DNA from: Nitrosopumilus sp.
GTDB taxonomy: Archaea; Thermoproteota; Nitrososphaeria; Nitrososphaerales; Nitrosopumilaceae
Length of the DNA: 64,000 nucleotides
NCBI GenBank assembly: GCA_965219345.1
Contig: OZ244732.1
Coordinates: 672,001-736,000, forward strand
Direction: 5' to 3'
The position numbers and the translations under genes are program-made. Shown piece by piece: positions 1-64,000 of the stretch. The notes under the pieces are model-generated. The model ran no database searches. It worked only from the letters and a program-made list of their open reading frames with translations, and was not told the DNA's origin. The stretch's first letter is position 1; each line of letters opens with the position of its first letter.

Positions 1-52
1 AACAAGAAATACACGGAGAAATTTTGAAAATATTCTCCAAGAAAATAAGATT

Positions 53-1288
53 ATGAAAAAAAGTCATCTGGACATAATTGATCCAATCCATGATTTCATT
101 CGTGTTTATGAACATGAACTATCAATAATTGATGATCCACTTTTTCAGAGATTAAGACGAATTAGACAGCTTTCTGGTGCTCATTTGACATATCCTGCAG
201 CTCAACATACAAGATTCGAGCATTCATTGGGGGTCATGCACATTGCTAGTTTAGCAGGCCATGCATTAAATGAAAAAGGAATTTTCAAATCAGATGACAT
301 TGAAATTCTTAGATTAGCTGGTCTCTTACATGATATAGGGCATGGACCATTTTCCCATCTTTTTGAGGAAATAATCCAGGAAAAAAAAATTTCACATGAA
401 GACTTTGGTAAAGAAATTATTCTAAAATCTGAAATTGGTGACAATTTATCAAAAAATGGCTTTGACAAAAAACTCATTACAAGAATTGCTTTTGGAGATT
501 CCAAATTTCAATACATGAACGAAATTGTTTCAGGTACACTTAGTGCAGATATGATGGATTATTTGCTTAGAGATGGTTATTTTACTGGAGCAGAACACGC
601 AAAAATTGATCATAAAAGAATCACTCAATCACTTGATGTACATCAGAAAAAACTAGCCTTGGAACGTTCAGCACTATATTCTTTTGAATCAATGATGCAT
701 TCTAGATATCAAATGTTCAAAGCAGTTTACTTTCACAAAACTGTAAGAGCAGCAGAAGTTATGCTGATTGAAGCATTAAGACTCTCTGATGATGAATTTG
801 GTTTTACCACTTTTAATCTAAATGAATATGTCAAACTTACAGATGAATACGTTTTATCAAATCTAATCTCATCAAAATCTTCAAAATTGAAACGTGCTAG
901 ACAATTTGCACAAGATTATCAAAACAGAAAATTGCTGAAATGTGTGTTTGAGAGAATCTTGACCAGCAGAACTAACTTGAAAAAAACACGAACTAACGAA
1001 CTTAGATCTACCATTTCTAAAAAATCCAAAGTTGATGAGAATGAAATTTTTGTTGATAGTTCTGTTACCCCATCAATTCCCCTTGCGCCATCCAAAAATG
1101 AATCAAAATCTATAATTTTGATTACAAATGAGAATGGAAAATCCTCAGCAAAAGAGATGCCAATTTCAGAAATTCCTGTAGTTTCTGCAATTTCTGGATT
1201 CATGAATATTCTAAGAATCTATACCCACCAAAAGAACAGAAAAAAAGTTGAAATTGCCGCCAAATCAATCCTTGGTGATCTAAAGTGA
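53..1288 (+). CDS. HD-domain phosphohydrolase (SAMHD1/dNTP triphosphohydrolase-like)
   Basis: Motifs [52 protein letters not shown]. Confidence 0.9.
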
Positions 1289-1968
1289 AAAAGAGAATTG
1301 TCATCAAATTATCTGGAAGAGTTTTTGGTGCGGATAATATCAAAATACTAAAAGACTATGCTGAATTTCTAGTAAAAATAAGTAAAATTTGCCAACCAAT
1401 TGTTGTTGCAGGTGGTGGACACATTGCACGACATTACATTTCCCATGCAAGATCGTCTGGTGCAGATGAATCTACTCTTGATGAACTTGGAATTGAAATT
1501 TCAAGACTTAATGCAAAGCTATTGATTTATGCTCTAAAAAATAGAGCGTACTCACATCCACCAACTACTTTACAGGAGGTCAGACATGCAGTAGATGATG
1601 GATTAATAGTCGTAACAGGTGGTTTACATCCTGGTCAAAGTACTAATGGTACTGCTGCATTGATTGCTGAAAAAGTACACGCTGAACAATTCCTTAATGC
1701 TACCGATGTTGATGGAGTTTATGACATGGACCCAAACAAATTCAAAAAAGCAAAAAAATTCAAGCGGATTGAACTCAAAAATTTGAAAAAAATGTTGATT
1801 CATGAAGATTCTGTCGCAGGAGGCTATGACTTGATGGACATTGTTGCCCTAAAAATCATTGAGCGCTCTAAAATCAAAACAAGAATCATAAAAGCTAATC
1901 CCAAAATTATTGAAAAGGCCATAAAGGGTGGAGATGTCGGCACCCAAATAATTCTCCCTTCAAAATAG
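1285..1968 (+). CDS. pyrH: Uridylate kinase (archaeal type)
   Basis: [30 protein letters not shown]; GTG start overlaps upstream stop. Confidence 0.93.
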
Positions 1969-2325
1969 TTATTCAGAAATTTCGTTTTGAATTGTTGGTC
2001 TTGTTTCAGACCAAATCTGAATCTCTTTTCCTGAATATTCAGGAATTCCTGATTCTCGAAGTTTTTTGAAAATTGATATGGCTTCATCTTTTTCTACCGT
2101 CTTTGATTGAGCCTTTGTAAAGCCATCTTTATCCACAATTATTGCCACATCCCCACCTTCAGAATTAATCACAGCAGTAAATTCTTCCTCTCCAACTGGC
2201 TGGAATTTTCCATCAACTTTTTTGGTTGTCAAAGTCAACATCCCAAATCCAGCTGCTTCAAACATCTTCATTTGTGATTTGCTTGCTCTTTGTTTTCCTT
2301 GTTGTACTGCTTGGAAATATTGCAT
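1969..2325 (-). CDS. Hypothetical protein
   Basis: 118-aa ORF with ATG start, abuts pyrH convergently; no recognised motif. Confidence 0.7.
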   Translation of the reverse strand: MQYFQAVQQGKQRASKSQMKMFEAAGFGMLTLTTKKVDGKFQPVGEEEFTAVINSEGGDVAIIVDKDGFTKAQSKTVEKDEAISIFKKLRESGIPEYSGKEIQIWSETRPTIQNEISE

Positions 2326-2396
2326 GATTTTTTTCTGCCTCCAATGATATAATAACTATCTTAACATTTAAGATATCTAGAGAATAAGCAAAAATA

Positions 2397-2954
2397 ATGA
2401 ATTCTAAAATCTTTGTTATAATTGCAGTTGCCGTACTTGTTTCTATATTGGGAGGAATTCTTATGGTAGGACCTACACAGATCACAGAGTCACAAGATGA
2501 CATTACTTCCGAAACTCAAAGCACTTCACAAGTTAAACCTCTTCAAATTGAACTAGAAGATATTTCTATTGCAAAAATTTCAGAACGAGCAGCTACAATA
2601 AAGATTTCATTCGAAATAATCAATCCTAACCCAGGTGCTTTTATCGTTCAAACTATGGATTATCAATTATTTGAAACAGGTTATTCTGAGTCTGAACAAA
2701 TTTCAGGTGGTGAAATAGGAAGCAGACCCACAGGGATGGTGGAATTTGGTTCAAACTATTATGTTCTTCTTGGTGATAACTCCATTATACTAAAAGACAC
2801 TATAACGTTGAAAAATTCTGGGAATACTCCTGAATTATGGGACCATCTTCAAGAAAACACTGCAACTTGGCGAGTTACCGGTGATGTCTTTTACAATCAA
2901 AGCTCTATGACAAGTGGTCAAGAAAATGAACTTCATTTTGAATTTACCAAATAG
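2397..2954 (+). CDS. Membrane-anchored protein, LEA_2/WHy-like beta fold
   Basis: N-terminal TM helix; 'FEIINPNP' resembles the LEA_2 NPN motif. Confidence 0.6.
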   Translation: MNSKIFVIIAVAVLVSILGGILMVGPTQITESQDDITSETQSTSQVKPLQIELEDISIAKISERAATIKISFEIINPNPGAFIVQTMDYQLFETGYSESEQISGGEIGSRPTGMVEFGSNYYVLLGDNSIILKDTITLKNSGNTPELWDHLQENTATWRVTGDVFYNQSSMTSGQENELHFEFTK

Positions 2955-3013
2955 AATAGATAGTATCATAAAATTTTAAAATTATGATAATTTGTTTTTA
3001 GAAAAAAAATATT

Positions 3014-3028
3014 GGCAAAGTTATAAAA
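3014..3028 (+). promoter_or_regulatory. BRE/TATA promoter of the micro-ORF at 3053
   Basis: Purine-rich GGCAAAG then TTATAAAA about 25-30 nt before the ATG, consistent with a leaderless archaeal promoter. Confidence 0.6.
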
Positions 3029-3052
3029 GCCCGTAAAGTCGTTTTTTATCAA

Positions 3053-3163
3053 ATGGCAGAAGCAGGAATGGCCGCATTCGGCGCAGCAGCAGGAGTGGCA
3101 GTTGCACTAGCAGTAGTGACTTTCGCTCTACGTGGTAAGGGACATCCCGAAACACTAGAATAA
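3053..3163 (+). CDS. 36-aa single-TM microprotein (not in ORF track)
   Basis: MAEAGMAAFGAAAGVAVALAVVTFALRGKGHPETLE*; GC-richer than flanks, GCA-biased codons, TATA upstream, T-tract downstream. Confidence 0.75.
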   Translation: MAEAGMAAFGAAAGVAVALAVVTFALRGKGHPETLE

Positions 3164-3165
3164 AC

Positions 3166-3200
3166 AAAGGAAAAATCCTTTTTCATATTTTTCATTTTTC
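3166..3200 (+). terminator. Short hairpin plus oligo-T terminator
   Basis: AAAGGA-aaaa-TCCTTT followed by T-rich runs directly after the stop at 3163. Confidence 0.5.
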
Positions 3201-3204
3201 TAGA

Positions 3205-3852
3205 TTAATCTTTGTCGTCCTTGCCAAAAATTCCCATTAGGGATATTTGTTTGGCATTCTTCTTTTTCATGAAACATCTTTCAAAATACTGACAGTCGGA
3301 ACAATCAGATGATGGTTCTAGGATAGGTGTTTTTTGTTCTTTAAGAAGATTATTTAGAACTCTAACTCTTCTGATTACTTCCTCAAACATCTTTTTGTTA
3401 CGTGTTAATGAAAAAGTTATTTCTTTCTTGTCTCCCGTAACGTAAACAATCGCTCCATCGACTTTGTCATATATCCACATGCATGCGTTAAGAAATAGAA
3501 CATCATTTGCTTGAGGATTTTCTAATTCACCTAATACTGATCTGAATAAAAGAATGGAATCATCCACTACCATATCAACCTGTCCCTTTAGCTTGATATC
3601 GTCTATTGCAAATTCTTTGGGTTCGCTTCCATATTGTAATTTTCTTAGTAATCCAGAGAGAAGATCATTGAATCCTCTTCTCTCAATCTCATTAGGATCT
3701 ATCCTATCATAATATGAGCGTCTTAGACATTGAGTTACTTCTTGAAGATGAATAGTTTGAATATCCTTAGAATCTATTTCAATTTCTAATTCTCTTCCCA
3801 TAGAACTTATTGCATTATGAATTATACTTCGAAAATCTCTATCTCCCATCAT
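3205..3852 (-). CDS. Solo Cas4-like Fe-S protein with degenerate nuclease motifs
   Basis: N-terminal 'QCLRRSYY' plus C-terminal CxxCxxxxxC (CSDCQYFERC) Fe-S staple; 'GQVD' motif II; no ExK. Confidence 0.7.
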   Translation of the reverse strand: MMGDRDFRSIIHNAISSMGRELEIEIDSKDIQTIHLQEVTQCLRRSYYDRIDPNEIERRGFNDLLSGLLRKLQYGSEPKEFAIDDIKLKGQVDMVVDDSILLFRSVLGELENPQANDVLFLNACMWIYDKVDGAIVYVTGDKKEITFSLTRNKKMFEEVIRRVRVLNNLLKEQKTPILEPSSDCSDCQYFERCFMKKKNAKQISLMGIFGKDDKD

Positions 3853-3884
3853 GATATATCATCTTGAAATTAGATCAATATAGG

Positions 3885-4115
3885 TTAATTCATAATCTTG
3901 TTTAGATACTTTGAAATTCTGCCTGAAAACGCAAGTGTGACAAAATGAACCCCAAACCCTAATACTGCACCAATAATCAGATTTCCAGTTCCATAGTAAA
4001 TTCCCAAAAATACTCCTAGTGAAGGCAGAGCAAAAATCAATGCCATAGAGATACTTACCCAATTTGTAAGAATATCAATCGACGTTTCATTTTTTTTTGA
4101 TGGAAACTTATTCAT
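3885..4115 (-). CDS. Small 2-TM protein, AtpZ/AtpI (ATPase gene 1)-like
   Basis: 76 aa, two Gly-rich hydrophobic helices, 13 nt downstream of ATPase subunit C. Confidence 0.55.
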   Translation of the reverse strand: MNKFPSKKNETSIDILTNWVSISMALIFALPSLGVFLGIYYGTGNLIIGAVLGFGVHFVTLAFSGRISKYLNKIMN

Positions 4116-4128
4116 TTTTTATACCAAA

Positions 4129-5163
4129 TTATTCTGTGTCTAAAATCAATTTTGATATAGTAGTTTCAGTTGGTATTTTTTGTTCTACTGCGTAAGCAAT
4201 TGCTGCAAGATTTCTTACTTCAAATGCAGTTAGTTTTGTAATTCCTACTGTTGTTGCTAAACTGAACATTTTTGTGAAAGAGTTTAACGATGCTTGATAA
4301 ATTGCCATTTCGAAAGATCTTTCAAATTCAGCTATTGCATCTAATTCATTTTCATTCTGAGGAACCAAATCCCTATATTTTGTGTTAGAAAGTTCGCTAA
4401 ATGCATCTCTTAATGATCCGGCTGCCATCATTCTTACTAGCAATTCTTTAGCAGCTGGGGATTGAATTACAATTAAATCCTGAATCTGTGGTTCATCAAG
4501 TCCCCAAAACTTACCTCTAATTACACTTAGAATGTTGTAAAAATCAACATCCATTCCAATTAATTTACCTGCATCAATACCTCCAGATTTTAGTGCATTT
4601 ACAAGACGCAAATACAAAATTTTATCAAAATATGTATCAAAGATTTGAATATTCTTCTTATCTGCATACAAAGCAGCTGCTTTTGTGATCTCTTCACCAA
4701 ATTCTACTTGGCTTAAACTTGCAACAGTTTCTTCCAAATCTTTTGCGACAAGCGCTTTAACCACAATATCTCTTTGTTTGATTAATTCTTCAGCCCGAAG
4801 ATTAATGTGAGCTTCAATCTCTTCTTGAGATTTTCCCAAAACTTTTCCTTTTAGAATTTGTTTTAAATTAGAAATAATAAATTTCAAATAATAAGCATCT
4901 AAGATACGTGACTCACCAGCAGTTTTCGCAATGCCATAATGAATTTCAGCTAGGTGACTTTTTAGAGCAGACTCAATACCAAGAGATGTGTAAGGTTTCT
5001 CTACTTCAGACACTGCCTCTCCATAAACTGTATTTTTAATTCTAGTCATTAGTTCATCAAGATCTCTTGATTCTGCCAGGGTTTGAAAATCTGCTTTTTT
5101 CAGTAATTTTCCTCTTTTACTATATGATTTTACAGATGCATAGACATTTTTAGATCCACTCAT
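4129..5163 (-). CDS. atpC: A/V-type ATP synthase subunit C (AC39 family)
   Basis: 344 aa helical; 'GKLLKKADF', 'DVDFYNILSVIRGK', 'FEVRNL' typical of subunit C. Confidence 0.88.
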   Translation of the reverse strand: MSGSKNVYASVKSYSKRGKLLKKADFQTLAESRDLDELMTRIKNTVYGEAVSEVEKPYTSLGIESALKSHLAEIHYGIAKTAGESRILDAYYLKFIISNLKQILKGKVLGKSQEEIEAHINLRAEELIKQRDIVVKALVAKDLEETVASLSQVEFGEEITKAAALYADKKNIQIFDTYFDKILYLRLVNALKSGGIDAGKLIGMDVDFYNILSVIRGKFWGLDEPQIQDLIVIQSPAAKELLVRMMAAGSLRDAFSELSNTKYRDLVPQNENELDAIAEFERSFEMAIYQASLNSFTKMFSLATTVGITKLTAFEVRNLAAIAYAVEQKIPTETTISKLILDTE

Positions 5164-5219
5164 TTTGACTGTTTACTATACGTAACCGATTTTAATGTTT
5201 GGCGTTTTCTTGTTTGTGT

Positions 5220-5894
5220 TTAGGACTGGGTTATTTTATTGAGAAATTTAATGGATTCTTCCTTTTCTTGTTTGGATAGTTTTAAAAACGCCTCTAGAAA
5301 CTCCTTTTGAATACCTAAAGATTCATCAGAAATTCCCCCAAGTTTTGATAGATCAAAAGGAAGTAGATCTTTAATTTTATTATTACAAAAAGCCTTTACA
5401 TATTTTTGAAGAATTGAATATGTAAAATTGGGGCTAGTCTTCAAAAGAGTAGAGAGAATTTTTTCAAATTCTTTTTCAGTAGATTCAGACTTAGAAAAAA
5501 ACTCATTCAGTAAATTTTCTCTATTTTCAATTTCACTTATTGATAGTGCTATCAAGATACCCTTTCTGGTCAAATGATAGTATGGAATTCCTATTTTTTG
5601 AAGAGCCTTTGGGCCTCTTTTTAGAGGTAACCTTCCATCCTCTTCCGCAATCTTCATTGGAATTAAAATCTTATCTAAATCACGAAATATCCCTGAATAG
5701 ATATTCTTCCAGGTAATTCCTTGTTTTTTTGCTATTCTTTGAGATATCCCTGTTCTGGTTTTCTCTGCAGGATTTACATTGCTGGCAAGTATTGTGATAA
5801 TTGCTCTCTGTCTATTCGCTTCTCCTGTTAATTCTTCACCTTTAGTCTTGAATGTATTAAAAATTGCTAGGTTAATGACTGATTTTACCGTCAT
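5220..5894 (-). CDS. Hypothetical protein, probable winged-helix domain
   Basis: 'TRTGISQRIAK...YSGIFRDL...YYHLTRKG' resembles wHTH ending in YxLTxKG; divergent from amt. Confidence 0.55.
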   Translation of the reverse strand: MTVKSVINLAIFNTFKTKGEELTGEANRQRAIITILASNVNPAEKTRTGISQRIAKKQGITWKNIYSGIFRDLDKILIPMKIAEEDGRLPLKRGPKALQKIGIPYYHLTRKGILIALSISEIENRENLLNEFFSKSESTEKEFEKILSTLLKTSPNFTYSILQKYVKAFCNNKIKDLLPFDLSKLGGISDESLGIQKEFLEAFLKLSKQEKEESIKFLNKITQS

Positions 5895-6020
5895 TTCACA
5901 TCTCTGACCTGATTTTCATATTTTATGTTACTATCAGAATATACTAAAATATAATAATTTACTTTTTTATAAATTTTGGCGTCTCCAATCCTTAAATCCT
6001 CTCCAATTTCGATAAATTTA

Positions 6021-7583
6021 ATGAATTCTAGGAACTACAAGTATGCTCTATTACTTGTAGCCGCAGTATCCATCACAGCAACTGGTGCAATGTCTCAAGC
6101 ATATGCACAAAGTGTTGAAGATGGTATGGACGGATATGTTCTTGGAACCAGTGGAATTTACACTGGTAATCCAAACGAGTGTTGGTATGATGATGGCGAA
6201 GGTGGCATGCTTCCTTGTATGGTAGATACAGGTGATATGGCATGGATGCTAACGGCAACATCATTGGTACTCTTCATGACTCCTGGCGTTGCATTCTTTT
6301 ATGGTGGTTTATCCAGATCAAAGAACGCAGTAAACGTCGTCGGCATGACCTTTATCGTTATAGGTCTAATGTCAGTACAATGGGTTCTATGGGGATACTC
6401 GCTAGCATTTGGTGGAATTGATAATGACGCAAACATGTTCATGGGTAATTTGGACTATGCTGGATTTAATATGGTCTCAGCATGGGCTCCATTAGGTGAA
6501 GTAGGTCCATGTGGAGACACGTGGTCGGCAGCTTACCAAATGAACGCTTTCAAGGAAGGCGATGTTTGTAGTCAAGGTTGGCCGGGTACAGTACCTCACC
6601 AACTATTTGCAATGTTCCAAGCAACATTTGCAATTATCACTCCAGCACTAATTGTTGGTGGTTTGGTTGACAGAATCAAATTCAGCGCATTAGTAATATT
6701 CGTACTCTTATGGGGTACCTTCGTTTATGATCCAATTGCACATTGGGTTTGGGGAGGTGGTTACATAGGAGGAGGTTCAATAGACCTCGATCCAGACTTA
6801 TCGCCATCATACGCATTAGACTTTGCTGGTGGTACTGTAGTACACATTTCTTCAGGATTTGCTGCATTGGCAGGAGCCTTAGTCCTTGGCAGAAGACTCG
6901 GATATGGCAAAGTGCCAATGGAACCACACAACGTTCCAATGGTTGTACTTGGTGCATCCATACTATGGTTTGGTTGGTTTGGTTTCAATGCAGGAAGTGA
7001 AGTAATGGTAGACGGCATTACCGTAAGTGCATGGACTGTCACTAATACCGCAACTGGTATGGCTTCAGTTACATGGCTTTTGATGTCATGGGCACATACC
7101 GGAAAACCAAGCATTGTTGGAGCTGCATCAGGTGCAGTAGCAGGATTGGTAGCAATCACTCCAGCTTCAGGTTGGGTAGGTCCAATGGCTTCGATTATAA
7201 TCGGTATCGCTGCTGGTACAATTTGTTATGCAGCTATAGCATTCAAGAATGCACGCAAATGGGACGACGCATTAGATGTATGGGGAGTACACGGAATGGG
7301 TGGTTTCACAGGTGCAGTTTTGACTGGTACATTAGCTAGTCCACACGTTTGGGATACTGGAGACGGTATTGGCGCATGGACTGGTACGCCAGAAGGAATG
7401 GAACAGCAAGCAATCAGCATCATTGGGGCCTGTATATCAGTAGCCTATGCCTTTGGTGTTACCCTTGTAATCTTCAAAATTATGGATGCCATATGGCCAG
7501 GCGGAATCAGAGTCACTCCTAAAGAAGAGGAGATTGGCATTGATTTGGCACAGCACGGCGAAAGAGCATACGTCAACGAATAG
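6021..7583 (+). CDS. amt: Ammonium transporter (Amt family)
   Basis: FMTPGVAFFYGG, FQATFA, DFAGGTVVH, WFGWFGFNAGS, DDALDVWGVHG; ATG at 6021 preferred to TTG at 5976. Confidence 0.97.
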   Translation: MNSRNYKYALLLVAAVSITATGAMSQAYAQSVEDGMDGYVLGTSGIYTGNPNECWYDDGEGGMLPCMVDTGDMAWMLTATSLVLFMTPGVAFFYGGLSRSKNAVNVVGMTFIVIGLMSVQWVLWGYSLAFGGIDNDANMFMGNLDYAGFNMVSAWAPLGEVGPCGDTWSAAYQMNAFKEGDVCSQGWPGTVPHQLFAMFQATFAIITPALIVGGLVDRIKFSALVIFVLLWGTFVYDPIAHWVWGGGYIGGGSIDLDPDLSPSYALDFAGGTVVHISSGFAALAGALVLGRRLGYGKVPMEPHNVPMVVLGASILWFGWFGFNAGSEVMVDGITVSAWTVTNTATGMASVTWLLMSWAHTGKPSIVGAASGAVAGLVAITPASGWVGPMASIIIGIAAGTICYAAIAFKNARKWDDALDVWGVHGMGGFTGAVLTGTLASPHVWDTGDGIGAWTGTPEGMEQQAISIIGACISVAYAFGVTLVIFKIMDAIWPGGIRVTPKEEEIGIDLAQHGERAYVNE

Positions 7584-7590
7584 AAAAACC

Positions 7591-7614
7591 CCTTTCTTTT
7601 CTTTTTATTTTTTT
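7591..7614 (+). terminator. Oligo-T terminator after amt
   Basis: CCTTTCTTTTCTTTTTATTTTTTT just after the stop. Confidence 0.55.
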
Positions 7615-7653
7615 AATACAAATCAATTTAGATTTGATCAATTTACAAAAATC

Positions 7654-8430
7654 ATGCTAATTACGACATCTGAATTAGAATCAAAACTAGAACAATCTAA
7701 ATTATTATTAATTGATACTCGTTCGTTTAAGGAATATTCGCAGGGGCATATCCCAAGATCAGTCAATTTAGATCTGTTTGCATTTCATTGGATAGATACA
7801 ACAAAAGATGGAATACAAAATTTTAACAAACAAGCAGAGATGATCTTTTCATTTTTAGGGATAACCCCTGAAAAGAAAGTTATTTTTTATGATAATGTTT
7901 CTGGAATGCTAGCTGCAAGAGGTGTTTGGATGTTGGAATATTTTTCACACCAAGATGTATCTTTGTTAGATGGAGGGATGAAAAAATGGAAAAAAGAAAA
8001 TCGACCAATTGAAACAAAACCAAACCCATTTCAACCCTCAAAATTTTCTGGAAAAGTTAATCCTGAAATCATTTCTAGTTATGAATACATTTTAGACAAT
8101 ATTGATTCACTAAAGATTATTGACGCTAGATCTGATGAAGAATATAACGGAACTATTGTAAGGGCAGCACAAGTAGGGCATATTCCAAAATCTGTCAATA
8201 TTGATTGGAATCTTAACATCAATGATGATGGTACTTTCAAATCAAATGAAGAACTATCCAAACTTTACCAAATACCGAAAGATTCTGAAATTGTGACTTA
8301 TTGTCAAGGCGCTTATCGTGCTGCCAACACGTTTCTTGCATTAAAGAAACTTGGTTTTACAAATGTCCGTGTATATCTAGGCTCATGGGGAGAATGGGGA
8401 AATAAACTAGATTTACCTGTGGAAAAATAA
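7654..8430 (+). CDS. Tandem-rhodanese sulfurtransferase (SseA-like)
   Basis: GHIP twice, active-site YCQGAYRA, YLGSWGEW; likely start ATG 7654 (MLITTSEL). Confidence 0.92.
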   Translation: MLITTSELESKLEQSKLLLIDTRSFKEYSQGHIPRSVNLDLFAFHWIDTTKDGIQNFNKQAEMIFSFLGITPEKKVIFYDNVSGMLAARGVWMLEYFSHQDVSLLDGGMKKWKKENRPIETKPNPFQPSKFSGKVNPEIISSYEYILDNIDSLKIIDARSDEEYNGTIVRAAQVGHIPKSVNIDWNLNINDDGTFKSNEELSKLYQIPKDSEIVTYCQGAYRAANTFLALKKLGFTNVRVYLGSWGEWGNKLDLPVEK

Positions 8431-8463
8431 TTACGAAAAATAGACCTTAAGCATTACAACAAA

Positions 8464-8550
8464 CTATGAACTAACTACCATAACGCCAAAAATGGCAAAT
8501 CCAGCCATAATGAGCGCAGGAATTAAAGTTATTATGAATTCTTTTGACAT
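8464..8550 (-). CDS. 28-aa single-TM micropeptide after ATPase subunit I (not in ORF track)
   Basis: MSKEFIITLIPALIMAGFAIFGVMVVSS*; ATG 14 nt after the atpI stop, preceded by AGGAG. Confidence 0.6.
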   Translation of the reverse strand: MSKEFIITLIPALIMAGFAIFGVMVVSS

Positions 8551-8564
8551 TATCTTTCTATCTC

Positions 8565-10664
8565 CTATTTTTTCTTATTCTTCCAAGAATATGAATTGTA
8601 AACCATTTCTGGAACTAATTGTTTGAATGGTTGAGATCCACCATCATACCATTTTGTAAAGAACTCATAGAGGTGAAGCCTTAGAGACTGTATGTACACA
8701 ATCAAACCTTCAATCATCATAATTCCTATCTGTCCTCCTATGATAAGTACAAGAGAAGCTGGATTATCAAGTCCTCCCAAAGACTCATAGGCTTGGTTAA
8801 CTGTAAGCAAAAGAGCTGCATGTACTAGAAGCATAATTCCTATTCGTGCATAACTGATAGAGTGCGCTAGACATTCAATGGTCTTTCCAAGCAAAACTTC
8901 CATTATGACACTTACCATATCTCCACCATCATCTGGATGTTTCTTGTTATGTCTTATCCCACCAATAATCATCAATACAACACATGCAAGAATAATAATA
9001 ATTGAAACTCTAACAACTAACCATACAACTGCCCACTCTCCGACAAGTACAGAGACCCAAGGGACGGCTTCTGCGTGAATCTTAGAATACATATTCATGA
9101 CATCATATCCGGAACCTATTGCTCCCATCATAACTCCAAAAACTCCTAACCACATGAACATATTGGGAATAGCTTCGAAGATCAATGCATCTTTGTCTTT
9201 CTTTTTTGCAAAGTTGCGCATACGTAAAAGGAAAGCCCACCCTAGATGAATAACTCCTAAGAACATTGACACTTTGAGAATCATGATTACTTGATCAAAT
9301 GTCAATTCTGCTACACTGATAGCTCCTATCAACCACGAAATTGAATGAAGTGGTCCACCCTCATGTAACAATGCTTCAAAGCCTGCAAAGTGTTCTAAAT
9401 GAAAACCAAATATTTCTCCCTGAAAAACTCCAGCAAGTGCACCTGCTCCACCAGACATTGCAAGTAACATTCCCCATCTTGATAGTGTGCCCTGTCCTTT
9501 GAATTTGAATAATAGTCCTAAGCCCATTAACAATAATCCATGGCCCACATCTGCAAACATTAATCCATAAAAAATAGGCCACATGAGTGCTATCATCCAT
9601 GTAGGATCAAATTCTCCTCTCCTGGGAATTCCTTGACTGTTGGTAATTACTTCATATGTTCTAACCCACTTGGGATTATCCAAATAAACAGGAATATCTG
9701 ATATCTTTTCATCTTTGATATCTTCAGTTATTGATGTCCATTGACTTGTTACCCGTTTGAACTTTTTTTCCATTTTCTTGGGAATATACCCTTGAATAAC
9801 TGCAAAATTTTTAGTGCCTCCTGGTTTACGTAATGTTTCAAGAGCTTCTTTTGCTACAAATGCATTTTCATGCATTGTTAGAATTTCACCACGAATTTTT
9901 TTTGTGATAGATGCTAATTCTTTTGAAATTGATTTTTGTTTTCCTGTTAGCTCCTTTATTTTTGCTTCTGCTAAAGAATACGCTTCACTTGGAATTTGAG
10001 GAAAATCTTTGGGTATGCTAAATGGATTCGAATTAAGGGCTCTCATAACTTTGAGAATTTTATCAGAGTCATCAATATCAGAAATTATTATAATAGCTGA
10101 TTTTTCTTTAGATTCTAAATCGTATTTGAAAATTGGTATTCCCTCTAATGATCGTTCAATCTCTCCATAATCCGAGGAATTAATTACAAATAGATTTGTA
10201 TAGAAATAATTCATGGATCCAAAACCAGTTAGATCAACTTTCAGCTTGTTTGCAACTTGTAATGTTTCTTTTAATGATATGAACTCTTCAAGAGAGTGAT
10301 TAACTTTTGAATTTTCTTCTAATACTTTAGCTGCTTTGGTGATACTTTCTGGAGTTTTCTCCAGATCTGCAATCAAATCTTCAATTTCTTCAATCTCGTA
10401 ATTTTTCTTTTTAATCACAGTACCTTTGAAAAGAATCTCCATGATGCCAACTCGCAGAGGAATATTCAATCCCTTAATCACATCTTCAATAAATTGATGT
10501 GTTTTTTGAGCCCGTAAAAGAAGATCATCAATTTCAGGAGTGACTGTTTCATTTTCCATCTCCATTTTATGAAACCATTCAAACTCGGTTAGACGTGATA
10601 TTGCTTTTGGAGATTCAGTTCTTGGAAGTATAACACTGCCCATCAGAAGTTCTGCAACAGCCAC
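8565..10664 (-). CDS. atpI: A/V-type ATP synthase subunit I (a)
   Basis: FDPT, FYGLMFADVGHG, SYARI (essential Arg), LRLHLYEFFTKWY; probable GTG start at 10664. Confidence 0.95.
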   Translation of the reverse strand: MAVAELLMGSVILPRTESPKAISRLTEFEWFHKMEMENETVTPEIDDLLLRAQKTHQFIEDVIKGLNIPLRVGIMEILFKGTVIKKKNYEIEEIEDLIADLEKTPESITKAAKVLEENSKVNHSLEEFISLKETLQVANKLKVDLTGFGSMNYFYTNLFVINSSDYGEIERSLEGIPIFKYDLESKEKSAIIIISDIDDSDKILKVMRALNSNPFSIPKDFPQIPSEAYSLAEAKIKELTGKQKSISKELASITKKIRGEILTMHENAFVAKEALETLRKPGGTKNFAVIQGYIPKKMEKKFKRVTSQWTSITEDIKDEKISDIPVYLDNPKWVRTYEVITNSQGIPRRGEFDPTWMIALMWPIFYGLMFADVGHGLLLMGLGLLFKFKGQGTLSRWGMLLAMSGGAGALAGVFQGEIFGFHLEHFAGFEALLHEGGPLHSISWLIGAISVAELTFDQVIMILKVSMFLGVIHLGWAFLLRMRNFAKKKDKDALIFEAIPNMFMWLGVFGVMMGAIGSGYDVMNMYSKIHAEAVPWVSVLVGEWAVVWLVVRVSIIIILACVVLMIIGGIRHNKKHPDDGGDMVSVIMEVLLGKTIECLAHSISYARIGIMLLVHAALLLTVNQAYESLGGLDNPASLVLIIGGQIGIMMIEGLIVYIQSLRLHLYEFFTKWYDGGSQPFKQLVPEMVYNSYSWKNKKK

Positions 10665-10767
10665 ACTTCCAACGAAGATTATTACATTATAATATCTTTC
10701 CAAGTACAAATTGAAAATATGATTTTTTTTGAATTATCAAGTTCCTTCCAAACATTAAAATCCATTA

Positions 10768-11385
10768 TTGAATGATCATTTCGCATTGACATCTAATTCG
10801 TTATTAGAACAAGCTATTGACAAAATTCTTAAGAAAACTGAGAAAGAAATTCTATTAGATCTTAAAAACTCAGGTTCAGATTCTAAACAAACACTAGATG
10901 ACTCACTTCCTACACTAGAACAAGAATATGATAAAATTATTTCAGATGGAAAAAAAGAAGCAGACAAAATTGAAAAACAGATTGTTGGCAGTTCCGATCT
11001 AGATGTTAGAAATAAAGAACTCTTGTTATTAGAAGAAGGAGTTGACAAGGTCTTTTCAAAAGCATTAGATCAAATAGCAAATACTGATCGAAGTGGAGAT
11101 TATTCAAAACTAATTAAAACTATGTTAGATGAATCAACTAAAATTTTAGGTACAACTGAAGTTACAGTTTTTACAAATACTAGGGATAAAGACGTAGTAC
11201 AATCAATACTATCAAAATATTCTGGTGCAGAATTGTCCTCTGAAACAATTGATTGTATTGGTGGCGTTTTAATAAAATCTAAAGATGGTGCAATGACATT
11301 TGATAATACCATTGATGCAAGAATTGAACGCTTTAAGCCTTTAATAAGGAAAGAAATTGCATCCGCATTCGGAGTGGGAAATTAG
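10768..11385 (+). CDS. atpE: A/V-type ATP synthase subunit E
   Basis: Coiled-coil N-terminus, '[11 protein letters not shown]...FDNTIDAR'; upstream of A; start may be TTG 10786. Confidence 0.9.
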
Positions 11386-11386
11386 A

Positions 11387-13165
11387 ATGGCAGCTCAAGG
11401 TAGAATTGTTTGGGTAAGCGGTCCGGCAGTTAGGGCTGATGGTATGTCAGAAGCAAAGATGTATGAAACTGTGACTGTTGGTAATGCAAAATTAGTAGGC
11501 GAAGTAATTCGATTAACTGGCGATGTAGCATTCATCCAAGTTTATGAATCAACCAGTGGGCTGAAACCAGGTGAGCCTGTAGTTGGTACTGGAAACCCAC
11601 TTAGTGTCTTGTTAGGTCCAGGAATTATTGGTCAACTTTATGATGGAATTCAAAGACCATTAAGAGAATTATCAAAAGCCTCTGGTTCATTCATTGGAAG
11701 AGGTATCACTACTACTCCAGTTGACATGACAAAAAAATATCATTTTGTACCAACTGTAAGTAATGGTGACGAAGTTTCAGCAGGAAATATTATTGGAACT
11801 GTTAAAGAAACTGATCTAATTGATCATTCCATTATGGTGCCACCAGAGCATAAAGGTGGAAAAATTTCAAATTTAGTATCCGAAGGAGATTATGATTTAG
11901 AAACTGTATTAGCAACAACTGAGAAAGACGGTCAGAATATTGAACTAAAAATGTATCACAAGTGGCCTGTAAGAAAACCACGTCCATACAAGAGCAGATA
12001 CGATCCAACTGTTCCTCTACTAACTGGACAACGTGTTATAGACACATTTTTCCCAATTGCAAAAGGTGGAACTGGCTCAATTCCTGGAGCATTTGGAACA
12101 GGAAAGACTGTTACATTACACCAAATTGCAAAATGGGCTGACTCTCAAGTTGTTGTTTACATTGGTTGTGGTGAAAGAGGAAACGAGATGACTGAAGTGC
12201 TAGTTGAATTCCCACACCTCAAAGACCCACGTAGTGGAAAACCACTTATGGATAGAACCGTCCTTGTTGCAAATACTAGTAACATGCCAGTGGCAGCAAG
12301 AGAGGCAAGTATCTACACCGGTGTAACAATTGCAGAATATTACAGAGATATGGGTAAAGATGTTGTACTTGTAGCAGACTCTACAAGTAGATGGGCAGAA
12401 GCACTCAGAGAAATGAGTGGCAGATTAGAAGAGATGCCAGCGGAAGAAGGTTATCCATCATATCTTGCATCAAGATTAGCAGAATTTTATGAAAGAGCAG
12501 GTCGTGTTAGAGCAGCTGGAAGTCCAGACCGTGACGGTTCAGTTACTTTGATTGGTGCTGTATCTCCATCAGGTGGTGACTTTACAGAACCAGTTACAAC
12601 TCACACAATGAGATTCATCAAAACTTTCTGGGCTTTGGATGCAAAACTTGCATACTCTAGACATTATCCATCAATCAACTGGATGAACAGCTATTCTGGT
12701 TATCTTGCTGATATTGCAAAATGGTGGAGTGAAAATGTCAGTGAAGATTGGTTTAGCCTAAGAAGTGAAGTATATGGAGTTTTACAAAGAGAAGATACAC
12801 TAAAAGAAATTGTCAGACTTTTAGGTCCAGAAGCATTACCTGATGAAGAAAAACTAATTCTTGAAGTTGCAAGAATGGTTAAGATTGGTCTTTTACAACA
12901 AAACTCATTTGATGATGTTGATACTTTTTGCAGTCCAGAAAAACAATACAAACTAATGAAATTATTAGTCGACTTTTACACAAGAGGTCAGCAAGCAATC
13001 AAAGGTGGTGCAACATTAGCTGATATTCGCGCAATGTCTGTTATTACTTCAATTCTCAAAGCAAGAATGGATGTCAAAGATGATGAGATATCAAAACTTG
13101 ATCAACTTGATGTAGAGATGCAAGAACAATTCAAATCAATTACAGGAGTGAAAGTATCAAATTGA
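11387..13165 (+). CDS. atpA: A/V-type ATP synthase catalytic subunit A
   Basis: P-loop [26 protein letters not shown]; no intein; ATG at 11387. Confidence 0.98.
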
Positions 13166-14547
13166 CAACGGAAGGCGGAGTTCAATATAGTAAGATCGCT
13201 GAAATCAAAGGTCCACTAGTAGTCGTAGATGATGTTGACAATGCAGCATTTGATGAACTTGTTGAAATTGAAACTAATGAAGGAGAAAGAAGACTAGGTA
13301 AAGTTCTAGAAGTAGGAAACGGTAAAGCAATCGTTCAGGTTTTCGAGGGAACAACTGGATTATCAATTGCTGCAACTAATGCAAAATTTGTAGGTAAAGT
13401 CATGGAAATGCCAGTATCAAAAGAGGTACTTGGTAGAGTTTTTGATGGACTAGGTAGACCAAAAGATGGACTACCAGATCCAATTGCTGATAAATTTATT
13501 GATATTAACGGTGAACCGATGAATCCTGAACAACGTGAATACCCAAAGGACTTCATTCAAACAGGCGTGTCTGTAATTGATGGAATGATTACTTTAGTTA
13601 GAGGACAAAAACTTCCAATCTTTTCTGGTTCTGGCATGTCTCACAATCTTTTAGCAGCACAAATTGCAAGACAAGCAAATGTTGTTGGAACACAAGATGA
13701 CTTTGCTGTAGTGTTTGCAGCAATCGGTGTGCAATATAGTGAAGCAGAATATTTCAGACGAAGTCTTGAAGATTCTGGCGCACTTAAGAGAAGCGTTCTA
13801 TTTCTAAATACAGCAGATGATCCTGCAATTGAAAGAATTATCACCCCCCGTGTGGCCTTAACTGTAGCTGAATATTTGGCATTTGAATTAGGAATGCATG
13901 TTCTAGTAGTAATGACTGACATGACAAACTATGCAGAAGCATTAAGAGAGATTAGTGCAGCAAGAGAAGAAGTTCCTGGAAGAAAAGGATATCCTGGTTA
14001 TCTTTACACTGATCTTTCAACAATTTATGAAAGAGCAGGTAAACTACAGGGAAGGAAAGGAAGTGTTACTCAAGTTCCAATTTTATCAATGCCATCTGAT
14101 GATATTACTCACCCAATACCTGACCTTACTGGTTACATTACAGAGGGACAAGTAGTACTTGGCAGAGATTTGTTCAGACAAGGAGTTTACCCTCCAATCA
14201 ATATTTTGATGAGTCTTAGTAGGCTGATGAAAGATGGAATTGGTGAAGGAAGTACCAGAGCAGATCACAGTGAAATTTCTAATCAAGTTTATGATGCATA
14301 TTCTAGAGCACAAGAAGTAAGAGCATTGGCAGGTATTGTAGGTAAAGCAGGACTTACTGAAATTGACTTGAAATACATGGATGTTGGTGATGTCTTTGAA
14401 AAAGAATTTCTTGCACAGGCAACTGATGAGAACAGAACAATTGAAGAAACACTTGGAATTTTATGGAAGATTGTTTCTAAACTACCAAAGAATGAGATTA
14501 CTAAAATCAAAGATAAATTCGTAGAACAATATTATCAGGAAAAGTAA
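13162..14547 (+). CDS. atpB: A/V-type ATP synthase subunit B
   Basis: [43 protein letters not shown]. Confidence 0.98.
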
Positions 14548-14551
14548 TAAG

Positions 14552-15184
14552 ATGTCATTTGGACAAAATGTAGCTGCAACAAAAATTGAACTTTTAAAAT
14601 TTAAAAAATCTAGTCAAGTTGCAACAATGGTTCAGAAAATTTTAGATGACAAACGTAAAGTTATCTTAAAAAATATTGAAGAGATGATTGAAGAAGCCTC
14701 AAAAGCAAGAGGTGGTATTTGGGAACCACTACAAGATATCTACAAATCTGTCAATGAATCATACCTTTCATTAGGAACAGGAACAGTTGATTCTATTGCT
14801 GAATCCACACCACCTGTAATGGAAGTAGATGTTCATATACGAAGAGTAGTTGATGTAACGATTCCAGCACTTACAGTAACTGAAAAAGACACAAAATCAT
14901 TGCCATATGGATTTGCAGATACTAATTCTTCAGTTGATAGAGCAGCTAAACAAATCAAAGAACTACTTCCACAAATCTGTAAAGCAGCCGAATATGAAAA
15001 CTCAATCTTTAGCCTCGCAAAAGCACTTGAAAAGGCACAAAAGCTGCTTAATGCTTTAGAAAATGTCATCATTCCTCAATATCAACAAAAAATCAGATTC
15101 ATCCTTGCAACTCTAGAAGAAAGAGAAAGAGAAGAATTCGCAAAGTTAAAAAAAGTAAAAGCTAAGATGGAAAGTAGAAAATAA
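14552..15184 (+). CDS. atpD: A/V-type ATP synthase subunit D
   Basis: ATKIEL, NALENVIIP, LEEREREEF. Confidence 0.95.
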   Translation: MSFGQNVAATKIELLKFKKSSQVATMVQKILDDKRKVILKNIEEMIEEASKARGGIWEPLQDIYKSVNESYLSLGTGTVDSIAESTPPVMEVDVHIRRVVDVTIPALTVTEKDTKSLPYGFADTNSSVDRAAKQIKELLPQICKAAEYENSIFSLAKALEKAQKLLNALENVIIPQYQQKIRFILATLEEREREEFAKLKKVKAKMESRK

Positions 15185-15315
15185 TGGCAAAAGAAGAAAT
15201 TAAAAAATTACTTGACAATTCTAAAAAGACATTAGATAACGATCACGAAAATTTCGTAAAATCTATTCAAAATGATCTAACATCATTCAAAAAGAAAACA
15301 CTCGATGAAATTTAA
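15184..15315 (+). CDS. 43-aa amphipathic helical microprotein in the ATPase operon (not in ORF track)
   Basis: MAKEEIKKLLDNSKKTLDNDHENFVKSIQNDLTSFKKKTLDEI*; start overlaps the atpD stop (TAATG). Confidence 0.75.
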   Translation: MAKEEIKKLLDNSKKTLDNDHENFVKSIQNDLTSFKKKTLDEI

Positions 15316-15366
15316 TGTTCTAACTTTATCATGATTTAAATATAGAATTATGAGGAATTCATACAG

Positions 15367-15678
15367 ATGAAATTTAGTGTTTTATTGTTATCAGTGGCAG
15401 CTATTGCATTAGTAGCTGCAGGTCTTACAGATATAGCATATGCTCAAGAAGAAGGAACCGGTGGTATGAGTGATGGTTCCAAACTTATTGGTGCTGGCAT
15501 AGCATTTGGTGTTGCAGCAGGAGGCGCCGGTGTTGGTTTAGGTCAAGTAGGTGCAGCAGGTCTTGCAGTAATAAGTGAAAATCCAGCATTACAGTCCAAA
15601 GTATTCATCTTTGTAGGTATGGTAGAATCAATTGCTATCTATGGTATAGTTATGATGTTTATCATCTTAGGACAATAA
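15367..15678 (+). CDS. atpK: A-type ATP synthase proteolipid subunit K (c)
   Basis: Gly/Ala hairpin, ENP loop, ion-binding Glu in 'VESIAIYG'; signal-like leader ending AYAQ; own TATA (TTTAAATA about 15335). Confidence 0.95.
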   Translation: MKFSVLLLSVAAIALVAAGLTDIAYAQEEGTGGMSDGSKLIGAGIAFGVAAGGAGVGLGQVGAAGLAVISENPALQSKVFIFVGMVESIAIYGIVMMFIILGQ

Positions 15679-15699
15679 ACCAAAAAATCTTTTTCAAAT

Positions 15700-16161
15700 T
15701 TAATTATATCTTAACTGATTTACATCTAGTACTCTTGAGCAATATCTACACTTGAGTACTCTTCCTTCCTTATCCATAACATCCATTATTGATTCGATGT
15801 GTTCAGTACTGTTTGTGATACAGTCTGGATTTGAGCAACGAAATATTCTATCAACCTCATTTGGAAGAGCAACCCTTCTCTTTTCCACAAGCTTGTAGTT
15901 TTTGATGATGTTAATTGTTGCATTTGGCACAATAACTGCAAGTTTGTTTGTATCGTCATCTTTTAGGAATCTATTTTCTACTTTAATGATGTCTTTTTTC
16001 TTGAATTTGCCACTTGGAACATTCAAGGCTATAGTAATCAAACTTCCATCCTTACCGTCAATTCTTAATGCGTCGAGAACCTGAAGGCCTTTACCTTCAT
16101 CAATATGGTCAATTACAGTACCTTCCTTGATTCGTCGAACCATAAGTTCGGACTGTTCCAT
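15700..16161 (-). CDS. pyrI: Aspartate carbamoyltransferase regulatory subunit
   Basis: GTVIDHI, KKDIIKVE, CSNPDCIT, CRYC. Confidence 0.96.
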   Translation of the reverse strand: MEQSELMVRRIKEGTVIDHIDEGKGLQVLDALRIDGKDGSLITIALNVPSGKFKKKDIIKVENRFLKDDDTNKLAVIVPNATINIIKNYKLVEKRRVALPNEVDRIFRCSNPDCITNSTEHIESIMDVMDKEGRVLKCRYCSRVLDVNQLRYN

Positions 16162-16202
16162 CAGAATACTTTGTATAGTCACTGGTATATAATATTGAAA
16201 GG

Positions 16203-17132
16203 ATGAACGAGTTCTATCAAAAAGATATCATCTCAATTAAGGAATTTGATAAAGAAAAACTAGAGAAAATTTTTGTATCAACAGATAAGATAATGAAACT
16301 AAATCCTACAGAGAGAAGAGAGATTTGTAAAGGAAATACCCTAGCTTATCTATTTTATGAGCCAAGTACCAGAACTCGTCTTAGTTTTGATTCTGCTATG
16401 GCATCAGTTGGTGGTAATTCATTAGGAATCTCTGATATCACTTCTTCTTCTGCACAAAAAGGTGAAAGTCTTGCTGATACTGTAAGAATAATGTCAATTT
16501 ACTCTGATGTTCTTGTTTTACGACACACTTTGGATGGTTCAAGTAGATTTGCAGCTGAAATTTCAGAAAAACCAATAATCAATGCTGGAAGTGGAACAGA
16601 AGAACATCCTACACAGGCACTTCAAGATTTGTATACAATTAAAAAAGAAAAGAAAAAAATTGATGGTCTGAAGATTGGAATTGTAGGCGATCTGAAGTAT
16701 GGGCGAACTGTTTATTCTCTGTTACATGGACTTGGAAACTATGATGTTGACGTTCGTTTAATTTCTCCAGAATCTCTTAGAGTACGATCTGATTCAATTT
16801 ATGAAATTAAAAAGAAATTGAACTTTACTGAATCTACAAACATTGAAGAACACATTGATGAGCTTGATGTTCTTTATGTAACAAGAATACAAAAGGAGAG
16901 ATTTCCTGATGAGGAAGAATATCTAAAAGTCAAAGGAAGCTATGTTGTAGGATTGGATTTGCTGAAACAAATGAAAGATGATTCTATAATTTTACATCCT
17001 CTTCCAAGGATAGATGAAATTTCAACTGATATTGATAACACAAAAAATGCAAAATACTTTGAGCAAGCCGAATATGGAAAACATATACGCGCAGCTCTAT
17101 TAGGCTTAATACTAAACGAGAACGGATTTTAA
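16203..17132 (+). CDS. pyrB: Aspartate carbamoyltransferase catalytic subunit
   Basis: FYEPSTRTRLSF, HPTQ, RIQKER, HPLPR. Confidence 0.97.
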   Translation: MNEFYQKDIISIKEFDKEKLEKIFVSTDKIMKLNPTERREICKGNTLAYLFYEPSTRTRLSFDSAMASVGGNSLGISDITSSSAQKGESLADTVRIMSIYSDVLVLRHTLDGSSRFAAEISEKPIINAGSGTEEHPTQALQDLYTIKKEKKKIDGLKIGIVGDLKYGRTVYSLLHGLGNYDVDVRLISPESLRVRSDSIYEIKKKLNFTESTNIEEHIDELDVLYVTRIQKERFPDEEEYLKVKGSYVVGLDLLKQMKDDSIILHPLPRIDEISTDIDNTKNAKYFEQAEYGKHIRAALLGLILNENGF

Positions 17133-17184
17133 AATAAATTAGAATCCGTATTTCATATATTTAGAGACATTTCAATATGATTAG

Positions 17185-17895
17185 TTGACCCAGACAAAAG
17201 TAATTCCAATATTTCCTTTAGATTTAGTTTTATTTCCTAGACAGGAACTCCCACTTCGAATATTCGAGCCTCGCTACAAGCAATTAGTTGATGATTGTAT
17301 GTTAGGTAATGGTCAGTTTGGTGTATGTTTGATTGATGAAAAAAATTCTGTAAGTGGTTGGAATTCTCCCAAACTGGTTGGGACAATTGCCAAAATCACG
17401 AAGTGCGAAGACGTTCAACTTGATGGATTGCAACTACACATTGAGACAATAGGTAGAAGCTCATTTAAAATTAAAAAAATTATTCCACCCTTAATTCCTC
17501 AACCCGTAAACTATGATCCTCTTTCAGTAGAGGGACATCAAGAAATATCTGAAATGCATGAGAAGGTTGGAACTGAAGAAAAAATGTACATTCAAGCTGA
17601 AGTTGAAATGATTCCAGAAATTGATGCAAATATTTCACTAGACCAGTGGGAAAAACTAGTTGAATTATGGAAAAAGAAAACTATTACACAAGCATTGCCT
17701 CAAGTTGTTGAACCACATACATTAGAACATGTTTTAGAACAATACTATCTTGCTACCGATACACCTGCAATTGATTACATCTATTCATTGTCTGCACTTG
17801 GTGCAAATGATCCAAATGATCTCCAATTAATCCTAGAGGCAACAACAATGAATGATCTGATTCAAAAAGTTGAAGAATTACTGACAGTAAAATAA
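17185..17895 (+). CDS. LON peptidase N-terminal substrate-binding domain protein
   Basis: IPIFPLDLVLFP...LPLRIFEPRY; no protease domain. Confidence 0.85.
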   Translation: MTQTKVIPIFPLDLVLFPRQELPLRIFEPRYKQLVDDCMLGNGQFGVCLIDEKNSVSGWNSPKLVGTIAKITKCEDVQLDGLQLHIETIGRSSFKIKKIIPPLIPQPVNYDPLSVEGHQEISEMHEKVGTEEKMYIQAEVEMIPEIDANISLDQWEKLVELWKKKTITQALPQVVEPHTLEHVLEQYYLATDTPAIDYIYSLSALGANDPNDLQLILEATTMNDLIQKVEELLTVK

Positions 17896-17906
17896 CCCCT
17901 GATGAA

Positions 17907-19280
17907 ATGAAAATAATGTTACTATTGACAAAATTTGGAATATTTGCATTAGTTGTATGTTCACTGTTTCCGGCAAGTAGTGTTTATGGACATGGGTTGG
18001 GAATTGATACCATTTCTTCAATAGATATCCAAGGAAAAAAAATCTCAATATCAGTTGAGATGCCAATGTATTTTGAAAATAATCAAGAGCAGATCACAAT
18101 TACAGCAATTGAAAAGGAAACAAAAGAAAATGCAAAAAATGTCACATTTCTAATTGGTTTGTTTCATGAAAATGAACTGATTTTTAGAAACTATTTCTTT
18201 GCAGAAGATGGTATTTTACCAATTAAAATAACACCAACACAAGAAGGCGAAGTAACAATTCATGGTGAGCAAGACTCTTTGCTTGGAGCATGGCATGGAA
18301 CTGAATCCAGTCCTATAGAAATTACAGGACCTCTGTTTGATTCAGGTGGCTTGTACAATTTTGAGATTGAAGTAAGAACGATTGATGAACCAACTAACAT
18401 CATAGAAGACTCTGGCATTTATAATGCAGATCTGAGTATTATTGAGACTACCTCTTACATTCAAAAAGATGCGGAAAATATTGATGTGAAATTTAGTGTA
18501 CAGTCATATTTTGATAAAATTTCTAATTTTGAGTACGATCCTGAGGCTAAACAGGTAACATTTGAAATGCCATTTGACTGGAATGAAAAAGAAATGTCTC
18601 ATGTACCTGTGGTCCATGTAGAAGTTCATTTTCCAAAAGATTTTACTGAATTTTTAACTCCTGGTTATTTGGGATATGCAAATGGAGTTGAACTATTCAA
18701 GGCTTCATTAATAACTGATGATTATACAGAAGAGGATGAAAGAAGAATTCACTTTGTTTTGTTGCAAGATCATCTAAGATTTTTGAAAAATGAAATGAAA
18801 AAATCAGATGAGTCATTACCTGACAATATTGTATTTACATTATCTACTAGCAAAAATATTCAGTTACCTTTAGTTGCATATACAAAAAGTGAAGATTTTA
18901 AATTAAATCTTTCATGGGATCCTGTAGAGATAGAACCGGGAACTAATACAAACTTTGTTTTTACTATTAGAGATGGACAAACTAGTGAACCACTACGAAA
19001 TTCTGATTATACATTTGTAATTATTCAAAATGGAAAAGAGATTCACCGTACATCAGGAACAGCACTAATTGGTGGTAACTTTGAAAAATTTACATTTGGT
19101 AAAGATCAGACTGGTCACACAATAATAAAATTTGAAAATATTCAAAATACTGGACAAGAAACTGAATTTGGAATTGTTGTCGTACCGGAATTTGGAACTA
19201 TTGCATTACTTGTCTTAGTAACCTCAACAATTGGTATGATTATTGTTACTAGAAGAAATTCATTTAGATTTGGTATCTAA
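17907..19280 (+). CDS. Secreted surface protein with PEFG-CTERM sorting signal
   Basis: Signal peptide; C-terminal VPEFG + TM + RR; paralogous to 28468-30192 (HGLGxD, F(E/D)MPFDW, GYxNGVE). Confidence 0.85.
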   Translation: MKIMLLLTKFGIFALVVCSLFPASSVYGHGLGIDTISSIDIQGKKISISVEMPMYFENNQEQITITAIEKETKENAKNVTFLIGLFHENELIFRNYFFAEDGILPIKITPTQEGEVTIHGEQDSLLGAWHGTESSPIEITGPLFDSGGLYNFEIEVRTIDEPTNIIEDSGIYNADLSIIETTSYIQKDAENIDVKFSVQSYFDKISNFEYDPEAKQVTFEMPFDWNEKEMSHVPVVHVEVHFPKDFTEFLTPGYLGYANGVELFKASLITDDYTEEDERRIHFVLLQDHLRFLKNEMKKSDESLPDNIVFTLSTSKNIQLPLVAYTKSEDFKLNLSWDPVEIEPGTNTNFVFTIRDGQTSEPLRNSDYTFVIIQNGKEIHRTSGTALIGGNFEKFTFGKDQTGHTIIKFENIQNTGQETEFGIVVVPEFGTIALLVLVTSTIGMIIVTRRNSFRFGI

Positions 19281-19660
19281 AGCGCAACAAGCTTTACAGT
19301 ACCCATGTTTCTGTTTGTCTGAAAATCTTTTGTCATTGTGGAAACTTTTTCTGCATCACCATTCATAACAAAAAGCTCCATGCATTTTTCTTTCTCAATC
19401 TTACTATGAAGATGTGTTGTAATTAGATCCTCAAAGTTATGAGTAATTCCTGAAACGACATGATCAAATTCGTCATTGTGTACAACCAAAAGAATGGCAT
19501 GAATATCTCCAGCCAAATCTGACTTTTGTTTTTCTTCAGAAACAAATGCTCTGATTCCTGCCCTGATGGCTTCAGATCTACCTGAAAATCCCATGGATGA
19601 TTGTAGCTTGTCTAGTTCTGAGAGAATTTCATCATTTAAGGAGATTGAAACTATTGGCAT
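19277..19660 (-). CDS. NikR-family (RHH + ACT-like) metal-responsive regulator
   Basis: IVSISL...RSEAIR ribbon-helix-helix; HLH...C metal ligands. Confidence 0.88.
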   Translation of the reverse strand: MPIVSISLNDEILSELDKLQSSMGFSGRSEAIRAGIRAFVSEEKQKSDLAGDIHAILLVVHNDEFDHVVSGITHNFEDLITTHLHSKIEKEKCMELFVMNGDAEKVSTMTKDFQTNRNMGTVKLVAL

Positions 19661-19700
19661 ATGCGTAATATTATTAATTATCTTATAAGTTTAGCAATTA

Positions 19701-19735
19701 AAATTATTAAGATTTTATAGATTTATTAATAATTT
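19701..19735. promoter_or_regulatory. Candidate operator of the NikR-like regulator
   Basis: Perfect inverted repeat AAATTATTAA-N15-TTAATAATTT around the TTTTATA box of the ABC operon. Confidence 0.5.
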
Positions 19736-19750
19736 ACATTGAGCTGCTGC

Positions 19751-20656
19751 ATGAACAAACAGACTAAACTTGCAATAATGGCAATAGTTGTAGTAATTCC
19801 ATTAAGTTCTGTTGCTGTATATGGAACTGACTCGAATCAGCAATTTAGAACAACTGACAGCTCAAAACTACAAGTTATCTCATCATTTTATACGCTTCAT
19901 GAATTTTCACAAAATATTGGACAAGAAAAAGTAGATGCTACTTTACTTGTTCCAATTGGAGTTGAACCTCATGATTGGGGACCAACTATTAAAGATGTAC
20001 AAAGAATGCAAAAGTCTGATCTAATAATTATCAATGGAATTGGTTTTGAAAATTGGGTTGATAGTTTAGATGAAACTGATTACCAAGGAGTGATTATTGA
20101 CACCAGTAATGGAATTTTAGTTAAGAATTTTGGTCAAGACCATGTGACCCCTTCTGGAGATCCACACATTTGGTTGAATCCTGTTTATGCAAAAATACAA
20201 GTACAAAACATTGCCAATGCTTTTTCTAATTCAGATCCTGATAATCAACAATATTATCAGTCCAACGCAGCAAAGTACATTGAACAGTTAGATTTACTTG
20301 ATTTAAAAATTCGTAATAAATTATCTAAATGCACTCATGATTTTGTAGCTTTTCATGATGCATTTTCATATTTTGCAGATGAATATAATCTAAATCAACA
20401 TACAATTATTTCATCAAATTCCCCTCATGGAGAAGCAACGGCAAAAACATTAGAAGAAGTAATTTCTACATCCAGAGAATTAAATATTAAAGTAATTTTT
20501 AGTGAAGAGAATGTTAATACTAGAACATCTGAAATAATTGCAAATGAAATAGATGGCAAAGTCTTAGTTTTATCTACATTGGAAATTTTTTCTGATGGAA
20601 CATACATTTCTAAAATGACTGAAAATCTTAACAATCTAGAAGAGGCATTATGTTGA
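19751..20656 (+). CDS. Zn/Mn-type ABC transporter substrate-binding protein (ZnuA/TroA family)
   Basis: EPHDW, DPHIWL, FHDAFSYF. Confidence 0.92.
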   Translation: MNKQTKLAIMAIVVVIPLSSVAVYGTDSNQQFRTTDSSKLQVISSFYTLHEFSQNIGQEKVDATLLVPIGVEPHDWGPTIKDVQRMQKSDLIIINGIGFENWVDSLDETDYQGVIIDTSNGILVKNFGQDHVTPSGDPHIWLNPVYAKIQVQNIANAFSNSDPDNQQYYQSNAAKYIEQLDLLDLKIRNKLSKCTHDFVAFHDAFSYFADEYNLNQHTIISSNSPHGEATAKTLEEVISTSRELNIKVIFSEENVNTRTSEIIANEIDGKVLVLSTLEIFSDGTYISKMTENLNNLEEALC

Positions 20657-21372
20657 AAGTAGTTGAAATTAACAATCTCACGGTTCAATATCCCGATGTT
20701 AAAGCTCTTGACGATGTGAGTTTTGTGATCAACCAAGGAGATTTTCTAGGCATAATTGGGCCTAACGGTGCAGGCAAATCCACACTTTTTTCTTCAATGC
20801 TAGGACTTTACACAAAGTACAAAGGAACTATCAAATTTTTTGGTAAGGATATTACAAAATCAAAAAATTATCTTAAAGAAATTGGATATGTACCACAAAA
20901 ACCAATCTTTGAAAAAAATTTTCCAGTCACAGTTAATGATGTTGTAAGAATGGGATTGAGAAATGAATCTGATGAAGATAAAATTGATGAGATTTTACAG
21001 CAATTATGGATTCATGAACTAAGCAACAGAAGAATTGGTGAATTATCTGGAGGACAGCAACAACGAGTCTTTATTGCAAAAGCTTTGGTAAATAACCCAA
21101 AAATTCTGATTCTAGATGAACCTGTAATAGGAATTGATCAACAAAGTATCGAATTGTTCTATAGTATTCTCCGTGAATTAAACTCTAAACAAAAAATTAC
21201 TATTATCTGGTCTTCTCATGATTTAGATGCAGTTAATCAACTAGCAAATCATGTAGCGTGTCTAAATAGAACATTATTTTTTCATGGCGAGTCTGAAAAA
21301 TTCTTTTCTGATGATGAACTGATTAAACAATATTCTGAGGCTTCGATGCAAGAACATATGCATCATCATTAG
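20650..21372 (+). CDS. Metal ABC transporter ATPase (ZnuC-like)
   Basis: GPNGAGKST, IGYVPQ, LSGGQQQR, LDEP; His-rich tail. Confidence 0.93.
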   Translation: MLKVVEINNLTVQYPDVKALDDVSFVINQGDFLGIIGPNGAGKSTLFSSMLGLYTKYKGTIKFFGKDITKSKNYLKEIGYVPQKPIFEKNFPVTVNDVVRMGLRNESDEDKIDEILQQLWIHELSNRRIGELSGGQQQRVFIAKALVNNPKILILDEPVIGIDQQSIELFYSILRELNSKQKITIIWSSHDLDAVNQLANHVACLNRTLFFHGESEKFFSDDELIKQYSEASMQEHMHHH

Positions 21373-21374
21373 TT

Positions 21375-22193
21375 ATGTCTCTGGAAATCCTAACTTACAG
21401 TTTTATGCATAGAGCATTAATTTCTGGAATTGCAATTGCAATTCTTTGTTCAGTTGTTGGTTTGTTTTTGGTTTTGAGACGTTATTCATTATTTGGTGAT
21501 GCAATTGCACATTCATCATTTGGTGGAATTGCATTAGGTTTGTTAGCTGGTGTCTATCCATTATGGACTGCTTATGGTGTTTCAATAGTTAGTGCACTTA
21601 TCATTACAAGAATCAAAGACAGATACAACATATCCGGTGATGCATCTATTGCAGTACTTTTATCATCAGGAATAGCAGTTGGGCTTGTAATTATCGGACT
21701 CTCAGGAGGTTTTACAATTGATATCTTTAGTTTTCTATTTGGAAGTATTCTTCTTGTTAGTGTAGATGATACTTTACTTATCTTATCATTAACTGGAGTA
21801 ATCCTAATTGTAATTTTATTACTATACAGACAAATTCTTTATTCTACATTTAATGAAGAGCAAGCAAAAGTTAGTGGAATTCCTGTGGAAAAAATGAACT
21901 ATTTGATTGTGTTCATGGCTGGAATGACTGTAGTTACATCAATTCAACTTGTAGGTGTTTTGCTAATTTCAGCTTTGTTTGTGATTCCTAATGTGACTGC
22001 AATTATGTATGGTAAAGGTTTCAAACAAACGGCTATAATTTCAATGAGTTTTTCTGTCTTCTCTGTGGTAATAGGAATTCTAATTTCTTATGTTTTTGAT
22101 ATTACTCCTGCAGGAACTATAGTTTTGCTGTCGATTGGTCTGCTTGCAGGAACTATGGTAATAAAATCCGCTAGATTATTATCTAAGAATTAA
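21375..22193 (+). CDS. Metal ABC transporter permease (ZnuB-like)
   Basis: GDAIAH, FLFGSIL, VGVLLISAL. Confidence 0.93.
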   Translation: MSLEILTYSFMHRALISGIAIAILCSVVGLFLVLRRYSLFGDAIAHSSFGGIALGLLAGVYPLWTAYGVSIVSALIITRIKDRYNISGDASIAVLLSSGIAVGLVIIGLSGGFTIDIFSFLFGSILLVSVDDTLLILSLTGVILIVILLLYRQILYSTFNEEQAKVSGIPVEKMNYLIVFMAGMTVVTSIQLVGVLLISALFVIPNVTAIMYGKGFKQTAIISMSFSVFSVVIGILISYVFDITPAGTIVLLSIGLLAGTMVIKSARLLSKN

Positions 22194-24963
22194 TCAAAGA
22201 ATTTAATCTTCTTTTATCTTGTATGCTTTTTACATAGAACAATGATGTTGCAATTATTCCCAATGCTATTAGAGGTGATGCTAATTCTGTATATTTTATT
22301 TCATAATCATTTGTTGTTTGTATTTGTGATGCAATGATGGGAATCTCTGTAATCTTTACTGTTCCAATTTTGTTTGATTGCCATTCAACAAACCATACAT
22401 TGTCATTCCCATCTGATGTCATGAATTGAACAAATGATGAATTAGATGGGACTGGGATTTCTATCATATTATTGTTGTCTGGATCATATACTCCAAGATT
22501 ATCTGTTGTGTGTTGTGCAAACCAAATGTTTCCATATTTATCAAATGTCATTCCAAATGGCAAAGCTTTGTAGTGTGGAACAGAAATTTTCTCAAATGTC
22601 CCTAAAACTGGATTGAATTTGGTGATAGCCGAGCCTGCATGCTCTGCAATCCAGAGATTTCCATCACTATCAAAGAGTAATGCTTCTGGACCTTGTAGAA
22701 CTGTTTCAGTTGAAATTTGAGTTAATTCATTATCATTTGGATTAATGAATCCTATCTTGCCTGAATTAGTTGCAGTATACCAAATCCTTCCATCTGCATC
22801 AATTGCTAAAGCAAATGGTAATGATTCTGTTTCTAGTCTGATTTCTTCAAACACATCAAGTTCTGGTACATATTTTACAATTCTATCTTTGTTAATTATT
22901 GTAATCCAAATATTTCCATCAAAGTCGGCTTGAATGCCAAGTGGAGAGTTTTGTGAAATCACTGGATCTAATTCAGGAATTGTTTTTAATGTAATTTCTT
23001 TACTTTCAAGATCAATGAAACCAATCTGGTTTCTTGGAGTATCAATAAACCAAATCTTTCCTTTATTGTCTTGTGTTAGAAATGTTGTAGTAAGTCCATC
23101 AAATGAATACGAAGAAAATTCTTGTGTATCAAGTGCAAATTGCCATAATCGTGGAGCCGATGCATCACTTATCCAGATAGAATTCTTTCCATCATACAAT
23201 GGGAAAAGAGGTTTTGCATCTTCTGGTAATTCATACTCAATTACTTGGGCTTGAATGTCTGTTAGTCTAGGTTTTACGAGTAAATTCAACAATTTTGACT
23301 CATTTGCATTTTCAGTTCTTTGAGCTTCAATCTCTATTAGCCACTCTCCAGAAAATCCAAATGTTAATTCTCCTTGGAACTCGGTTGGTTTGTCCTCTTC
23401 TTGTTTGATCATTTCCATAGGAACTTCAATTGGTGAAATATTTTTTGATGGATTTGATATCTTTACTTTAACCTGGTTTGAATCATAGAGAGGTTTTCCC
23501 TCAAAGTCACTTACTCTAACTAGAATTGTGTTTGTTCCACTAGAAAATGGCAAAATATCAATAACAAATTTTGTATTTTCTGTAAATTCTAGAGTCTTAA
23601 AACCATAAACAATCTCTTGAGCATCAACTTTCTGAATTTCACCTGCTGGTAATGTTCCATTAGTTAGTAATGCAACTACTCCCAGAATAATAATTCCTAG
23701 TGCGGCATCAACTTTGAGTGATCTCTTTAGTTTTTTATGAACAGAAATTTTTCCTGATGAAAAATCCTTTTCAGCATTTTTTTGAACTTTAAACTGGAAA
23801 AATCCCCCTAAACCAATCATGGTTGCTGCAATTGAAATTTTTAAAATAATTAATTGACCATAAATTGATTCAGTAATTAACCCTACATCGTTTTCTAAGA
23901 ACCACATTAGTGCTGGTCCTGTAATTATTACAACTCCTATTGAAATGATAAATGCTATTGAGAATCTTGGAATCAGAACTAGACTCATCTTTTCTCGATT
24001 TCTTTCTTTTAGCTGAGAAAATGTTGGAAGTAATGTGAAAACAAAATAGAAAATACCTCCTATCCAAACTGCTGCAACCAAATTATGTATGTAATCTAAA
24101 ACAAGTGCTGGTGTTTCTCCACTGGCTGCACCGTGTCCAATCAGGCTTGTAGTTGTAATTAATACCAATGATGCAACAAGCATCGGAATCTGATTCTTCT
24201 TTGATAGTATTTTTCTTCTATACATTCCAAACCAAATACCAAGCAGAATTATTGTGATAATCATTCTTGCAAGCCAAACTGTTCCAAAGTAGGTTTGAAT
24301 TACATCAATTGGCGAAGTTTCTAACCTGATTGTTTGAATTGTAATCATCAGAATATCTGATATGAAGACAAGCATCAATCCTATTCCCGTAATTGACATG
24401 AATTTTCCATGATGAAATGATTCTATCTTGTCTAATTCTTCTCTGATTAGATGTTTATTCTGTGTTCCCCAAATTATCAGAGATGCAATTACGGCTCCTA
24501 AAACTATAGTTTGACCTACAAGCCCAGGAAATCTAGCTCCTGCTTCAGGTAAAAATGGAAGTCCTGATGGTCTTTCTAATTCTAACATAGAAGGATCAAT
24601 TACAACATCTCCTACTGCAAACAGAAATGCATCTGGAACAAGATGTCCATCAACTTTAGAGAGAACTTTGGTTGATACAGTGTATACTCCATCTTCTAGT
24701 GGAGGAGTTGTAACAATAAGAGATAACTCTCCATCATAGTAACTAGTGTCTTTACTATCTATTTGATTTCCATTAGTATCAAATACCTTAATTTCACTAA
24801 AGTCTATATCAACTGGTTCTGAAAAAAACACAATTACTTCCGTAGCACCAGTAAGTGCATTAGATGTTAAGCTGGGAATAGTTTCTTCTGTAAATGGATG
24901 TGCTGCTGCAAATGGAATGGATATTGATGATAAAATTAGTAAAACAATCAGAAACTTTCTCAT
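22183..24963 (-). CDS. CopC-CopD fusion with C-terminal Vgb-like beta-propeller
   Basis: Mature His1, SKVDGH (CopC); GHGA, IHNLVAAVWIGG (CopD); repeated DxxGNIW blades; C-terminal TM. Confidence 0.88.
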   Translation of the reverse strand: MRKFLIVLLILSSISIPFAAAHPFTEETIPSLTSNALTGATEVIVFFSEPVDIDFSEIKVFDTNGNQIDSKDTSYYDGELSLIVTTPPLEDGVYTVSTKVLSKVDGHLVPDAFLFAVGDVVIDPSMLELERPSGLPFLPEAGARFPGLVGQTIVLGAVIASLIIWGTQNKHLIREELDKIESFHHGKFMSITGIGLMLVFISDILMITIQTIRLETSPIDVIQTYFGTVWLARMIITIILLGIWFGMYRRKILSKKNQIPMLVASLVLITTTSLIGHGAASGETPALVLDYIHNLVAAVWIGGIFYFVFTLLPTFSQLKERNREKMSLVLIPRFSIAFIISIGVVIITGPALMWFLENDVGLITESIYGQLIILKISIAATMIGLGGFFQFKVQKNAEKDFSSGKISVHKKLKRSLKVDAALGIIILGVVALLTNGTLPAGEIQKVDAQEIVYGFKTLEFTENTKFVIDILPFSSGTNTILVRVSDFEGKPLYDSNQVKVKISNPSKNISPIEVPMEMIKQEEDKPTEFQGELTFGFSGEWLIEIEAQRTENANESKLLNLLVKPRLTDIQAQVIEYELPEDAKPLFPLYDGKNSIWISDASAPRLWQFALDTQEFSSYSFDGLTTTFLTQDNKGKIWFIDTPRNQIGFIDLESKEITLKTIPELDPVISQNSPLGIQADFDGNIWITIINKDRIVKYVPELDVFEEIRLETESLPFALAIDADGRIWYTATNSGKIGFINPNDNELTQISTETVLQGPEALLFDSDGNLWIAEHAGSAITKFNPVLGTFEKISVPHYKALPFGMTFDKYGNIWFAQHTTDNLGVYDPDNNNMIEIPVPSNSSFVQFMTSDGNDNVWFVEWQSNKIGTVKITEIPIIASQIQTTNDYEIKYTELASPLIALGIIATSLFYVKSIQDKRRLNSLINS

Positions 24964-25056
24964 TTAATCTTCAGATCATCATTCATAATTTAAACAGTTT
25001 TCATATGCTCGGAATTTGTACCAATTCACGTAAAGATAATAACATGTAATCATTCT

Positions 25057-25695
25057 ATGTTAGTCGTGAAGATTGTAATTTTTGGCTTTATTGCATTATT
25101 GTTTTCCATTGGTATGATTGTACCATCTTTTGCACATACTACGGAAGAAGTTGGAGAATACAAAATTGAAGTAGGTTGGGGAATTGAACCGCCTGTTGTG
25201 GGAATTCGAAATGATATTGTCTTTAAAATTACTGAATCTGGAGAAAATGAAGGAACATACAAAGGCGTTACTAATGTCTTCAAAAATTTAGAGGCTACAG
25301 TCATGTATGGTGGTGCCACCAAAAAAATTGATATTAATTCAGATCCAAGACCAGGTTACTATTTTTCCTCTATAATTCCCACTAAAACTGGCAGTTACGT
25401 TATTGAACTAAAAGGAGAAATTGGTGGAACTCTTGTTGATGTACAGATTCCTATTGAAGATGTAGAAAGTACATCTGTTTTGGATTTTCCTCCTAAAAAC
25501 AGTGGAGGACCAACAGATCTTATTGCACTAAAAAATGCAATTTCATCGATACAACAAGATGTTTCAAAACTAAAATCTGGTGAAACTTTTGTATCATCTA
25601 ATGATGGAGAAGCATATGACTTCGCAATATTTGGATTATCAATTGCAGCAGCAGCTATTATTTTAGCCATAATTGCTTTAGTAAAAAGAAAATAG
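25057..25695 (+). CDS. Secreted, C-terminally anchored hypothetical protein
   Basis: Signal peptide ending SFA|H; VGWGIEPP; C-terminal TM + KRK. Confidence 0.75.
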   Translation: MLVVKIVIFGFIALLFSIGMIVPSFAHTTEEVGEYKIEVGWGIEPPVVGIRNDIVFKITESGENEGTYKGVTNVFKNLEATVMYGGATKKIDINSDPRPGYYFSSIIPTKTGSYVIELKGEIGGTLVDVQIPIEDVESTSVLDFPPKNSGGPTDLIALKNAISSIQQDVSKLKSGETFVSSNDGEAYDFAIFGLSIAAAAIILAIIALVKRK

Positions 25696-25708
25696 AAAAG
25701 AGGAATTC

Positions 25709-26521
25709 CTAAAATCTTGGAACGACTCTAGATTTTGCAGTTACTGCTATGATGCTTATGATTGCAACAGCTAGTATCATCATTGCAATTGTACCAAATT
25801 CTGGGACAACTTGCTTCTCTGCTACCATACCTGTTGGTCCAGTCCAATCTTGATCATCTCCCGGAGGGCCAATACCTAAAGAAACTATCTCGATATCTAT
25901 TGGACTTTCATCAGATCCAATAACACCTATCATGTGACTTGCACCAGTCATTTCCATGGCGTGTGCAGCTTCTTTCAAGATTTGTTCACCGTTTTGCATT
26001 GCAGTAATTTCATAGTTGACGTGCATTGTGCTGAATTCAAGATTAACTTGAGTTCCACCTTCTACAACTGAGTCGGTAATTGTTACCATTAACTCTTCTT
26101 CTGCAGCTTCTGCTTCTTGTACTATGATTGTACCCTGCATCCAAACATGTATTAGACAATAGTAAGGATATTCACCTGTAGCATCTGGACTCCAATCAAA
26201 TGATTCATCTGCTTTTAGTAAACCAGAATCAAATGTACCATCTGAACTAGCAACAAAACCATCAACGGTTCCTGATGTGTATGTGTGTAGTACAGTAGTG
26301 TCGGTGTTTGTCATTGTTACAACACCACCAACATCAACTGTTGCAGTACTTGGGGTATAGCATTCATCTGTTTCCTCACATCCCGGAACACCTAGTGGAA
26401 CTGTTGATCCTGTTGCGATTGAAACTTCTGAATGATCCGCAAAAGCAGCTGGGGTTGTTGCACCTATTCCAGCTACGATAGCAAATAGTACGAAGAAAGA
26501 GCAAATTGCTTTAGTCTTCAT
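25709..26521 (-). CDS. Blue copper (cupredoxin) protein with PEFG-CTERM
   Basis: Type-1 Cu ligands HTYT and YYCLIHVWM; C-terminal VPEFG + TM; start MKTK at 26521. Confidence 0.9.
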   Translation of the reverse strand: MKTKAICSFFVLFAIVAGIGATTPAAFADHSEVSIATGSTVPLGVPGCEETDECYTPSTATVDVGGVVTMTNTDTTVLHTYTSGTVDGFVASSDGTFDSGLLKADESFDWSPDATGEYPYYCLIHVWMQGTIIVQEAEAAEEELMVTITDSVVEGGTQVNLEFSTMHVNYEITAMQNGEQILKEAAHAMEMTGASHMIGVIGSDESPIDIEIVSLGIGPPGDDQDWTGPTGMVAEKQVVPEFGTIAMMILAVAIISIIAVTAKSRVVPRF

Positions 26522-26952
26522 AGATTGATTACTTGTATTGATACATAAAAACCTCACTAGAGCTCTGGAATTAGTATTAATTTTTTCTAAATTGGTACAA
26601 CTTTAGAACTCCAAATGCAGGAATTCCGGCATACATTCCAATATTTAGTAGAATTAGAGATATTCCGTATCCTAACATCTCTTGTTCTGAATCAATGTCA
26701 ACATAATTCAGTAAAGACAATGACGATAACATTGGAGTTAGTGTTACTTTCACAACTTCTTTGAAAATTGGTCGCTCTCTTTCCAAATCAGCAATCATTG
26801 GTGAAAATGAATAATAGAATTGATTAAATCCAGCCATAAATGCAGTTCCGGATTCCGTTGATAAAATAGTATTATCTCTAAGTTCTCTTAATTGTTGTAC
26901 CTGTGGTGCCATCTCTGAACCAAATGTTGCAGTTGCAATAAGACAGCCACCA
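26439..26952. repeat. Direct repeat copy 1 (~515 bp): signal peptide + promoter + CFI-box CTERM
   Basis: 26439-26521 = 27406-27488 (83 bp identical); 26528-26552 = 27496-27520 (25 bp identical); 26576-26952 vs 27545-27921 (377 bp, 3 mismatches by eye). Confidence 0.92.
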
Positions 26953-27488
26953 CCTTCCTCTTCCATCATAACTTCCTCCTCCTCTTCCATCATAACTTCC
27001 GCATCCTCTTCCATCATAACTTCCTCCTCCTCTTCCATCATAACTTCCTCCTCCTCTTCCATCATAACTTCCGCATCCTCTTCCATCATAACTTCTTCAG
27101 CTACTGCTTCTTGTACTATGATCAAACCTTGCATCCAAGGATGAACCATACAGAAATAATCAAACTCACCTGCAGTGTCTGCAGTGTATTCATAAGAAGC
27201 ATCTACTGCTAAGAAACCAGAATCAAATACCTCACTTGGACCATCACTTGGATTTCCTGCTGTAAATGTGTGTGCTGCACTATCTGTGTTTGAGAATATT
27301 ATAACTTCGCCAACATTAACTGTTGCAGTATTTGGAATCCAACATCCATCCACTTCTTCACATCCTAGTACAGCAGAACCTGCTGCTGGTACAATTGTGA
27401 CTTCTGCAAAAGCAGCTGGGGTTGTTGCACCTATTCCAGCTACGATAGCAAATAGTACGAAGAAAGAGCAAATTGCTTTAGTCTTCAT
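26577..27488 (-). CDS. Cupredoxin with Met/Glu-rich repeat linker and CFI-box-CTERM
   Basis: AHTFT and YFCMVHPWM; six EVMMEE repeats; GGGCLIATATFGS...LRELRD...YYSFSP. Confidence 0.9.
   Translation of the reverse strand: MKTKAICSFFVLFAIVAGIGATTPAAFAEVTIVPAAGSAVLGCEEVDGCWIPNTATVNVGEVIIFSNTDSAAHTFTAGNPSDGPSEVFDSGFLAVDASYEYTADTAGEFDYFCMVHPWMQGLIIVQEAVAEEVMMEEDAEVMMEEEEEVMMEEEEEVMMEEDAEVMMEEEEEVMMEEEGGGCLIATATFGSEMAPQVQQLRELRDNTILSTESGTAFMAGFNQFYYSFSPMIADLERERPIFKEVVKVTLTPMLSSLSLLNYVDIDSEQEMLGYGISLILLNIGMYAGIPAFGVLKLYQFRKN
26957..27095. repeat. 24-bp coding tandem repeat, 6 copies
   Basis: TTCCATCATAACTTC core at 26961, 26985, 27009, 27033, 27057, 27081. Confidence 0.95.
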
Positions 27489-27921
27489 TGTACAAATTAC
27501 TTGTATTGATACATAAAAACTTCACTGGAATTCCCAGAAATGGAATTAATTTTTTCTAAATTGGTACAACTTTAGAACTCCAAATGCAGGAATTCCGGCA
27601 TACATTCCAATATTTAGTAGAATTAGAGATATTCCGTATCCTAACATCTCTTGTTCTGAATCAATGTCAACATAATTCAGTAAAGACAATGATGATAACA
27701 TTGGAGTTAGTGTTACTTTCACAACTTCTTTGAAAATTGGTTGCTCTCTTTCCAAATCAGCAATCATTGGTGAAAATGAATAATAGAATTGATTAAATCC
27801 AGCCATAAATGCAGTTCCGGATTCCGTTGATAAAATAGTATTATCTCTAAGTTCTCTTAATTGTTGTACCTGTGGTGCTATCTCTGAACCAAATGTTGCA
27901 GTTGCAATAAGACAGCCACCA
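27406..27921. repeat. Direct repeat copy 2 (~515 bp)
   Basis: Partner of 26439-26952, offset 967-969 bp. Confidence 0.92.
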
Positions 27922-28358
27922 TTTTCTCCGTTGTCAGGTGTTTCAATAGGTTGTGCATGAGCATCACCTACTATAATGTCAAAAGAAACTGTTTCTGGTG
28001 GAATTGGAGTAAATAAAATTCCTTCAACTTCAATATCTGTTGAATACACTCCTTCATCCGGAAACTCAATGGGAATATTTCCAAATCCTTCTGATGTATG
28101 CACAAATGGTTCAGGAGTAGTAAATATTATCTCTTTACTTTCATTTGAAATTTTAAGTGTATAATCAATATGTACTTGAGTCTTTTTTAATACAGGGTTG
28201 ATAAATTCTATTAATACTTTATTTAATTCACCTGGGATAATTTCGTCATAAGATATTTTCACATCTAATGCTCCTGCATCTGTTGGTAAAGTTTGGGATT
28301 CAGCATATGCTGGAATTATTAAAAGTGGAATGAATAACAATACAAATAGAAATTTCAT
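27546..28358 (-). CDS. Secreted protein with CFI-box-CTERM
   Basis: Signal peptide; HIDY and HTSEG motifs; GGCLIATATFGS C-terminal domain + TM. Confidence 0.85.
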   Translation of the reverse strand: MKFLFVLLFIPLLIIPAYAESQTLPTDAGALDVKISYDEIIPGELNKVLIEFINPVLKKTQVHIDYTLKISNESKEIIFTTPEPFVHTSEGFGNIPIEFPDEGVYSTDIEVEGILFTPIPPETVSFDIIVGDAHAQPIETPDNGENGGCLIATATFGSEIAPQVQQLRELRDNTILSTESGTAFMAGFNQFYYSFSPMIADLEREQPIFKEVVKVTLTPMLSSLSLLNYVDIDSEQEMLGYGISLILLNIGMYAGIPAFGVLKLYQFRKN

Positions 28359-28467
28359 AATTCATGTTTTGGTATGATAAATAAAAATTGTCCTTTATTT
28401 TTCTAAAAAGAATTATCACGCATAGAAATTCTGTACCAGCTTTAAATATGGAATTAACATAATTTTA

Positions 28468-30192
28468 TTGTTGTACCACAAGTTTGCATTATTCATTATG
28501 ATTATTGGTATTTTTACAGTTCCAGCTATTATTCCAAATGCATTTGGGCATGGACTTGGAGGAGATCAAGCACCACCTCTAACGTTTGGTGACATGGAAG
28601 TAACTGTACGAACACAACTGAGTCCATCTCATATTACAGTAGGAGAAGTTGGTTCTGTTAACATGCAAATACGTTTCTTTGATACAATAACTGATGAGAA
28701 TCTTGACAAAGTAACATACAGAGTAGAACTATGGCAAAGTGGCGAACTTTTAGCTAGAAATTTGTTTTATGACCCAGATGGAAGATTGGATGTTAAAATA
28801 AAACCAATATCCGGGTGTGATGAATTTAATCTTATAACCTGTACAGATTATTTTGGTTCTGAACATGTTAGTGCACCTGGTGCTCTATACGTACAAGGAC
28901 CTGCATGTACTGATGATAATTTAGATATTTGTGGAAGAGCAACAATTCAGGGCCCAATATTTGTAAAAGGTGGTTTATACAAAATTACCATTGATATTGA
29001 AGCTGCTACTAGTCCAAGAACTGTACTTCTGGAAAGACTAACTTATGATACTTTTGTTAGCATTGCACAGGAACAAGACTTTTTTTTCCAGACTGCAAAC
29101 GCTGAAGAAATTCCAGTTGTAATAAAAACATACTATGATGATGTTGATAACTTCAAATTTGATCAATCAGATAATGCAATTTCATTTGACATGCCATTTG
29201 ATTGGAGTCTAGATTATGTTGATTTGGTATATGTAGTACATGAAGAAGTCAGAGTTCCAAAAACATTTGCACCTTACGCAGAAGGAACACAATTCAAAGG
29301 ATATGTTAATGGTGTAGAAATTGATCAGCGAGCATTACTTAATGATCCTTATTCGTATGAAGATACAAATACTGTCCATTTTCTAATTTTAAAAAGTGAA
29401 TTACAAAAAATCAATGAAGCACTAGGACCAAGTAATTACGATAACAAAAAAATGAACTTAAAATTAGTTCCACTAGGCGAAGTATCAAAAAGTTCAACTG
29501 AATTTTATCTTGTTGATACTACAAACTACGAACAAGTTCCAACAACTGTGAATATTTCATGGGATGGAAATTATGGTGCAGGTGATCAAGTACCTTTTGA
29601 AATTACATTCTTTGATGAAAACAGAGATCTCATTAGAGACATGAGATACGCAATTTCATTTATTGATGAAAATGATCAAGAATTAGAAAGATTCTCAGGA
29701 GATGATCCACAAAATCCCGGTATTATTGCTACAGAAGGAATTGATATTCAAACAATCCGAATTCCATCACAAGGACAATACAGAATTGATATTCTAGCTT
29801 ATGGAACGGGATTAGACTATAATCCAAAGTATGCAGGAATTGGTTCAGGAATCATTGAGATTGGTCCAAGTCTTCCAAAAACTACAACAACACCAACACC
29901 AGATGTGCAATCACCTACTATAGTTCCATCATGGATTAAAAATAATGCAGGCTGGTGGGCAGATGGAACTATTGATGATGCCTCCTTTGTTCAAGGAATT
30001 CAATTCTTAATCAAAGAAGGTGTTCTAAAGATTCCTCCAACTACACAGGGAACTGGTTCTAGTTCAAATGAAATTCCATCATGGATTAAAAATAATGCAG
30101 GCTGGTGGGCAGATGGAACTATTGATGATGCCTCCTTTGTTCAAGGAATTCAATTCTTAATCAAAGAAGGAATTATGAGGATTCAATCATAG
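28468..30192 (+). CDS. Secreted surface protein with two C-terminal [11 protein letters not shown] repeats
   Basis: Signal peptide ending AFG|HGLG; Thr/Pro linker; thaumarchaeal '[12 protein letters not shown]' repeat domain twice. Confidence 0.85.
29924..30170. repeat. 97-bp exact direct repeat (29924-30020 and 30074-30170)
   Basis: Nucleotide-identical copies 150 bp apart. Confidence 0.93.
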
Positions 30193-30225
30193 GTTTTTAA
30201 ATCAATTCTATAAAGTGATAGTATA

Positions 30226-30432
30226 ATGAAAGACATCAATGATATCATGCCTAAAGTCCCAAACATGAGATGGGGAGCATTAATGAACAAATCACCAACT
30301 CACGATAAAGTTGAAGAAATGAACAAAATTTTTCCAAGTAATGGTAAATGGCATACAGTCTTTGAAGAAAAAGATCTAATTACAATTGATGGAAAGCAGA
30401 TCCGTAAAAAAGATCCCACTAAGTGGACATAG
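30226..30432 (+). CDS. Small hypothetical protein
   Basis: 68-aa ATG ORF with TTTTTAAA about 25-30 nt upstream. Confidence 0.75.
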   Translation: MKDINDIMPKVPNMRWGALMNKSPTHDKVEEMNKIFPSNGKWHTVFEEKDLITIDGKQIRKKDPTKWT

Positions 30433-30477
30433 ATTGAATAATGTTATTATACGATTTTCATCAAAGCTAAACAGCCT

Positions 30478-31254
30478 ATGTTTCCATTACGTGATGAAAA
30501 TCCACATCCTCCAGGTTTCAAACCAAAAGTAACTATAGCATTAATTATTGTCAATGCAATTGTATTTTTTATTGAAGTAACAATTACTGGACAGTTTTTT
30601 GATTTTACAAATCAGAATGCATTTACAATGTTTTACGATTGGGGTGCAGTTCCAAATTGTGTGACTGGTGCAACTTTTTCTACAATAGACTTTGGTTCAG
30701 GACCTGTTAAAATTTTATGTCCTGGTACTCCATACATCTCTTTGATTAGTTCAACCTTCATGCATGGCGGCCTACTTCATTTTGCTGGTAACATGTGGTT
30801 CTTGTGGATCTTTGGTGACAACATTGAACAAAAGTTTGGAAAAGCAAAGTTTCTTGGAATTTATCTAATGTGGGGAGTAGCTGCAGGATTAATTCACATC
30901 TATGGCGATGCAAGCAGTGTTGTTCCTGCAGTAGGTGCATCTGGTGCAATTTCTGGAGTGTTAGGTGCTTATCTTGTAATTTTCCCAAAAGCAAGAATTC
31001 AAACTTTCTTGATGATGGGATTCTTTTGGAGAATGATGCATATTCAGGCTCGATGGTTCTTGCCCTTCTGGTTGATCTTTCAGAACTTACTTCCCTTCTT
31101 CATAGGAGGATTTGGTATTGCGGGTGGAGGAGTTGCGTATCTTGCTCATATTGGTGGATTTGCAGTGGGTTTAGCAACTGGTTACATTTACAAAAAAACA
31201 CATAGTACTGATACCATGTATGGCACAAGATACGGCTATAGACCAGATTATTGA
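30478..31254 (+). CDS. Rhomboid intramembrane serine protease
   Basis: FMHGGLLHFAGNM, GASG (Ser), AHIGG (His). Confidence 0.95.
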   Translation: MFPLRDENPHPPGFKPKVTIALIIVNAIVFFIEVTITGQFFDFTNQNAFTMFYDWGAVPNCVTGATFSTIDFGSGPVKILCPGTPYISLISSTFMHGGLLHFAGNMWFLWIFGDNIEQKFGKAKFLGIYLMWGVAAGLIHIYGDASSVVPAVGASGAISGVLGAYLVIFPKARIQTFLMMGFFWRMMHIQARWFLPFWLIFQNLLPFFIGGFGIAGGGVAYLAHIGGFAVGLATGYIYKKTHSTDTMYGTRYGYRPDY

Positions 31255-31287
31255 AAGCATAAATCACCGAGTCTGTTTGAAAATGTC

Positions 31288-31464
31288 ATGCCTTTGATTA
31301 CAGTGTCAATGTATCCTGGTAGAACACAGGAACAAAAAGACGAATTTGCAAGAGCAATCACAAAATCAGCAGTAGAGATTCTCAAAACAAAAGAAAATCA
31401 TGTAATTGTTGTTTTTGAAGACAATCCCAAAGAAAATTGGTTTTTAGCAGGAAACCAACTTTAA
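31288..31464 (+). CDS. 4-oxalocrotonate tautomerase family protein (58 aa, not in ORF track)
   Basis: MPLITVSMYPGRTQEQKDEFARAIT...ENWFLAG; Pro1 and GRTxEQK signature. Confidence 0.92.
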   Translation: MPLITVSMYPGRTQEQKDEFARAITKSAVEILKTKENHVIVVFEDNPKENWFLAGNQL

Positions 31465-31804
31465 TTATTTTTAAAATTGCTATTGCACAAACTTTACTTC
31501 CTATAACTGGACAGAAAGTGTCCATATAGATGTCTAATCAACTAAAAATCTGTTTTATTCAGAACTAAATGCTCCATTATGCGTGCGGTATTTGGAACAT
31601 TTTGGGCTTTTTTGAACATGTTCTGAGCTATTTTATTTCTGAACATTTGCCCTGTACTAGCGGTCAATTTGTTACAAAGTCAATTTGGAGCTTTTTTGTG
31701 ACTGACAATTATACATTTTTTGTTGTAAATCGTGTGTATGCTCGTGATCTTTTTGCAGTTGGAGCAAATTGAAACAAAATAATGCTCTGAACAGTATCAA
31801 GATT

Positions 31805-32125
31805 CTAATTTTTCTTCTTCAGTTTAATCAAGTAAATCGGTTTGGAACCTTTTTTGTAAAAGGCATGTCTGTGAATCTCAACTGACTGGATAATTTTGTT
31901 TTTGAAATACTCTACATGTGCAGTCTTGTCTGCAGTCAGAATATCACATTTGTATCTGCTGGCATAAGCGCCAATTTTCTTATCGGGAACATCCTGTGGA
32001 AATGCCTTATGATCTCCTACGATGATCAGTGTTTTGTATTTTTTCTTGATTGATTTCTCGTTTTCCTTTCCCCACCCACGAATATCATAATCGATTATTA
32101 CTTTGGTATTTTTCATAGTTTTCAT
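31805..32125 (-). CDS. PIN-like (DUF5615/Mut7-C-like) small protein
   Basis: VIIDYD...PDKKIGAYA...ILTADK matches the acidic-residue spacing of that PIN group. Confidence 0.55.
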   Translation of the reverse strand: MKTMKNTKVIIDYDIRGWGKENEKSIKKKYKTLIIVGDHKAFPQDVPDKKIGAYASRYKCDILTADKTAHVEYFKNKIIQSVEIHRHAFYKKGSKPIYLIKLKKKN

Positions 32126-32784
32126 ATCAGTTCATAGAACTGATTAAGACGCTGAGTTAGCAGTTCCTTGTATTCGTCTGTATTTTTCACAAACTCCATT
32201 CTTGTATTTTTCTCGCTACTGACTAGAATTACAACTTGTTTTACTTCAATGCCGGTTAATTCTTTGAACATTTGTGAATATGCCGTACCTTGAATAAAAT
32301 GATCAGTCATCCATTCTTCTTGCTGATTGCTTCGTTTTGTCTTGTAATCTATAATGGATAATTCCCCATCATATTTTGCAATGCAGTCAGATGTTCCTGC
32401 CAATTTCATTTCATTGCTGTACAGCCTTAACTCGGCTCCATGAATGTCATTGATTTTTTGTAAGAAAGGAATCAGATTGTTAAAATGTGCAACGGACAAA
32501 AGCCTGACTTCCTCAGTTTGTGTTATTCCGTTCAGATAATTTTCAATCAATTTGTGAGTTTGAGTTCCTATCATTGTGGATTCTTGTGTAATGTGCTCAG
32601 CAGCTGTTTCTTGCTCCTTCCAATTTTGTAGATCTTGTTGTTTTTCAGCAGGCATTGTTTTTTGCAGTATTGTCGTAATTGATGGAAAGACATCACCTTT
32701 TGGAGTCTGATAATAGTGTGCGTCGTCCTTTTCAATTAATTCCGCCTGTTGAAAATTAATTGGGATGTGATTGAACAAAGACAT
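32122..32784 (-). CDS. PD-(D/E)xK exonuclease (MGME1/phage exonuclease-like)
   Basis: YQTP...PSITTIL, GTQTH, AGTSD, IIDYKT, QGTAY. Confidence 0.88.
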   Translation of the reverse strand: MSLFNHIPINFQQAELIEKDDAHYYQTPKGDVFPSITTILQKTMPAEKQQDLQNWKEQETAAEHITQESTMIGTQTHKLIENYLNGITQTEEVRLLSVAHFNNLIPFLQKINDIHGAELRLYSNEMKLAGTSDCIAKYDGELSIIDYKTKRSNQQEEWMTDHFIQGTAYSQMFKELTGIEVKQVVILVSSEKNTRMEFVKNTDEYKELLTQRLNQFYELI

Positions 32785-32935
32785 TTTCTTATGGATTTTA
32801 TTATTTCATACATCATAAAAAATCTTTTTCATATTTTGAACATTCATCAGAAAATTCATTGTTAAAAATACACGATCTATCTTTTATAGTAATCTAGACA
32901 AATTTAAGATAAGATGATTCTCATATTTTTAGGAA

Positions 32936-33379
32936 ATGTTAGATGACGTGTCATCTGTAAATCCAAATTCAATAAGAGAAAGGCAGTTTGTAGCACTTAG
33001 AGAGGAACTAGTATGGGTCATGTCAAGAATCAGAGGAACAAACACAAAGATTGACGTCAAAATGAAGAAGATGCTTGCAGATGAGAGATACAAGTTTGAG
33101 ATGTATCCCAAGATGTTTGGAAATCCTGACTTTGTTTACAAAAGAAAGAAAATAATCGTATTCTGTGATGGGGATTTCTGGCATGGATACAGGTATCATG
33201 AAAAAAAGAGGCCTGCAAAAAAGTTCTGGCGGGACAAGATTGAAGACAACATGAGACGTGATCAGAGATACACAAGAAAGCTAAGACGAGAAGGATGGTC
33301 AGTTCTAAGATTCTGGGAGCATGACATTAAAAAGAATCCAGAAAAGTGCATGAGAAGAATCAAAAGAAAACTCAGTTAG
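32936..33379 (+). CDS. vsr: Very-short-patch repair endonuclease
   Basis: MSRIRGTNTK, GNPDF, FCDGDFWHG, FWRDKI...RD, GWSVLRFWEH; start uncertain. Confidence 0.9.
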   Translation: MLDDVSSVNPNSIRERQFVALREELVWVMSRIRGTNTKIDVKMKKMLADERYKFEMYPKMFGNPDFVYKRKKIIVFCDGDFWHGYRYHEKKRPAKKFWRDKIEDNMRRDQRYTRKLRREGWSVLRFWEHDIKKNPEKCMRRIKRKLS

Positions 33380-33420
33380 AGATAACTCCTGTAATAATTT
33401 TTCTTCAGCTTGTTGACAGG

Positions 33421-33556
33421 TATTATCCTTCAACAAAGTTTCTGGGAGTTTGGATTCAAAAATTCTGTCGCAGTTTCTTGCTTTGAGAAGTTCAAGGCTT
33501 TTCTGAGTATCTGCTCTTGTGATGAACTTTTTCCATAGAGTTTGAGTCTGCGGCGG
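33421..33556 (-). pseudogene. Possible remnant of an amino-methyltransferase (Mod-like)
   Basis: Start-less frame ...QTLWKK...LELLK...RIFESKLPETLL, then RII in a shifted frame; resembles TLW...LK...FxxPKPExLLxRII. Confidence 0.3.
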
Positions 33557-33819
33557 GCCATTAGGCTAAGCCTCGAAAAATTTTAGAATAATATGAAATG
33601 ATAAAAGTTGTAACTTCTAGAAAAATGATCACAAATTAACTGGACAATGGTAACTATTTTAAAAAAGAGTTGGCTGGACAAAAACCCTTCAGTCTAGGGT
33701 TACATACACATTATGGCCGGCCTGTTATTGTTAGAACAAATTTACATAATAACAAAATGGTACATTTCGTGGTTGTACCAATAGTTTATCCTTTTATTGT
33801 CATTTGATTAATTAATCAC

Positions 33820-34626
33820 ATGAAAGCTGCAATAGTTCAATTCAAAGCATCAACTAACAAAGAAAACAATCTAAAAAAAGTTATCTCATACATTTCAAAA
33901 GCTGCTTCAAAAAACGCAACATTGTGTGCATTTCCGGAATTTATGATGTTTTACACGAGTTCTTCCCAAACTCCAAAACAACTTGCAAACTTGGCTGAAA
34001 CCATTAATGGAAATTTTGTTAAAACCGTCGCAAAAACTGCAAAAGATAATCGTATTCAAGTTATAGGCTCATTTTATGAAAAGAGTAGAAAAAAAGATCG
34101 CGTATATGATACTTCTTTTGTAATTGACAAGTCAGGCAAAGTAATCTCAACTTATAGGAAAATTCACCTCTATGATGCGTTAGGATTTCGAGAATCAGAT
34201 AAAATGACTTCAGGCTCTAAGATTGCAAAGCCTGTAAAGACATCATTAGGAAAAGTTGGCATGATGATCTGTTATGACTTGAGATTCCCAGAAATGTCAC
34301 GTTCTCTTGCAGCTGCAGGCTCTGAAGTTCTAGTTGCGCCATCCGCTTGGGTTAAAGGTAACATGAAAGAAGAACATTGGATTACTATTAACAAAACACG
34401 AGCAATTGAAAATGGATGTTATGTAATTGCACCTGATCAAGTTGGGAATATTTACTGTGGAAGAAGTTTAGTAGTTGATCCATATGGAAAAATTTTGCTT
34501 GACATGAAAAAGAAACAAGGTATAGGTTTTGTTAACATTGATCTAAATAAAGTAAAACAAACACGCAAAGTTTTACCCTTACTAAAAAACAGAAGAACTG
34601 ATGTCTATCCTACTTTGAAGGCTTAG
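33820..34626 (+). CDS. Carbon-nitrogen hydrolase (nitrilase superfamily, Nit1-like)
   Basis: FPE, YRKIHL, ICYDLRFPE triad; RAIEN. Confidence 0.93.
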   Translation: MKAAIVQFKASTNKENNLKKVISYISKAASKNATLCAFPEFMMFYTSSSQTPKQLANLAETINGNFVKTVAKTAKDNRIQVIGSFYEKSRKKDRVYDTSFVIDKSGKVISTYRKIHLYDALGFRESDKMTSGSKIAKPVKTSLGKVGMMICYDLRFPEMSRSLAAAGSEVLVAPSAWVKGNMKEEHWITINKTRAIENGCYVIAPDQVGNIYCGRSLVVDPYGKILLDMKKKQGIGFVNIDLNKVKQTRKVLPLLKNRRTDVYPTLKA

Positions 34627-35077
34627 GCTTTCGGCTTTTACAATTAAAGTTTGAACATTGATGAGTCCATTTTTGATTTCGTGAATAACGAAAAATTATC
34701 ATCGGCCATTTACATGTATTACAAGGTTTTTTTGTTGCTCTAAGTCTTGCTTTTTGTAATAATGGTGATGATGCTTTACATCCACCATAATAGTTAGAAC
34801 AACCCATGAATCGTTTCCTCGTTGTTCGTGATCTAATAACCATTAATTCTCCAAGTTTGCAATGAGGGCATTGCACTAGCCCTTTTTTTGGAGAATTAGT
34901 ACCAAGAATTATGTATTTTTTCTCTTTTGCAGACCAAGATATGTATCCATTACTATCCAAATACTGAATGATCTCTTTTTTGAAGACGTTAGTTTTTGAC
35001 TTTGTAGTTTTTACTACATGTCTTGTTGTGATCTTTTTAATCTGAACAGTTTGAAGACTTGTTTTCACTGATGGCAT
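34610..35077 (-). CDS. Stand-alone topoisomerase-type C4 zinc-ribbon protein
   Basis: CPHC...RFMGCSNYYGGC...CNTC...CSNFNC; strongly basic. Confidence 0.8.
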   Translation of the reverse strand: MPSVKTSLQTVQIKKITTRHVVKTTKSKTNVFKKEIIQYLDSNGYISWSAKEKKYIILGTNSPKKGLVQCPHCKLGELMVIRSRTTRKRFMGCSNYYGGCKASSPLLQKARLRATKKPCNTCKWPMIIFRYSRNQKWTHQCSNFNCKSRKPKPSK

Positions 35078-35121
35078 CTATGATGAACTTACTAAAACAA
35101 TTTTTATAGGGAATTGGGTCA

Positions 35122-36285
35122 GTGACATTAGTGGAAAAGGTTTGTGTTCTTGGTGCTGGTAGTACCAAATATGGTAAATTGTCTGATAGTATAGCAGATA
35201 TCACTACTCAGGCATCAGTTTCAGCAATAGAAAACGCAGGAATTGATCCAAAAGAGATCAAGGCATCTTACATTTCAAACGTCTTTGGGGTTGCAGACAG
35301 GCAGGTACATCTTGGTCCTGTCTTAATGAGCAGATTGGGAATTCCAGATAAACCATCATTGACAATAGAATCTGCGTGTGGAAGTGGCTCTGTATCTTTT
35401 AGAGAGGCTTATGCAAATGTTGCAGCCGGATTTTATGATTGTCTTGTTGTAACTGGTGTTGAAAAAGTAACTCACACAGGAACTGAATGGACAACAACTT
35501 ACTTTGCATATTGTTCAGACTTTTTCTATGAAGGTCAAGCTGGTGCATCATTTCCAGGATTGTTTGCATCAATAGCAAGAGCTTACTTGACAGAGTTTGA
35601 TGCAACTGAAGAAGACTTTGCAAAAGTTGCAGTAAAGAATCATGATAATGGTGTACTTAATCCAAAAGCTCACATGCAGAAGAAAATTACAATTGATGAT
35701 GTAATGAATTCTCCTGTAGTTGCAAGTCCTCTCAAACTTTATGACTGCTGTCCGTTCTCTGACGGTGCAAGCTCTGTAATACTTTGTTCTGAAAAGTTTG
35801 CAAAGGAACATGGTGGTAATTATGTTGAAGTAATTGGTTCAGGTAGAGGTGGTTCACCTGCTGCATTACAAGGACGTGAAAAATTAACAACAATTCCAAG
35901 TACAAAAATTGCAGCAGAAGCTGCATACAAAATGGCAGGCATCTCCGCAAAAGATGTAGACTTTGCAGAAGTACACGATTGCTTTACAATTGCTGAAATA
36001 GTTGATACTGAAGACTTGGGATTCTTTGAAAAGGGAAAAGGTGTTGAAGCTGTTCGTGAAGGTAGAACAAAATTAAATTCTGATATTTCAATTAATCCTT
36101 CGGGTGGTCTCAAATCAAAAGGACACCCAATTGGAGCTACTGGAGTTGGACAAGTAGTAGAAGTATTTGATCAACTAACTGGAAATGCAGGTGAAAGAAC
36201 TGTTAAAGATGCAAAGATTGGTTTAACTCATAACTTTGGTGCAACTGGCGCAAGCTGTGCCGTTCATGTATTCCAGAGTGTGTAA
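35122..36285 (+). CDS. Archaeal thiolase (acetyl-CoA acetyltransferase)
   Basis: ESACGSG, EVHDCF, SKGHPIGATG. Confidence 0.93.
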   Translation: MTLVEKVCVLGAGSTKYGKLSDSIADITTQASVSAIENAGIDPKEIKASYISNVFGVADRQVHLGPVLMSRLGIPDKPSLTIESACGSGSVSFREAYANVAAGFYDCLVVTGVEKVTHTGTEWTTTYFAYCSDFFYEGQAGASFPGLFASIARAYLTEFDATEEDFAKVAVKNHDNGVLNPKAHMQKKITIDDVMNSPVVASPLKLYDCCPFSDGASSVILCSEKFAKEHGGNYVEVIGSGRGGSPAALQGREKLTTIPSTKIAAEAAYKMAGISAKDVDFAEVHDCFTIAEIVDTEDLGFFEKGKGVEAVREGRTKLNSDISINPSGGLKSKGHPIGATGVGQVVEVFDQLTGNAGERTVKDAKIGLTHNFGATGASCAVHVFQSV

Positions 36286-36286
36286 A

Positions 36287-36652
36287 ATGTCTGTTGAAGA
36301 ACAACTTATTGAAAATGCTAAACAAGGTAAACTCCTAACTCACAAATGTACTGACTGTGGTTATCTTCACCTATCTACAGCCTATTATTGCCTAAAATGT
36401 GGCAGCAAGGGATTTGAGGATGTCCTTTTAGAGGGAATGGGCGCAATTGCTACTTATACCATAATTACTGTCGCTCCTGCTGGCTTTGAAAAATATACAC
36501 CATATGCCTTTGTCGTACTTCAACTAGACAACACACATTTGAGAATTTCTGGATTTATGGCAGGAATTGCCACTCCTGCAGATCTACCTGTTGGAACAAG
36601 AGCCAAAATAACTGGTTTTGATGAACGTGGAATCATCATTGAAAAGCAGTAA
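36287..36652 (+). CDS. DUF35 Zn-ribbon/OB-fold thiolase partner
   Basis: CTDC...CLKC, TYTII...P...PY; ATG 1 nt after the thiolase stop. Confidence 0.9.
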   Translation: MSVEEQLIENAKQGKLLTHKCTDCGYLHLSTAYYCLKCGSKGFEDVLLEGMGAIATYTIITVAPAGFEKYTPYAFVVLQLDNTHLRISGFMAGIATPADLPVGTRAKITGFDERGIIIEKQ

Positions 36653-36722
36653 AATAATTTGTTTGAATAATTAAAAAAAATCACAACCGATTCTTAATAA
36701 TTTTGCATAGGTGATCACTTTC

Positions 36723-36875
36723 ATGTCAGTAGAAATTACATGTGGTAAATGTGGAGAAAAGATCACAAACATGAAGATGTTAAAATCACTGAAAGATGTA
36801 ATGAACCCTTATAATGGTAAGTGTCCATCATGTGGACAGAAACTTTCTACATCAGAATTTTCACTTGATGTTTAA
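36723..36875 (+). CDS. 50-aa CPxCG-type zinc-finger microprotein (not in ORF track)
   Basis: MSVEITCGKCGEK...KCPSCGQKLSTSEFSLDV*; Shine-Dalgarno AGGTGAT at about 36709-36715. Confidence 0.85.
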   Translation: MSVEITCGKCGEKITNMKMLKSLKDVMNPYNGKCPSCGQKLSTSEFSLDV

Positions 36876-37039
36876 GAAAACTGATCCAAAAGATCTCTAG
36901 AAAAGATCATTTTTATATTTTTAAAAAAATTAGATCGTTGATATTAGAAATCTTTGCATCTTAACAACAGATCTGATCTAAAAATGTCTGAAATAACATA
37001 GTCATAAGTCTTATTACCTCCTAATTTTTAGAAAAGTGC

Positions 37040-39133
37040 ATGGAATTGACTGAAGAGATACCTGAACTAAAGAGAAGTGGAATCCTACAATCTACATCAA
37101 AACGTGTCAGAATGATCTTTTCTGTCATGGCAAGTCCGAATAGAATTGATATCCTCAGAATCCTAAATTCTAAGGGTCCTTTGACCTATTCTGAATTGAA
37201 ATCTTTGGCTGGATTCAAGTCAAAAAAAGAAAGTGGTAAATTTGCATACCACTTGAGAAAATTACTTAGACAATCTCTTGTTGCACTTAATAAATCTGAA
37301 AGACGTTATACCATAACAAATCTTGGAAAACTAGTTTTGAGTTTGGCAAGACAAATTGAAGAAAGATCAATTATTGAAAGTGGAAAAATGTATGTTAGGA
37401 CATCACATGCATCCATTGAGGAATTTAATTCTCATAAAATTATTCAATCACTAGTCCGTGAAGGAAGTCTTCCATTAGAACTAGCACAAAAAATTACTGA
37501 AGAAGTTGAAAATAGAATTTACAAATACCAAACTACCTATCTCACAGGCTCACTAATCAGAGAACTGGTAAATTCTGTTCTCTTAGAACATGGTCATGAG
37601 GAATATCGAAACAAACTTGCACGCCTAGGCCTACCTGTTTATGACGTTCAGGAGATGATTTCCAACTTAGATAATGTGAATAATGGTGCTGAAGGTCTTC
37701 TGTTTAACACTGGACAGACAGTGTTTGCTGAACACTTACTAACTAATCTTTTACCAAAAGATGTTGCAGACTCGCATCTTTCCGGAGACTTGCACATTTC
37801 TAATCCTGGAATTTGGTCAATGATTCCTGACACAATATTTGTTAATGTTAAAGAACTGATTGAAGATGGAATTGATCTTGGTGGAAAATATCTTGATGTA
37901 TCACGAATTCCTGCATCAAAACAACTTAATGAGATTGCAAGTTCATTGTCTATCGTAATTTCTCTTCTTTCAAAAGAAGCTTCCCAAGAAATCGTACTTG
38001 ATGGATTAGTTCAATTGTTTTCAAAACATTCAAAGTCTCTTCCGGAACTTGAACAAAAACTAACTGATGCTTTTGCAACTGCATCTACAACTTCTAAATA
38101 CAATAATACAAGCACCGATGTCTCAATTCGAATACAATTGGGATCTGATACAAAAATAGTCAATTCCATTATTAACGCATACAAAAATTATACAAAGATA
38201 ACCCCAATCCCAAAAATTGGTTTGATAATAGATCTTGACAAGAGAAAGATAACCGATATCTCGAAGTCAGTATCTCAGATAATTTCACTTGGTGGAAAAG
38301 TAATGTTTGCTCAGGGTCAAACATCAAGTTATGGTATAACAAATGGATCTACAAAGACTACAGACTCACTTTCAATAATATTGCAATCTGTTTCCATAAA
38401 CCTTCCGAGACTTGCTTTTGAATCAAATAAAGATGAAACCTACTTTAGAGCAAGACTTGCATTACTAATGAAACCAGCACTATCCTCTATGGCACTAAGA
38501 AAAAAAGACATCTCAGATCTTACTAGAAGAGGACTTAACCCAATTCTTGCAAAGAATACCCAATATATGCAAAGAAGTTCCGTTTCTCTTGTTGTAAATT
38601 TGGTAGGACTCAAAGAAGCAGTATTCAACATACTTGGAGTCCAAGACAACAAGGAGGGACGTGGAATTCTTCATAAAGTCATTGAAACTGCAATTGATGT
38701 TGGAGCCAAAAAAGGTAAAGAATTAGGCACTTCTGTGGCTATTTGCATGACCGAAACCGAAGGCTCACATCGTTTTGCTAGTCTAGATGGTGAGAAATAC
38801 GGCAAGAACTCTGCCCTTAATTCATTGGAAAATGATTCTTATTCTGAAGGAGTGGTGATTGATGCCTCTAAAATTGATGATTATACCAATAAAAGTGAGC
38901 CTATCTCTGAGTGTAACAAATTCTCAAAATTGCTTAACGGAGGATTACTTGTAACATTAAAAATTGATCAAAATGCAAAGGTTGATGAAATTAAAAAATC
39001 AATTGAGAAAGCATCTGCACTTACATCTTCTTTCAAACCTGTTAAGAAAATTTCAATATGTGGTGAATGTGGTTTCAAAGATGAACCGTTTGAAGACAAG
39101 TGTCCAAAGTGCAAGTCACCATATGTTGTCTGA
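37040..39133 (+). CDS. ArsR-like wHTH + ATP-cone + degenerate class III RNR (NrdD-like) fusion
   Basis: SPNRIDIL...FAYHLRKL...YTITNLG; EEFNSHKIIQSL...IRELVNSVL; ADSHLSGDLHI; SINLPRLA; terminal CGECG...CPKC; no RxxGY. Confidence 0.82.
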   Translation: MELTEEIPELKRSGILQSTSKRVRMIFSVMASPNRIDILRILNSKGPLTYSELKSLAGFKSKKESGKFAYHLRKLLRQSLVALNKSERRYTITNLGKLVLSLARQIEERSIIESGKMYVRTSHASIEEFNSHKIIQSLVREGSLPLELAQKITEEVENRIYKYQTTYLTGSLIRELVNSVLLEHGHEEYRNKLARLGLPVYDVQEMISNLDNVNNGAEGLLFNTGQTVFAEHLLTNLLPKDVADSHLSGDLHISNPGIWSMIPDTIFVNVKELIEDGIDLGGKYLDVSRIPASKQLNEIASSLSIVISLLSKEASQEIVLDGLVQLFSKHSKSLPELEQKLTDAFATASTTSKYNNTSTDVSIRIQLGSDTKIVNSIINAYKNYTKITPIPKIGLIIDLDKRKITDISKSVSQIISLGGKVMFAQGQTSSYGITNGSTKTTDSLSIILQSVSINLPRLAFESNKDETYFRARLALLMKPALSSMALRKKDISDLTRRGLNPILAKNTQYMQRSSVSLVVNLVGLKEAVFNILGVQDNKEGRGILHKVIETAIDVGAKKGKELGTSVAICMTETEGSHRFASLDGEKYGKNSALNSLENDSYSEGVVIDASKIDDYTNKSEPISECNKFSKLLNGGLLVTLKIDQNAKVDEIKKSIEKASALTSSFKPVKKISICGECGFKDEPFEDKCPKCKSPYVV

Positions 39134-39296
39134 AATTCGTAAATGAAAAACTGTTTCCGATCATTTTTCAAAATTTTCTGATCAGTTTCTGATGTGGCGA
39201 TCATCGTTGTTTACTATCAAAATTATGGTAGTATGAACTTCATAGTAATGGTGTCAATATTATTGAACTGAGATTTAAGAAAAAATTGCAGAATCA

Positions 39297-39304
39297 TTTA
39301 TACC
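39297..39304 (+). promoter_or_regulatory. TATA box of nrdJ
   Basis: TTTATAC about 40 nt before the TTG start; GGAGA SD-like at about 39326. Confidence 0.5.
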
Positions 39305-39338
39305 CATATGCATCTTAACCTCTACGGAGAGATTATAA

Positions 39339-41990
39339 TTGGACAATTCGCAAATTGAAAGTACTATAAATGAGATCCGAAAGCGTAACGGCACTGTAAC
39401 CATCTTTAATAAAGATAAAATTTCAAATGCTATATTCAAAGCATTGGCAGCCACCTCTAAAGCTGATCGTGGCCTAGCCGAACAACTTACAGATAGTGTA
39501 GTTGACAAACTAGTAGAACAAGGATTTACTAGCACTAAAGCACCTACGGTTGAAGATATTCAAGATATTGTAGAGTCAACTTTAATCGATAGCGGTAATA
39601 GCGATATAGCCAAAGCATACATCGTTTACAGACACGAGAGAAGAAAGCTAAGAGATGAAAAAATGAAAATTTTGAATCTAAAGTCTCTTGATCCAGTTTC
39701 CAAAAAGTTTGATTTGAATTGTTTACGAGTCTTAGCGTCAAGATATCTTTTCAGAAATGGAAAAAGTGAGATCATCGAATCTCCAACTCAAATGTTTGAA
39801 AGAGTTGCAATTCTAGTCGTAATTGGTGATATTCTATATGATTCACAAGTCTTTGACAAAGCAGGAAATATCAACCAAGATACAGATGAAGCAGAATCTT
39901 ATCTTGAAAAACTAGATGCCTTTGACTATAAATTCAAAGTCGGAGACTATTATCTAAATAAATGGCATTTTAGGTCCTTAATCAGTCACTATGTAACACT
40001 TGCAAACAAAGGTCAGATGAAGATTAGCTTCAAAGGACTTTTGACATTACTTGCAGCAAAGAAGCTTGATAGTTATGCAGACAAAATAACCGAATACTTT
40101 GAGCTGATGACCTCACAGGACTTTCTACCAAATTCCCCAACAATGATGAATGCAGGTGGAAGATTAGGACAACTCTCAGCATGCTTTGTACTTAGTATGG
40201 AAGATGGCATGGAACAAATCATGAAATCAACCTCTGATGCAGCATTAATCTTCAAATCTGGCGGTGGCGTTGGAATCAACTACTCTGATCTTCGTGAGGA
40301 AGGCGATATTGTAGCATCAACGTCTGGTGTTGCATCAGGTCCAGTGTCCTTCATGAATATCATCAACACTGTAACTGAAGTTGTCAAACAAGGAGGAAAA
40401 AGACGTGGTGCAAACATGGGAATCATTGAGGCATGGCATCCTGATGTTGAAAAGTTCATCACAAACAAAACAGAACCAGGTGTTTTAGAAAATTTCAACG
40501 TTAGTGTTGGTATCTGGGAAGACTTCTGGCATGCGCTTGTTAACACTAAAGATGGCAACTATGTCTTACGTAGCCCACGTGACAATAAACCAGTTAAAGA
40601 AATTAATGCACATCAACTAATTGATCTGATTGCACTATCTGCATGGAAAAGTGCAGAACCTGGATTGATCTTCTTTGATCAAATTAACAAATACAATGTA
40701 TTTGCCAAAGCCAGACAAGCACCAATAAGAGCAACAAATCCGTGTGGTGAGCAAAGCCTCTATCCATACGAATCATGTAATCTTGGTTCTATCAACTTGG
40801 TAAATCTTGTCAAGAGACAGGCAGATGGAACTTATGAATTTGATTGGCAAAGATATGAAGAAACAATCAGAAAGACAACAAAATTCCTGGATAATATTAT
40901 TGATGTAAATAACTATCCAGTTGAAGAAATCAACGTAGCATCAAAAGAGTCTAGAAGAATTGGACTTGGAGTGATGGGAGTTGCTGATCTCTTATACAAA
41001 CTAAGAATTCCATACAACTCCAAAGAAGGATATGAGCTACAGTCCAAACTATCTGAAGCTCTGACATACTATTCAATGGAAGAAAGTGTTGCACTTGCTA
41101 AATCTCGTGGTGAGTTCCTACTTTGTTCGAAAACAGAATATCCTGAAGGAAAGATTCCAGTATCAGGATATTATGAGAAACCAAAAGAATCTCATTCTTA
41201 TGAATGGGATGCACTAATTGAGAAAATTAAAAAGTATGGTATTAGAAATGTGTTAGCTACTACAGTTGCTCCAACTGGCACACTATCTATGATTGCGGAT
41301 TGTTCAAACGGAATGGAACCTGCATTTGCTCTTGTGTTTGAAAAGAGAGTTACTGTTGGAAGATTCTTCTATACAAACAAAATTGTTGAAGAAGTCTTGA
41401 AAGAAAATGGTCTTTACAGCGATGAACTTCTTGCAAAGATTGCAGACAACTATGGTTCACTGAAAGGAATTGATGAAATTCCACAATGGATGCAAGATGT
41501 CTTTGTAACAGCAATGGATATCCATTGGGCTGATCATCTTATGGCTCAGGGAGTATGGCAAGACTGGATTGGAAATGCAATTGCAAAAACAATCAACATG
41601 CCATATGATGTAACAGCCGAAGATGTGAAATCTGCATATCTGTTAGCACATGAATTAGGACTAAAAGGAATTACAGTTTATCGTGATGGTTCTAGGCACA
41701 AGCAGGTACTTCACATGACAAGTAATAACGCACAAAAGACATTTGAGGTTACACCAAGCGAGCATATTACTGGCTTTGTAACGACTAATATCACAAACCC
41801 ATACATTAAAACTCAAGTCAATGCTGCACTTGCAATTAAAGTTCATGACGAAGAAATTATAACTGAGCCTCTGAAACAAGAAGAGATTTCAGAAGATCGT
41901 CTATGTCCTACATGCAAAAACAATCTTGTCTTTGTAGAAGGTTGTAGTATGTGCATTGAATGTGGCTATAGTGGTTGCACTTCTGGATAA
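39339..41990 (+). CDS. nrdJ: Adenosylcobalamin-dependent class II ribonucleotide reductase with ATP-cone
   Basis: N-terminal ATP-cone, PNSPT, LSACFV, TNPCGEQ, APTGT, GITVYRDGSR, C-terminal Cys motifs. Confidence 0.96.
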   Translation: MDNSQIESTINEIRKRNGTVTIFNKDKISNAIFKALAATSKADRGLAEQLTDSVVDKLVEQGFTSTKAPTVEDIQDIVESTLIDSGNSDIAKAYIVYRHERRKLRDEKMKILNLKSLDPVSKKFDLNCLRVLASRYLFRNGKSEIIESPTQMFERVAILVVIGDILYDSQVFDKAGNINQDTDEAESYLEKLDAFDYKFKVGDYYLNKWHFRSLISHYVTLANKGQMKISFKGLLTLLAAKKLDSYADKITEYFELMTSQDFLPNSPTMMNAGGRLGQLSACFVLSMEDGMEQIMKSTSDAALIFKSGGGVGINYSDLREEGDIVASTSGVASGPVSFMNIINTVTEVVKQGGKRRGANMGIIEAWHPDVEKFITNKTEPGVLENFNVSVGIWEDFWHALVNTKDGNYVLRSPRDNKPVKEINAHQLIDLIALSAWKSAEPGLIFFDQINKYNVFAKARQAPIRATNPCGEQSLYPYESCNLGSINLVNLVKRQADGTYEFDWQRYEETIRKTTKFLDNIIDVNNYPVEEINVASKESRRIGLGVMGVADLLYKLRIPYNSKEGYELQSKLSEALTYYSMEESVALAKSRGEFLLCSKTEYPEGKIPVSGYYEKPKESHSYEWDALIEKIKKYGIRNVLATTVAPTGTLSMIADCSNGMEPAFALVFEKRVTVGRFFYTNKIVEEVLKENGLYSDELLAKIADNYGSLKGIDEIPQWMQDVFVTAMDIHWADHLMAQGVWQDWIGNAIAKTINMPYDVTAEDVKSAYLLAHELGLKGITVYRDGSRHKQVLHMTSNNAQKTFEVTPSEHITGFVTTNITNPYIKTQVNAALAIKVHDEEIITEPLKQEEISEDRLCPTCKNNLVFVEGCSMCIECGYSGCTSG

Positions 41991-42036
41991 ATAACAGAAT
42001 CACAACTTTTTTACTTTCTATTATTTCCTGTTCCAT

Positions 42037-43158
42037 ATGGACAAAAAAATCCTAGGCACAATTGCAGGCATAGTAGTAATTATTGCCGTAACAGCTGTTG
42101 TTTTGAGTTTACCAACCCAAGAAATTATCACCACTCCTCTAAAAGCTAATGAAAAAATTGGTCTTGTAATTAATTCCCCAAATCAATCTGTAACATTACA
42201 AGAATTAGATCAGGTTTACTCTAAAGCCTCGAGTACTGGAATTGGAAGAAGTAATGTCTATCTTTTTTGGAATCTAGTTGAACCTGTACGAGGAGAATAT
42301 GATTGGCAACAATCAGACACATTGATGAGCTTTAACAAAAAAAATAACCTCAAAGTCACACTATACTTTTCTATAATTAATGGAGAAACACTTGGGCCTT
42401 TTCCAAGTTGGATTGGCAAACCACCTCTTAACTTCCTAGGAGAAGATAGAGTTGCTAGTATCATTGATGCTATCTTGTCTAGATATGATATTATAGATAC
42501 TCTAATTCTTTCAGGAGAAACAGAGTCTCAATTTAGATTTCATGAGCAAAACATTCCTGTTTACAAAGATCTTTTCAATGTAGTTTATGATAAAATAAAA
42601 GAGAAGCACCCAGACGTAAAAATAGGAAATGCATTTGCATTACATAATGTTTTAAATAAAAACTTGAAACATATTGTATCTGATTTAGCTATTGGTGACT
42701 TTATTGGCTTCTCTTATTCCCCAGTTGATTCCCTAAATGAAATTGTTAAAACCCCGCAACAGGCAAAACAAGACCTACAACAAGCATTTGATCTTGTAGG
42801 AGATAAAAAACTTGGAATTTTTGAGATTAGTTGGAGTACCTCAGATTTTGTTAGGGGAAGTGATTCTGCACAAACAGAATTTTTACAAAAATCCTTTGAA
42901 TTTTACACTGAAAATGAATCTGAATTGGAATTTTTTACCTGGTATAGACAGTATGACAGGCCTGAAGGAACATGTGTGATTGCTGAACAAGAAATTGGTG
43001 AAGATAAACTAACTGTTGGGGGTTCTGGTTTTGGAAGCAGTGAGCATGTAATTGAAAGATTAAGTAACTACATCTGTAGTGCTGGTTTGATCAATAATGA
43101 CGGGACTTCAAAATCAAGCTGGAATGAATTTAAAAAACAAATTGAAATGATTAACTAA
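42037..43158 (+). CDS. Membrane-anchored glycoside-hydrolase-like TIM-barrel protein
   Basis: N-terminal TM; 'WNLVEPVRGEYDW' and 'GIFEISWST' resemble clan GH-A motifs. Confidence 0.6.
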   Translation: MDKKILGTIAGIVVIIAVTAVVLSLPTQEIITTPLKANEKIGLVINSPNQSVTLQELDQVYSKASSTGIGRSNVYLFWNLVEPVRGEYDWQQSDTLMSFNKKNNLKVTLYFSIINGETLGPFPSWIGKPPLNFLGEDRVASIIDAILSRYDIIDTLILSGETESQFRFHEQNIPVYKDLFNVVYDKIKEKHPDVKIGNAFALHNVLNKNLKHIVSDLAIGDFIGFSYSPVDSLNEIVKTPQQAKQDLQQAFDLVGDKKLGIFEISWSTSDFVRGSDSAQTEFLQKSFEFYTENESELEFFTWYRQYDRPEGTCVIAEQEIGEDKLTVGGSGFGSSEHVIERLSNYICSAGLINNDGTSKSSWNEFKKQIEMIN

Positions 43159-43159
43159 A

Positions 43160-43828
43160 ATGATTTCCTTAATTTTATCTGAATCGGCATTAGAGCTTGT
43201 TCCATCTGAATTAAAACATCATCCATCAGTTATCTCGCATGCAAGAAAACTTGGAAAACACACATCAGAAATCTTACTAGATAATTCTTGGCATTTTGCA
43301 GCTATGAAAGGAATCAAAAATGAAATGAAAAGAGGACGACCAGATCTAGTGCACTTTTCAGTACTTGAAGCTACTACAATTCCATTATATCTCCAAAATA
43401 AAATGAAACTTTTTGTTCATACAATTGATGATAAAGTGATATACTTTGGTCAAAATGTTCATGTACCTAAATCATATCACAGATTTGAAGGTCTAATTGA
43501 AAAATTGTATCAAGAAAAAAAAATTACAACCAATAATGATATGTTACTTGATATCAAAGAAAAAACATTTTCAGAGTTGTTAGATGAAATCAGTCCATCA
43601 AAAATAATCGGACTTTCAACTAAAGGTATACTAAACTCATATGAAAAAATTGCAGTAGAGATATCAGATGATACATGTATTGTGATTGGAGGATTCCAAA
43701 AAGGAAATTTTTCTGATTCAATTGAAAACAAACTAAGTACTTTGTATTCTATTGGCAGTGAATCGTTTGAAGGTCATGTTGTGGTTGCTAGGATGCTTTA
43801 TGAGTACGAAAAAACCATTTTTATGTAG
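43160..43828 (+). CDS. nep1: rRNA small-subunit pseudouridine N1-methyltransferase Nep1/EMG1
   Basis: ESALELVP, RGRPDLVH, VPKSYHRF, IGGFQKG. Confidence 0.92.
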   Translation: MISLILSESALELVPSELKHHPSVISHARKLGKHTSEILLDNSWHFAAMKGIKNEMKRGRPDLVHFSVLEATTIPLYLQNKMKLFVHTIDDKVIYFGQNVHVPKSYHRFEGLIEKLYQEKKITTNNDMLLDIKEKTFSELLDEISPSKIIGLSTKGILNSYEKIAVEISDDTCIVIGGFQKGNFSDSIENKLSTLYSIGSESFEGHVVVARMLYEYEKTIFM

Positions 43829-43850
43829 GAAATAAAATTTGCATTCTGTT

Positions 43851-43924
43851 GCAGTCATAGTATAGCCTGGTTAGTATTCGGGGTTTCCAACCCTGTGACG
43901 CGGGTTCGAATCCCGCTGACTGCA
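43851..43924 (+). tRNA. tRNA-Gly(TCC), intronless, CCA not encoded
   Basis: Acceptor GCAGTCA/TGACTGC + A; anticodon loop TTTCCAA; T-arm GCGGGTTCGAATCCCGC; oligo-T follows. Confidence 0.97.
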
Positions 43925-43975
43925 TTTTTTCATAATAATAAGAACTAATTTTTAGGTGTACTTTCAGAAACTATT

Positions 43976-44278
43976 GTGAAACCTGCAGTTAGAAAAATCG
44001 CGATGGAGAGAATGCAAATTCTTATTGAAAATGCAATTACTAACGCCAAAACAAATCCTGAACTTTCTCAGCGTCAAGCTTTACTTGCTCGTCGAATTAG
44101 TAGTAGACATAAAATTCGAATGCCTTATGGTCTTAGAATGGTTTTTTGTAAAAAATGCAAGTCCTTTATTGCACCTGGAGTTAATTCTAGAATTCGTCTA
44201 GGAAGAGCATCTATCAAATCGATCAGAATTTCTTGTCACTTGTGTGGGCATACTTATCGGAAAATAATATCTCAATGA
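43976..44278 (+). CDS. rnp4: RNase P protein component Rpp21
   Basis: IAMERM, FCKKC...RIRL...CHLCG...R. Confidence 0.92.
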   Translation: MKPAVRKIAMERMQILIENAITNAKTNPELSQRQALLARRISSRHKIRMPYGLRMVFCKKCKSFIAPGVNSRIRLGRASIKSIRISCHLCGHTYRKIISQ

Positions 44279-44309
44279 TTTATAAGACGATTCTCAATTT
44301 TTTCACTTC

Positions 44310-44762
44310 ATGGCAAAGGTATTCGATGTACCACCGGATGTATTGATAGAAAGACTTGCAGCTATTCTGAAGAATGAAGATATCCCTGCACCTTCATGGA
44401 TTCCATTTGTCAAAACTGGAGCTCATGCTGATAAACCACCACAAGACAGAGAATGGTGGCATACTAGATGTGCATCCTTAATGAGAAAAATTTACCTTAA
44501 TGGTCCTATTGGAATTAATGAATTAAGAAATGAATATGGTGGCGGTAGGCCATCTGGATATGGAGCTGCTCATCACAAAGATGCTGGTGGTGCAATTATA
44601 CGCAATGCCATTCATGGATTAGAAAAACTTGGCTATGTAGAAAAAGTTGAGAAGAAAGGTCGTGTTATTTCCAAACAAGGAATGCAAAAACTCGATAGAC
44701 TAGCAACAGAAATTCTTAAAGAACTAATTGTAGAAAATCCTCAATTGAAAGTATACACTTAG
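44310..44762 (+). CDS. rps19e: 30S ribosomal protein S19e
   Basis: FVKTG...PP...WWHTRCAS, IIRNAIHGLE. Confidence 0.96.
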   Translation: MAKVFDVPPDVLIERLAAILKNEDIPAPSWIPFVKTGAHADKPPQDREWWHTRCASLMRKIYLNGPIGINELRNEYGGGRPSGYGAAHHKDAGGAIIRNAIHGLEKLGYVEKVEKKGRVISKQGMQKLDRLATEILKELIVENPQLKVYT

Positions 44763-44769
44763 ATTTAAA

Positions 44770-45117
44770 ATGAGTTCTCCAAATTCTGATGAACCAGAAT
44801 ATCACGGACATTCCCATAATGATGGAACAGAACCTCATTCCCATGATGGTTCAGAACCTCATGAACACTCACATAGTGAAGCAGAAATTTCAGCACAAAA
44901 GGAACAGATTCTAAAACAAATTCTTACATCCGAAGCTAGAATGAGATTAAACAATATCAAAATGGTAAAACCAGAATTATCTAATCTTGTAGAACAATAT
45001 CTCATTGGAATGGCAACTCAAAGAAAAATTCCAGGTCAGATAACTGATGATCAACTAAAGCAAATATTGATCTCTATTCAGCAACCAAAACGCGATTTTA
45101 AGATAAATCGAATATAA
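44770..45117 (+). CDS. PDCD5-like dsDNA-binding protein with His-rich N-terminus
   Basis: ILTSEARMRLNNIKMVKPE...ITDDQLKQIL; conserved position after rps19e. Confidence 0.9.
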   Translation: MSSPNSDEPEYHGHSHNDGTEPHSHDGSEPHEHSHSEAEISAQKEQILKQILTSEARMRLNNIKMVKPELSNLVEQYLIGMATQRKIPGQITDDQLKQILISIQQPKRDFKINRI

Positions 45118-45158
45118 TTCTAATAAAATATAATTATGGGTCTAAGATTGGGTTAGTC

Positions 45159-46238
45159 ATGAAAGCCGTTGTATACACTGAATATGCCCCAGATGATAAT
45201 TTTGCTAAAATCCTCAAAGTCCAGGATATAGATGAACCAAAACCAAAAGCAGATGAAGTTATTTTCACCAACAAAGCATCCGCATTAAATTATAATGACA
45301 TTTGGGGAATGAGAGGAGTACCTGTTGCAGTTCCACTCCCACATGTTTCTGGATCCGATGTTGCAGGCGATGTCACCGCAGTTGGTGATGATGTAAAAAA
45401 TTTCAAGGTAGGCGACAAAGTTGTTTCTCATTCAAACTTGGCATGTAGAGTTTGTAAAGCATGCACTGATGGAAGAGAATTTGATTGTCTTCAGAGACAG
45501 GTTTGGGGTTTCCAAACAGGCCCAAACTGGGGAGCATTTTCTGAACAGATTCATTTACCAGAAGTTAATGTCTCAAAAATTCCAGAAGGGGTTTCTTATG
45601 ATGAAGCAGCTGCTGCATCAATGACATTACTGACATCATGGCACATGTTGGTTGGAAGAGCAAAAATTACACCAGGACAAACTGTTTTGATTATGGGTGG
45701 TGGTTCTGGAGTAGGTAGCTTTGGTATTCAAATTGCAAAACTATACAATTGTGATGTTATTGCAACTGCAAGCCCAGACAAACTAGACAAATGTCTAGAA
45801 CTTGGTGCAGATTTTGCAGTAGATCATAGAAAAGAAGATTGGCATAAAGAAATTAGAGCAATTACAAAAGAGATTGCTAAGAAGAAAGGTGAAGCACCTG
45901 GAATTGATCTTTCCTTTGATCACATTGGTGAAACACATTGGAACAAACAACTAACATTACTCAAATATGGTGCAACTCTTGTTTCATGTGGTGCCACAAC
46001 AGGTTATGATGCAAAAACTGATCTAAGACATGTCTTCTTTAAAGGAATTAACATCTTAGGTTCAACACAAGGAACTAAAGCTGAACTAGATCAAGGTCTT
46101 TACTGGATGGGTCAAGGTAAAATAAAAGCTGCAATTGACTCCACATATAGATTTGAACAAGCAGCAGAAGCCCACACAAAGATGGTAACTGGAAAAGGTC
46201 TCTTTGGCAAAATCTTAATGAAGCCAGAGGGCGCTTAA
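45159..46238 (+). CDS. Zn-containing medium-chain dehydrogenase/reductase
   Basis: GSDVAG, CRVCKAC...C structural Zn site, GGGSGVG. Confidence 0.9.
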   Translation: MKAVVYTEYAPDDNFAKILKVQDIDEPKPKADEVIFTNKASALNYNDIWGMRGVPVAVPLPHVSGSDVAGDVTAVGDDVKNFKVGDKVVSHSNLACRVCKACTDGREFDCLQRQVWGFQTGPNWGAFSEQIHLPEVNVSKIPEGVSYDEAAAASMTLLTSWHMLVGRAKITPGQTVLIMGGGSGVGSFGIQIAKLYNCDVIATASPDKLDKCLELGADFAVDHRKEDWHKEIRAITKEIAKKKGEAPGIDLSFDHIGETHWNKQLTLLKYGATLVSCGATTGYDAKTDLRHVFFKGINILGSTQGTKAELDQGLYWMGQGKIKAAIDSTYRFEQAAEAHTKMVTGKGLFGKILMKPEGA

Positions 46239-46245
46239 TCGTTTA

Positions 46246-47103
46246 ATGACGCATCTTTTCCGTAGTCTTATTTTTGTTCCTGGAAATAACCCAAGATTTC
46301 TTGAAAAAGCAAAAAAACTACAAGCTGACATTGTTTGCTTTGATCTAGAAGATTCTGTTCCTGATAATGAAAAAACAAATGCAAGGAAGCTAATCAAATC
46401 CGCATTAAAATCTCGTAAATTCTATAAATCTTCAATTTTTGTTCGTACAAACTCTCCAACATCTGGGAAGATTCCTTCTGATCTTAAAGAAGTAGTTCAA
46501 AAAGGCATTGATGGAATTGTAATTCCTAAAGTAAACAATGTCAAAGACATGAAAAAAATTGAAAAAATCTTATCTGGATTAGAAAAGACACGAAAATTAA
46601 AACCAATTCAAATAATTCCTTCTATTGAATCTGCAGAAGGTGTGATAAACACCTTTAGTATTGCATCTTTTGGAAAAAGAATATCTGCAGTAGTCTTTGG
46701 TGTTTTTGATCTACTAAATGACCTAGGAATTGAATATTCAAAAGAATCAATAGGTGCCTTGTATTCAAGAGCAAAAATTCCTGTTGATATACATGCAGCT
46801 GGAGTTGTAGCAATAGATGCAATTTGGCAGGATCTTAAAGATTCTAAAGGATTAGTAAAAGATTGTAAAATCGGCAAAAGCCTTGGATATTCTGGAAAAA
46901 GTATCATACATCCAGATCAAATTCCCGTTGTACACAAATTATTTCATCCAAACAAAAGTGAAATTTCTTGGGCAGAAAAAGTATGCAAAATCTATCTTAA
47001 ATCTACAAAGAAAGGAACGGGTGCTACAACAGTTGATGGAAAAATGATTGATGAAGTACATTTCAAGCAAGCAAAAGCACTACTTGACCTTGTAAAGCAA
47101 TGA
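46246..47103 (+). CDS. CitE/HpcH-family CoA-ester lyase
   Basis: RSLIFVPG, DLEDSV, IPKV, GKSIIHPDQ, GKMIDE. Confidence 0.92.
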   Translation: MTHLFRSLIFVPGNNPRFLEKAKKLQADIVCFDLEDSVPDNEKTNARKLIKSALKSRKFYKSSIFVRTNSPTSGKIPSDLKEVVQKGIDGIVIPKVNNVKDMKKIEKILSGLEKTRKLKPIQIIPSIESAEGVINTFSIASFGKRISAVVFGVFDLLNDLGIEYSKESIGALYSRAKIPVDIHAAGVVAIDAIWQDLKDSKGLVKDCKIGKSLGYSGKSIIHPDQIPVVHKLFHPNKSEISWAEKVCKIYLKSTKKGTGATTVDGKMIDEVHFKQAKALLDLVKQ

Positions 47104-47804
47104 TTGATCTTCTTGATCCAACAAATGTAATTACTAGAATGTTTAATTCTGGAAAATATGATGAAATGTACAATTATTGTAAAAATTTGCTTGAAAAAAT
47201 TCCTAATGACATGGTTGCTCTCCAAAATATTTCATTGTCCCTGATTTACTTGAAAAAATATGAAGAAGCTATTATTTATTGTGACAAAGTTCTAGAAATA
47301 AAAAATTCAGATACTTATGCACTAAAAAATAAGATCTATGCTCTTGAAAATTTGAAACAATATGAACAAGTTTTGAAATTGTGCAAACAAATTCTTTCTA
47401 TAAATTCTAGAGATATCTGGGCTCTAAACAGTATGGGACTATCCCTAAATGAACTTGATCGACATCAAGAGGCACTTGAATATTATGATAAATCTCTTGA
47501 AATAGATATAGATGATGTTACTGCTTTGATGAATAAAGCTATTTCTCTTAGTCATTTGGGTAACTACAAAGATGCAATAGACTATTATGATAAAGCTCAA
47601 ACTATTGATTCAAGTCTAAAAGAAGCACCAATTGTCAAATCACGATTATTTGAAAAATTAGGTATGGAAGATGACGCATTTTTAGCAGCACAAGGCGTAC
47701 TTAACAAAGAAATGGAAAAAATCAAGATGGATGCCAAAAAAAACAAATGTTCTGTTTTTCATCAATTTTGTGAAGATGAATTTGAAAAGTCTGATTCTAA
47801 ATAA
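47100..47804 (+). CDS. TPR-repeat protein
   Basis: Repeated 34-aa YxEAxxYYDKxLEI units. Confidence 0.9.
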   Translation: MIDLLDPTNVITRMFNSGKYDEMYNYCKNLLEKIPNDMVALQNISLSLIYLKKYEEAIIYCDKVLEIKNSDTYALKNKIYALENLKQYEQVLKLCKQILSINSRDIWALNSMGLSLNELDRHQEALEYYDKSLEIDIDDVTALMNKAISLSHLGNYKDAIDYYDKAQTIDSSLKEAPIVKSRLFEKLGMEDDAFLAAQGVLNKEMEKIKMDAKKNKCSVFHQFCEDEFEKSDSK

Positions 47805-47834
47805 TTTTATACAGAGAATTCTTAGTGGTTTTTG

Positions 47835-48419
47835 ATGTTTACAGGAATAGTAGAAGGAATTGGTAAAGTAGAAAAGATTTCCAAAAATACAAAAAATAGA
47901 AGTGCTATTCAAATGACTGTAAATTTAGGGAAACATGCTAAGGGACTAAAAATTGGGCAAAGCATTGCTCTTAATGGAGTTTGTCTTACTGTAACAAAGC
48001 TATCAAAATCTAGTTGCATTTTTGAAATGATTGAAGAAACCACAAAAAAAACTGACCTTGGAAATCTAAAGGTTGGTGGGATTGTAAACATTGAACGAAG
48101 TTTAAAAGCAGGTGATAGATTAGAAGGACACTTTGTTTTAGGTCACGTTGATGGAGTGGGAATAATTAAAAAAATTCTAAAAAAACCTAAAGAAATTCAA
48201 GTTTGGTTTGAAGTTCCAAAAAAACTATCAAAATATGTAGTGAAAAAAGGTTCCATTGCTATAGATGGAATTAGTTTTACTGTTGTTGATATCAAAAATA
48301 CTCTTGCATCAGTGTCAGTAATTCCTCACACCATTGAAGTCACAAATCTTGGCACCAAAAAAGTGGGCGATAAAGTTAATATTGAAACTGATATTCTTGG
48401 TAAATACATTCTAAAATAA
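47835..48419 (+). CDS. ribE: Riboflavin synthase (bacterial-type, alpha chain)
   Basis: N-terminal MFTG, NGVCLTV, GHFVLGHVD, VNIETD. Confidence 0.95.
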   Translation: MFTGIVEGIGKVEKISKNTKNRSAIQMTVNLGKHAKGLKIGQSIALNGVCLTVTKLSKSSCIFEMIEETTKKTDLGNLKVGGIVNIERSLKAGDRLEGHFVLGHVDGVGIIKKILKKPKEIQVWFEVPKKLSKYVVKKGSIAIDGISFTVVDIKNTLASVSVIPHTIEVTNLGTKKVGDKVNIETDILGKYILK

Positions 48420-48447
48420 AGCCAATTATCTACAATTTTAGTGGTAA

Positions 48448-48465
48448 TTACTACTTTTTTAGTAA
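48448..48465. promoter_or_regulatory. 18-bp palindrome upstream of the ribB TATA box (RbkR-type operator candidate)
   Basis: TTACTA-CTTTTT-TAGTAA immediately before CTTTATAA (48467-48474). Confidence 0.5.
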
Positions 48466-48497
48466 ACTTTATAATTACTTTGTAACAATTTTTGTAC

Positions 48498-49163
48498 ATG
48501 TCACTTGAATCTGGATTAGAATCTCTAAAACGTGGAGAATTTATTTTGTTGTTTGATTCTGCTGGACGAGAAAATGAAATTGATATGGTTGTAGCTGCAG
48601 AGTTTGTTACACCAGAACATGTTGCAAGAATGCGTCAACATGCTGGTGGATTATTATGTATTGCAATAGATCATAATTTTGCAACATCACTTGAATTAAG
48701 ATACATGCATGAAATTCTTGCTGATTCTCCAATTTCAAATAAGGAGATGATTATGGGTTTGGCCCCTTATGGTGATTATCCAACTTTTTCATTGTCTGTA
48801 AATCATTATCAAACTTATACTGGAATTACTGACAAAGATAGAGCATTGACAATTAACGAAATGGCAAATATCTATGATGTTGAAAATAAACAGAAAAAAT
48901 TTGCTTCATCTTTCAAAACTCCAGGTCATGTTCCTTTATTGATAGCATCAAAAGGAATGTTAGCTGCACGTCAAGGGCATACTGAAATGTCTGTTTACTT
49001 AGCTCAAATTGCAGGATTAACTCCAATTACTGCAATTTGTGAAATGATGGATGCCGAAACATATGCTGCATTATCTGTAGATAAGGCAGAAAAATTTGCA
49101 AAACAAAATGGAATCCCCTTAATTGATGGAAAAGAACTTTTAGAATACGCTAAGGTGTATTAG
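48498..49163 (+). CDS. ribB: 3,4-dihydroxy-2-butanone 4-phosphate synthase
   Basis: RENEID, TGITDKDRA, FKTPGHV, RQGHTE, ICEMM. Confidence 0.95.
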   Translation: MSLESGLESLKRGEFILLFDSAGRENEIDMVVAAEFVTPEHVARMRQHAGGLLCIAIDHNFATSLELRYMHEILADSPISNKEMIMGLAPYGDYPTFSLSVNHYQTYTGITDKDRALTINEMANIYDVENKQKKFASSFKTPGHVPLLIASKGMLAARQGHTEMSVYLAQIAGLTPITAICEMMDAETYAALSVDKAEKFAKQNGIPLIDGKELLEYAKVY

Positions 49164-49165
49164 TT

Positions 49166-49582
49166 TTGAATATTGCAGTAGTGGTTTCGGAATTCAATAA
49201 AGAAGTGACATCTAGGATGCTTTCTGTAGCTCAAGAAAAAGCAAACTTGATGAAATTAAAAATTACGTATACATGTAATGTTCCTGGTGCATTTGACATG
49301 CCTATTATTGTAGATGCATTATTGAAGAAAAAAAATGTTGATGGTGTAGTAACATTAGGCGCGATAATTAAGGGTCAAACAAAACATGATGAGGTGATCT
49401 CTCATTCTACTGCAAAATCACTTACTGATTTATCCATAAAATATCAAAAACCTGTTTCTTTTGGAATATCTGGTCCTGGAATGCAAGAAAGACATGCTTA
49501 TGCTCGAATACGACCTGTTGCTGAACATGCGGTTGAAGCTGTTGTAAAAATCTCTAAAGAACTACAGAGGATCCAAAAATGA
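49166..49582 (+). CDS. ribH: Lumazine synthase
   Basis: VVSEFN, VPGAFDMP, LGAIIKGQTKH. Confidence 0.95.
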   Translation: MNIAVVVSEFNKEVTSRMLSVAQEKANLMKLKITYTCNVPGAFDMPIIVDALLKKKNVDGVVTLGAIIKGQTKHDEVISHSTAKSLTDLSIKYQKPVSFGISGPGMQERHAYARIRPVAEHAVEAVVKISKELQRIQK

Positions 49583-50331
49583 TTCAACTTAGTATCTTGA
49601 AAATTAGCGGATATGGTCCTTGGACATTGACATTAGGAAGTGACAGAGAACATGAACTCCAAATGCTTCAAGCATCACTTTACAAAGAAGTACAGAAACT
49701 GTTTTCTAAAAAAAATTGCCTTGTTTTTCTTAATCGAGCAGATGAATTTTTTGTAGTTTCAAATGGACTTGAATTAGATGATCATATTCAAATTCAAAAA
49801 GTACTCAAAAAATTATTTGATATACGTTTAACTGTTTCAATTGGTTACGGTAAATCTCCATTTGAAGCCAACTTGAATGCATACGAAGGAAAGAAAAATG
49901 AAACCATATTAAACAAAGAACATAATATTTTTGGTTTTGTTAATGGTAAATCTGACTCAAAAGTTTCAATTATGCATTTAGATGTAGACGATCTTACTTC
50001 AAAAGGAACAACTAATTCCCCTTATGAGATTTCATCAATAATTTTTGAATTATATTCAAAAATGTCAAAATATTTTCTGGAAAAAAATTCTCTCACCTTT
50101 TTTATGGGTGGTGACAACTTTATGGTAATTGCAAGTGATGATGCAAAAAATTCTGTCCAGAACTTCATTGACATAATTAAAAGTGATGACAAAATTTCTT
50201 TGAATTGTGGAATAGGTAATGGACATACTGCTAGAGAAGCAGTAAAACTAGCCACAAAATCTCTTGATACTATACGAGAAATTCGAGATTCAGGTAAAGA
50301 AAAACCTGAAATTTATGAATTGTCATGTTAA
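49579..50331 (+). CDS. gch3: GTP cyclohydrolase III
   Basis: YGPWTLTLGSDREHELQMLQ, GGDNFM. Confidence 0.93.
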   Translation: MIQLSILKISGYGPWTLTLGSDREHELQMLQASLYKEVQKLFSKKNCLVFLNRADEFFVVSNGLELDDHIQIQKVLKKLFDIRLTVSIGYGKSPFEANLNAYEGKKNETILNKEHNIFGFVNGKSDSKVSIMHLDVDDLTSKGTTNSPYEISSIIFELYSKMSKYFLEKNSLTFFMGGDNFMVIASDDAKNSVQNFIDIIKSDDKISLNCGIGNGHTAREAVKLATKSLDTIREIRDSGKEKPEIYELSC

Positions 50332-51515
50332 TCAAAAATCTAAGTATTTTATCAGGCCAAGAATTGGATTTTGTTTCAAATACTAATATTAAAATTCAGA
50401 ATAAAATATTTAAAAAAATTCAACCAAAAATTAGACCAAGTGTTAAAGAAGAATCTATAGATTGTGAAGGTCTTCTATTGATTCCTGGATTCATCAATGC
50501 TCATACACACATAGGTGATTCCATTGGAAAAGATATTACACTAAACAGTTCTGTTGATAAACGAATTCATCCTGTATTTGGGGCTAAATCCAAAATTCTA
50601 AAAAACACTTCACAAGAAAATTTAGCTAATTTCATGAAAAATACATGTCATACAATGATTCGAAAAGGGATCACCACATTTGTTGATTTTAGAGAAGGTG
50701 GATTAGATGGTGTTGCTTTACTCAAAAAAGTATTATCTGATGTTCCTTTACGTTCAATCATTCTAGGTAGAGTGGAATTTTATCAAGGATCCGCCGAAAT
50801 CAGAAAAAACTTGCCTTTCCCTAGAGAAAAAATTGAAGATCTTGCTGGACTCCTCAAAAAATGTGATGGAATTGGTATAAGTGGTGCAAATGAAAATAGC
50901 ACATCAGTACTAAATTACTATTCAAAAATAACAAAACTCAGAGCCATGCATTCTTCTGAAACAAAACTAAGTGTTTCTACATCAAAGAAAATTACCGGAA
51001 AATCTGAAACAGTTCGGGCTTTATCTCTAAAACCTCATTTTTTGGTTCACATGACTTATGCTTCAAAAGGTGATCTCAGTGCTGTGGCAAAGAGAACTAG
51101 AGGAATTGTAATCTGCCCAAGGGCCAATTCGTCTCTAGCTGAGGGAATTCCAGACATAGAATTGATGCAAAAGGCAGGATGTACATTAGCTTTAGGTACG
51201 GATAATGTGATGATAAATTCTCCCGATATGTTTAGAGAAATGGATTTTCTTTGGAAGGCAACTATGGGAATTCACAAAAAAAGAATCAATCCAAAAGAAA
51301 TTCTTAAAATGGCTACAGTTAATGGGGGAAAAATTTTGAAAAAAGATATTGGAGTAATCGAAATTGGAAAAATTGCTGACTGTATTTTTCTTGATAAGCA
51401 TGCATTAGATTTAGAACCAATGCATAACCCATATGCATCAATTGTTCATCGAGCATCAGAATCTGCAATTAAAGCAGTAATGATTGGAGGTAAAATTGTA
51501 CATGGAAAAATCTAA
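50325..51515 (+). CDS. Metal-dependent amidohydrolase in the riboflavin operon
   Basis: PGFINAHTH, HSSE, LVH, CPRAN, LGTDN. Confidence 0.9.
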   Translation: MLIKNLSILSGQELDFVSNTNIKIQNKIFKKIQPKIRPSVKEESIDCEGLLLIPGFINAHTHIGDSIGKDITLNSSVDKRIHPVFGAKSKILKNTSQENLANFMKNTCHTMIRKGITTFVDFREGGLDGVALLKKVLSDVPLRSIILGRVEFYQGSAEIRKNLPFPREKIEDLAGLLKKCDGIGISGANENSTSVLNYYSKITKLRAMHSSETKLSVSTSKKITGKSETVRALSLKPHFLVHMTYASKGDLSAVAKRTRGIVICPRANSSLAEGIPDIELMQKAGCTLALGTDNVMINSPDMFREMDFLWKATMGIHKKRINPKEILKMATVNGGKILKKDIGVIEIGKIADCIFLDKHALDLEPMHNPYASIVHRASESAIKAVMIGGKIVHGKI

Positions 51516-52158
51516 ACCTTATGTAATTCTAAGTGCAGCAACATCAGTTGATGGAAAGATTGCTACTAGAACTGGTGATTCAAATCTATCTTCAAAACAA
51601 GATAGAGTAAGACTTCATAAGCTAAGATCTAAAGTAGATGCAATTCTTGTTGGAAAAAATACAGTTTTACTAGATAATCCTTTGCTAACTGTACGATATA
51701 CCAAAGGAAAAAATCCAATTAGAATAATTTTAGATTCTAAAGGTACTATATCTAGAAAATCAAAAATCCTAAAAACAAGTAACGAAATTCCAACAATCAT
51801 AGCTGTATCAAAAAAAATTAGTAAATCAAATTTTGATAAACTACGCAAATTTCCTGTGGAAGTAATTATTGCTGGCAAAAATTCTGTGGATATTAAATTA
51901 TTATTGAAAAAACTTTCCAATAAAAAAATAAATACAATACTTGTTGAAGGTGGTGGAACTGTTAATTGGGAATTTATTAAACATAATATTTTTGACGAAT
52001 TGATTATTACTCTATCTCCATTTTTAATTGGAGGGAACGATGCAATTTCTTTTGTTCAGGGACTAGGTTTTAAAAAAATTTCAAACTCTCCTAATCTTCG
52101 TCTTAAGTCAATCGAGAGGCTCAAAAATCACCTTGTTTTGAATTATGTTAAGGTGTAA
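51502..52158 (+). CDS. 2,5-diamino-6-ribosylamino-4(3H)-pyrimidinone 5'-phosphate reductase (RibD-C/ArfC)
   Basis: SVDGKIA, DAILVG..TV..DNP.L, LVEGGG. Confidence 0.93.
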   Translation: MEKSKPYVILSAATSVDGKIATRTGDSNLSSKQDRVRLHKLRSKVDAILVGKNTVLLDNPLLTVRYTKGKNPIRIILDSKGTISRKSKILKTSNEIPTIIAVSKKISKSNFDKLRKFPVEVIIAGKNSVDIKLLLKKLSNKKINTILVEGGGTVNWEFIKHNIFDELIITLSPFLIGGNDAISFVQGLGFKKISNSPNLRLKSIERLKNHLVLNYVKV

Positions 52159-52193
52159 GTTATATACCTAATTTAAAATAAAATTACAAGAAA

Positions 52194-52412
52194 TTGGCAG
52201 TAAAAAAGAAAGCTACAGCAAAAAGAAAAACTACAAAAAAGAAGGCTTCTAAATCAAAAACAAAAAAATTACCATTTGGTGGATATGCAATCAATTTTGC
52301 AGGTCGTAAAGAAACTGTAGAACAGGTATTTGGAAATAAACCAATTGCGCCAAGTGAAATGACCAAAAAGATTTGGAAATTTGTAAAATCAAATAGCCTC
52401 TCTAATCGTTAA
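52194..52412 (+). CDS. Small basic protein: Lys-rich tail + truncated SWIB-like domain
   Basis: AVKKKATAKRKTTKKKASKSKTKK; 'VFGNKPIAPSEMTKKIWKFVKSNSL' matches the SWIB core; TATA at about 52161. Confidence 0.75.
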   Translation: MAVKKKATAKRKTTKKKASKSKTKKLPFGGYAINFAGRKETVEQVFGNKPIAPSEMTKKIWKFVKSNSLSNR

Positions 52413-52420
52413 ACCTACTG

Positions 52421-52440
52421 GTTAACGAAAAACCGTTAAC
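52421..52440. terminator. Hairpin between convergent genes
   Basis: GTTAACG-AAAAAC-CGTTAAC followed by T-rich sequence. Confidence 0.5.
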
Positions 52441-52501
52441 TAATTTCATCTTTTAATTATTTTTCTTAAAATGAATTAGACAATTCTTACTTGTAAAAAT
52501 T

Positions 52502-53893
52502 CTATTCTACGTAGTGATGATGTGTAAGATTATCATAAAATCTGACTGATTTAATGTTTAAAAATTCTAACATTCCATATCTTGATAATTCTCTTCCAAA
52601 TCCACTGTGCTTTATACCTCCAAATGGAATTCTTGGATCCGAAATTACTACATTGTTGACACTGACAATTCCTGATTCAATTCGTCTCGACATTTTGTCT
52701 GCTTTTGCAAGATCTTTTGTCCAAATACTTGCACCCAAACCAAATTCAATGTCATTAGCTAATTTTATTGCCTCGCTTTCATTCTCTACGATTGTAATTG
52801 GTGCTACTGGACCAAATGTTTCTTCTCGTGCAATTCTCATATCTGGTTTAACATTTGTAAGAATTGTTGGTTTGTAGAAGAATCCTTTACCTTCAATCTC
52901 AGAGCCTCCCAAAAGAATTTCAGCATCTTTTTCTTTTGCATCTTCTACAATTCCTGAAATTGTTTCTAGTCCTTCTTTGCTTGAAATTGGTCCGATATCT
53001 GTTTCCACAGATGTAGGATCTCCAATTTTGAGTTGAGAAGCTTTTTTGATAAATAATTCAATGAATTCTTTTGCAATATTTTTTCCAACAAAGAATCTTT
53101 TTGAGGCTACACAACTTTGACCACAATTGATGAATCTACCCTTCACTGCTCCTTCTGCAGCTTTTTCAATAATTGCGTCATCTAAAACTATGAAAGGATC
53201 ACTTCCACCTAATTCTAAAACACATTTTTTCAAATGCATTGCAGCTCTTTCACCTACTTTTGCTCCTGCATTTGTACTTCCAGTAAAGGTAACAGCATTG
53301 ACATCAGAGTCAATTAGGTGGTTTGCAGCATCTACGCTTCCTACCACTGTCTGAAAAATTCCATCTGGTACGCCTGATTCAGTAAATGCTTTTTCAATTT
53401 CAATTCCTGATTGTAGTGTTATTCTGGATGGTTTCATTACAATCACATTTCCTCCCATTAAACATGGAGCTGCAAATCTTAATGCTTGCCAATAAGGAAA
53501 ATTCCAAGGCATGATTGAACCGATTACCCCCAATGGTTCAAAAGTCAGAAAACTCTTTCTTGCATCTGTATTTAGTACTTCATCCGAAAGAAAACTGTCA
53601 CCATGATCAGCGTAAAATTCTAATGCCCAAGCACATTTTTCAACTTCTCCAATTGATTCTTTGAGTGGTTTGCCCATTTCAGCAGTTGCAACTTTTGCAA
53701 GTTTTATTTTATTTTTCTTTAGGTATTCTACTAAATTGTAAATGTAACTTCTACGTTTTTCATAATCTTTCTTCCATTCTGGAAATGCTCTTTTTGCTTT
53801 TCCTACTAAATCAAGCACTTGATTTTTATCCATTGAAGAAAATGTTGTAATTTCTTCTTCAGTAGCTGGATTTACTGTAGTTATCTGAGTCAA
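52502..53893 (-). CDS. NAD(P)-dependent aldehyde dehydrogenase (SSADH-like)
   Basis: MPWNFP, FTGS, LELGGSDP, GQSC, EETFGP. Confidence 0.95.
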   Translation of the reverse strand: MTQITTVNPATEEEITTFSSMDKNQVLDLVGKAKRAFPEWKKDYEKRRSYIYNLVEYLKKNKIKLAKVATAEMGKPLKESIGEVEKCAWALEFYADHGDSFLSDEVLNTDARKSFLTFEPLGVIGSIMPWNFPYWQALRFAAPCLMGGNVIVMKPSRITLQSGIEIEKAFTESGVPDGIFQTVVGSVDAANHLIDSDVNAVTFTGSTNAGAKVGERAAMHLKKCVLELGGSDPFIVLDDAIIEKAAEGAVKGRFINCGQSCVASKRFFVGKNIAKEFIELFIKKASQLKIGDPTSVETDIGPISSKEGLETISGIVEDAKEKDAEILLGGSEIEGKGFFYKPTILTNVKPDMRIAREETFGPVAPITIVENESEAIKLANDIEFGLGASIWTKDLAKADKMSRRIESGIVSVNNVVISDPRIPFGGIKHSGFGRELSRYGMLEFLNIKSVRFYDNLTHHHYVE

Positions 53894-53946
53894 GGATATT
53901 TTCCCTATTTCTCCTATATTTAATGTAGTCTTATTTCCAGATCTAA

Positions 53947-54468
53947 TTAGAAAATTTGTTGCATATCCTTTTTCATTTCATCAATTTTCTTTGAATACGC
54001 TTTTTTTGATTTATCATTCTTTTTTAGATTTAGAACATCTCCACATGTTGGGCACTTGAACATATCATCAAGTGCTGTTTCAAAGGTCACTCTTGGACAA
54101 TCTTCATTACCACAATGATAAAAATCAGAAGCATTTTCATAATCTAATCTTTGTTGTAACCTTTCCGTAATTTTCTTTTTTTGATTTTCTATAAAATGTT
54201 CAACTTCTTCTCTTCTAGTTCTCCATCTATAGACAAACCAACCTTTTCTTTCATCTTTCACTCTGATTCCAGTAATGAGAGACTTTCCAAATAGATCATA
54301 CAATACTTTCCTTACCATGTTGATTCTAAGACCTGTAGAACTTGCAATTTCTTCGTCTGTTGCATCTTCAGCTTTTAACAGAGATCTAGCTACTTTGAGA
54401 TATTCATCTCCTCCAATCATCGAAGCAATTCTAACAAAAGGATCTTCGTATTTGTCTATCAACTCCAA
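53947..54468 (-). CDS. tfe: Transcription factor E
   Basis: TDEEIA...VRKVLY...GWFVYRW; Zn ribbon YHC...FKCPTCG. Confidence 0.93.
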   Translation of the reverse strand: MELIDKYEDPFVRIASMIGGDEYLKVARSLLKAEDATDEEIASSTGLRINMVRKVLYDLFGKSLITGIRVKDERKGWFVYRWRTRREEVEHFIENQKKKITERLQQRLDYENASDFYHCGNEDCPRVTFETALDDMFKCPTCGDVLNLKKNDKSKKAYSKKIDEMKKDMQQIF

Positions 54469-54488
54469 TCACTCCAAATTTTCTACTA

Positions 54489-55022
54489 TTAATCCCTTGT
54501 TTCGTTTATTTCCACATTTTTGCCCTTTTTTGTGGGTATAATCTTCCTTAATGCATCTGGAAATACCTTCTCGAATTGTTCACCTTTTTGGATACGATCT
54601 AAAAGTATTGCCAGTGCACTGATCTCTGAGTGTGGTTGACTTCCAACTCCTACATTATAATCTGCTAATTCAAAAATTTCTCTTGGTACTTTTTCAGCAC
54701 CTACAACAACTAGCAGATTTTCTTCTTCACGAAGTTTTGCTTGTACATCATTAATGCTTTCTCCATACATTGTAAGATGTACAACTCTAAAGTTTTCCTC
54801 CTTTTTCTTTTTTACAATAGATTTCCATTTCTCAATAAATTCAACTACAAAGTTTCCTCCCCAAGTTTTATTGATCTTTTCTAGAGATTCTTTGATTTCA
54901 GGATTGATCTCAGTCATGAAAATTCTCTTTGCACCAAATGCCCTTGAAACTAGTGCGACGTGTGTTGTAACTCTGTCATCTCTTACAAGACGTTGTCCTA
55001 TTCTAACTACCTCAATTACCAA
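54489..55022 (-). CDS. trm56: tRNA (cytidine56-2'-O)-methyltransferase
   Basis: [29 protein letters not shown]; probable TTG start at 55022. Confidence 0.94.
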
Positions 55023-56133
55023 ATGATTTTTCAACCCCCTCCAAAACATTTCCCTCAAATTTAGGTGAATTCTGACTTTTCATAATATCTCCAATTAATT
55101 CTTTAAGCTGGTTAACATTTTTTCCTGTTTTTGCAGAAAGTGAAATACATTTTTTATTTTCAGTTAAGTTAAGTATGTCGATTTTCTGCTCAATATCTTC
55201 ACTTTTTAACAAATCTGCTTTATTCAAAGCATAAACCATCCTATCTTTTTCAATTTCTAACTCACTTAATGTTCTCATACAACTGGCAAATTTCTTTTTT
55301 AATTCAACTAATGAATCAGCAATATCAATTACAACAATTATGATATCTGTATGCTTCAATTCTTCTAATGTTGATTTGAATGCATCTATCATGTATGCTG
55401 GTAATTTACTGATAAAACCCACCGTATCTGAGATTAAGAACGGTTCTTGATTAATTGTCACCCTTCGTATAGTTGTAGAAAGTGTTGTAAACAGTTCTTT
55501 GCTCTCAGCTTTTGTTTCTCCCGTCATTTTGTTAAATAATGTTGTTTTTCCTGAAGAAGTATAACCTGCCAGTGAGATTATCTTGAATCCCATTCTCTTT
55601 CTTCCTTGTCTATGAAGCTCTCTTTGTTTACCCGCCTTTTCTAGTTTAGATCTAACTGTCTGCATTCTATGTTTGATATCGTTATAGTAAACGTCTACCT
55701 CAAATTTTCCTATTCCCATAAATCCTGGTTGCTCTCCCATGTTTGAAAGACGGACTTTTTCTTTTGCTCTGGACATCTCATATCTTAATTGCGCTAATTT
55801 TACTTGTAATTTTGATTCTGCACTTGATGCCCTACTTTCAAAAATTTCAAGAATTAATGCTTCTCTATCTAAAACTTCTCTATGTAAAACAGATGCAAGG
55901 TTATAATTTTGGCTCGGTTTTAAAATTTCATCAAATACAATTACATCTGGTCTGAGTTTCTCTGATAACTCTTCTAGTTCTTCTAAAACTCCACCACTCA
56001 TTCCATATTTCCGTTTTTGTAGAAATTTTGCAGTAATTGTATGAACTACTTGATATCCTGCAGCATCGCACAATCCTTTTGCCTCATTAATTGAGTCTTC
56101 TTTATCATATGTGATTAAAATTGTTGACTTCAT
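55012..56133 (-). CDS. hflX: GTPase HflX
   Basis: [10 protein letters not shown]...[23 protein letters not shown]. Confidence 0.95.
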
Positions 56134-56189
56134 TTTGATTCATTATTTTTAGTATAATTCAAGTTAAAGATTCTACCTGTTTTGATTGA

Positions 56190-57236
56190 TTATTCAGTTT
56201 TTTTTAATGTTTTTTCTATATTCATATTCAAGACAATTTCTGCTATGTCACTAGCATATTCAGAAACTCTCCTGATGCTTTCAGTCATTCTCCTAACTCT
56301 GTAAATTTCTTCTTCGTCTTTTAGTGATTTTGAAACATCTCTAACTTTTTTCTCATATTTGGCAATTTCATTTGTTTTTTTAATGGTTTTTTCTGCCTGC
56401 GTATAATCTTCTTTGAATAATGCTAGACATGAATCATCTAAAACCGATAGACAAAACTCATTCATATCTTGAAGTTTTTCTAAAATTTCTTTCTTGACTG
56501 ATTTTTTAAACTCAAGAAGATCTTTTGCAATAAATGCTGCATGATCTCCCGCTCTCTCTATATTTTTTACAACTAATCTATAACCAAGACAATTTCTAGC
56601 ATTTCTAAAACCCATCTCTTTTAACATGTGTTCGTTTTGAATTGCTATCTTTAACTGACGAATTATATAAAATCCAAATCTGTCTACTTCATCATCTGTA
56701 TTAATTACTTCTTGAGCTAGTTCTAAATTATTTTCCTTTACTGCTAAAATTGCATCACTAGACATTGATTTAGCTAAGTGAATCATTCTTTTGAATGCAC
56801 CATCAACCGATAATTCTAGTAAATTGACAAGAACTTGTACTGTAATTCCACTACTTGAATCAGAAATAATTTCAGAACCCATCAACATTCGCTTAACTGC
56901 TTCTTTTACAGTTTTTCTTTGATTGGGACTTAATCTACCATTTTTTGGTTTAACATTAATAGTTTTGAATCCCAAAAAATATAGAGAAATTAATTTTCTA
57001 ATAATTGAAGATGCTTCTTCTTCAATATCAATCTCTATTGTTGCATCTTCTTTTTTTTGGATACGGGATTCAAATTTTGGTGGATAAAGTTCTAATGTTG
57101 ATGATCCTTTTCTGACTATTCTAATTTGATCTCCTTGTTTTAGGTCTAAATCCATAATCCATTGTTTTGGTAATGAAACTATGTATGATGATTTTCCTGT
57201 AAATTGAATTTTTCTTGTTTCTCCTGTTTCTTCCAT
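56190..57236 (-). CDS. phoU: AbrB-PhoU archaeal phosphate-uptake regulator
   Basis: RKIQFTG.SSYIVSLPKQW; DDEVDR; IERAGDHA. Confidence 0.9.
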   Translation of the reverse strand: MEETGETRKIQFTGKSSYIVSLPKQWIMDLDLKQGDQIRIVRKGSSTLELYPPKFESRIQKKEDATIEIDIEEEASSIIRKLISLYFLGFKTINVKPKNGRLSPNQRKTVKEAVKRMLMGSEIISDSSSGITVQVLVNLLELSVDGAFKRMIHLAKSMSSDAILAVKENNLELAQEVINTDDEVDRFGFYIIRQLKIAIQNEHMLKEMGFRNARNCLGYRLVVKNIERAGDHAAFIAKDLLEFKKSVKKEILEKLQDMNEFCLSVLDDSCLALFKEDYTQAEKTIKKTNEIAKYEKKVRDVSKSLKDEEEIYRVRRMTESIRRVSEYASDIAEIVLNMNIEKTLKKTE

Positions 57237-57326
57237 AATCTAAAGAGAAAAGACTCTTCTATATAGTTTGAGATCTATGATATGGTTTTACATTGAACTA
57301 ATATTTCGAAAAATTTGCCTACGAGC

Positions 57327-57800
57327 ATGGATCATACTCTCAAGCTACGGCATTCACTTGATGCGTTATTTGGAAATGGTGTATCAAAATATTTGCCCAA
57401 AGATATTGAAATGGTCTTTTCACGAAAGACCGGAAGAATTAGAACTGTTTCGCATAAAGGAAAATTACTCTGCACTTTGAGAATTGATGGTGGTTTAGCA
57501 ATTAGTCCTTATTTTGCTCAAATTTTATTGAAAAGTAAAACGTTTCGCGAAAACTGTGTTGAGATAAATAAAGACGCTGCTCCATTTGTCAAGGAAGGAA
57601 GATCTGTATTTTGTAAACATGTAGTATGGTGTGGAAAAAAAGTACGTATTTCTGCTGATACTCCAGTATTATTCAAAAATAAAGTAATTGCAGTTGGCAA
57701 GGCTGTTCTTTCATGTGAGATGATTTTAGATTTTGATAGGGGTGTAGCAATAAAGGTCAGAGATAGTTTAAAAAGTCGTAAAGAGGAAATAGAATTATGA
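57327..57800 (+). CDS. PUA-domain protein (archaeosine TGT C-terminal-like)
   Basis: SRKTGRIR, LRIDGG, GRSVFCKHV, GVAIKVR. Confidence 0.85.
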   Translation: MDHTLKLRHSLDALFGNGVSKYLPKDIEMVFSRKTGRIRTVSHKGKLLCTLRIDGGLAISPYFAQILLKSKTFRENCVEINKDAAPFVKEGRSVFCKHVVWCGKKVRISADTPVLFKNKVIAVGKAVLSCEMILDFDRGVAIKVRDSLKSRKEEIEL

Positions 57801-58138
57801 TGCGAGGAGGAAATCGCGAAATGCGAAGAATGATGGACAAGATGGGTCTTGATATGAGTGAGCTTCCAAATGTTCAAGAAGTAATAATTAAGACAGACAA
57901 AAAAGAGATTATTGTCACTAAACCCTCCGTTACTGAAATGAAAGCAAAAGATAGCTCTATTTTTACAGTAACTGCAGACAGTTATGAAGAAAGAGAATTA
58001 GAGGCTCCAATTTTTTCAGAAGAAGATATCCAGTTAGTCAGCCAACAAGCTGGAGTTGATGAAGAAAAAGCTAAAAACGCTTTAGAGGAAGCTAAAGGCA
58101 ATCTTGCAAGAGCAATACTACTTCTAACTACCGGATAA
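57797..58138 (+). CDS. nac: Nascent polypeptide-associated complex protein
   Basis: MRRMMDKMG, EVII, EEDIQLVSQQAGV...GNLARAI (UBA). Confidence 0.93.
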   Translation: MMRGGNREMRRMMDKMGLDMSELPNVQEVIIKTDKKEIIVTKPSVTEMKAKDSSIFTVTADSYEERELEAPIFSEEDIQLVSQQAGVDEEKAKNALEEAKGNLARAILLLTTG

Positions 58139-58222
58139 TATCTCGATTTTTGTCGTTTTTGTGCCTAAAAACCTGTTAAAAATGAATGATTTAAGTAATG
58201 GAATTGTTGAATTTTTGGTGTA

Positions 58223-58558
58223 ATGAGCAGCATTGCTGAATCTAAAGTTACTGGAATAATCAAATCTTTGAATGCCTTAGAAAATGATCTAGATTCACTA
58301 AACAATAAAGTATCTGATATGAAAAAACAACTTGCTGTGAAGGCACAGAACGAAATTGATTCCTTGTTAGAAAAAACTCGAGAAATGGCTACAAAAGAAG
58401 CTGAAGTTATCATTAATGCGTCAAAAGAAAAGGCAACGACAGAATCTGTAAAAATTACTAAAGAGGGTGAGACTAAATTATCTGAAATCCAATCAAATGT
58501 TGATGCTAATTTTGACAAAGCAGTGAAACATGTCGTGTCAACTGTTTTGAAGGCATAA
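58223..58558 (+). CDS. Probable A-type ATP synthase peripheral-stalk subunit H(G)
   Basis: 111-aa coiled coil with A-x3-A periodicity, ending NFDKAVKHVVSTVL. Confidence 0.65.
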   Translation: MSSIAESKVTGIIKSLNALENDLDSLNNKVSDMKKQLAVKAQNEIDSLLEKTREMATKEAEVIINASKEKATTESVKITKEGETKLSEIQSNVDANFDKAVKHVVSTVLKA

Positions 58559-58600
58559 ACCTAAATCGTATATTTCATTTTACCAAATATCGATCCCTTA

Positions 58601-59242
58601 CTGAATGCTCGTATTGGAATTGCAACTACTTACGGTAAACCATATTATAGATTCTCAACATATCTTAAAACCCTCAAATTATCTTTTGATTCTATACTTC
58701 CTGAAGAAATTCTAGATTATTCTGGACATCTAATTCTTACTACCCTTAAAGAGTCTCCAAAAAACTATGAAAAACCATTACTTCATGAAGATATCTTTGA
58801 ACATCATCCTACTGTAACTAGAGGTATGATGATGCAAAGACTCAATCCAGATTTTGAAGAAGAAGATCTAGTATTAGGGGTTGATCCAGGACAAAGAACT
58901 GGTTTGTCGGTATTTTACTATGAAAAAGAAATTGGGAGCTCATTTCATTCTTCAGTTGAAGAATTAGTTTTTCATATTATTCAAATTTTAGGCGGTCTTA
59001 GAGCAAAAAGAAAAATTGTAAAAATTGGAAATGGAAATATGACTATTGCAAAACAAATTGTGACCATGCTTAATCTAAAATTTTGTTCATCTTTTGAATT
59101 GGAATTTGTTGATGAACGGAAAACTAGTCTTAAAATTAAAAATTTCAATCAAAGAGGAAAACGTGACATGCTTTCTGCAAAGTATATCTCACAACGAGAT
59201 GGATTTAGACATTCTATTCTACCTCTATCTATGACAGGTTAA
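58601..59242 (+). CDS. RNase H-fold (YqgF/RuvC-like) protein, probably starting about 75 codons before the first ATG
   Basis: VLGVDPGQRTG, IGNG, VDERKTS, DMLSA; frame open and protein-like from 58565/58601. Confidence 0.7.
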   Translation: MNARIGIATTYGKPYYRFSTYLKTLKLSFDSILPEEILDYSGHLILTTLKESPKNYEKPLLHEDIFEHHPTVTRGMMMQRLNPDFEEEDLVLGVDPGQRTGLSVFYYEKEIGSSFHSSVEELVFHIIQILGGLRAKRKIVKIGNGNMTIAKQIVTMLNLKFCSSFELEFVDERKTSLKIKNFNQRGKRDMLSAKYISQRDGFRHSILPLSMTG

Positions 59243-59589
59243 ACCAGAAATTTCATTGTAAAAATTTTTACAAATACCTGAATTAACTATTTTTTTCTTT
59301 TTGCTGTGCCTAGATAATGATGAAAGTATGAATATATCATAGATTTTCTGCGTTTTTTTTAAAAAAAATGAAATTTTTATTCAAACAACTATATAACTGA
59401 GTATCATTTTTTCAAAAAATACAATATTCAGATCAGCTATACATATTTATTGAAGATTATTTGTTTTTTTTGAAACTAATAACTTTGATCGCAAAATAAT
59501 TTAAAATATTTTCATATTTTTCTATTTTTTTATACATATTTCATCAATCTATTCTTATATAGTTGTGAATTCTATAATGAAATACCAAG

Positions 59590-60033
59590 ATGACTTGTAA
59601 AGGAATTTGTGTTAGATACAAGGCTCAAAAGCCTGTAGGAACCGGAAGATATGCCTCCGGACAGCGTCGATGCCAAATTTGTGAAATCTTCATCAAATGG
59701 GAAGGACTTTGGTGTCCATGTTGTGGATATAGATTAAGAACAAAACCACGTAATCTAAAATACAAAGCAAAATTACGTGCTAGAGTTGAAGCTGATTCTA
59801 TTGAAGCTAAAGCAGTTGCAAAAATTCAATCAGAAGAGATTGAAGTTGGTGTAGCAGTAAAAGCAAAATCAAAAGCTAAAACAACAAAATCCAAAGCAAC
59901 GAAAAAAGAAAAAACCCCTTGTACATACTGTGAAAAACTGTTTGTCTATGCTGACAAACATGAAAAGAACTGCAAGAAAAATCCAAATATCGTAATTTCC
60001 CAAGAAAGTGAATCAATAGCAATAAAAGCATAA
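59590..60033 (+). CDS. Basic Cys-rich zinc-finger protein
   Basis: CKGIC, RCQIC, CPCCG, Lys-rich linker, CxxC...H...C. Confidence 0.8.
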   Translation: MTCKGICVRYKAQKPVGTGRYASGQRRCQICEIFIKWEGLWCPCCGYRLRTKPRNLKYKAKLRARVEADSIEAKAVAKIQSEEIEVGVAVKAKSKAKTTKSKATKKEKTPCTYCEKLFVYADKHEKNCKKNPNIVISQESESIAIKA

Positions 60034-60050
60034 GATTTGTTCATAGCTTA

Positions 60051-60392
60051 TTGAACCCTCCAAATGGATTTTCCCAAAAAGTGGTAAATTTGGAGAGCCG
60101 TACTTTTTTTTTACAGATTCAAAAATTTGAAAATGGATATTTTGTTTCTGTCACAGAAGGAACTAACAAAATAGGTTCTATGGTTGTTTCTTTAGCAACT
60201 GGACCTACACCAATTACAACAACTATTATCCCATCTAGAACTGAATCTATTTTTCTAAAACTCATTGCTGAACGAATTAGCACCAGGATGAGAGGTATTG
60301 CTTTAGTTTCTACCTTTACTCAAAAAGAATTAGAATCCAATACTGCAAAAGCCTTAATGTCTGAGATAATGGAGATGATAGATAATGACTGA
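60051..60392 (+). CDS. Hypothetical protein (possibly proteasome assembly chaperone PAC4-like fold)
   Basis: beta-rich 113 aa, 'IGSMVVSL...TTTI...IAERIS'; family recalled, not verified. Confidence 0.45.
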   Translation: MNPPNGFSQKVVNLESRTFFLQIQKFENGYFVSVTEGTNKIGSMVVSLATGPTPITTTIIPSRTESIFLKLIAERISTRMRGIALVSTFTQKELESNTAKALMSEIMEMIDND

Positions 60393-61719
60393 TTTAAGAA
60401 ATTATATTTCTCAAATTAAAAAGAGTAAAGATCTTAAAATTGTAAAAACAAAAGTTTCTACAAAATTTGAAATTGCGGGAATCACAGCAAAAGTTGATGG
60501 TTCACATGCAGTTTTATTTGAAAATATCAATAAAAGTAACTTTCGTTTAGTTGCTAATTTAGTGGGAACTAGAAAAAGATTTGCTCTGGCGGTTGGAAGT
60601 ACAGAAGATAATATTCATGAAAAAGTAATTTCAGCAATCAAAAAGGCTAAACAGCCAAAAATTACCTCTTCCGGAAAATTCATGGAAAACAAGTCAAAAA
60701 ATCTCTTTTCCCTGCCTATTGTAACTCATTTTGAAAAGGAATCTGGTCCATTTATCACATCTTCCATTGTTTATGCAAAGAATCCTGAAACTGGAAAACA
60801 AAATTCCTCCTTTCATAGATTAATGCCAATTGATAAAACTCATTTTTCCATTAGAATGGTAGAAGGACGTCATCTCCACAGATGTTTTGTTCATGCAAAA
60901 GAACATGGCAAAGATTTGAAAATTGCAATTACTGTTGGTGTTCATCCCGCAATTTCTATCGCAGGTGCATATCAAGCTGAATGGGGAAAAGATGAAATAA
61001 ATATTGCAAACTCTCTTTTGGCCGGAAAATTAACTTTGACAAAACTTCCTTCTACAGGACTGAATGTACCCTCAGGTGCTGAAATTGTAATGGAAGGAAA
61101 AATTCTTCATGATAAAACTCATCGTGAATGGATGGTTGAAATGCTTCAAACATATGATCATAAAAGACCTCAACCAGTTTTTGAACTTGAAAATTTCTAT
61201 TTTAGAAACAATCCAATTTTTCATGATATCCTATCTGGCTATTCAGAACATAGGTTACTAATGGGAATGCCAATTGAATCCAAATTAAATGGAGAATTAA
61301 AAAAAGCTTATTCTCAAACACGACAAGTCTCAATGACTAATGGTGGGTGTAATTGGTTGCATGCGGTTGTACAAATTAAAAAGAAAAGCCAATCTGATCC
61401 TAAAAAAATAATTAAAAAAACATTTGAGTCTCATCGTTCCCTAAAACAAGTAACTATAGTTGATGAAGACATTGATCCCAATAGTGCAGAATCAGTAGAA
61501 TATGCCATGGCTACAAGATTTCAAGCAGATAAAGATCTGATTATTCTCAAAAACGTTCGTGGTTCTAGTCTTGATCCATCTAGTAATCAACAGAAATTAA
61601 AAACTGCGAAAATGGGCATTGATGCAACCAGATCTCTTTCAAAACGTCCTGATGGATTTAAAATAGCAAAAATTCCAAATATCGATAAAATCAACCTAGA
61701 GAAACTATTAAGAGATTAA
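60385..61719 (+). CDS. UbiD-family (prFMN) decarboxylase
   Basis: AVLFENI, NSSFHR, AEIVMEG, VDEDID, ATRFQ, GSSLDPS, KMGIDAT. Confidence 0.93.
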   Translation: MTDLRNYISQIKKSKDLKIVKTKVSTKFEIAGITAKVDGSHAVLFENINKSNFRLVANLVGTRKRFALAVGSTEDNIHEKVISAIKKAKQPKITSSGKFMENKSKNLFSLPIVTHFEKESGPFITSSIVYAKNPETGKQNSSFHRLMPIDKTHFSIRMVEGRHLHRCFVHAKEHGKDLKIAITVGVHPAISIAGAYQAEWGKDEINIANSLLAGKLTLTKLPSTGLNVPSGAEIVMEGKILHDKTHREWMVEMLQTYDHKRPQPVFELENFYFRNNPIFHDILSGYSEHRLLMGMPIESKLNGELKKAYSQTRQVSMTNGGCNWLHAVVQIKKKSQSDPKKIIKKTFESHRSLKQVTIVDEDIDPNSAESVEYAMATRFQADKDLIILKNVRGSSLDPSSNQQKLKTAKMGIDATRSLSKRPDGFKIAKIPNIDKINLEKLLRD

Positions 61720-61721
61720 AA

Positions 61722-62210
61722 ATGTCATCAGAAAATTCCAATATTTGCGAAAAAAGTCCTTCTGAATCACACGCCGAAGTAATTGTTAGGATGTTTCCCA
61801 CAGATGCAAATCCAGCGGGAAACGTGTTTGGTGGTGAAATTTTAAAACATATTGATATGGTTGCAGGGATTGTAGCTCAACGACATTCTCAGTCAAATGC
61901 AGTCACCGTATCTATGGATAGTGTTAATTTTCTAAAACCTATTTTTGTCGGGAATGTTCTAAAACTAAATGCCAGAATAAATTATGTACATAACTCATCA
62001 ATGGAAATTGAAGTAAAAGCTGAAGCTGAAGATATTGTAACAGGAATAAGAACCACTACTGGAAATGCTTTTGTTACATTTGTAGCTCTCGATAAAAATA
62101 GAAAACCAATACATGTTCCTAGACTAGCTCTTAAGACAGATGAAGATAGAACCAAGTTTGAAGAAGGTAAAGTTAGAATGGAAAAACGATTGAAAAATCG
62201 TCAAAAATAG
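61722..62210 (+). CDS. Hotdog-fold acyl-CoA thioesterase
   Basis: PTDANPAGNVFGG, D...A, FLKPI, TFVALD. Confidence 0.93.
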   Translation: MSSENSNICEKSPSESHAEVIVRMFPTDANPAGNVFGGEILKHIDMVAGIVAQRHSQSNAVTVSMDSVNFLKPIFVGNVLKLNARINYVHNSSMEIEVKAEAEDIVTGIRTTTGNAFVTFVALDKNRKPIHVPRLALKTDEDRTKFEEGKVRMEKRLKNRQK

Positions 62211-62263
62211 CCTCTCTAATTGTCATGGATCCATTTAAGAATAACAAAAATCATCTTTAGTTA

Positions 62264-62677
62264 ATGTCTGAACAAGAAAAAAATAACGAATGGGATTCAC
62301 TATGGCAAGAATATACAAAGTCTCTTGAAGGCTGGAAATCACTTTTTGAGCAAATTCAAAATGCAAGTAATGACATGCAATCTAAATTCAATCAAGTATG
62401 GGAAAAAGCATCTGCTGAATCCAGTGCCGAAACTATGAAATCATTTGGAGAAAATTGGCAAAAAGCAATGATTGATGCAGGAATGAAGTCTTTCAAAGAA
62501 TTTGGAGAAAATTGGCAAAAAGCTCTTAATGATTCTAATGCCGATGTTTTCAAACAATTTGCTGAAAATTGGCAGAAGACTCTAAGTTCATCTGGATTAG
62601 AACAAATGCAAGCTTTTGGTGAAATGATGAAAAAATTTGCTGATACTTGGAATTCTATGTGGCCCAGACCACAATAA
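62264..62677 (+). CDS. Amphipathic helical repeat protein (19-aa FxENWQK repeats)
   Basis: FGENWQKA twice plus FAENWQKT; 24-bp identical copies at 62443-62466 and 62500-62523. Confidence 0.8.
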   Translation: MSEQEKNNEWDSLWQEYTKSLEGWKSLFEQIQNASNDMQSKFNQVWEKASAESSAETMKSFGENWQKAMIDAGMKSFKEFGENWQKALNDSNADVFKQFAENWQKTLSSSGLEQMQAFGEMMKKFADTWNSMWPRPQ

Positions 62678-62716
62678 TTTCCGAACGAATAAAAACTTGA
62701 TTTATTCATTCTTTTT

Positions 62717-63385
62717 TTGATGACAATTACTCAAAGTGAATGCTTTGTTGAATTATCTAGTTTTCATGATTTGGCAAGATATGCTTGTGCATTTAGAGAA
62801 TATCCAAGAAGAGTATATTCTCAAGAATTTGATGGTTCAAGAATTATTTCAACTAGTTTAACTCTTGCAAATACTTTGTTGATTTTTTATGTCAAAATGC
62901 CAAAATCTGGTAGGTATATCTCATACCGAGTTAATGCAGGAAAAGAGACTTGTGAAATTGTAGAATCTACAAAAGATATTTCAAATTATGCACCAATTGT
63001 ACATATGGAATCAAAAATTTCCTCCTTAGCTGTAAAAACCGAAAAAATCTCTGATCAATTTCATCCAATTCAAGTTAAAGATTTGGGAAGTTTAGCACGA
63101 TTAACATATGATCCTGAGTTTCCAGATGAACAAGATCTTTCCCTATATGCGTTACCTCACAAAAATTCTTGGGTATTAGGATACATTACACCATTAGAAA
63201 TGGATGAAGTGATCTATAATTTCAATTATGTTGAACTAGATTCTGAACCTACCAGACATTTTATCAAATATCAGGGAAATCAAGGACGAGATCCAGAATT
63301 TTCAGATAATTTTGATCATGGATATTCATATTTACCAGTCATCAAAATTAAAAATAAACATTCAATCTTTGGATTTTCAGATTAA
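62717..63385 (+). CDS. Hypothetical protein with internal duplication
   Basis: VELSSFHDLAR / VKDLGSLAR and YAPIVHM / YLPVIKI paired halves. Confidence 0.75.
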   Translation: MMTITQSECFVELSSFHDLARYACAFREYPRRVYSQEFDGSRIISTSLTLANTLLIFYVKMPKSGRYISYRVNAGKETCEIVESTKDISNYAPIVHMESKISSLAVKTEKISDQFHPIQVKDLGSLARLTYDPEFPDEQDLSLYALPHKNSWVLGYITPLEMDEVIYNFNYVELDSEPTRHFIKYQGNQGRDPEFSDNFDHGYSYLPVIKIKNKHSIFGFSD

Positions 63386-63400
63386 ATTTTAAACCTATTT

Positions 63401-64000
63401 CTACACTGTTAATTCTTTAATTTTCTTTCTTGATTCTTCAACTAATCGTTTTATAACGGGAATGTAAATTTCTGCCGCATAAACAATTTCAATGTCTTTG
63501 CATTCTTCAATTTCTAGAAATGCAGAAGCTCTTACCTGATTTTCTCCAACTTTAGGCTCGTCATTTTTACTTCTTTTACGATTTATGATTTCTAAAAAAA
63601 TTGGTACTTGTCTTTTTATTTCAATTTCTAATTCTTCTTTTGAACGTAATTTTTCATGACTCAAATTAACTTTGATCTGTTGATTAATGTCATCTTTGCA
63701 TCTATCTGACGCTCTAATCATGATTTTAATTTTAGGCAGTTTTTCAAATTTGTTCTTAAATTGACAGATTTTTTTAATGAAATTCGGATATGGACTTTCA
63801 TGTTCCTGATTGTATCTGATTGAATACCATTCTGAAAATTTCATCGCATTCTGTTCACTTTTCATTTTTGCTTTTTTATCAAATTTTTTTTGTGAAATCT
63901 TTTCTGAAATAAATAATCCAAAATCTCTGCTTCCTTCCTCAAAAATTCCATTAAATATATCATTTACAGAATTTATGTATTCATTAAAAAAATAATTTAC
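63401..64000 (-). CDS. Hypothetical protein, 5'-truncated by the window edge
   Basis: The frame of the 63865 ORF stays open to 64000 (VNYFFNEYINSVND...KKAKMKSE). Confidence 0.65.
   Translation of the reverse strand, partial: VNYFFNEYINSVNDIFNGIFEEGSRDFGLFISEKISQKKFDKKAKMKSEQNAMKFSEWYSIRYNQEHESPYPNFIKKICQFKNKFEKLPKIKIMIRASDRCKDDINQQIKVNLSHEKLRSKEELEIEIKRQVPIFLEIINRKRSKNDEPKVGENQVRASAFLEIEECKDIEIVYAAEIYIPVIKRLVEESRKKIKELTV

Follow-up and report, generated by a model that had tools for sequence, protein, structure and literature searches.

Why does a species of Nitrosopumilus, a lineage that we take to be aerobic, carry a gene resembling that of the class III ribonucleotide reductase (RNR) NrdD directly upstream of nrdJ, and what does its product do? 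The gene (37,040–39,133, plus strand, with a TGA stop codon at 39,131–39,133) encodes a protein of 697 residues. It lies in a window of 64,000 nucleotides (contig OZ244732.1 of assembly GCA_965219345.1, positions 672,001–736,000), which is the whole stretch of DNA analysed here and to which all coordinates refer. An earlier note on this DNA had described the protein as a dead class III RNR fused to a winged helix-turn-helix (wHTH) and had proposed an archaeal analogue of NrdR that controls nrdJ. It had also predicted that such a protein would be mislabelled, and close homologues are indeed named 'anaerobic ribonucleoside-triphosphate reductase', 'ribonucleoside-triphosphate reductase' or 'helix-turn-helix domain-containing protein'. 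To our knowledge, the control of RNR genes and of dNTP supply in archaea is largely open.

Results

Domain anatomy and predicted fold

The ArsR-like wHTH, ATP-cone, NrdD body and Zn site that the earlier note had read from the letters are all borne out by Pfam matches and by motif positions. All parts are encoded on the plus strand. The ArsR-type wHTH occupies residues ~26–106 (37,115–37,357), where DUF7347 (residues 26–100, E = 2.7e-10, 40.8 bits, cut-off 27.6) and HTH_20 (residues 30–82, E = 8.2e-8, 32.5 bits, cut-off 27) are matched; the family profile matches structures of HlyU, NolR and ArsR at about 1e-4. In the AlphaFold (AF2) model this domain consists of helices 33–45, 50–56 and 62–77 and a wing at 81–92, with a pLDDT of about 95, and residues 62–77 (GKFAYHLRKL) form the probable recognition helix. 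The ATP-cone (PF03477) follows at residues 117–189 (37,388–37,606; E = 1.1e-7, 32.7 bits, cut-off 25.8) and begins with VRTS, not with the canonical VxKRDG. Residues ~206–660 (37,655–39,019) make up an NrdD-like alpha/beta-barrel body without catalytic residues, and an NrdD-type Zn ribbon with the CxxC pairs C674/C677 and C688/C691 is encoded at 39,020–39,130. The protein matches NRDD (PF13597) with E = 3e-26 and 92.6 bits (cut-off 26.2), the best stretch being residues 448–693, and the motifs ADSHLSGDLHI, SVSINLPRLA and LVGLKEAV stand at residues 243, 450 and 521.

The proposal of the earlier note hinged on the body being an RNR-type barrel, and this is what the model and profile searches give. 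The AlphaFold model of the whole protein has a pLDDT of 91.3 and a pTM of 0.82. Its best Foldseek structures are class III RNRs with E-values from 1.5e-22 to 1e-15 (9dca 1.5e-22, 4col 1.6e-18, 1hk8 2.3e-16). The family profile matches 9d3x at E = 1.9e-41; such a profile is required for a clear match, as a PDB search with the single sequence gives marginal matches only (4coi, E = 0.034). Residues 201–697 were also modelled as a homodimer, which scored 0.79 against 0.00 for the best control, with a contact agreement between runs of at least 95% and a partner pLDDT of at least 82. The same mark is reached by 20 out of 30 proteins whose solved structures are pairs and by one out of 23 whose structures are single chains. 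The solved NrdD structures include dimers, and the dimer score may for that reason mirror mere likeness to NrdD.

Loss of radical chemistry

In PcNrdD, Cys171, Cys416 and Gly711 are the cysteine of barrel strand 1, the thiyl cysteine of the finger loop and the radical glycine, respectively (PMC11226230, excerpt). In the 697-residue protein cysteines are found only at positions 569, 625, 674, 677, 688 and 691. Residues 1–568 thus contain none, in agreement with the earlier note's 'roughly the first 570', and with the first cysteine at residue 569 the finger-loop cysteine is lost as the note had said. What is left of the finger loop (residues 425–443, QGQTSSYGITNGSTKTTDS, 38,312–38,368) lacks cysteine, is aligned with true NrdDs at their QCC(R/A) loop and sits between strands 420–424 and 444–454 of the AF2 model. 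In profile alignments both the PMGCRSFL tip and the TNCC segment (with the beta1 cysteine) of the solved NrdDs are insertions relative to the family. The NxN flap, which closes over the substrate in NrdD, is deleted. The sequence GY occurs nowhere in the protein, so the RxxGY glycyl-radical loop is missing as noted before; the chain ends six residues past C691, right after the Zn site, and past the end of the reading frame all three frames contain stops. The score with the NCBIfam NrdD model TIGR02487 is 84.8 bits against a cut-off of 326.35, and those with all seven NCBIfam NrdD models are far under the cut-offs.

An activase was said to be missing nearby, and it is missing from the neighbourhood as well as from the whole genome, which is 99.5% complete: no NrdG is found over the cut-off, the best TIGR02495 match reaching 48.3 bits against 131.15. 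QueE-like proteins account for two of the top three radical-SAM matches in the genome, and the remaining one is the tetraether lipid synthase Tes. The earlier note had allowed that a separate glycyl-radical domain together with NrdG could restore activity. Neither was found in the genome, where there is no Gly_radical domain at E ≤ 1, and the protein is the sole NRDD match. NrdG over the cut-off is likewise found in none of 61 genomes that carry the family.

The same losses run through the HTH-fused relatives. The beta1 cysteine is present in 0 of 116 HTH-fused members, the finger-loop cysteine in 3 and the radical glycine at the aligned column in 13, compared with 20/20 true archaeal NrdDs for each of the three. 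One hundred of the 116 keep none of these residues and no member keeps more than one. Decay across the family is graded, from a tail with Gly changed to Ala, through loss of the tail (entirely missing in 53/116), to loss of the Zn ribbon; the four ribbon cysteines, aligned with those of true NrdDs, are retained in at least 80% of the 116. Because the three radical residues are missing here and the activase is missing from the genome, the protein is, as judged from its sequence, a catalytically dead class III RNR.

Family and tree

The phylum has members of the family in 22 or more of its family-level groups, and none of the 57 family genomes searched, our own genome included, has a broken reading frame for it. 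Named members belong to Nitrososphaerota and Bathyarchaeota. Atlas searches give leads to further members in other Thermoproteota, in Promethearchaeota and in Nanobdellota. No HTH Pfam domain occurs in homologues of a true NrdD among the 120 matches listed. In a FastTree phylogeny, effectively unrooted and with true NrdDs that are all archaeal and of two subtypes (n = 20), the HTH-fused set and the true NrdD set lie on opposite sides of one branch with a support of 100. The best explanation is that the protein is an old paralogue of archaeal class III RNR that gained an N-terminal ArsR-type wHTH. The Nitrosopumilus form is the most reduced branch of this old phylum-wide family, not a local invention.

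In 44 of 81 orthologous loci the start codon lies 18–26 codons farther upstream, giving an acidic N-terminal extension. Copies of the family gene are covered by Logan contigs of relatives (mostly 90–95% identical) in 4/4 runs from RNA libraries; such contigs show only that a copy is present, with no bearing on transcript, start site or level, and may stem from DNA carry-over.

Selection and conserved sites

The HTH and the ATP-cone are under the strongest purifying selection within the protein. Against 69 orthologues the dN/dS of the whole gene is 0.084, that of the wHTH 0.009 and that of the cone with its linker (residues 115–205) 0.028, while the barrel core has 0.096 and the Zn ribbon 0.093. 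Among 97 family sequences H71, Y90 and G96 are invariant and GKFAYHLRKL of the recognition helix is nearly so.

An alignment of the family with true NrdDs has 38 columns in common, 19 of them in the cone and linker. V119 and R120 of the cone are kept in at least 90% of the family and are also present in true archaeal NrdDs; the VRTS start is found as well in two of the four true NrdDs that are encoded next to an HTH-fused gene. Outside the cone the motifs shared with NrdD are D244/H246/G249, NLPR, G523/E526, R578/D583 and Y601. Conservation with true NrdDs was not found for the specificity-site helices and the substrate flap. The earlier suggestion that the allosteric sites of an RNR are reused therefore stands for the ATP-cone and does not extend to the specificity site. 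In the cone of PcNrdD, Lys7 and Arg8 contact the phosphates (PMC11226230, excerpt). As VRTS replaces the canonical Lys-Arg pair, ATP/dATP binding by the variant cone is something that we infer.

Gene neighbourhood

The presumed target, nrdJ, encodes a class II RNR of 883 residues that depends on adenosylcobalamin (39,339–41,990, plus strand). It is intact and on the same strand, as described earlier, scoring 723.5 bits with TIGR02504 (cut-off 399.95) and E = 1.7e-146 with Ribonuc_red_lgC, and it carries its own ATP-cone (E = 3.7e-22). ATP-cones over the cut-off occur in the genome only in nrdJ and in the gene upstream of it, which means that there is no NrdR; among the NCBIfam matches at E ≤ 1 the NrdR family is absent too.

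In the close loci, which were gathered with a 35-row alignment and are all from Nitrosopumilaceae, nrdJ is directly downstream on the same strand in 78/81. The choice of twenty distant loci was made from score and family code, ahead of any view of their neighbours. Six of them have an RNR gene directly downstream (true nrdD in four, nrdJ in two) and the other 14 have none within about 8 kb. In anaerobic relatives the gene stands directly upstream of a real nrdD, and redoxin genes are found within three of the nrdD clusters. The class of RNR gene to which it is linked is the one that the lineage employs. Such linkage inside one phylum can also be inherited synteny and not functional coupling.

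Candidate operators

The intergenic region upstream of nrdJ (39,134–39,338), footprinted over 64 distinct orthologous regions, contains the probable nrdJ promoter with a TATA-like TTTATA at 39,297–39,302 (in 51/78 regions). Upstream of it there are three GATC boxes (39,159–62, 39,180–83 and 39,199–202) and two palindromes, CGATCATCG (39,198–39,206, in 57/78 regions) and TATGAACTTCATA (39,232–39,244); TATGAAnTTCATA is found in 45/78 orthologous regions. At least three GATC are present in 64/78 regions, and the median density is 1.86 per 100 bp compared with a mean of 0.23 elsewhere between the genes of these loci (172 intergenic segments). The conserved palindromes lie 55–100 bp upstream of the TATA box, a position that fits an activator better than an NrdR-like repressor.

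Upstream of the HTH-fused gene itself (36,876–37,039) there are six GATC in 164 bp. This density (3.66 per 100 bp) is higher than in all 426 intergenic segments of the same genome that were compared. With upstream regions of the orthologues counted from the first in-frame ATG, at least three GATC occur within 170 bp in 63/79 loci. A MAFFT footprint of this region is unreliable because the true starts lie farther upstream in many of the loci, as mentioned above. A conserved block resembling a core promoter, AGTCATAAGTCTTATTACC, is located at 37,001–37,019. An 11-bp palindrome, ATAAGnCTTAT, was considered and set aside as probably a TATA-like core promoter; it is exact in only 25/81 loci. The 10-mer GCATCTTAAC is common to both promoters of the window, has four copies in the genome and is partly conserved in relatives.

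In about 80 orthologous loci GATC is enriched 5–10 fold in both flanking promoter regions. The commonest spacings there are about 10–11 and 20–21 bp; the boxes at the nrd promoters have spacings of 10–11 and 18–21 bp, and before the HTH-fused gene 10–11 and 20 bp are the commonest. We regard these phased boxes and the two palindromes as candidate operators only. GATC alone is not specific, since the genome has 45 clusters with at least five in 200 bp, 16 of those with at least six. The 20 distant loci, when examined for it, show no such enrichment, though the recognition helix is conserved.

Discussion

It is most likely, with a probability of roughly 55%, that the pseudoenzyme works as a dimer which binds DNA and regulates transcription for the supply of deoxyribonucleotides and nucleotides. 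Its ATP-cone, still in place, would sense the ATP/dATP state, and the dead barrel would act as the scaffold for dimerisation and signal transmission. Operators at the gene's own promoter and at that of the adjoining RNR gene, i.e. nrdJ in Nitrosopumilus and nrdD in anaerobic relatives, would be bound by the two HTH domains. DNA binding by the wHTH and control of nrdJ are what we infer from the domain anatomy and the gene neighbourhood, and the comparison with NrdR made in the earlier note would have the same basis.

NrdR is a bacterial repressor of RNR genes built from a Zn ribbon and an ATP-cone and is rare in archaea (excerpts of PMC9110341 and PMC12176259). Our protein resembles it in having a putative DNA-binding module joined to an ATP-cone, in the linkage of its gene to RNR genes and in candidate operators made up of recurring boxes that lie whole helical turns apart. 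However, the two are homologous only in the cone, which starts with VRTS here and with KRDG in NrdR. The putative DNA-binding part is an ArsR-type wHTH, where NrdR has a Zn ribbon at its N-terminus. Our protein continues past the cone with about 490 residues of dead RNR body, and its single Zn ribbon lies at the C-terminus and derives from NrdD.

With the NrdD structures from T4, T. maritima, P. copri and S. thermophilus it shares the ATP-cone, the barrel, the Zn ribbon and several core motifs, and in the tree its family forms a single group next to the 20 true archaeal NrdDs sampled. It differs from them in lacking the beta1 and finger-loop cysteines, the radical glycine, the NxN flap and the activase, and in possessing an extra wHTH. 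The wHTH fold is that of ArsR/SmtB proteins, as seen in the HTH_20 and structure-profile matches. Unlike in that family, the sensor part is a cone with an RNR body, and the match to NF033788 (HTH_metalloreg) is 23.6 bits, under the cut-off of 55. With zero cysteines before residue 569 there is no thiolate metal site of the ArsR/SmtB type. The archaeal RbkR, in which a riboflavin kinase is fused to a wHTH, combines the functions of kinase and regulator according to PMC5397151; as far as the excerpted text describes it, it is similar in joining an enzyme-type ligand-binding body to a wHTH and in being encoded beside its proposed target pathway. Our protein is different: no member of its family has retained catalysis, and its scaffold of about 600 residues is that of a radical enzyme.

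Regarding other explanations, the one that survives best is that the protein controls nucleotide metabolism or replication-linked genes more broadly (pyrBI, RNR, perhaps the replisome), with nrdJ just one target among several. We consider this a minor possibility. In the distant loci pyrB/pyrI, a few genes downstream in 10–11 of 20, is a commoner neighbour than an RNR gene, and in three loci an amino-acid-kinase-family gene is the divergent neighbour; the pyrBI linkage may, however, be inherited gene order, and in our 64-kb window pyrBI is not found near the gene. The densest GATC cluster of the genome is at the GINS/RFC promoter and is conserved: of the 29 family loci having upstream sequence, 23 contain at least three GATC within 200 bp. 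Its boxes (GATCAATTGATC and GATCGATC) differ from those of the nrd promoters in sequence and, with spacings of 4 and 8, in arrangement.

It is rather improbable that the protein acts mainly through protein contacts, pairing with NrdJ or NrdD as a pseudoenzyme that buffers nucleotides or modulates RNR, in which case the wHTH could be a module for protein interaction or for tethering to the nucleoid. The large constrained barrel exceeds the needs of a simple sensor, it retains motifs in common with true NrdDs, and the gene adjoins a true RNR gene. Against this, the wHTH is the most conserved part of the protein, as would be expected for sequence-specific contact with DNA.

We give very little credence to the idea that the protein has remained an enzyme, namely a class III-like reductase whose radical comes from a separate subunit or from another cofactor. 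Fold and Zn ribbon are retained and a few relatives hold the glycine or the loop cysteine, but never more than one radical residue; all three are missing here together with the substrate flap, the genome offers neither NrdG, Gly_radical domain nor a second NrdD, the NrdD score is far too low, and an intact nrdJ is at hand. A decaying relic without present function, to which the stepwise loss of catalytic residues and of the C-terminal tail across the family could point, is contradicted by the low dN/dS and the intact frames and is at odds with the spread of the family over so many groups, leaving it next to no probability.

Returning to the regulator that we favour, a wider reading is put forward tentatively and is on the doubtful side: in much of Archaea the place of NrdR may be taken by a fossil class III RNR, a dimer whose variant cone reads ATP/dATP and which switches RNR genes. 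It would act on the RNR gene of the lineage (nrdD or nrdJ), on itself and possibly on pyrBI and replisome genes, and ammonia oxidisers would use the helically phased GATC boxes for switching. The regulator would then have outlived its parent enzyme when the ammonia oxidisers turned aerobic and nrdJ replaced nrdD.

A description of the family was not found in the literature, in sources available partly as excerpts; supplementary lists of transcription factors or RNRdb curation notes may mention it. In aerobic ammonia oxidisers the anaerobic RNR label can mislead metabolic reconstructions, and it can also mislead the inference of oxygen lifestyle from metagenomes. The family is a concrete and widespread candidate for archaeal RNR control and is accessible to standard assays. 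If the proposal is true, an entire radical enzyme would clearly have been put to new use as a sensor and regulator.

Domain structure and loss of the catalytic residues

The winged-helix (HTH) gene (37040-39133, + strand) is an ORF of 697 residues in a Nitrosopumilus assembly of 1.91 Mb (2 contigs, 99.5% complete), and its close homologues bear this genus name as well. Pfam assigns DUF7347 to residues 26-100 (E 2.7e-10), HTH_20 to residues 30-82 (E 8.2e-8), an ATP-cone to residues 117-189 (E 1.1e-7; 32.7 bits vs a cut-off of 25.8) and also finds NRDD (E 3e-26; 92.6 bits vs 26.2). All seven NCBIfam NrdD models score far below their curated cut-offs, the best being TIGR02487 with 84.8 bits vs 326.35. 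Cysteines are present only at positions 569, 625, 674, 677, 688 and 691. The protein ends six residues past the second CxxC and contains no GY dipeptide, and all three frames are closed downstream. The earlier note had described a wHTH, an ATP-cone, an NrdD-like body and two CxxC pairs, a stop right after this Zn site with no glycyl-radical loop, and no Cys in roughly the first 570 residues; all of this is borne out. It also holds that an intact B12-dependent nrdJ follows on the same strand: the gene at 39339-41990 (+) encodes an adenosylcobalamin RNR that is complete and carries an ATP-cone of its own (TIGR02504, 723.5 bits vs 399.95).

Directly 5' of the regulator gene, a 50-aa ORF at 36723-36875 (+) carries two CxxC pairs and has weak zinc-ribbon and DZR Pfam matches, all under cut-offs. 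In 44 of 81 orthologous loci (L010, L013, L016, L017 and 40 others of the close relatives L009-L088) the open frame begins 18-26 codons further 5' and adds an acidic, Asp/Glu-rich N-terminal extension ahead of the wHTH, which is absent from the window copy and 36 others.

In the sections of PMC11226230 consulted, the radical residue of P. copri NrdD is Gly711, initiator Cys416 tips a loop threading the barrel, a second Cys171 lies on barrel strand 1 and the substrate is covered by an NxN flap. We aligned 116 distinct HTH-fused members with 20 true archaeal NrdDs, 4 of them encoded beside an HTH paralogue and 16 taken from a homologue search. All 20 true NrdDs have the strand-1 Cys, the loop Cys and the radical Gly; in the HTH-fused family these are found in 0, 3 and 13 of 116 members, respectively (53 lack any tail). 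At most one of the three residues survives in any member, and 100 have none of them. Where true NrdDs have the E-N-A-N flap segment, 106-116 of the 116 show a gap. When the window protein is aligned more finely with 20 distant paralogues, the loop remnant can still be read as G-x-R-(L/F), with Cys in 1 of 21 sequences, and the counterpart of SR(I/V)TGYY is mostly SRSSAKYLP-like, with Ala replacing Gly. In the T4 enzyme, Gly-to-Ala at the radical position is reportedly the change used for inactivation in crystallography.

The genome also lacks the remaining parts of a class III system. There is no second NRDD match, no Gly_radical domain at E<=1 and no NrdG (best TIGR02495 match 48.3 bits vs 131.15), which extends to the whole genome the earlier observation that no activase gene is nearby. 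Two QueE-like proteins and the lipid synthase Tes take the three top places among the radical-SAM matches, and across 61 genomes from 27 genera of the same family no NrdG2 match exceeds its cut-off. The two QueE-like paralogues of this genome lie at 1288-2001 (-) of locus L003 and 1447-2127 (+) of locus L004; the former scores poorly against every curated family (best 73.5 bits vs 260.1) and has a low-scoring likeness to glycyl-radical activases (PFLA 54.8 bits, NrdG2 48.2 bits). It is almost certain that the window protein is a pseudoenzyme.

Fold, predicted dimer and retained sites

An AlphaFold2 model made from a family alignment of 97 sequences (mean pLDDT 91.3, pTM 0.82) consists of a winged three-helix HTH, an ATP-cone and an extensive alpha/beta body. 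When searched against the PDB with Foldseek, its top ranks are class III RNRs only: S. thermophilus 9dca (E 1.5e-22), T. maritima 4col (1.6e-18), P. copri 8p2c (1.7e-18) and phage T4 1hk8 (2.3e-16), with target-length normalised TM-scores of 0.5-0.67. Class I and II RNRs rank after these at ~1e-9. By sequence, the family profile matches the solved structures 9d3x (1.9e-41), 8p23 (1.8e-39), 4coi (1.8e-35) and 1h78 (1.5e-31), and its N-terminus matches HlyU, NolR and ArsR at ~1e-4. A homodimer model of residues 201-697 scores 0.79 vs 0.00 for the best control, a mark attained by 20 of 30 proteins whose solved structure is a pair and by 1 of 23 whose solved structure is a single chain. Contact agreement between runs is at least 95%, partner pLDDT is at least 82 and the modelled interface is formed by helices 281-313 and 339-354. 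Because NrdD dimers have already been solved, this pass may merely mirror NrdD likeness.

Calculated against 59-70 equal-length orthologues per segment, median dN/dS is lowest in the wHTH (0.009), followed by cone and linker (0.028), and reaches 0.096 in the body and 0.093 in the ribbon; with dS at ~0.8-1.0, these ratios are only approximate. Among the 232 columns conserved at >=90% in the 20 true NrdDs, 111 are lost in the family and 38 are kept in at least 80% of it, 19 of the latter in cone and linker (residues 119-202). Surviving core motifs are D244/H246/G249, N454-L-P-R, G523/E526, R578/D583, Y601 and GG634-635, which may serve ligand binding or just the stability of the fold. The cone of the window protein opens with V-R-T-S vs the canonical V-x-K-R-D-G; PcNrdD contacts phosphates via Lys7 and Arg8, according to the parts of PMC11226230 consulted. 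The VRTS start is also found in 2 of the 4 true NrdDs encoded beside an HTH paralogue, and the variant cone thus probably belongs to working archaeal enzymes. The helices that would make up the specificity site belong to the columns in which conservation with true NrdDs is lost. The earlier proposal that RNR allosteric sites are reused therefore stands only in part: as judged from sequence, the ATP-cone, in variant form, is the sole allosteric site with evidence of retention, while the specificity-site helices and the substrate flap do not support it. No NrdR is found in this genome, where ATP-cones over cut-off are present only in nrdJ and the HTH gene.

Family and gene neighbourhood

A search of 1.84 billion representatives gave 1240 relatives at E<=1e-3, of which 190 reach E<=1e-30. 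The family profile matches 352 of 401 sampled genomes of the phylum at E<=1e-10, a count that includes true NrdD matches; the best 150 of the 352 all start at profile position 10 or earlier and therefore include the wHTH, and they represent at least 22 family-level groups. Named members come from Nitrososphaerota and Bathyarchaeota. Protein atlas clusters with the same domain set, which serve as leads only, are most commonly from Thermoproteota, Promethearchaeota and Nanobdellota. Reduction has three grades: proteins of 740-780 aa with a degenerate tail after the ribbon, proteins ending at the Zn ribbon (including the window protein) and proteins in which the ribbon is absent. Among 120 listed homologues of one true archaeal NrdD, not a single protein has an HTH Pfam domain. 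In a FastTree built from 136 sequences after removal of the HTH columns, one branch with support 100 divides the 116 HTH proteins from the 20 true NrdDs; the tree is effectively unrooted and the true set narrow, and the division fits a single origin.

Two other observations concern these sequences. Locus L017, from a record titled Phycisphaerales bacterium, has an 89%-identical copy of the archaeal HTH gene on a bacterial-MAG contig that is probably mis-binned. Several true archaeal NrdDs of 1137-1206 aa (P0260, P0403-P0418) contain the intein and homing-endonuclease Pfam domains PF14528, PF14890 and PF05204.

nrdJ is directly 3' of the HTH gene on the same strand in 78 of 81 close loci (the window and 80 Nitrosopumilaceae contigs); the remaining three are two contig ends and one rearrangement. 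A further 20 distant loci were selected on score and family code, with their neighbours unseen at that stage. An RNR gene is directly 3' in six of them: a true nrdD in L089, L091, L099 and L108, and nrdJ in L097 and L103. So the HTH gene keeps beside whichever RNR its lineage uses; it is important to note that the loci are kin and the counts not independent. A few genes 3' of the HTH gene, pyrB is present in 10 and pyrI in 11 of the 20. The recurring order HTH gene, (nrdD), pyrB, pyrI, with nrdD present or absent, suggests that these genes formed an ancestral cluster, which nrdD subsequently left through loss or relocation. A glutaredoxin(-like) gene lies between HTH paralogue and true nrdD in L091 (7533-7859, -) and L108 (10552-10857, +), and a thioredoxin-like gene follows nrdD in L089 (12579-12851, +), an arrangement hinting that the class III enzymes of these anaerobic relatives depend on redoxins.

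Candidate cis elements

GATC-centred boxes lie at 39159, 39180 and 39199 in the 205-bp spacer before nrdJ. The 9-bp palindrome CGATCATCG (39198-39206) recurs in 57 of the 78 orthologous spacers; in the genome it has only 3 occurrences, both orientations counted. The 13-bp palindrome TATGAACTTCATA (39232-39244) is found in 45 of 78, and a TATA-like TTTATA (39297-39302) in 51 of 78, usually 41-42 bp 5' of the start codon. At least three GATC are present in 64 of 78 nrdJ spacers. Over 66 spacers the density has a median of 1.86 per 100 bp, compared with a mean of 0.23 and a 95th percentile of 0.92 for the 172 other intergenic segments from these loci. By this density the window spacer ranks 16th among 426 intergenic segments of the genome, and the 164 bp 5' of the regulator gene (6 GATC, 3.66 per 100 bp) stand above all 426. 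With start codons corrected, the 170 bp 5' of the regulator gene have at least three GATC in 63 of 79 loci. Before the regulator gene the commonest spacings are 10, 11 and 20 bp, whereas before nrdJ they are 18-21 bp; both fit sites on one helix face.

We infer from these patterns that boxes and palindromes are candidate operators. Three findings count against the boxes as operator of the HTH protein. The 20 distant loci show no such enrichment although the recognition helix is conserved, GATC clusters are found elsewhere in the genome as well, and the palindromes sit 5' of the TATA box, which points to activation rather than NrdR-like repression.

The most GATC-dense intergenic segment of the genome, G000:C1:313424-313616 outside the window (L109/L110; 7 GATC in 193 bp), is a divergent promoter between a GINS (Sld5-domain) gene and an RFC small-subunit gene, with palindromes GATCAATTGATC and GATCGATC. 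At least three GATC lie within 200 bp 5' of RFC in 23 of 29 family loci having upstream sequence, and the segment may be a cis element of replication genes. A possible array of origin-recognition boxes is another intergenic segment outside the window, G000:C1:1505408-1505789, in which 8 GATC accompany three to four direct repeats of roughly CTGTTCAAAAGTGATCC.

Discussion

Our results indicate that the HTH-fused dead NrdD is likely a DNA-binding regulator, and it is a reasonable inference that it senses ATP/dATP and controls nrdJ. For the reading as a whole, a pseudoenzyme acting as a DNA-binding regulator that senses ATP/dATP and controls nrdJ, we put the odds slightly above even (about 0.55). 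The window protein is similar to NrdR in the outline of its putative working, yet it lies outside the NrdR family. Copies of the HTH gene from relatives are present on RNA-library contigs of four runs in four studies, mostly at 90-95% identity; a transcript is not demonstrable from these and DNA carry-over is possible.

In the main texts of openly available papers, we found no description of an HTH-fused inactive NrdD. The family is unmentioned in the consulted sections of the NrdR papers PMC9110341 and PMC12176259, the P. copri NrdD paper PMC11226230, the RNR phylogeny PMC9531940 and the RNRdb paper PMC2795772. The HTH-fused family matters for its breadth across archaea, for its systematic mislabelling and for the question that it addresses, how archaea control RNR genes and dNTP supply.
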